From assembly GCF_003334815.1 (NCBI RefSeq), contig NZ_QOWO01000004.1: a DNA stretch of 64,000 bases; one strand, written 5' to 3'. Origin of the DNA: Escherichia coli. GTDB lineage: Bacteria; Pseudomonadota; Gammaproteobacteria; Enterobacterales; Enterobacteriaceae. The notes beneath the pieces were generated by a model. It saw only the letters and a list, made by a program, of their open reading frames with translations. It searched no databases and was not told where the DNA came from. How positions within the stretch are numbered: the stretch's first letter is position 1; the number at the start of each line of letters is the position of its first letter. Made by a program: the position numbers and the translations under genes. Below, piece after piece: positions 1 to 64,000 of this stretch.

Positions 1-22381: not shown

Positions 22382-25300
22382 GTGAAGTTTTTTGCCCTCT
22401 TCATTTACCGTCCGGTGGCGACGATTTTACTGTCGGTTGCCATTACCCTGTGCGGCATACTGGGCTTCCGTATGCTGCCGGTCGCCCCGCTGCCGCAGGT
22501 CGATTTTCCGGTGATTATGGTCAGCGCCTCGCTGCCCGGTGCGTCACCAGAAACAATGGCGTCTTCCGTTGCCACGCCGCTGGAGCGCTCACTTGGGCGC
22601 ATTGCCGGAGTCAGTGAAATGACCTCCAGCAGTTCCCTCGGCAGCACGCGTATTATTTTGCAGTTTGATTTTGACCGGGATATCAACGGCGCGGCGCGCG
22701 ATGTGCAGGCGGCGATCAACGCTGCACAAAGTTTGCTGCCCAGCGGGATGCCCAGCCGTCCGACCTATCGCAAAGCTAACCCGTCGGATGCGCCAATTAT
22801 GATCCTCACGCTGACATCCGATACTTATTCGCAGGGTGAACTGTACGATTTCGCCTCGACGCAGCTGGCTCCGACGATTTCGCAAATCGACGGTGTTGGT
22901 GATGTCGATGTCGGCGGCAGCTCACTGCCCGCCGTACGCGTCGGGCTGAATCCGCAGGCGCTGTTTAATCAGGGCGTCTCGCTGGACGACGTACGCACTG
23001 CCATCAGCAATGCCAACGTGCGTAAACCGCAGGGGGCGCTGGAAGATGGCACTCACCGCTGGCAGATCCAGACCAATGATGAGCTAAAAACCGCCGCCGA
23101 ATATCAGCCGCTGATTATTCATTACAACAACGGCGGCGCGGTTCGTCTGGGCGATGTGGCGACAGTGACCGACTCTGTACAGGATGTACGTAACGCCGGG
23201 ATGACCAATGCCAAACCGGCTATTTTGCTGATGATCCGCAAGCTGCCGGAAGCCAATATTATCCAGACGGTTGACAGCATCCGGGCAAAATTACCGGAGT
23301 TGCAGGAAACCATTCCGGCGGCGATTGATCTGCAAATTGCTCAGGATCGCTCCCCCACCATTCGCGCCTCGCTGGAAGAAGTCGAGCAAACGCTGATTAT
23401 CTCGGTGGCGCTGGTGATTCTGGTGGTGTTTTTATTCCTGCGCTCGGGTCGCGCAACTATTATTCCCGCCGTTGCGGTGCCGGTTTCGCTGATTGGTACG
23501 TTTGCGGCGATGTACCTGTGCGGTTTCAGTCTCAATAATCTTTCGTTAATGGCGCTCACCATCGCTACTGGTTTCGTGGTGGATGACGCCATCGTGGTGC
23601 TGGAAAACATTGCCCGTCATCTGGAAGCGGGAATGAAACCGTTGCAAGCCGCACTGCAAGGTACTCGCGAAGTCGGTTTTACGGTGCTGTCGATGAGTCT
23701 GTCACTGGTGGCGGTGTTCCTGCCGCTGCTGTTGATGGGCGGATTGCCGGGCCGACTGTTACGCGAATTTGCCGTGACGCTTTCTGTCGCCATTGGTATA
23801 TCGTTGCTGGTTTCTCTGACATTAACGCCAATGATGTGTGGCTGGATGCTGAAAGCCAGCAAGCCGCGCGAGCAAAAGCGACTGCGTGGTTTTGGTCGCA
23901 TGTTGGTAGCCCTGCAACAAGGCTACGGCAAGTCACTGAAATGGGTGCTCAATCATACCCGTCTGGTGGGCGTGGTGCTGCTTGGCACCATTGCGCTGAA
24001 TATCTGGCTGTATATCTCGATCCCGAAAACCTTCTTCCCGGAGCAGGACACTGGCGTGTTGATGGGCGGGATTCAGGCGGATCAGAGTATTTCGTTTCAG
24101 GCGATGCGCGGTAAGTTGCAGGATTTCATGAAAATTATCCGTGACGATCCGGCAGTGGATAATGTCACCGGCTTTACAGGCGGTTCGCGAGTGAACAGCG
24201 GGATGATGTTTATCACCCTCAAGCCACGCGACGAACGCAGCGAAACGGCGCAGCAAATTATCGACCGTCTGCGCGTAAAACTGGCGAAAGAACCGGGGGC
24301 GAATCTGTTCCTGATGGCGGTACAGGATATTCGCGTTGGTGGGCGTCAGTCGAACGCCAGCTACCAGTACACGTTGTTATCCGACGACCTGGCGGCACTG
24401 CGCGAATGGGAGCCGAAAATCCGCAAAAAACTGGCGACGTTGCCGGAACTGGCGGACGTGAACTCCGATCAGCAGGATAACGGCGCGGAGATGAATCTGG
24501 TTTACGACCGCGACACCATGGCACGGCTGGGAATCGACGTACAAGCCGCCAACAGTCTGTTAAATAACGCCTTCGGTCAGCGGCAAATCTCGACCATTTA
24601 CCAGCCGATGAACCAGTATAAAGTGGTGATGGAAGTGGATCCGCGCTATACCCAGGACATCAGTGCGCTGGAAAAAATGTTCGTTATCAATAACGAAGGC
24701 AAAGCGATCCCGCTGTCGTATTTCGCTAAATGGCAACCGGCGAATGCCCCACTATCGGTGAATCATCAGGGATTATCGGCGGCCTCGACCATTTCGTTTA
24801 ACCTGCCGACCGGAAAATCGCTCTCGGACGCCAGTGCGGCGATCGATCGCGCAATGACCCAGCTTGGTGTGCCTTCGACGGTGCGCGGCAGTTTTGCCGG
24901 CACGGCGCAGGTGTTCCAGGAGACGATGAACTCGCAGGTGATCCTGATTATCGCCGCCATCGCCACGGTGTATATCGTGCTGGGTATCCTTTACGAGAGT
25001 TATGTGCACCCGCTGACGATTCTCTCCACCCTGCCCTCGGCGGGTGTTGGAGCGCTGCTGGCGCTGGAGCTGTTCAATGCCCCGTTCAGCCTAATCGCCC
25101 TGATAGGGATCATGCTATTAATCGGCATCGTGAAGAAAAACGCCATTATGATGGTCGATTTTGCGCTTGAAGCCCAACGGCACGGTAACCTGACGCCGCA
25201 GGAAGCTATTTTCCAGGCCTGTCTGCTGCGTTTTCGCCCGATTATGATGACTACCCTGGCGGCGCTGTTTGGCGCGCTGCCGCTGGTGTTGTCGGGCGGT

Positions 25301-25459
25301 GACGGCTCGGAGCTGCGGCAACCCCTGGGGATCACCATTGTCGGCGGACTGGTAATGAGCCAGCTCCTTACGCTGTATACCACGCCGGTGGTGTATCTCT
25401 TTTTCGACCGTCTGCGGCTGCGTTTTTCGCGTAAACCTAAACAAACGGTAACCGAGTAA
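22382..25459 (+). CDS. mdtC: RND multidrug efflux transporter MdtC (GTG start)
   Basis: 1025-aa ORF, paralogous to MdtB; begins with GTG immediately after the mdtB stop. Confidence 0.95.
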
Positions 25460-26875
25460 ATGACAGATCTTCCCGACAGCACCCGTTGGCAATTGTGGAT
25501 TGTGGCTTTCGGCTTCTTTATGCAGTCGCTGGACACCACCATCGTAAACACCGCCCTTCCCTCAATGGCGCAAAGCCTCGGGGAAAGTCCGTTGCATATG
25601 CACATGGTCATTGTCTCTTATGTGCTGACCGTGGCGGTGATGCTGCCCGCCAGCGGCTGGCTGGCGGACAAAGTCGGCGTGCGCAATATTTTCTTTACCG
25701 CCATCGTGCTGTTTACTCTCGGTTCACTGTTTTGCGCGCTTTCCGGCACGCTGAACGAACTGTTGCTGGCACGCGCGTTACAGGGCGTTGGCGGCGCGAT
25801 GATGGTGCCGGTCGGCAGATTGACGGTGATGAAAATCGTACCGCGCGAGCAATATATGGCGGCGATGACCTTTGTCACGTTACCCGGTCAGGTCGGTCCG
25901 CTGCTCGGTCCGGCGCTCGGCGGTCTGCTGGTGGAGTACGCGTCGTGGCACTGGATCTTTTTGATCAACATTCCGGTGGGGATTATCGGTGCGATCGCCA
26001 CATTGCTGTTAATGCCGAACTACACCATGCAGACGCGGCGCTTTGATCTCTCCGGATTTTTATTGCTGGCGGTTGGCATGGCGGTATTAACCCTGGCGCT
26101 GGACGGCAGTAAAGGTACAGGTTTATCGCCGCTGACGATTGCAGGCCTGGTCGCAGTTGGCGTGGTGGCACTGGTGCTTTATCTGCTGCACGCCAGAAAT
26201 AACCACCGCGCTCTTTTCAGTCTGAAACTGTTCCGCACTCGTACCTTTTCGCTGGGCCTGGCGGGGAGCTTTGCCGGACGTATTGGCAGTGGCATGTTGC
26301 CCTTTATGACACCGGTTTTCCTGCAAATTGGCCTCGGTTTCTCGCCTTTTCATGCCGGACTGATGATGATCCCGATGGTGCTCGGCAGCATGGGGATGAA
26401 GCGAATTGTGGTACAGGTGGTGAATCGCTTTGGTTATCGTCGGGTACTGGTAGCGACCACGCTGGGTCTGTCGCTGGTCACCCTGTTGTTTATGACTACC
26501 GCCCTGCTGGGCTGGTACTACGTTTTGCCGTTCGTCCTGTTTTTACAAGGGATGGTCAACTCGACGCGTTTCTCCTCCATGAACACCCTGACGCTGAAAG
26601 ATCTCCCGGACAATCTGGCGAGCAGCGGCAACAGCCTGCTGTCGATGATTATGCAATTGTCGATGAGTATCGGCGTCACTATCGCCGGGCTGTTGCTGGG
26701 ACTTTTTGGTTCACAGCATGTCAGCGTCGACAGCGGCACCACACAAACCGTCTTTATGTACACCTGGCTTAGCATGGCGTTGATCATCGCCCTTCCGGCG
26801 TTCATCTTTGCCAGAGTGCCGAACGATACGCATCAAAATGTAGCTATTTCGCGGCGAAAAAGGAGCGCGCAATGA
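25460..26875 (+). CDS. mdtD: MFS transporter MdtD
   Basis: 471-aa ORF, multi-TM major facilitator profile; last gene of the mdt efflux cluster before baeS. Confidence 0.93.
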
Positions 26876-28275
26876 AGTTCTGGCGACCCGGTATTACCGG
26901 CAAACTGTTTCTGGCGATTTTCGCCACCTGCATTGTCTTGCTGATCAGTATGCACTGGGCGGTGCGTATCAGTTTTGAGCGTGGCTTTATTGATTACATC
27001 AAGCATGGTAATGAACAGCGATTACAACTGTTAAGTGATGCGCTTGGCGAGCAGTATGCGCAGCATGGCAACTGGCGCTTCCTGCGCAACAATGATCGCT
27101 TTGTCTTTCAGATCCTGCGTTCATTTGAACACGATAATTCGGAAGATAAACCCGGCCCGGGTATGCCACCGCACGGCTGGCGTACCCAGTTCTGGGTGGT
27201 TGATCAAAACAACAAAGTGCTGGTTGGTCCGCGAGCGCCGATTCCACCTGACGGTACACGGCGACCCATTCTGGTCAACGGTGCGGAAGTTGGCGCGGTG
27301 ATCGCCTCCCCCGTTGAGCGGTTAACGCGCAATACTGATATCAATTTCGATAAACAACAGCGGCAAACCAGCTGGCTGATTGTCGCCCTGGCAACGTTAC
27401 TCGCGGCACTCGCCACCTTTCTGCTGGCGCGTGGTCTTTTGGCCCCGGTCAAACGGCTGGTGGACGGCACGCACAAACTGGCGGCGGGCGATTTCACAAC
27501 CCGCGTGACGCCCACCAGTGAAGATGAACTGGGCAAACTGGCGCAAGACTTCAACCAGCTCGCCAGCACGCTGGAGAAAAACCAGCAAATGCGGCGCGAT
27601 TTTATGGCCGATATTTCTCACGAACTGCGTACGCCATTAGCGGTGCTGCGCGGTGAACTGGAAGCCATTCAGGATGGCGTGCGCAAATTCACGCCGGAGA
27701 CGGTGGCGTCTTTACAGGCGGAGGTCGGTACACTGACCAAACTGGTTGACGATCTTCATCAGTTGTCGATGTCTGATGAAGGCGCTCTCGCCTATCAAAA
27801 AGCACCGGTAGATTTGATCCCACTGCTGGAAGTGGTGGGCGGCGCATTTCGCGAACGATTCGCCAGCCGTGGCCTGAAACTGCAATTTTCCCTGCCAGAC
27901 AGTATCACCGTATTTGGCGATCGCGACCGTTTAATGCAGTTATTCAATAACTTACTTGAAAACAGCCTGCGCTACACTGACAGCGGCGGCAGCCTGAAAA
28001 TCTCTGCCGAGCAGCACGACAAAACGGTGCGCCTGACCTTTGCCGACAGCGCGCCGGGCGTCAGTGACGATCAGCTACAAAAATTGTTTGAACGTTTTTA
28101 TCGCACCGAAGGTTCCCGCAACCGCGCCAGCGGCGGTTCCGGGCTGGGGCTGGCGATTTGCCTGAACATTGTTGAAGCACATAATGGCCGCATTATTGCT
28201 GCCCATTCGCCTTTTGGCGGGGTAAGCATTACAGTAGAGTTACCGCTGGAACGGGATTTACAGAGAGAAGTATGA
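26872..28275 (+). CDS. baeS: Envelope-stress sensor histidine kinase BaeS
   Basis: 467 aa; two TM segments, HAMP, H-box (HELRTPL) and ATP-binding motifs; 4-bp overlap with mdtD. Confidence 0.95.
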
Positions 28276-28994
28276 CCGAGTTACCAATCGACGAAAACAC
28301 ACCGCGTATTTTGATCGTGGAAGATGAACCGAAGCTGGGGCAGTTGCTCATTGATTATCTGCGTGCTGCGAGCTATGCGCCGACGCTTATCAGCCACGGC
28401 GATCAGGTACTGCCGTATGTGCGCCAGACACCACCGGATCTGATCCTGTTAGATCTGATGCTCCCTGGCACCGATGGCCTGACGCTGTGCCGGGAAATTC
28501 GTCGTTTTTCTGACATTCCGATCGTGATGGTGACGGCAAAAATCGAAGAGATCGATCGCCTGCTGGGGCTGGAGATTGGCGCAGATGATTATATCTGTAA
28601 GCCGTACAGCCCACGGGAAGTGGTAGCGCGCGTCAAAACCATTTTGCGCCGTTGCAAACCGCAGCGCGAGTTGCAGCAACAGGATGCTGAAAGCCCGTTG
28701 ATTATCGACGAAGGTCGTTTTCAGGCTTCATGGCGCGGTAAAATGCTTGACCTGACGCCTGCGGAATTTCGTCTGCTGAAAACGCTCTCTCATGAACCAG
28801 GAAAAGTGTTCTCCCGCGAGCATTTGCTCAATCATCTTTATGACGACTACCGCGTAGTAACCGACCGCACCATCGACAGCCACATTAAAAACCTGCGCCG
28901 CAAGCTGGAATCTCTCGACGCCGAACAGTCATTTATCCGCGCCGTTTACGGCGTTGGTTACCGCTGGGAAGCCGACGCCTGCCGCATCGTTTAG
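28272..28994 (+). CDS. baeR: OmpR-family response regulator BaeR
   Basis: 240 aa; receiver domain (LIVEDEP...LDLMLPG) plus winged-helix; 4-bp overlap with baeS. Confidence 0.95.
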
Positions 28995-29184
28995 TTTTAG
29001 CGACATGACTTTGTTAGCCGGAGATGGCGTTCAGACCAGATCCGGCAACATTATCCCACGCATGGTCAGCAAACTGACATTATCTCTCCGCCCTGGCAGG
29101 CATCAGAAAATCGCTCATACTTTAATCGGTAAACAGCACCTTTAGATGCTGTTTTCGATACGCAATTTCAATCAAGGAGTCATT

Positions 29185-29517
29185 ATGGCTGGTTGGTTTG
29201 AACTCAGTAAGAGCAGTGATAATCAGTTCCGGTTTGTGCTAAAAGCGGGCAATGGTGAGACTATCCTCACCAGCGAGCTGTATACCTCAAAAGCCTCTGC
29301 GGAAAAGGGCATCGCGTCGGTGCGTAGCAACAGCCCGCAAGAAGAACGCTATGAGAAAAAAACGGCAAGTAACGGCAAATTCTATTTCAATCTGAAAGCC
29401 GCTAATCATCAAATTATCGGCTCCAGCCAGATGTACGCCACCGCGCAATCTCGTGAAACCGGAATTGCCTCCGTTAAAGCCAATGGCACAAGCCAGACGG
29501 TGAAAGACAATACGTAA
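29185..29517 (+). CDS. yegP: UPF0339 protein YegP (two tandem DUF1508 repeats)
   Basis: ORF 29146-29517; start taken at ATG 29185 preceded by AAGGAG; 110 aa with an internal duplication (F.F.LKA.NG...GIASV twice). Confidence 0.88.
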   Translation: MAGWFELSKSSDNQFRFVLKAGNGETILTSELYTSKASAEKGIASVRSNSPQEERYEKKTASNGKFYFNLKAANHQIIGSSQMYATAQSRETGIASVKANGTSQTVKDNT

Positions 29518-29524
29518 TTACGAT

Positions 29525-29558
29525 GCCGGGCGTGGGTTGTTGGCGTCCGGCTTTATAT
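29525..29558 (+). terminator. Rho-independent terminator after yegP
   Basis: Stem GCCGGGCG/CGTCCGGC (one G-U pair), 11-nt loop, followed by TTTATAT. Confidence 0.55.
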
Positions 29559-29770
29559 CCAAATAACGCTTAGTTATTAATAATTAAGAGTAACCGCCGC
29601 CATTAAAATAGTGGGCACTGACGAGCACTCGTTGTGCTTTCTTTGTTTACCATCTCATACTTATCCTCCTGAACATGTTCATGTGCCAAAATATCTTCTA
29701 ATACTTTCGTGACGCTATCCGGTTTATGACATACACTGATGTAAGATTTTTACTTACAGGCGGGCGTAAA

Positions 29771-30022
29771 ATGGCCAGAACGATGACGGTTGATCTCGGC
29801 GATGAGTTGCGTGAATTTATCGAGTCCTTAATTGAATCCGGCGACTATCGCACCCAAAGCGAAGTGATCCGTGAGTCACTGCGATTACTTCGAGAAAAGC
29901 AAGCAGAGTCTCGCCTGCAAGCGTTACGTGACATGCTCGCAGAAGGGTTGAGTAGTGGTGAAGCTCAGCCGTGGGAAAAGGACGCGTTCTTACGGAAGGT
30001 GAAAGCAGGGATAAGGAAATAA
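29771..30022 (+). CDS. parD: ParD-family antitoxin (ribbon-helix-helix/CopG-like)
   Basis: ORF 29726-30022; likely start ATG 29771 (MARTMTVDLGDELREFIESLIESGDYRTQSEVIRESLRLL...), the characteristic ParD N-terminal motif; stop 2 bp from the parE start. Confidence 0.8.
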   Translation: MARTMTVDLGDELREFIESLIESGDYRTQSEVIRESLRLLREKQAESRLQALRDMLAEGLSSGEAQPWEKDAFLRKVKAGIRK

Positions 30023-30023
30023 T

Positions 30024-30320
30024 GTGCGTATTATTAAACTCATGCCAAAAGCCAATGAGGATTTAGAAGGCATCTGGTATTACAGCTATCACCATTTCGG
30101 CGAACCACAAGCCGACAGATATGTGGAACATCTTTCAGACGTTCTCCAGATTCTGAGTAACAATAATATAGGTACGCCCAGACCTGAATTAGGCGAAGGT
30201 ATTTTTGTTCTTCCTTTTGAACGCCACGTCATTTATTTCCTGCAATCACCAGGGGAAATTATCGTCATTCGTATCCTTAACCAAAACCAGGACGCCACCA
30301 GACATTTACACTGGAGCTAA
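30024..30320 (+). CDS. parE: ParE/RelE-superfamily toxin
   Basis: 98 aa from GTG 30024 (RIIKLMPKANEDLEGIWYY...), with the x-R/K-L-x-P-x-A-x-x-D-L-E-x-I-W signature of ParE toxins; AAGGA RBS 5 nt upstream. Confidence 0.8.
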   Translation: MRIIKLMPKANEDLEGIWYYSYHHFGEPQADRYVEHLSDVLQILSNNNIGTPRPELGEGIFVLPFERHVIYFLQSPGEIIVIRILNQNQDATRHLHWS

Positions 30321-30422
30321 ACCCGCCGATTGCGCTACAATGCCCGCCCTTAAAGTGGGGGCACTCCCCTAACCGCTTCATCAGGTGAAGCGGATCTGAC
30401 CTGTCATCAGAACGAGAGAATT

Positions 30423-31784
30423 ATGTTTAAACCGGAACTCCTTTCCCCGGCGGGAACGCTGAAAAATATGCGTTACGCTTTCGCTTATGGCGCAGATGCT
30501 GTTTATGCGGGCCAGCCGCGTTATTCCCTGCGTGTGCGCAACAACGAATTCAACCACGAAAATCTTCAGCTCGGCATCAATGAAGCCCACGCGCTGGGGA
30601 AAAAGTTTTATGTCGTGGTCAACATTGCACCGCACAACGCCAAGCTGAAAACCTTTATCCGTGACCTGAAACCGGTGGTGGAAATGGGGCCGGATGCGCT
30701 GATTATGTCCGATCCAGGGCTGATTATGCTGGTGCGTGAGCACTTCCCTGAAATGCCGATCCACCTTTCGGTGCAGGCTAACGCCGTGAACTGGGCGACG
30801 GTGAAATTCTGGCAGCAAATGGGCCTGACCCGCGTGATCCTCTCTCGCGAGCTGTCGCTGGAAGAGATTGAAGAGATCCGCAATCAGGTGCCGGATATGG
30901 AGATCGAGATCTTCGTTCACGGCGCGCTGTGCATGGCCTACTCCGGTCGCTGCCTGCTCTCTGGCTATATCAACAAGCGCGACCCGAACCAGGGCACCTG
31001 CACCAACGCCTGCCGCTGGGAGTACAACGTCCAGGAAGGGAAAGAAGATGATGTTGGCAACATCGTACACAAGTACGAGCCGATTCCGGTGCAAAATGTT
31101 GAGCCGACGCTGGGTATCGGCGCACCAACCGACAAAGTGTTTATGATCGAAGAGGCCCAGCGTCCGGGCGAGTATATGACCGCGTTTGAAGATGAGCACG
31201 GCACTTACATCATGAACTCGAAAGATCTGCGCGCCATCGCCCATGTAGAACGCCTGACCAAAATGGGCGTGCATTCGCTGAAAGTCGAAGGTCGTACCAA
31301 ATCTTTCTACTATTGTGCACGCACCGCACAGGTTTACCGCAAAGCTATCGATGACGCCGCTGCGGGAAAACCGTTCGATACCAGCCTGCTGGAAACTCTG
31401 GAAGGTCTGGCGCATCGTGGCTATACCGAAGGTTTCCTGCGTCGTCATACTCACGACGATTATCAGAACTACGAATACGGTTATTCAGTTTCTGACCGCC
31501 AGCAGTTTGTTGGTGAGTTTACCGGTGAGCGCAAGGGGGACCTCGCGGCGGTAGCGGTGAAAAATAAATTCTCCGTTGGCGACAGCCTTGAGCTGATGAC
31601 GCCGCAAGGCAACATTAATTTTACCCTTGAGCACATGGAAAACGCCAAAGGCGAAGCTATGCCGATAGCACCAGGCGATGGTTATACTGTGTGGCTCCCG
31701 GTCCCGCAGGATCTTGAGCTCAATTACGCGCTGCTGATGCGTAATTTCTCCGGGGAAACCACGCGTAATCCCCACGGTAAGTGA
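30423..31784 (+). CDS. yegQ: U32-family peptidase-like protein YegQ
   Basis: 453-aa ORF starting MFKPELLSPAGTLKNMRYAFAYGADAVYAGQPRYSLR, U32 family. Confidence 0.92.
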   Translation: MFKPELLSPAGTLKNMRYAFAYGADAVYAGQPRYSLRVRNNEFNHENLQLGINEAHALGKKFYVVVNIAPHNAKLKTFIRDLKPVVEMGPDALIMSDPGLIMLVREHFPEMPIHLSVQANAVNWATVKFWQQMGLTRVILSRELSLEEIEEIRNQVPDMEIEIFVHGALCMAYSGRCLLSGYINKRDPNQGTCTNACRWEYNVQEGKEDDVGNIVHKYEPIPVQNVEPTLGIGAPTDKVFMIEEAQRPGEYMTAFEDEHGTYIMNSKDLRAIAHVERLTKMGVHSLKVEGRTKSFYYCARTAQVYRKAIDDAAAGKPFDTSLLETLEGLAHRGYTEGFLRRHTHDDYQNYEYGYSVSDRQQFVGEFTGERKGDLAAVAVKNKFSVGDSLELMTPQGNINFTLEHMENAKGEAMPIAPGDGYTVWLPVPQDLELNYALLMRNFSGETTRNPHGK

Positions 31785-31868
31785 TTAATTTCGATTATTT
31801 TTCCCGGATGGAAAATTCTTAGAAACCGATCACATACAGCTGCATTTATTAAGGTTATCATCCGTTTC

Positions 31869-31956
31869 GCTGAAAAACATAACCCATAAAATGCTAGCTG
31901 TACTAGGAACCACCTCCTTAGCCTGTGTAATCTCCCTTACACGGGCTTATTTTTTT
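31869..31956 (+). ncRNA. cyaR: CyaR (RyeE) Hfq-dependent small RNA
   Basis: GCTGAAAAACATAACCCATAAAATGCTAGCTGTAC...CCTTACACGGGCTTATTTTTTT matches recalled CyaR over about 87 nt with one mismatch; ends in an intrinsic terminator. Confidence 0.85.
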
Positions 31957-32114
31957 ATGCATAAGCCCTATCTCTGGTAACCGTCTTCCATTGACCACAT
32001 CGATAGAATCTCCCTTCATAGCACGATGCCTTTCACGTAACGGCATCGTGCTCGCACAGGTTCCGGCTAAGCACAACCAGAACGCGCATGTTTGACGCTT
32101 ACCAAAAAATATTC

Positions 32115-32432
32115 TCACTCTCCACATTTGAATGTCAGACGAGCGACGCCATGTAATCCTGCACCTTCTGTCTTCAGGTCAACTATCTGCATTTTTTTGC
32201 CCTGAGTAACACAGAAATGGGCTGCATCATTTTTTACTATATTTTCTGCACCAGATATTCTGCCCCTGGCTAAAGAAGCTTCGGCTTCGGTGTAGTATTG
32301 GTTATCGAGTTTACGCTGAATATTACTTTTATATGCAAGACCAAATTTACCGATACTTGTCTCATCATTATGCACAGCACAACCAGACATAATAAAAATA
32401 CTAATTAATGATATAGCAGCTATCTTTTTCAT
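32115..32432 (-). CDS. yegR: Small lipoprotein YegR
   Basis: ORF 32115-32492; likely start at ATG 32430-32432 (MKKIAAISLISIFIMSGC, lipobox), 105 aa. Confidence 0.8.
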   Translation of the reverse strand: MKKIAAISLISIFIMSGCAVHNDETSIGKFGLAYKSNIQRKLDNQYYTEAEASLARGRISGAENIVKNDAAHFCVTQGKKMQIVDLKTEGAGLHGVARLTFKCGE

Positions 32433-32846
32433 CTCACCTTCCCCCATTAAATACCAACGACACTCTCTAGTGTTTAAATATAATAATGGCATGATTATTA
32501 TAATTGAATAGGATTATAATAAATGTTCTGTACAACATTTCCTACATAAGTAGGAATTACGGACATTGAGGCCCTTCAGGGTAACTCCATGGGGGCTTTA
32601 ATATATTTGGAATAGTATATTTAAGATGCCACTGTTTGGTTGAATATTAGGCATATGCTCTTTTTTGAAATTTATCGGTGGCAGCCGTTAGTATTCGCTG
32701 TCCCCATTGCAAGCTCCTGGTGGTAACCACTGAATCCTCCATACTTGAACTGACTTTTTATCCTCCGACTTTCATCCTGTTCTGACTCCACCTTTTGTTT
32801 TCTGCTCTACACTATCTACAGACCAATCATAAAGGCACATACGATC

Positions 32847-33746
32847 ATGGCAGAATTTCCCGCCAGCTTACTGATTCTTAATGGCAAAAGTACTGACAAT
32901 CTACCCTTGCGCGAAGCAATTATGCTGTTGCGTGAGGAAGGAATGACGATCCATGTGCGGGTCACCTGGGAGAAAGGCGATGCCGCACGATATGTAGAGG
33001 AGGCCCGGAAGTTGGGCGTCGCAACGGTGATTGCCGGTGGTGGCGATGGCACCATTAATGAAGTTTCTACGGCGTTGATTCAGTGTGAGGGGGATGACAT
33101 ACCCGCGCTGGGAATTTTGCCATTAGGAACCGCCAATGATTTTGCCACCAGTGTAGGAATTCCTGAGGCACTGGATAAGGCGCTGAAACTGGCAATTGCC
33201 GGTAACGCCATTGCGATAGATATGGCGCAGGTCAACAAACAAACCTGTTTTATTAATATGGCGACAGGCGGATTTGGGACGCGTATTACCACAGAAACGC
33301 CGGAAAAATTAAAAGCCGCGCTGGGTGGCGTCTCTTACATCATTCATGGCTTAATGCGCATGGATACTCTGCAACCGGACCGTTGTGAAATCCGCGGTGA
33401 AAACTTTCACTGGCAAGGTGACGCCCTGGTCATTGGTATTGGTAACGGGCGTCAGGCCGGTGGCGGTCAGCAATTGTGTCCGAACGCGTTAATTAACGAT
33501 GGCTTGCTGCAACTGCGCATTTTTACCGGCGATGAAATTCTTCCGGCTCTCGTATCAACCTTAAAATCTGACGAAGATAACCCGAATATTATCGAAGGCG
33601 CTTCGTCGTGGTTTGATATACAAGCCCCACACGAAATCACTTTTAATCTTGATGGCGAACCGTTGAGCGGACAAAACTTTCATATTGAAATACTTCCGGC
33701 GGCGTTGCGTTGTCGATTACCACCAGATTGTCCATTATTGCGTTAA
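32847..33746 (+). CDS. yegS: Lipid kinase YegS (DAG-kinase catalytic domain family)
   Basis: 299 aa; GGDGT nucleotide-binding motif ([13 protein letters not shown]). Confidence 0.93.
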
Positions 33747-33784
33747 TCAAACTATTCTCTCTTGAACCAGGGAGAATCCGAAAT

Positions 33785-33818
33785 GCCGGATGCGGTGTAA
33801 ATACCTTATCCGGCATAC
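33785..33818. repeat. REP element
   Basis: GCCGGATGCGGTGTAAATACCTTATCCGGCAT palindrome between the convergent yegS and gatR ends. Confidence 0.65.
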
Positions 33819-33827
33819 AGAACAATA

Positions 33828-64000: not shown

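Follow-up and report, generated by a model that had tools for sequence, protein, structure and literature searches.

The spacer between the core genes yegP and yegQ of this Escherichia coli genome very probably holds an old insertion, positions 29552-30331 of the window (the whole stretch of 64,000 nucleotides that was analysed), with parDE, a canonical toxin-antitoxin operon of type II, as its content (Table 1). RefSeq has already annotated the pair automatically in about 1800 complete genomes. Literature searches for yegP/yegQ in combination with ParE or toxin-antitoxin, or for the RefSeq protein accessions, gave nothing specific to the locus, and no paper characterising it was found.

Table 1. 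Features of the yegP-yegQ region, in positions of the window
Feature	Position	Strand	Basis
yegP (YegP family, DUF1508), upstream core gene	29185..29517	+	annotated in identical RefSeq loci; ORF
yegP terminator hairpin, GCCGGGCG...CGTCCGGC	29525..29551	+	sequence reading; partly called terminator-like
Inserted segment, 780 bp	29552..30331	+	alignment of filled and empty alleles; outgroup spacers
AT-rich left arm	29552..29613	+	BLAST breakpoints at 29613; alignment
Left repeat copy, CCGCCATTAAAATAGTGGGCACT	29597..29619	+	inside the insert, straddling the end of the left arm
Terminator-like hairpin GAGCAC-TCGTT-GTGCTT, then T-rich tail	29623..29649	+	terminator scan
Putative parDE promoter, GTGACG, 17 bp, TACACT	29709..29737	+	sequence reading; kept in the Pseudocitrobacter copy
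Palindrome TGTAAG-ATTTTTA-CTTACA	29740..29758	+	alignment with relatives
parD, antitoxin, 83 aa	29771..30022	+	PF03693, TIGR02606 and PrpA (7ycs_D) matches
parE, toxin, 98 aa, GTG start	30024..30320	+	PF05016 and PrpT (7ycs_A) matches
Right arm: last 19 bp of parE and 11 bp (ACATTTACACTGGAGCTAA-ACCCGCCGATT)	30302..30331	+	kept in all non-empty alleles
-10 box of the yegQ (trhP) promoter, TACAAT, core DNA	30336..30341	+	73 of 80 Enterobacteriaceae loci; promoter scan of the empty allele
yegQ 5' leader, conserved	30342..30422	+	alignment and RNAalifold
Right repeat copy, CCGCCCTTAAAGTGGGGGCACT	30344..30365	+	core DNA, present in K-12 and outgroups
yegQ/trhP (prephenate-dependent tRNA U34 hydroxylase), downstream core gene	30423..31784	+	RefSeq annotation; ORF

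Filled and empty alleles of the yegP-yegQ spacer

Alignment with the K-12-type empty site placed the junctions between 29551 and 29552 and between 30331 and 30332, and it confirmed the preliminary description in that K-12 has no parDE at this position. The K-12 sequence is identical up to 29551, which makes the yegP terminator hairpin the last DNA on the left side that both alleles have in common. In the filled allele the 780-bp insert stands in place of 21-22 bp (GCTTTACC-AGAGCCCCCCACA), which in the empty allele provide the yegQ promoter (TTTACC-N17-TACAAT) with its -35 box and the greater part of its spacer. A spacer of 147-159 bp, arranged as hairpin-GCTTTACC-N17-TACAAT, was seen in the 12 outgroup loci that have yegP (E. 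albertii, Kluyvera, Citrobacter, Enterobacter, Lelliottia and others; the genome scan returned no E. fergusonii, E. marmotae or E. ruysiae). Since every outgroup with yegP has this K-12-type spacer, the empty site is ancestral, and an insertion of parDE relative to it is supported by the comparison. The opposite direction, with parDE ancestral at the site and the K-12-type spacer a deletion scar, was rejected as extremely improbable. It could draw on the TTTACC-AGAGC of K-12, which loosely resembles the parE 3' end (TTTACACTGGAGC), and on the parE scraps that do occur in other alleles; however, TTTACC is the -35 box of the yegQ promoter, the TTTAC(C/T)-N17-TACAAT spacer is found in E. albertii and many genera whether yegP is present or not (with N17/18 in 73 of 80 Enterobacteriaceae loci), and the HLHW C-terminus of ParE is the family's own, as the plasmid copies show.

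For 29552-30331, neither a mobility gene nor a target-site duplication was detected. The only ORFs of at least 60 aa are parD and parE, no integrase or transposase is encoded, and the RefSeq annotation shows nothing else. The one feature noted is a possible microhomology of 3-5 bp at GCG(C/T)T. The segment does not have the layout of an integron cassette, as native promoter DNA follows the parE stop after a mere 11 bp, and no inverted repeat of the kind that forms an attC site (57-141 bp) was found there.

The cassette was described preliminarily as a strain-specific islet, a view that has to be abandoned: 1844 of 5426 complete E. coli genomes (34%) carry it at this spot, and between lineages (the divergent E. 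coli TUM1586 and ST648) it is 98% identical, compared with 98.6% for the flanking yegQ. From this frequency and a divergence like that of the core gene, the cassette is judged a common and old accessory allele. The same spacer can hold three other, mutually exclusive cargos, giving four non-empty alleles, and decay of parDE is visible in other alleles as scraps of parE and parD and as IS1 insertions. The left arm also occurs in the allele with a 5.2-kb island and in the remnant allele of E. coli SCPM-O-B-8794, with a conservation of 88-90% that is below that of the cassette, and in the E. coli search segment 29590-29735 was found nowhere but at this locus. A composite ancestor with both the 5.2-kb island and parDE was considered and discarded, as a chimeric query found 2143 of the 5426 genomes with one of its halves and no genome with both; a past co-occurrence is suggested by the remnant allele of SCPM-O-B-8794 (locus L011) only. 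All E. coli alternative cargos keep the same two boundaries together with a scrap of the parE 3' end, and the right junction is the same in Escherichia and in a Pseudocitrobacter genome, where parDE is joined to yegQ with GATT directly followed by GCGCTACAAT. Once inserted, the cassette has probably been inherited and swapped by homologous recombination as one of several spacer alleles.

The ParD/ParE pair and its relatives

The two small ORFs had been read as a ribbon-helix-helix ParD-like antitoxin and a toxin of the ParE/RelE fold, and profile and structure-database matches agree with this. ParD matched Pfam PF03693 (ParD_antitoxin) with 4.7e-19 (residues 1-78 on model positions 1-76 of 81) and TIGR02606 with 88.4 bits (cut-off 46.2). 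A match of its residues 6-42 to RHH_1 (PF01402) at 0.0034 identified the ribbon-helix-helix part, and weak matches to the ribbon-helix-helix proteins NikR and CdrS were also seen in the profile search. ParE matched PF05016 (ParE_toxin) with 2e-13 over model positions 1-88 of 89, and no NCBIfam model matched it. Among solved structures in the PDB, the best matches were PrpA (7ycs_D, 1.9e-27) for ParD and PrpT (7ycs_A, 2.3e-12) for ParE; further relatives of ParE are ParE1 of M. tuberculosis (8c24_A), ParE1 of Caulobacter (3kxe_A) and ParE2 of V. cholerae (7r5a_A). The gene order is that of a type II system, with the small antitoxin gene first and the toxin gene tightly coupled behind it. The parD stop codon TAA (30020-30022) is separated from the parE GTG at 30024 by one base, and thus the tight spacing noted before holds, with a gap of one base instead of the two given. 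In the RefSeq annotation (PGAP), parD starts at 29726 and encodes a 98-aa form, which is probably too long; we favour the start at 29771, because the PF03693 match begins at residue 1 and because of a start-codon argument from the alignments. On these matches, the pair is classified as an ordinary canonical ParD (ribbon-helix-helix)/ParE type II toxin-antitoxin module with predicted toxin activity. The anti-phage defence models of PADLOC matched neither ParD and ParE nor the four proteins of the alternative island.

As the parDE promoter is too weak to pass a consensus promoter scan, which did not report it, we infer it from reading of the sequence. The terminator-like hairpin at 29623-29649 could insulate parDE against upstream transcription. 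Between promoter and parD, the palindrome retains GTAAG-N9-CTTAC in the plasmid and Pseudocitrobacter relatives and is a probable, predicted ParD operator. From the literature on the ParDE family, gyrase poisoning is expected of ParE, and neutralisation of the toxin and operator binding of ParD. By analogy with the family, a ribbon-helix-helix dimer of ParD would bind the palindrome at 29740-29758 and repress the operon, the C-terminal part of ParD would wrap and neutralise ParE, and free ParE would poison DNA gyrase.

Comparison with the Pseudocitrobacter copy gave pN values of 0.05 for parD and 0.12 for parE at a pS of about 0.76, which points to long-term purifying selection on both genes. 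Within E. coli, parD shows no non-synonymous and 4 synonymous differences, and parE has a dN/dS of 0.5-0.65, calculated from only 6-7 differences. These values bear on the question whether the cassette might be a domesticated or attenuated remnant, in which intact ORFs encode a non-toxic ParE and the module persists by drift or through a regulatory role of ParD. The decay of parDE in other alleles implies that the module is dispensable and might be attenuated, and besides the parE dN/dS, attenuation would fit the related IncF plasmid copies, in which a parE with two in-frame TAG codons lies beside an intact parD, as well as a non-toxic P. aeruginosa ParE1 mentioned in the paper on V. cholerae ParE2 (bioRxiv 10.1101/2025.07.24.666505). 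Nevertheless, we regard an attenuated remnant as unlikely, given the selection on both genes and the full-length parD and parE in the divergent lineages examined.

Outside the chromosomal locus, the nearest relatives at the DNA level are parDE pairs of IncF-type plasmids from Escherichia, Klebsiella, Salmonella and Pantoea. Altogether 881 plasmids match from about 29731 to about 30328 at 60-80% nucleotide identity. The IncF-type copies show 68-71% nucleotide identity over a stretch that begins about 40 bp before parD and ends shortly after the parE stop codon, with the same GTAAG-N9-CTTAC palindrome, GTG start of parE and HLHW C-terminus, and their ParE is 61-69% identical in protein sequence; many IncF plasmids of E. 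coli have a parE pseudogene that contains two TAG codons. They differ in lacking the left arm, the left repeat and the yegQ promoter, and in their arrangement of parDE, a tyrosine recombinase and Rep3 (RepFIB-type), a plasmid-stability context unlike that of the chromosomal locus. As these nearest relatives lie beside a RepFIB replicon and a resolvase on IncF-type plasmids, a plasmid origin of the module is likely.

Other known systems are more distant. 7YCS is the PrpT/PrpA pair (PMC13048266), which is encoded on a megaplasmid of Pseudoalteromonas rubra, and the likeness comprises a ribbon-helix-helix antitoxin encoded first, a ParE-fold toxin of about 98 aa and near-full-length matches; it differs in being plasmid-borne in a distant genus, and the comparison is one of profile and sequence matches. 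Classical ParDE systems (RK2; Caulobacter ParDE1, 3KXE; V. cholerae ParDE2, 7R5A; M. tuberculosis ParDE1, 8C24) belong to the same Pfam families, with matches of 5.8e-08 to 6.8e-07 for ParE and 3e-12 to 9e-11 for ParD, but they are distant in sequence, and the potency of ParE toxins varies widely. PrpA reportedly has a role in replication control, of which the window shows no sign. ParDE-I of IncI/IncF resistance plasmids, for which plasmid stability, SOS induction and antibiotic tolerance have been shown experimentally (Kamruzzaman and Iredell 2019, PMC6614396), is also a toxin-antitoxin pair of Enterobacteriaceae with a toxin of the ParE superfamily. Its antitoxin is described as of the COG3905 type, and its identity to RK2/Caulobacter ParE as no more than about 15%; compared by description, it probably represents a different subfamily.

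Two look-alike repeats around the operon

The best local alignment between the two sides of the operon pairs 29597-29619 (CCGCCATTAAAATAGTGGGCACT) with 30344-30365 (CCGCCCTTAAAGTGGGGGCACT), with 19 of 23 positions identical and one gap. Its score of 25 compares with 15.0 +/- 2.2 in dinucleotide shuffles, 0.2% of which reach 25, and was not attained by any of some 2900 segments drawn at random from the window; a second scoring scheme gave p = 0.008 for shuffles and p = 0.02 for random segments. The similarity is real yet modestly above chance, with p about 0.002-0.02. A single long colinear repeat (parE stop, flank and leader start, with a 20-bp gap) was tried and does not beat the simple 23-bp match.

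The left copy is internal to the insert, 45 bp from its left end. The right copy is found 12 bp beyond the insert, in DNA that K-12 also has, and comprises the GC-rich stretch that directly follows the -10 box (discriminator, CCCGCCC) and the beginning of the leader with the 5' half and the loop of hairpin P1. TACAAT followed by (G/T)CCCGCCC is present upstream of yegQ in 79 of 80 Enterobacteriaceae loci, with insert or without, and is identical in K-12. The leader contains the hairpins P1 (30357-30369) and P2 (30373-30393), the latter with compensatory changes at 6 pairs according to alignment and RNAalifold, and an invariant TCTGACCTGTCATCAGAACGAGA at 30395-30417; an Rfam search of 29400-30500 returned nothing below E = 0.78, and the leader matches no family. 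We read the right copy as the conserved beginning of the yegQ transcript, within promoter and leader. The preliminary description was right that similar short sequences flank the pair, but they do not bracket its junctions, with one copy inside the insert and the other in core DNA.

It had further been proposed that these imperfect direct repeats are attL/attR-like junctions, or the scar of a site-specific recombination by which an islet was inserted. The two 23-mers are indeed more alike than chance predicts and flank both genes in direct orientation, and the island-allele breakpoint at 29613 falls within the left copy. We nevertheless consider this very improbable, as neither copy lies at the junctions defined by the empty site and the insert is devoid of a recombinase gene. 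Native promoter DNA makes up both the right copy and the 12 bp that precede it (GCGCTACAATGC), with the same sequence in K-12 and outgroups, and with junctions of this type the DNA left of the left copy should be native promoter as well, for which no similarity was found (p = 0.67-0.73). An excised state that keeps the left arm alone was also not observed, with five states accounting for about 5400-5420 of 5424 matching genomes. The left arm as a decayed native promoter, left by a long target duplication, was excluded in the same comparison; it has no similarity to -35 box, spacer and -10 box (p = 0.67 in global and 0.73 in local alignment).

For the left copy itself, a fossil may be envisaged, namely the start of a yegQ leader. 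The insert, or a previous occupant of the site, would have been put together in the yegQ upstream region of another lineage or have come from there, and would have brought the leader start with it or duplicated it. It matches the yegQ leader starts of many genera, best that of Raoultella (20 of 24 positions, score 27, p about 0.0003 before correction for the best of 80 loci), with which it also has a GGGCAC...GTGCTT stem in common. In addition, GAGTAACCGCCGCCATT at 29588-29604 resembles the right arm sequence GAGCTAAACCCGCCGATT (p = 0.008), and the Pseudocitrobacter parDE, which meets yegQ at the right junction known from E. coli, means that a linkage of parDE and yegQ exists outside Escherichia. 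This origin of the left copy, to which we give a small though not negligible chance, is countered by the shortness of the match, by the lack of any gain in score when the alignment is extended to the stem, by flanks of the left copy that are unrelated to any promoter or leader, and by the Pseudocitrobacter copy, which has no such left element. Further copies of the left segment were not detected in E. coli, plasmids or the 80 outgroup loci. The parDE module that the window has in common with the plasmid and Pseudocitrobacter relatives begins only after the left copy, at about 29706-29733.

The yegQ (trhP) promoter and the meaning of the site

With insertion at the junctions given by the empty site, the -35 box and the spacer of the yegQ promoter were lost, and the -10 box, the GC-rich stretch and the leader remained intact. 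In line with this, a promoter scan found TTTACC-17-TACAAT in the empty allele and no site on the + strand of the filled allele. A terminator scan detected no terminator-like site between parE and yegQ. In parDE-positive strains, transcription of yegQ probably relies on a hybrid promoter of reduced strength, on read-through from the parDE promoter, or on both.

A comparable setting is known from ccdO157 (folA-apaH) and mazEF (relA-mazG), where a small module occupies a short gap between two core genes in part of the species, and where the sites accept other cargos, show decay variants and have no explained insertion mechanism (PMC7167474). At the yegQ site, in contrast, half of a core promoter was removed, the non-empty alleles keep the same two boundaries, and the right junction recurs in a second genus. 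That the yegP/baeR-yegQ spacer is a fixed-boundary exchange site, with parDE fused to the trhP -10 box in a targeted or recurrent event, appears to us quite unlikely. If it were true, a tRNA-modification enzyme would be under toxin-antitoxin-autoregulated transcription, and a fusion that was targeted or recurrent, instead of one old accident spread by recombination, would offer a rare handle on the movement of chromosomal toxin-antitoxin modules.

The toxin-antitoxin pair itself is a standard ParDE module and of little import. As for the flanking look-alikes, the tempting att reading is corrected by the finding that one of them corresponds to the predicted conserved transcript start of the downstream gene. 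How toxin-antitoxin modules integrate into chromosomes remained unknown in a review of 2020 (PMC7167474), and the well-defined pair of filled and empty alleles is therefore a reasonable test case. The site is a clean case in which a toxin-antitoxin module of the chromosome came to lie within the promoter of a core gene, and the loss of the trhP/yegQ -35 box may couple this gene to the toxin-antitoxin promoter.

Gene pair and yegQ promoter

In the window, two small ORFs lie between baeS-baeR-yegP and yegQ (trhP, a tRNA-modification gene), and a single base separates the parD stop from the parE GTG. ParD was matched over its full length by PF03693 (4.7e-19), by TIGR02606 at 88.4 bits (cut-off 46.2) and weakly by the ribbon-helix-helix profile RHH_1, and ParE was matched by PF05016 (2e-13, model positions 1-88 of 89) and by none of the NCBIfam models. 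The top solved-structure match of both proteins was 7YCS (ParD 1.9e-27, ParE 2.3e-12), the PrpT/PrpA of Pseudoalteromonas rubra (PMC13048266), followed by ParDE pairs of M. tuberculosis, Caulobacter and V. cholerae. Therefore, from the profile and structure matches, the ParD/ParE cassette named in the preliminary description, which had proposed such a profile search, was correctly identified, and the pair is a standard ParDE-family module. RefSeq (NCBI PGAP) starts ParD at 29726 (98 aa). Four lines of evidence point to ATG 29771 (83 aa): homologues, the Pfam alignment, where the Shine-Dalgarno sequence sits in plasmid copies, and SCU-316, a strain whose 1-bp insertion 'frameshifts' the N-terminal extension only. 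The extension (29726-29770) overlaps the putative operator palindrome.

A scan of a genome collection with YegQ gave 80 species loci, each with 3.5 kb of flank. Upstream of yegQ, ParD was found at none of the 80, and a ParE fragment at one, a record named E. coli SCPM-O-B-8794. All other loci with intact yegP (E. albertii, Kluyvera, Citrobacter, Enterobacter, Lelliottia and two metagenome-assembled genomes) have a K-12-type spacer of 147-159 bp, made up of the terminator hairpin, GC-TTTACC, a variable 17-bp spacer, TACAAT, and GCCCGCCCTTAAAGTGGGGGCACTCCCC with the rest of the leader; genera lacking yegP carry the same TTTAC(C/T)-N17-TACAAT immediately 3' of baeR. The complete motif is present in 73/80 loci, and TACAAT is followed by (G/T)CCCGCCC in 79/80. 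As spacer and motif extend across the outgroup loci, the empty site is ancestral, and its contents are the sigma-70 promoter of yegQ. A promoter scan picked up TTTACC-17-TACAAT in a K-12-type locus and nothing on the + strand of the filled window. By alignment, the window equals the empty site on the left as far as 29551, where the yegP terminator stem ends, and on the right from 30332 (GCGCTACAAT...) onward, with a 780-bp insert in place of 21-22 bp comprising the -35 box and spacer of the yegQ promoter. The yegP-yegQ alignment that had been suggested thus defines the empty site and the junctions 29551|29552 and 30331|30332, and together with the outgroup loci it supports insertion of a toxin-antitoxin pair that K-12 lacks.

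The yegQ 5' leader is near-invariant across Enterobacteriaceae and comprises a GC-rich stretch 3' of the -10 box, hairpins P1 and P2, the latter with compensatory changes at 6 pairs, and an invariant TCTGACCTGTCATCAGAACGAGA immediately 5' of the start codon. No Rfam family matched it, and it possibly acts in cis as a regulatory leader not described so far. In some strains a P2-like prophage (ogrK, late control D, tail genes) lies directly downstream of yegQ, so that both sides of yegQ are variable.

Coordinates of features in the window and in compared loci
Feature	Locus	Coordinates	Remark
Insert	window	29552-30331	
Left copy of 23-mer	window	29597-29619	
Terminator-like hairpin, T-rich tail	window	29623-29649	
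Candidate parDE promoter	window	29709-29737	GTGACG-17-TACACT
Conserved palindrome	window	29740-29758	upstream of parD
parD	window	29771-30022	83 aa, MARTMTVDLG...; preferred start; stop 30020-30022
parE	window	30024-30320	GTG start, 98 aa
yegQ leader	window	30342-30422	
Right copy of 23-mer	window	30344-30365	
Hairpin P2	window	30373-30393	
5.2-kb island	L006 (E. coli strain 9)	19219-24545	four genes on opposite strand
HEAT-repeat allele	L105 (E. coli H32)	2370-3949	
HEAT-repeat allele	L004 (E. coli NDM2)	2532-2980	
P2-like prophage	L004	4754-6198	downstream of yegQ
P2-like prophage	L096	8817-12571	downstream of yegQ
IS1 inside parE	L095 (GCA_013360015.1)	2730-2855	
IS1 upstream of parD	L098 (QEC11-421)	791-1488	
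Plasmid parDE	L093 (NZ_CP113494.1)	1500-2100	E. coli IncF plasmid
Pseudocitrobacter parDE	L094 (Logan ERR13577275)	2130-2900	between baeR and yegQ, no yegP

Two similar 23-mers

The preliminary description had the pair flanked by imperfect direct repeats, read as insertion junctions or a recombination scar. The look-alike 23-mers are real: their best local alignment has 19/23 identical positions and one gap, and scores 25. Dinucleotide shuffles gave 15.0 +/- 2.2, and a score of 25 was reached by 0.2% of them and by none of the random window segments; alternative gap scoring gave p = 0.008 against shuffles and 0.02 against random segments. The similarity is a little better than chance. The bracketing did not hold, with the right copy 12 bp rightward of the junction and outside the insert, and the left copy 45 bp within it. 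The right copy combines the GC-rich discriminator 3' of the -10 box with the hairpin that opens the yegQ leader; it is the same in K-12 and is conserved across the family. Homology to parDE modules elsewhere does not begin until about 29706-29733, past the left copy. If the 23-mers were attL and attR, the left flank of the left copy should equal the native promoter, to which it shows no similarity (p = 0.67-0.73), and there is no recombinase gene within the insert. Therefore, from the repeat positions, the dissimilar flank, the lack of a recombinase and the late start of homology, the junction or att reading was rejected, the junctions being those of the alignment.

The left copy resembles yegQ leader starts in general, best that of Raoultella (20/24 bases, p about 0.0003 uncorrected for choice of the best among 80 loci), and a GGGCAC...GTGCTT stem is common to its region and the Raoultella leader. 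An origin as a fossil leader start is rather unlikely, and no donor was found. Just 3' of the left copy, the insert has a terminator-like hairpin and T-rich tail, and SCU-316 has one partly compensatory change in an overlapping palindrome (ACGAG-CA-CTCGT).

Frequency and alleles at the site

When 1401 bp from yegP to the yegQ start were compared with 5426 complete E. coli genomes, the full cassette was found in 1844, between yegP and yegQ in every case, and the K-12-type junction in 3182. The cassette is indeed absent from K-12, as the preliminary description had it, and is a common allele rather than the strain-specific islet supposed there. RefSeq labels the genes type II ParD antitoxin and RelE/ParE toxin, and in public genomes the cassette is already annotated by automated pipelines; a literature search found no paper characterising it or naming this locus. 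Identities between the divergent E. coli strain TUM1586 and the window are 98.4% for parD, 98.0% for parE, 98.6% for the yegQ start and 95.1% for baeR/yegP, and the ST648 copy is as close to the window, the pattern of a long-resident allele.

The yegP-yegQ site is a hotspot whose boundaries are fixed and whose contents vary between five states: empty, parDE and three more. In 298 genomes, CFT073, Nissle 1917 and ATCC 25922 among them, it holds a 5.2-kb island that encodes PcfJ-domain, DUF1266, DUF4034 and hypothetical products, has no PADLOC defence matches and was never found in the same genome as parDE. The HEAT-repeat state (about 75-97 genomes, some with IS1) has a 466-aa HEAT-repeat gene, then a truncated, divergent parD of 53 aa (about 78% nucleotide identity to that of the window) and a parE 3' scrap; in NDM2 this allele is truncated by IS1 and yegP is deleted. 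The remnant allele of SCPM-O-B-8794 has the left arm (29552-29613 in the window), about 50 bp from the left end of the island, and a parE pseudogene reduced to its 3' two-thirds. All non-empty states begin with TTTAT straight after the yegP hairpin and end with the parE 3' scrap and CCCGCCGATT immediately before GCGCTACAAT. The simplest reading would be a single original insertion with parDE at its right end, internal parts of which were later replaced or deleted, the alleles being shuffled between lineages via homologous recombination in flanking core genes. IS1 was also seen inside parE in one assembly and, independently, in the segment upstream of parD in strain QEC11-421.

Relatives and working model

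The left segment 29590-29735 occurs in E. coli at this locus only and on no plasmid. Relatives of the coding module were found in 881 plasmid records at 68-71% nucleotide identity, typically beside a tyrosine recombinase and a Rep3/RepFIB initiator on IncF-type plasmids, and these share with the window a GTAAG-N9-CTTAC palindrome upstream of parD, the parE GTG start and an HLHW C-terminus. On such sequence likeness, a plasmid origin of the module is plausible. Intact plasmid versions occur in Klebsiella, Salmonella and Pantoea; NZ_CP113494.1 has, beside its tyrosine recombinase and RepFIB, an apparently intact parD and an unannotated parE with two in-frame TAG codons (TGG to TAG, CAG to TAG), a form also present in many of 461 Escherichia plasmid matches.

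Outside E. coli, the nearest relative lies in a Pseudocitrobacter assembly (ParE 80% identical). Its right junction is that of E. coli (...TAA-7 nt-GATT|GCGCTACAAT), the leader 3' of it is purely Pseudocitrobacter-type, and both Pseudocitrobacter reference loci have the empty promoter. The proportions of differing synonymous (pS) and non-synonymous (pN) sites between the window and this locus were 0.76 (saturated) and 0.05 for parD, 0.77 (saturated) and 0.12 for parE, 0.50 and 0.04 for yegQ, and 0.60 and 0.06 for baeR, so parD and parE have been under long-standing purifying selection. Either the fusion of parDE to the yegQ promoter dates far back, or it arose or was passed on more than a single time.

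The candidate parDE promoter is kept in Pseudocitrobacter and fails the consensus scan. By analogy with the ParDE systems of RK2, Caulobacter and V. cholerae, ParD dimers would bind the conserved palindrome and repress this weak promoter, ParD would neutralise ParE, and free ParE would poison gyrase. Given the decay seen in other alleles of the site and the weak toxicity of some ParE proteins, an attenuated module was considered, and is quite improbable. No terminator-like site was found between parE and yegQ. In parDE-positive strains, yegQ would depend on a weakened hybrid promoter, on parDE read-through, or on both. The cassette behaves like ccdO157 and mazEF, chromosomal toxin-antitoxin insertions in E. 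coli spacers, whose integration mode has been described as unknown (PMC7167474). Its wider value is limited to the disrupted trhP promoter, the multi-allele site with fixed boundaries and the junction common to two genera.

Follow-up and report, generated by a model that had tools for sequence, protein, structure and literature searches.

The DNA analysed here, a stretch of 64,000 nucleotides of an Escherichia coli contig (NZ_QOWO01000004.1, hereafter the window), raises the question of what lies between the small-RNA gene cyaR and yegR, an attachment site that no P2-like phage has marked or the trace of an earlier integration. In the E. coli W genome paper cyaR is given as a P2 site, occupied in strains W and B, empty in Crooks and, in K-12, taken up by ogr-D' (PMC3032704). 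Both the use of cyaR as a P2 integration site and the existence of strains with an empty site are already known (PMC3032704).

The features of the locus are listed in Table 1. The window is E. coli and is 100% identical to strain 52F4 over 1.3 kb. CyaR (31867-31952, plus strand) matched the full Rfam model RF00112 with 101.2 bits, compared with a gathering score of 47. Its terminator consists of a stem-loop (31920-31947) followed by a T-run to 31955, and it was the sole terminator-like site that a terminator scan found within 31780-32900. Of the 120 Enterobacterales loci listed, nearly all have yegQ upstream of cyaR. On the other side, 159-162 nt separate the cyaR end from the stop codon of yegR, in agreement with the distance of about 160 bp reported in a first-pass annotation of this DNA.

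Table 1. Features of the yegQ-cyaR-yegR-yegS region of the window.
Feature	Position	Strand	Basis
yegQ/trhP, conserved gene upstream of cyaR	30423..31784	+	ORF of 453 aa; trhP/yegQ in matching E. coli records
cyaR small-RNA gene, including terminator	31867..31955	+	Rfam RF00112 and terminator scan
P2 attB core AATCTCCCTTACACGGGCTTATTTTTT, comprising loop, 3' stem and U-tract of the cyaR terminator	31929..31955	+	27/27 match to P2 attP core
798-bp block absent from the ancestral cyaR-yegS spacer	31957..32754	.	Outgroup alignments
Putative fossil of the P2 attP P arm (ogr-side Int arm-binding region)	31969..32003	+	Local alignment to P2
Second AATCTCCCTT copy (first 10 nt of core)	32007..32016	+	Direct repeat
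Hairpin, 11-bp perfect stem, 11-nt loop	32020..32052	.	Inverted repeat and RNA fold
yegR, predicted lipoprotein, 105 aa	32115-32432	-	ORF; YegR annotation in identical or near-identical E. coli records
Putative fossil of int-side, core-proximal P2 attP (annotated as Cox-binding in P2)	32704..32732	+	Moderate alignment
Putative decayed second att core AATCCTCCATACTTGAACTGACTTTTT	32733..32759	+	18/27, best core match in region
yegS leader/promoter region (CGACTTTCATCCTGTTCTGAC...CTACACT), then yegS (32847-33746); ancestral flank	32760..33746	+	

The 27-nt core annotated in the attP of phage P2 has an exact counterpart in the window (27/27, at 31929-31955), and this core is also exact in five other Peduovirus genomes. 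According to the Rfam match and the neighbouring ORFs, the attB site lies at the 3' end of cyaR, between yegQ and yegS. We take this cyaR-linked P2 site to be 'locus I' of Barreiro and Haggard-Ljungquist (1992). The first-pass annotation had proposed to look for the core within 31940-32114; it lies inside cyaR and falls only partly within that bracket. In genomes with a large insert at the site, the alignment to the window ends at 31955 or begins at 31929. The natural lysogens among the sampled rows split exactly at the core ends, with the core duplicated at both junctions, and the int-side junction of one lysogen runs from int through the P' arm and the core into flank of the window type. This configuration of the site is therefore in use by present-day P2-like phages, and the splits at 31929 and 31955 bear out the earlier statement that such phages integrate near cyaR. 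Judged from these sequence comparisons, the window almost certainly carries a live attB that is currently unoccupied.

The DNA to the right of the core differs from the arrangement found in relatives. A cyaR-pattern scan of species-representative genomes yielded at least 120 loci across Enterobacterales (E. fergusonii and Salmonella are outside this sample), and among the loci listed the adjacency yegQ-cyaR-yegS is the common state. In 48 of the 118 usable loci listed, yegS starts less than 170 nt from the cyaR terminator, and none of the 120 listed has a YegR homologue. The arrangement is also found within Escherichia, in a lineage outside E. coli proper that was deposited as E. coli E69 and is a separate species representative (L087). 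L087 is about 95% identical to the window in yegQ and aligned with it over 31542-31956 and 32755-35000, with nothing between. It is the sole Escherichia genome sampled with the virgin arrangement, and a secondary loss of the block in this lineage is possible.

The yegS leader (CGACTTTCATCCTGTTCTGAC...CTACACT...ATG) directly follows cyaR in L087, Enterobacter, Klebsiella and Kosakonia, and in the window the motif is met only from 32767 onward. The absence of the block from L087, together with the position of the yegS leader directly after cyaR elsewhere, argues that 31957-32754 is an insertion relative to the ancestral arrangement. This block of 798 bp comprises the cyaR-yegR interval, the hairpin, yegR and the AT-rich region upstream of yegR. 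Its GC content is 32-38% across 32200-32700, compared with 50-58% in yegQ and yegS.

Sequence resembling the arms of attP is present inside both ends of the block, in the orientation expected of a prophage; the likeness is strong on the left and moderate, but in register, on the right. At the left end, 31969-32003 (TATCTCTGGTAACCGTCTTCCATTGACCACATCGA) aligned to the P2 attP sequence TATTTCTGGTCACGTCCACACATTGACCACATCGA (L005 755-790) with a score of 38. Dinucleotide shuffles scored 14.8 on average and 26 at most, and none of 2,000 reached 38. The aligned stretch is annotated in the P2 record as the Int-binding 'P arm', located between the IHF site and the ogr terminator. One arm repeat, TTGACCACATCGA at 31991-32003, is intact and identical to that of P2, while the other repeat and the IHF-site region are decayed or deleted in the window. 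For comparison, sites where yegS directly follows cyaR (48 among the loci listed) had a mean P-arm score of 14 and a maximum of 19, and P2-occupied sites in Citrobacter, Buttiauxella and Enterobacter had scores of 46-105. Strain E600003, which belongs to a minority flank type (54 records, 80-90% identity), has 20 further nt that also match the P2 IHF-site region. Because E600003 keeps these additional nucleotides, the type found in the window is probably a further-decayed version of the same fossil.

These results change the picture drawn in the first-pass annotation, for which phage-derived sequence in the interval would have counted as a refutation; with its homology to the P2 P arm, the stretch at 31969-32003 is such sequence. 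The accompanying claim that no P2-like remnant adjoins cyaR holds for a recent prophage, which is absent, but does not hold in the sense of a pristine site, because the interval is the left end of the 798-bp block. Two other candidates in the interval were rejected. The second AATCTCCCTT copy at 32007 was considered as a nested att core; its ungapped match to the core is only 15/27 and the 10-mer differs in K-12 and in E600003. The segment 32062-32110 is 78% identical over 49 nt to the right end of phage 186, with an E value of 0.9, and was treated as a chance match.

At the right end, the putative second core (32733-32759) is one of only two sites, besides the true core, that reach 18/27 among about 128,000 window positions. 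It is located exactly at the right boundary of the block, where the window, E. albertii and L087 stand in three-way register: E. albertii has a core copy of 25/27 at this place, and L087 has the ancestral junction. Directly inside it, 32704-32732 (CCATTGCAAGCTCCTGGTGGTAAC...) aligns to P2 L005 670-694 (CCGTTGAAAGCCCCTACTGGTGAC...), and the distance of this stretch from the core agrees within 1 nt with the int-side junctions of P2 and E. albertii. Depending on the scoring scheme, 5 to 42 of 2,000 shuffles reached the score of this arm alone (p about 0.002-0.02), and 2 of 1,000 reached that of arm and core together. When the longer int-side stretch 32433-32732 was aligned with P2 from int to the P' arm, the similarity was not significant outside the 25-30 nt nearest the core. 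The block is thus bounded by direct repeats of the att core, 27/27 on the left and 18/27 on the right, the right one being heavily decayed. Taken piece by piece, the right-end evidence is only moderate.

It was observed directly that the core is identical, that relatives lack the block at the orthologous site and that both block ends are homologous to P2. On these grounds it is probable that 31957-32754 is the relic of a much older element with P2-type att sites, inserted at the same core and in the same orientation as present-day P2 prophages. The site would be empty of a recent prophage, yet not pristine. Compared with the primary P2 site at cyaR as it is known, the core of the window shows no difference at all, but the flank to its right would itself be derived from an attP arm. 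Structurally, the 'bacterial' partner offered by the window would be the cyaR-side junction of the older relic.

The proposed history runs as follows. As established P2 biology would have it, strand exchange by a P2-type integrase would take place between the attP core and 31929-31955. P2 attP brings the same 27 bp, so that cyaR would be rebuilt with a complete terminator after integration. An early integration at the core would have left a prophage that was later stripped of its genes. Its left end would remain as the decayed P arm at 31969-32003 and its right end as int-side attP plus second core at 32704-32759; everything between would have been lost or replaced, except for the AT-rich orphan yegR and its upstream region. 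The cyaR-side core, being part of cyaR, would have been kept perfect by selection for cyaR function. The distal core, which has no function, and both arms would have drifted, and the islet would have become immobilised. Later phages would have kept using the intact core. We infer one integration event as the source of the block, with yegR arriving as part of it.

The genes of such an element have left few traces. No recognisable phage gene or pseudogene was found inside the block by tblastn with Int and by nucleotide search; in particular, no integrase pseudogene rose above noise in the tblastn with Int. Phage nucleotide similarity in the block interior (32053-32760) was limited to two 'phage' records that include host flank, and a 170-bp segment present in some strains likewise had phage similarity only in these two. 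The only gene inside the block is yegR (Pfam PF27694). Its homologues are essentially confined to E. coli and Shigella, and the few others, at 47-51% identity, lie in non-phage contexts, in an IS-rich island or beside mug.

The possibility that yegR is phage-borne cargo was not supported by its matches. A tblastn of 50,697 phage records gave only the same two flank-bearing records, and a full-length match of YegR to PHROG 21109 was rejected as an overshoot into host flank. All 80 of the 80 IMG/VR matches to yegR were at least 96% identical and lay at, or no more than about 2.3 kb from, a contig end, most of them at the first base. Because the IMG/VR matches are this similar and stand at contig ends, they are read as host flank. 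Since no genuine phage with a yegR-like gene was seen, yegR could also have entered the block later.

A better preserved counterpart is found in E. albertii, in which an insert of 3.4 kb has the same two breakpoints as the yegR block. The insert contains three ORFs laid out like a cdtA-cdtB-cdtC operon; the middle one belongs to the CdtB family NF011787 (4e-109), and the other two have no NCBIfam match. The cdt genes form a known toxin operon, and its carriage by P2-like phages has been reported. On the cyaR side the E. albertii insert begins with the core and a P-arm fossil, and on the yegS side it ends with near-perfect P2 int-side sequence and the 25/27 core copy. Like the yegR block, the cdt islet has att-type ends on both sides and only cargo genes between them, but its att ends have decayed much less (25/27 in the right core, compared with 18/27 in the window). 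Moreover, yegR, unlike cdt, has no known function, and no phage-borne relatives of it were found. The E. albertii locus demonstrates that P2-type elements at the cyaR site decay to cargo-only islets flanked by att sequence, and this decay pattern lends credibility to a like reading of the yegR block, which is more eroded.

The block also resembles CIME-like islets and 'grounded' prophages, in that its bounds are att-derived repeats, its recombinase is lost, and accessory DNA of atypical composition is retained. Unlike in CIME-like islets, one att copy of the window is perfect, because it lies in a functional small-RNA gene. With this perfect copy inside functional cyaR, the left junction of the relic would still work as attB for present-day phages.

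Survival of att-type ends without any structural or regulatory phage genes could also be expected if the block were the relic of a small islet or satellite that was not a phage but had P2-type att sites and was moved by a P2-type integrase acting in trans. Elsewhere, yegR homologues have IS-rich or unrelated surroundings, which is what a mobile accessory gene would show, and this points the same way. However, nothing separates such an islet from a degraded full prophage, and two well-preserved relics at the same site, namely the K-12 remnant PR-X, which kept ogr and D', and the cdt islet, in which only P2-type att ends are left, are consistent with degraded prophages. We regard an origin from a non-phage islet as unlikely.

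The interval between the P arm and yegR contains one further structure. The first-pass annotation had noticed an inverted repeat with an 11-bp stem between cyaR and yegR, and such a repeat is indeed present, with 11 bp perfect at 32020-32052. Its arms, 32020-32033 and 32039-32052, are 14 nt long with one mismatch and include the perfect 11 bp (AGCACGATGCC and GGCATCGTGCT). Folded as RNA the hairpin has an energy of -24.6 kcal/mol (z = -4.8 relative to shuffles), and it is located 62-95 nt downstream of the yegR stop codon. The hairpin was also considered as an intrinsic terminator and rejected: despite its stable stem, neither strand has a T-run after it, and it was absent from the terminator scan. 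In four strains compared, the loop varies and one stem mismatch occurs, with no compensatory change. Our best guess is that the hairpin is probably a protective or processing structure at the 3' end of the yegR transcript. Its position just past the P arm is that of the ogr terminator in P2 and its relatives, but no sequence homology speaks for a shared origin.

A hairpin where a 3' structure of yegR is expected would suit a plain unoccupied attB, in which 31957-32114 is ordinary host spacer and the likeness to the P2 arm is coincidental. The same flank in about 77% of E. coli genomes and the lack of phage genes would suit it as well. This reading is strongly disfavoured: the P-arm alignment lies far outside both the shuffle and the virgin-site backgrounds, neither the interval nor yegR occurs at the orthologous site of L087 or of other genera, and the block ends in core-like sequence that is in register with the ancestral junction.

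The K-12 remnant provides a second relic at the same site. MG1655 and other K-12 derivatives have about 620 extra bases right after cyaR, containing ogrK and a truncated D gene (yegZ), as the first-pass annotation had stated; the MG1655 annotation calls these bases 'cryptic prophage PR-X'. The order in K-12 is cyaR with the full core, the P2 ogr-side arm, ogrK, D', a partial core copy of 20 nt (CTACACGGGCTTATTTTTTT) and then flank of the window type. In the window, no ogr-family gene adjoins cyaR (tblastn and K-12 alignment), and no truncated D joined to a partial core is present (no D match, and an alignment without the junction). With P2 Ogr and the C-termini of D and Int as queries, tblastn gave no match in the whole 64 kb at E <= 1; as a positive control, the same queries matched the K-12 locus at 1e-49 (Ogr) and 3e-43. 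The alignment and the search of the 64 kb thus agree with the annotation that the window lacks the ogrK/yegZ remnant.

PR-X and the yegR block occupy the same site in the same orientation and share one build, namely full core, P arm, internal deletion, partial second core and common flank. In PR-X, but not in the window, phage genes can still be recognised and the P arm, IHF-site region included, is nearly intact. Decay has gone much further in the yegR block than in PR-X, and the yegR block is found in nearly all E. coli, K-12 included, where PR-X is nested to its left. One of the later phages to use the intact core would have decayed to PR-X in K-12, to the left of the older fossil.

The states of the site were counted in 5,426 complete E. 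coli genomes. A 127-nt probe was contiguous across the core, the empty type, in 4,198 genomes (77%), and the exact K-12 junction of D' and partial core was present in 358 (6.6%), for which the examples among the matches listed are K-12 derivatives. A 1.3-kb probe was contiguous in 4,564 genomes, in agreement with the sum of these two classes, and by difference from this number about 860 genomes (16%) have a larger insert at the site; sampled rows of this class break exactly at the core.

The first-pass annotation had allowed for either an unoccupied site or a lost remnant. The first option stands, with the core intact and the empty type far outnumbering the K-12 junction, and the second fits less well. 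A remnant of the K-12 type could in principle have been lost by recombination between the full core and the 20-nt partial copy that flank it in K-12, a scarless deletion that would regenerate an empty-looking junction. Against this, the K-12 junction is confined to 358 of 5,426 genomes, with K-12 derivatives as the listed examples, and the 4,198 genomes of the empty type are of diverse origin. Over 1.3 kb, identity between the window and K-12 is only about 98%, so that the window is of a different lineage; nothing in the sequence calls for such a history. Because of these frequencies 'unoccupied' appears to fit better, being more parsimonious than a lost K-12 remnant, and we consider the loss very unlikely.

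Least credible is a transfer in the reverse direction, in which P2-like phages took P arm and core from the E. coli cyaR flank by imprecise excision: phage attP cores commonly copy the 3' ends of host RNA genes, as the core does here with the cyaR terminator, but in the ancestral state cyaR is followed by the yegS leader rather than by the flank of the window, the same P arm lies beside cyaR in P2-like elements of Citrobacter, Buttiauxella and Enterobacter that have no yegR block, and the right end, with its int-side sequence and second core, would be left unexplained.

Under the preferred reading of an old relic beside a live site, 31957-32754 adds one more case to a familiar class, that of degraded prophages in which an accessory gene has been kept. 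The MG1655 annotation stops at 'PR-X' and leaves out yegR, and the searchable literature (subscription papers being outside its scope) contained no statement that yegR is part of a P2 relic. The reading offers an origin for yegR, an uncharacterised 'y-gene' of K-12, as the content of a relic bounded by att sequence. It also bears on sequence collections, as yegR would have entered a PHROG family and 80 'viral' contigs of IMG/VR only through prophage calls that overshoot into the flank.

A bolder and doubtful extension is that the chromosomal target preferred by P2 in E. coli, far from being a naive attB, is a left junction that has survived from an ancient P2-type relic, that Int may still bind TTGACCACATCGA (31991-32003), with an effect on site preference or on how integration and excision are balanced, and that yegR may be domesticated cargo. 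If this is true, the int-side junction of a lysogen would read P' arm, core and P-arm-like sequence, resembling an attP, and yegR could, for example, once have served as a lipoprotein at the cell surface that acted against competing phages.

More generally, 'empty' integration sites can be stacked fossils, which matters for the drawing of prophage boundaries. The virgin site, the full prophage, PR-X, the cdt islet of E. albertii and the yegR islet would form a natural decay series, in which a prophage is reduced to a cargo-only islet while the target gene keeps one att copy perfect.

In E. albertii (L013), the interval between cyaR and yegS is occupied by an insert that carries an operon with the cdtA-cdtB-cdtC layout, consisting of three ORFs, the middle one of which matches the CdtB family (4e-109). 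Both breakpoints of this insert are exactly equal to those of the yegR block, the 798-bp segment lying between cyaR and yegS in the window. The insert is also flanked by P2-type att junctions, the right core being identical to the 27-nt P2 attachment core at 25/27 positions. It looks like a P2-like prophage pared down to its toxin cargo.

A minority type of flank is found in E. coli, represented by strain E600003 and by 54 records at 80-90% identity. In this type, the fossil arm, which is homologous to the Int-binding P arm of P2 attP, is 20 nt longer, the additional nucleotides covering the IHF-site region, and yegR has diverged further, with about 91% identity across the locus. The minority type may be nearer to the original state of the yegR relic. 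In some E. coli, namely EC32, E600003 and the host DNA flanking phage record 720R8 (L002, L003, L006 1681-1850), the stretch from the hairpin region to the yegR stop codon contains a segment of about 170 additional bases. An ORF of about 41 aa is annotated within this segment in one record, and a search of the segment for phage similarity found none.

Within cyaR itself, the window has a T at position 31904, while K-12, EC32 and E600003 have a C (GTACTAGG vs GTACCAGG). The conserved CCACCUCCUU region follows closely downstream, and the Rfam consensus base at 31904 is T. Strain 52F4 was the only one among the matches listed to be identical at 100% to a 127-nt probe of window sequence across the att core. 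The first 10 nt of the core, AATCTCCCTT, which form the loop of the cyaR terminator, recur as an exact second copy 78 nt downstream of the first. The second copy agrees with the whole core at only 15/27 positions and is conserved in neither K-12 nor E600003; the repeat may be due to chance.

YegR is present in PHROG 21109, in IMG/VR loci L135-L214 and in phage records ON470606.1 and AY639599.1. All 80 IMG/VR matches to yegR are at least 96% identical, and each is located directly at a contig end or no more than about 2.3 kb away from one. The sole reason for the presence of YegR in viral resources is that prophages are delimited too widely at the att site and so take in host flank. The record of 'Phage TP' (AY639599.1) seems to be chromosomal DNA of the K-12 type; it holds yegQ, ogr and part of yegR.

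Two other features of the window are listed below. The ORF adjoining the ParD-family antitoxin gene is toxin-sized, and the pair looks like an accessory toxin-antitoxin insertion, because the window aligns with both E. albertii and a second Escherichia-labelled genome only from about 30332 onward. The gatR gene is intact; the MG1655 copy is interrupted by IS3E.

Coordinates of features at and around the cyaR locus
Feature	Sequence	Coordinates	Position	Remarks
Cytolethal distending toxin-like operon	E. albertii NBRC 107761 (L013)	4957-8321	between cyaR and yegS	
ParD-family antitoxin gene and adjoining 98-aa ORF	window	29726-30320	between yegP and yegQ	antitoxin: TIGR02606, 2e-25
Second copy of AATCTCCCTT	window	32007-32016		
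Point of the ~170-base segment	window	32110/32111		
gatR	window	33828-34607		259 aa

P-arm sequence of P2 type was found 3' of cyaR at nine loci (L023, L060, L008, L026, L032, L069, L080, L085 and L118), in genomes that include Citrobacter, Buttiauxella, Enterobacter and an Escherichia-labelled species representative. It is often accompanied by an ogr-type terminator or an ogr gene, and the cores are fitted to the local cyaR terminator (ACGCAGGC, not ACACGGGC). P2-like elements thus appear to target cyaR in several genera of Enterobacteriaceae, and fossils accumulate there.
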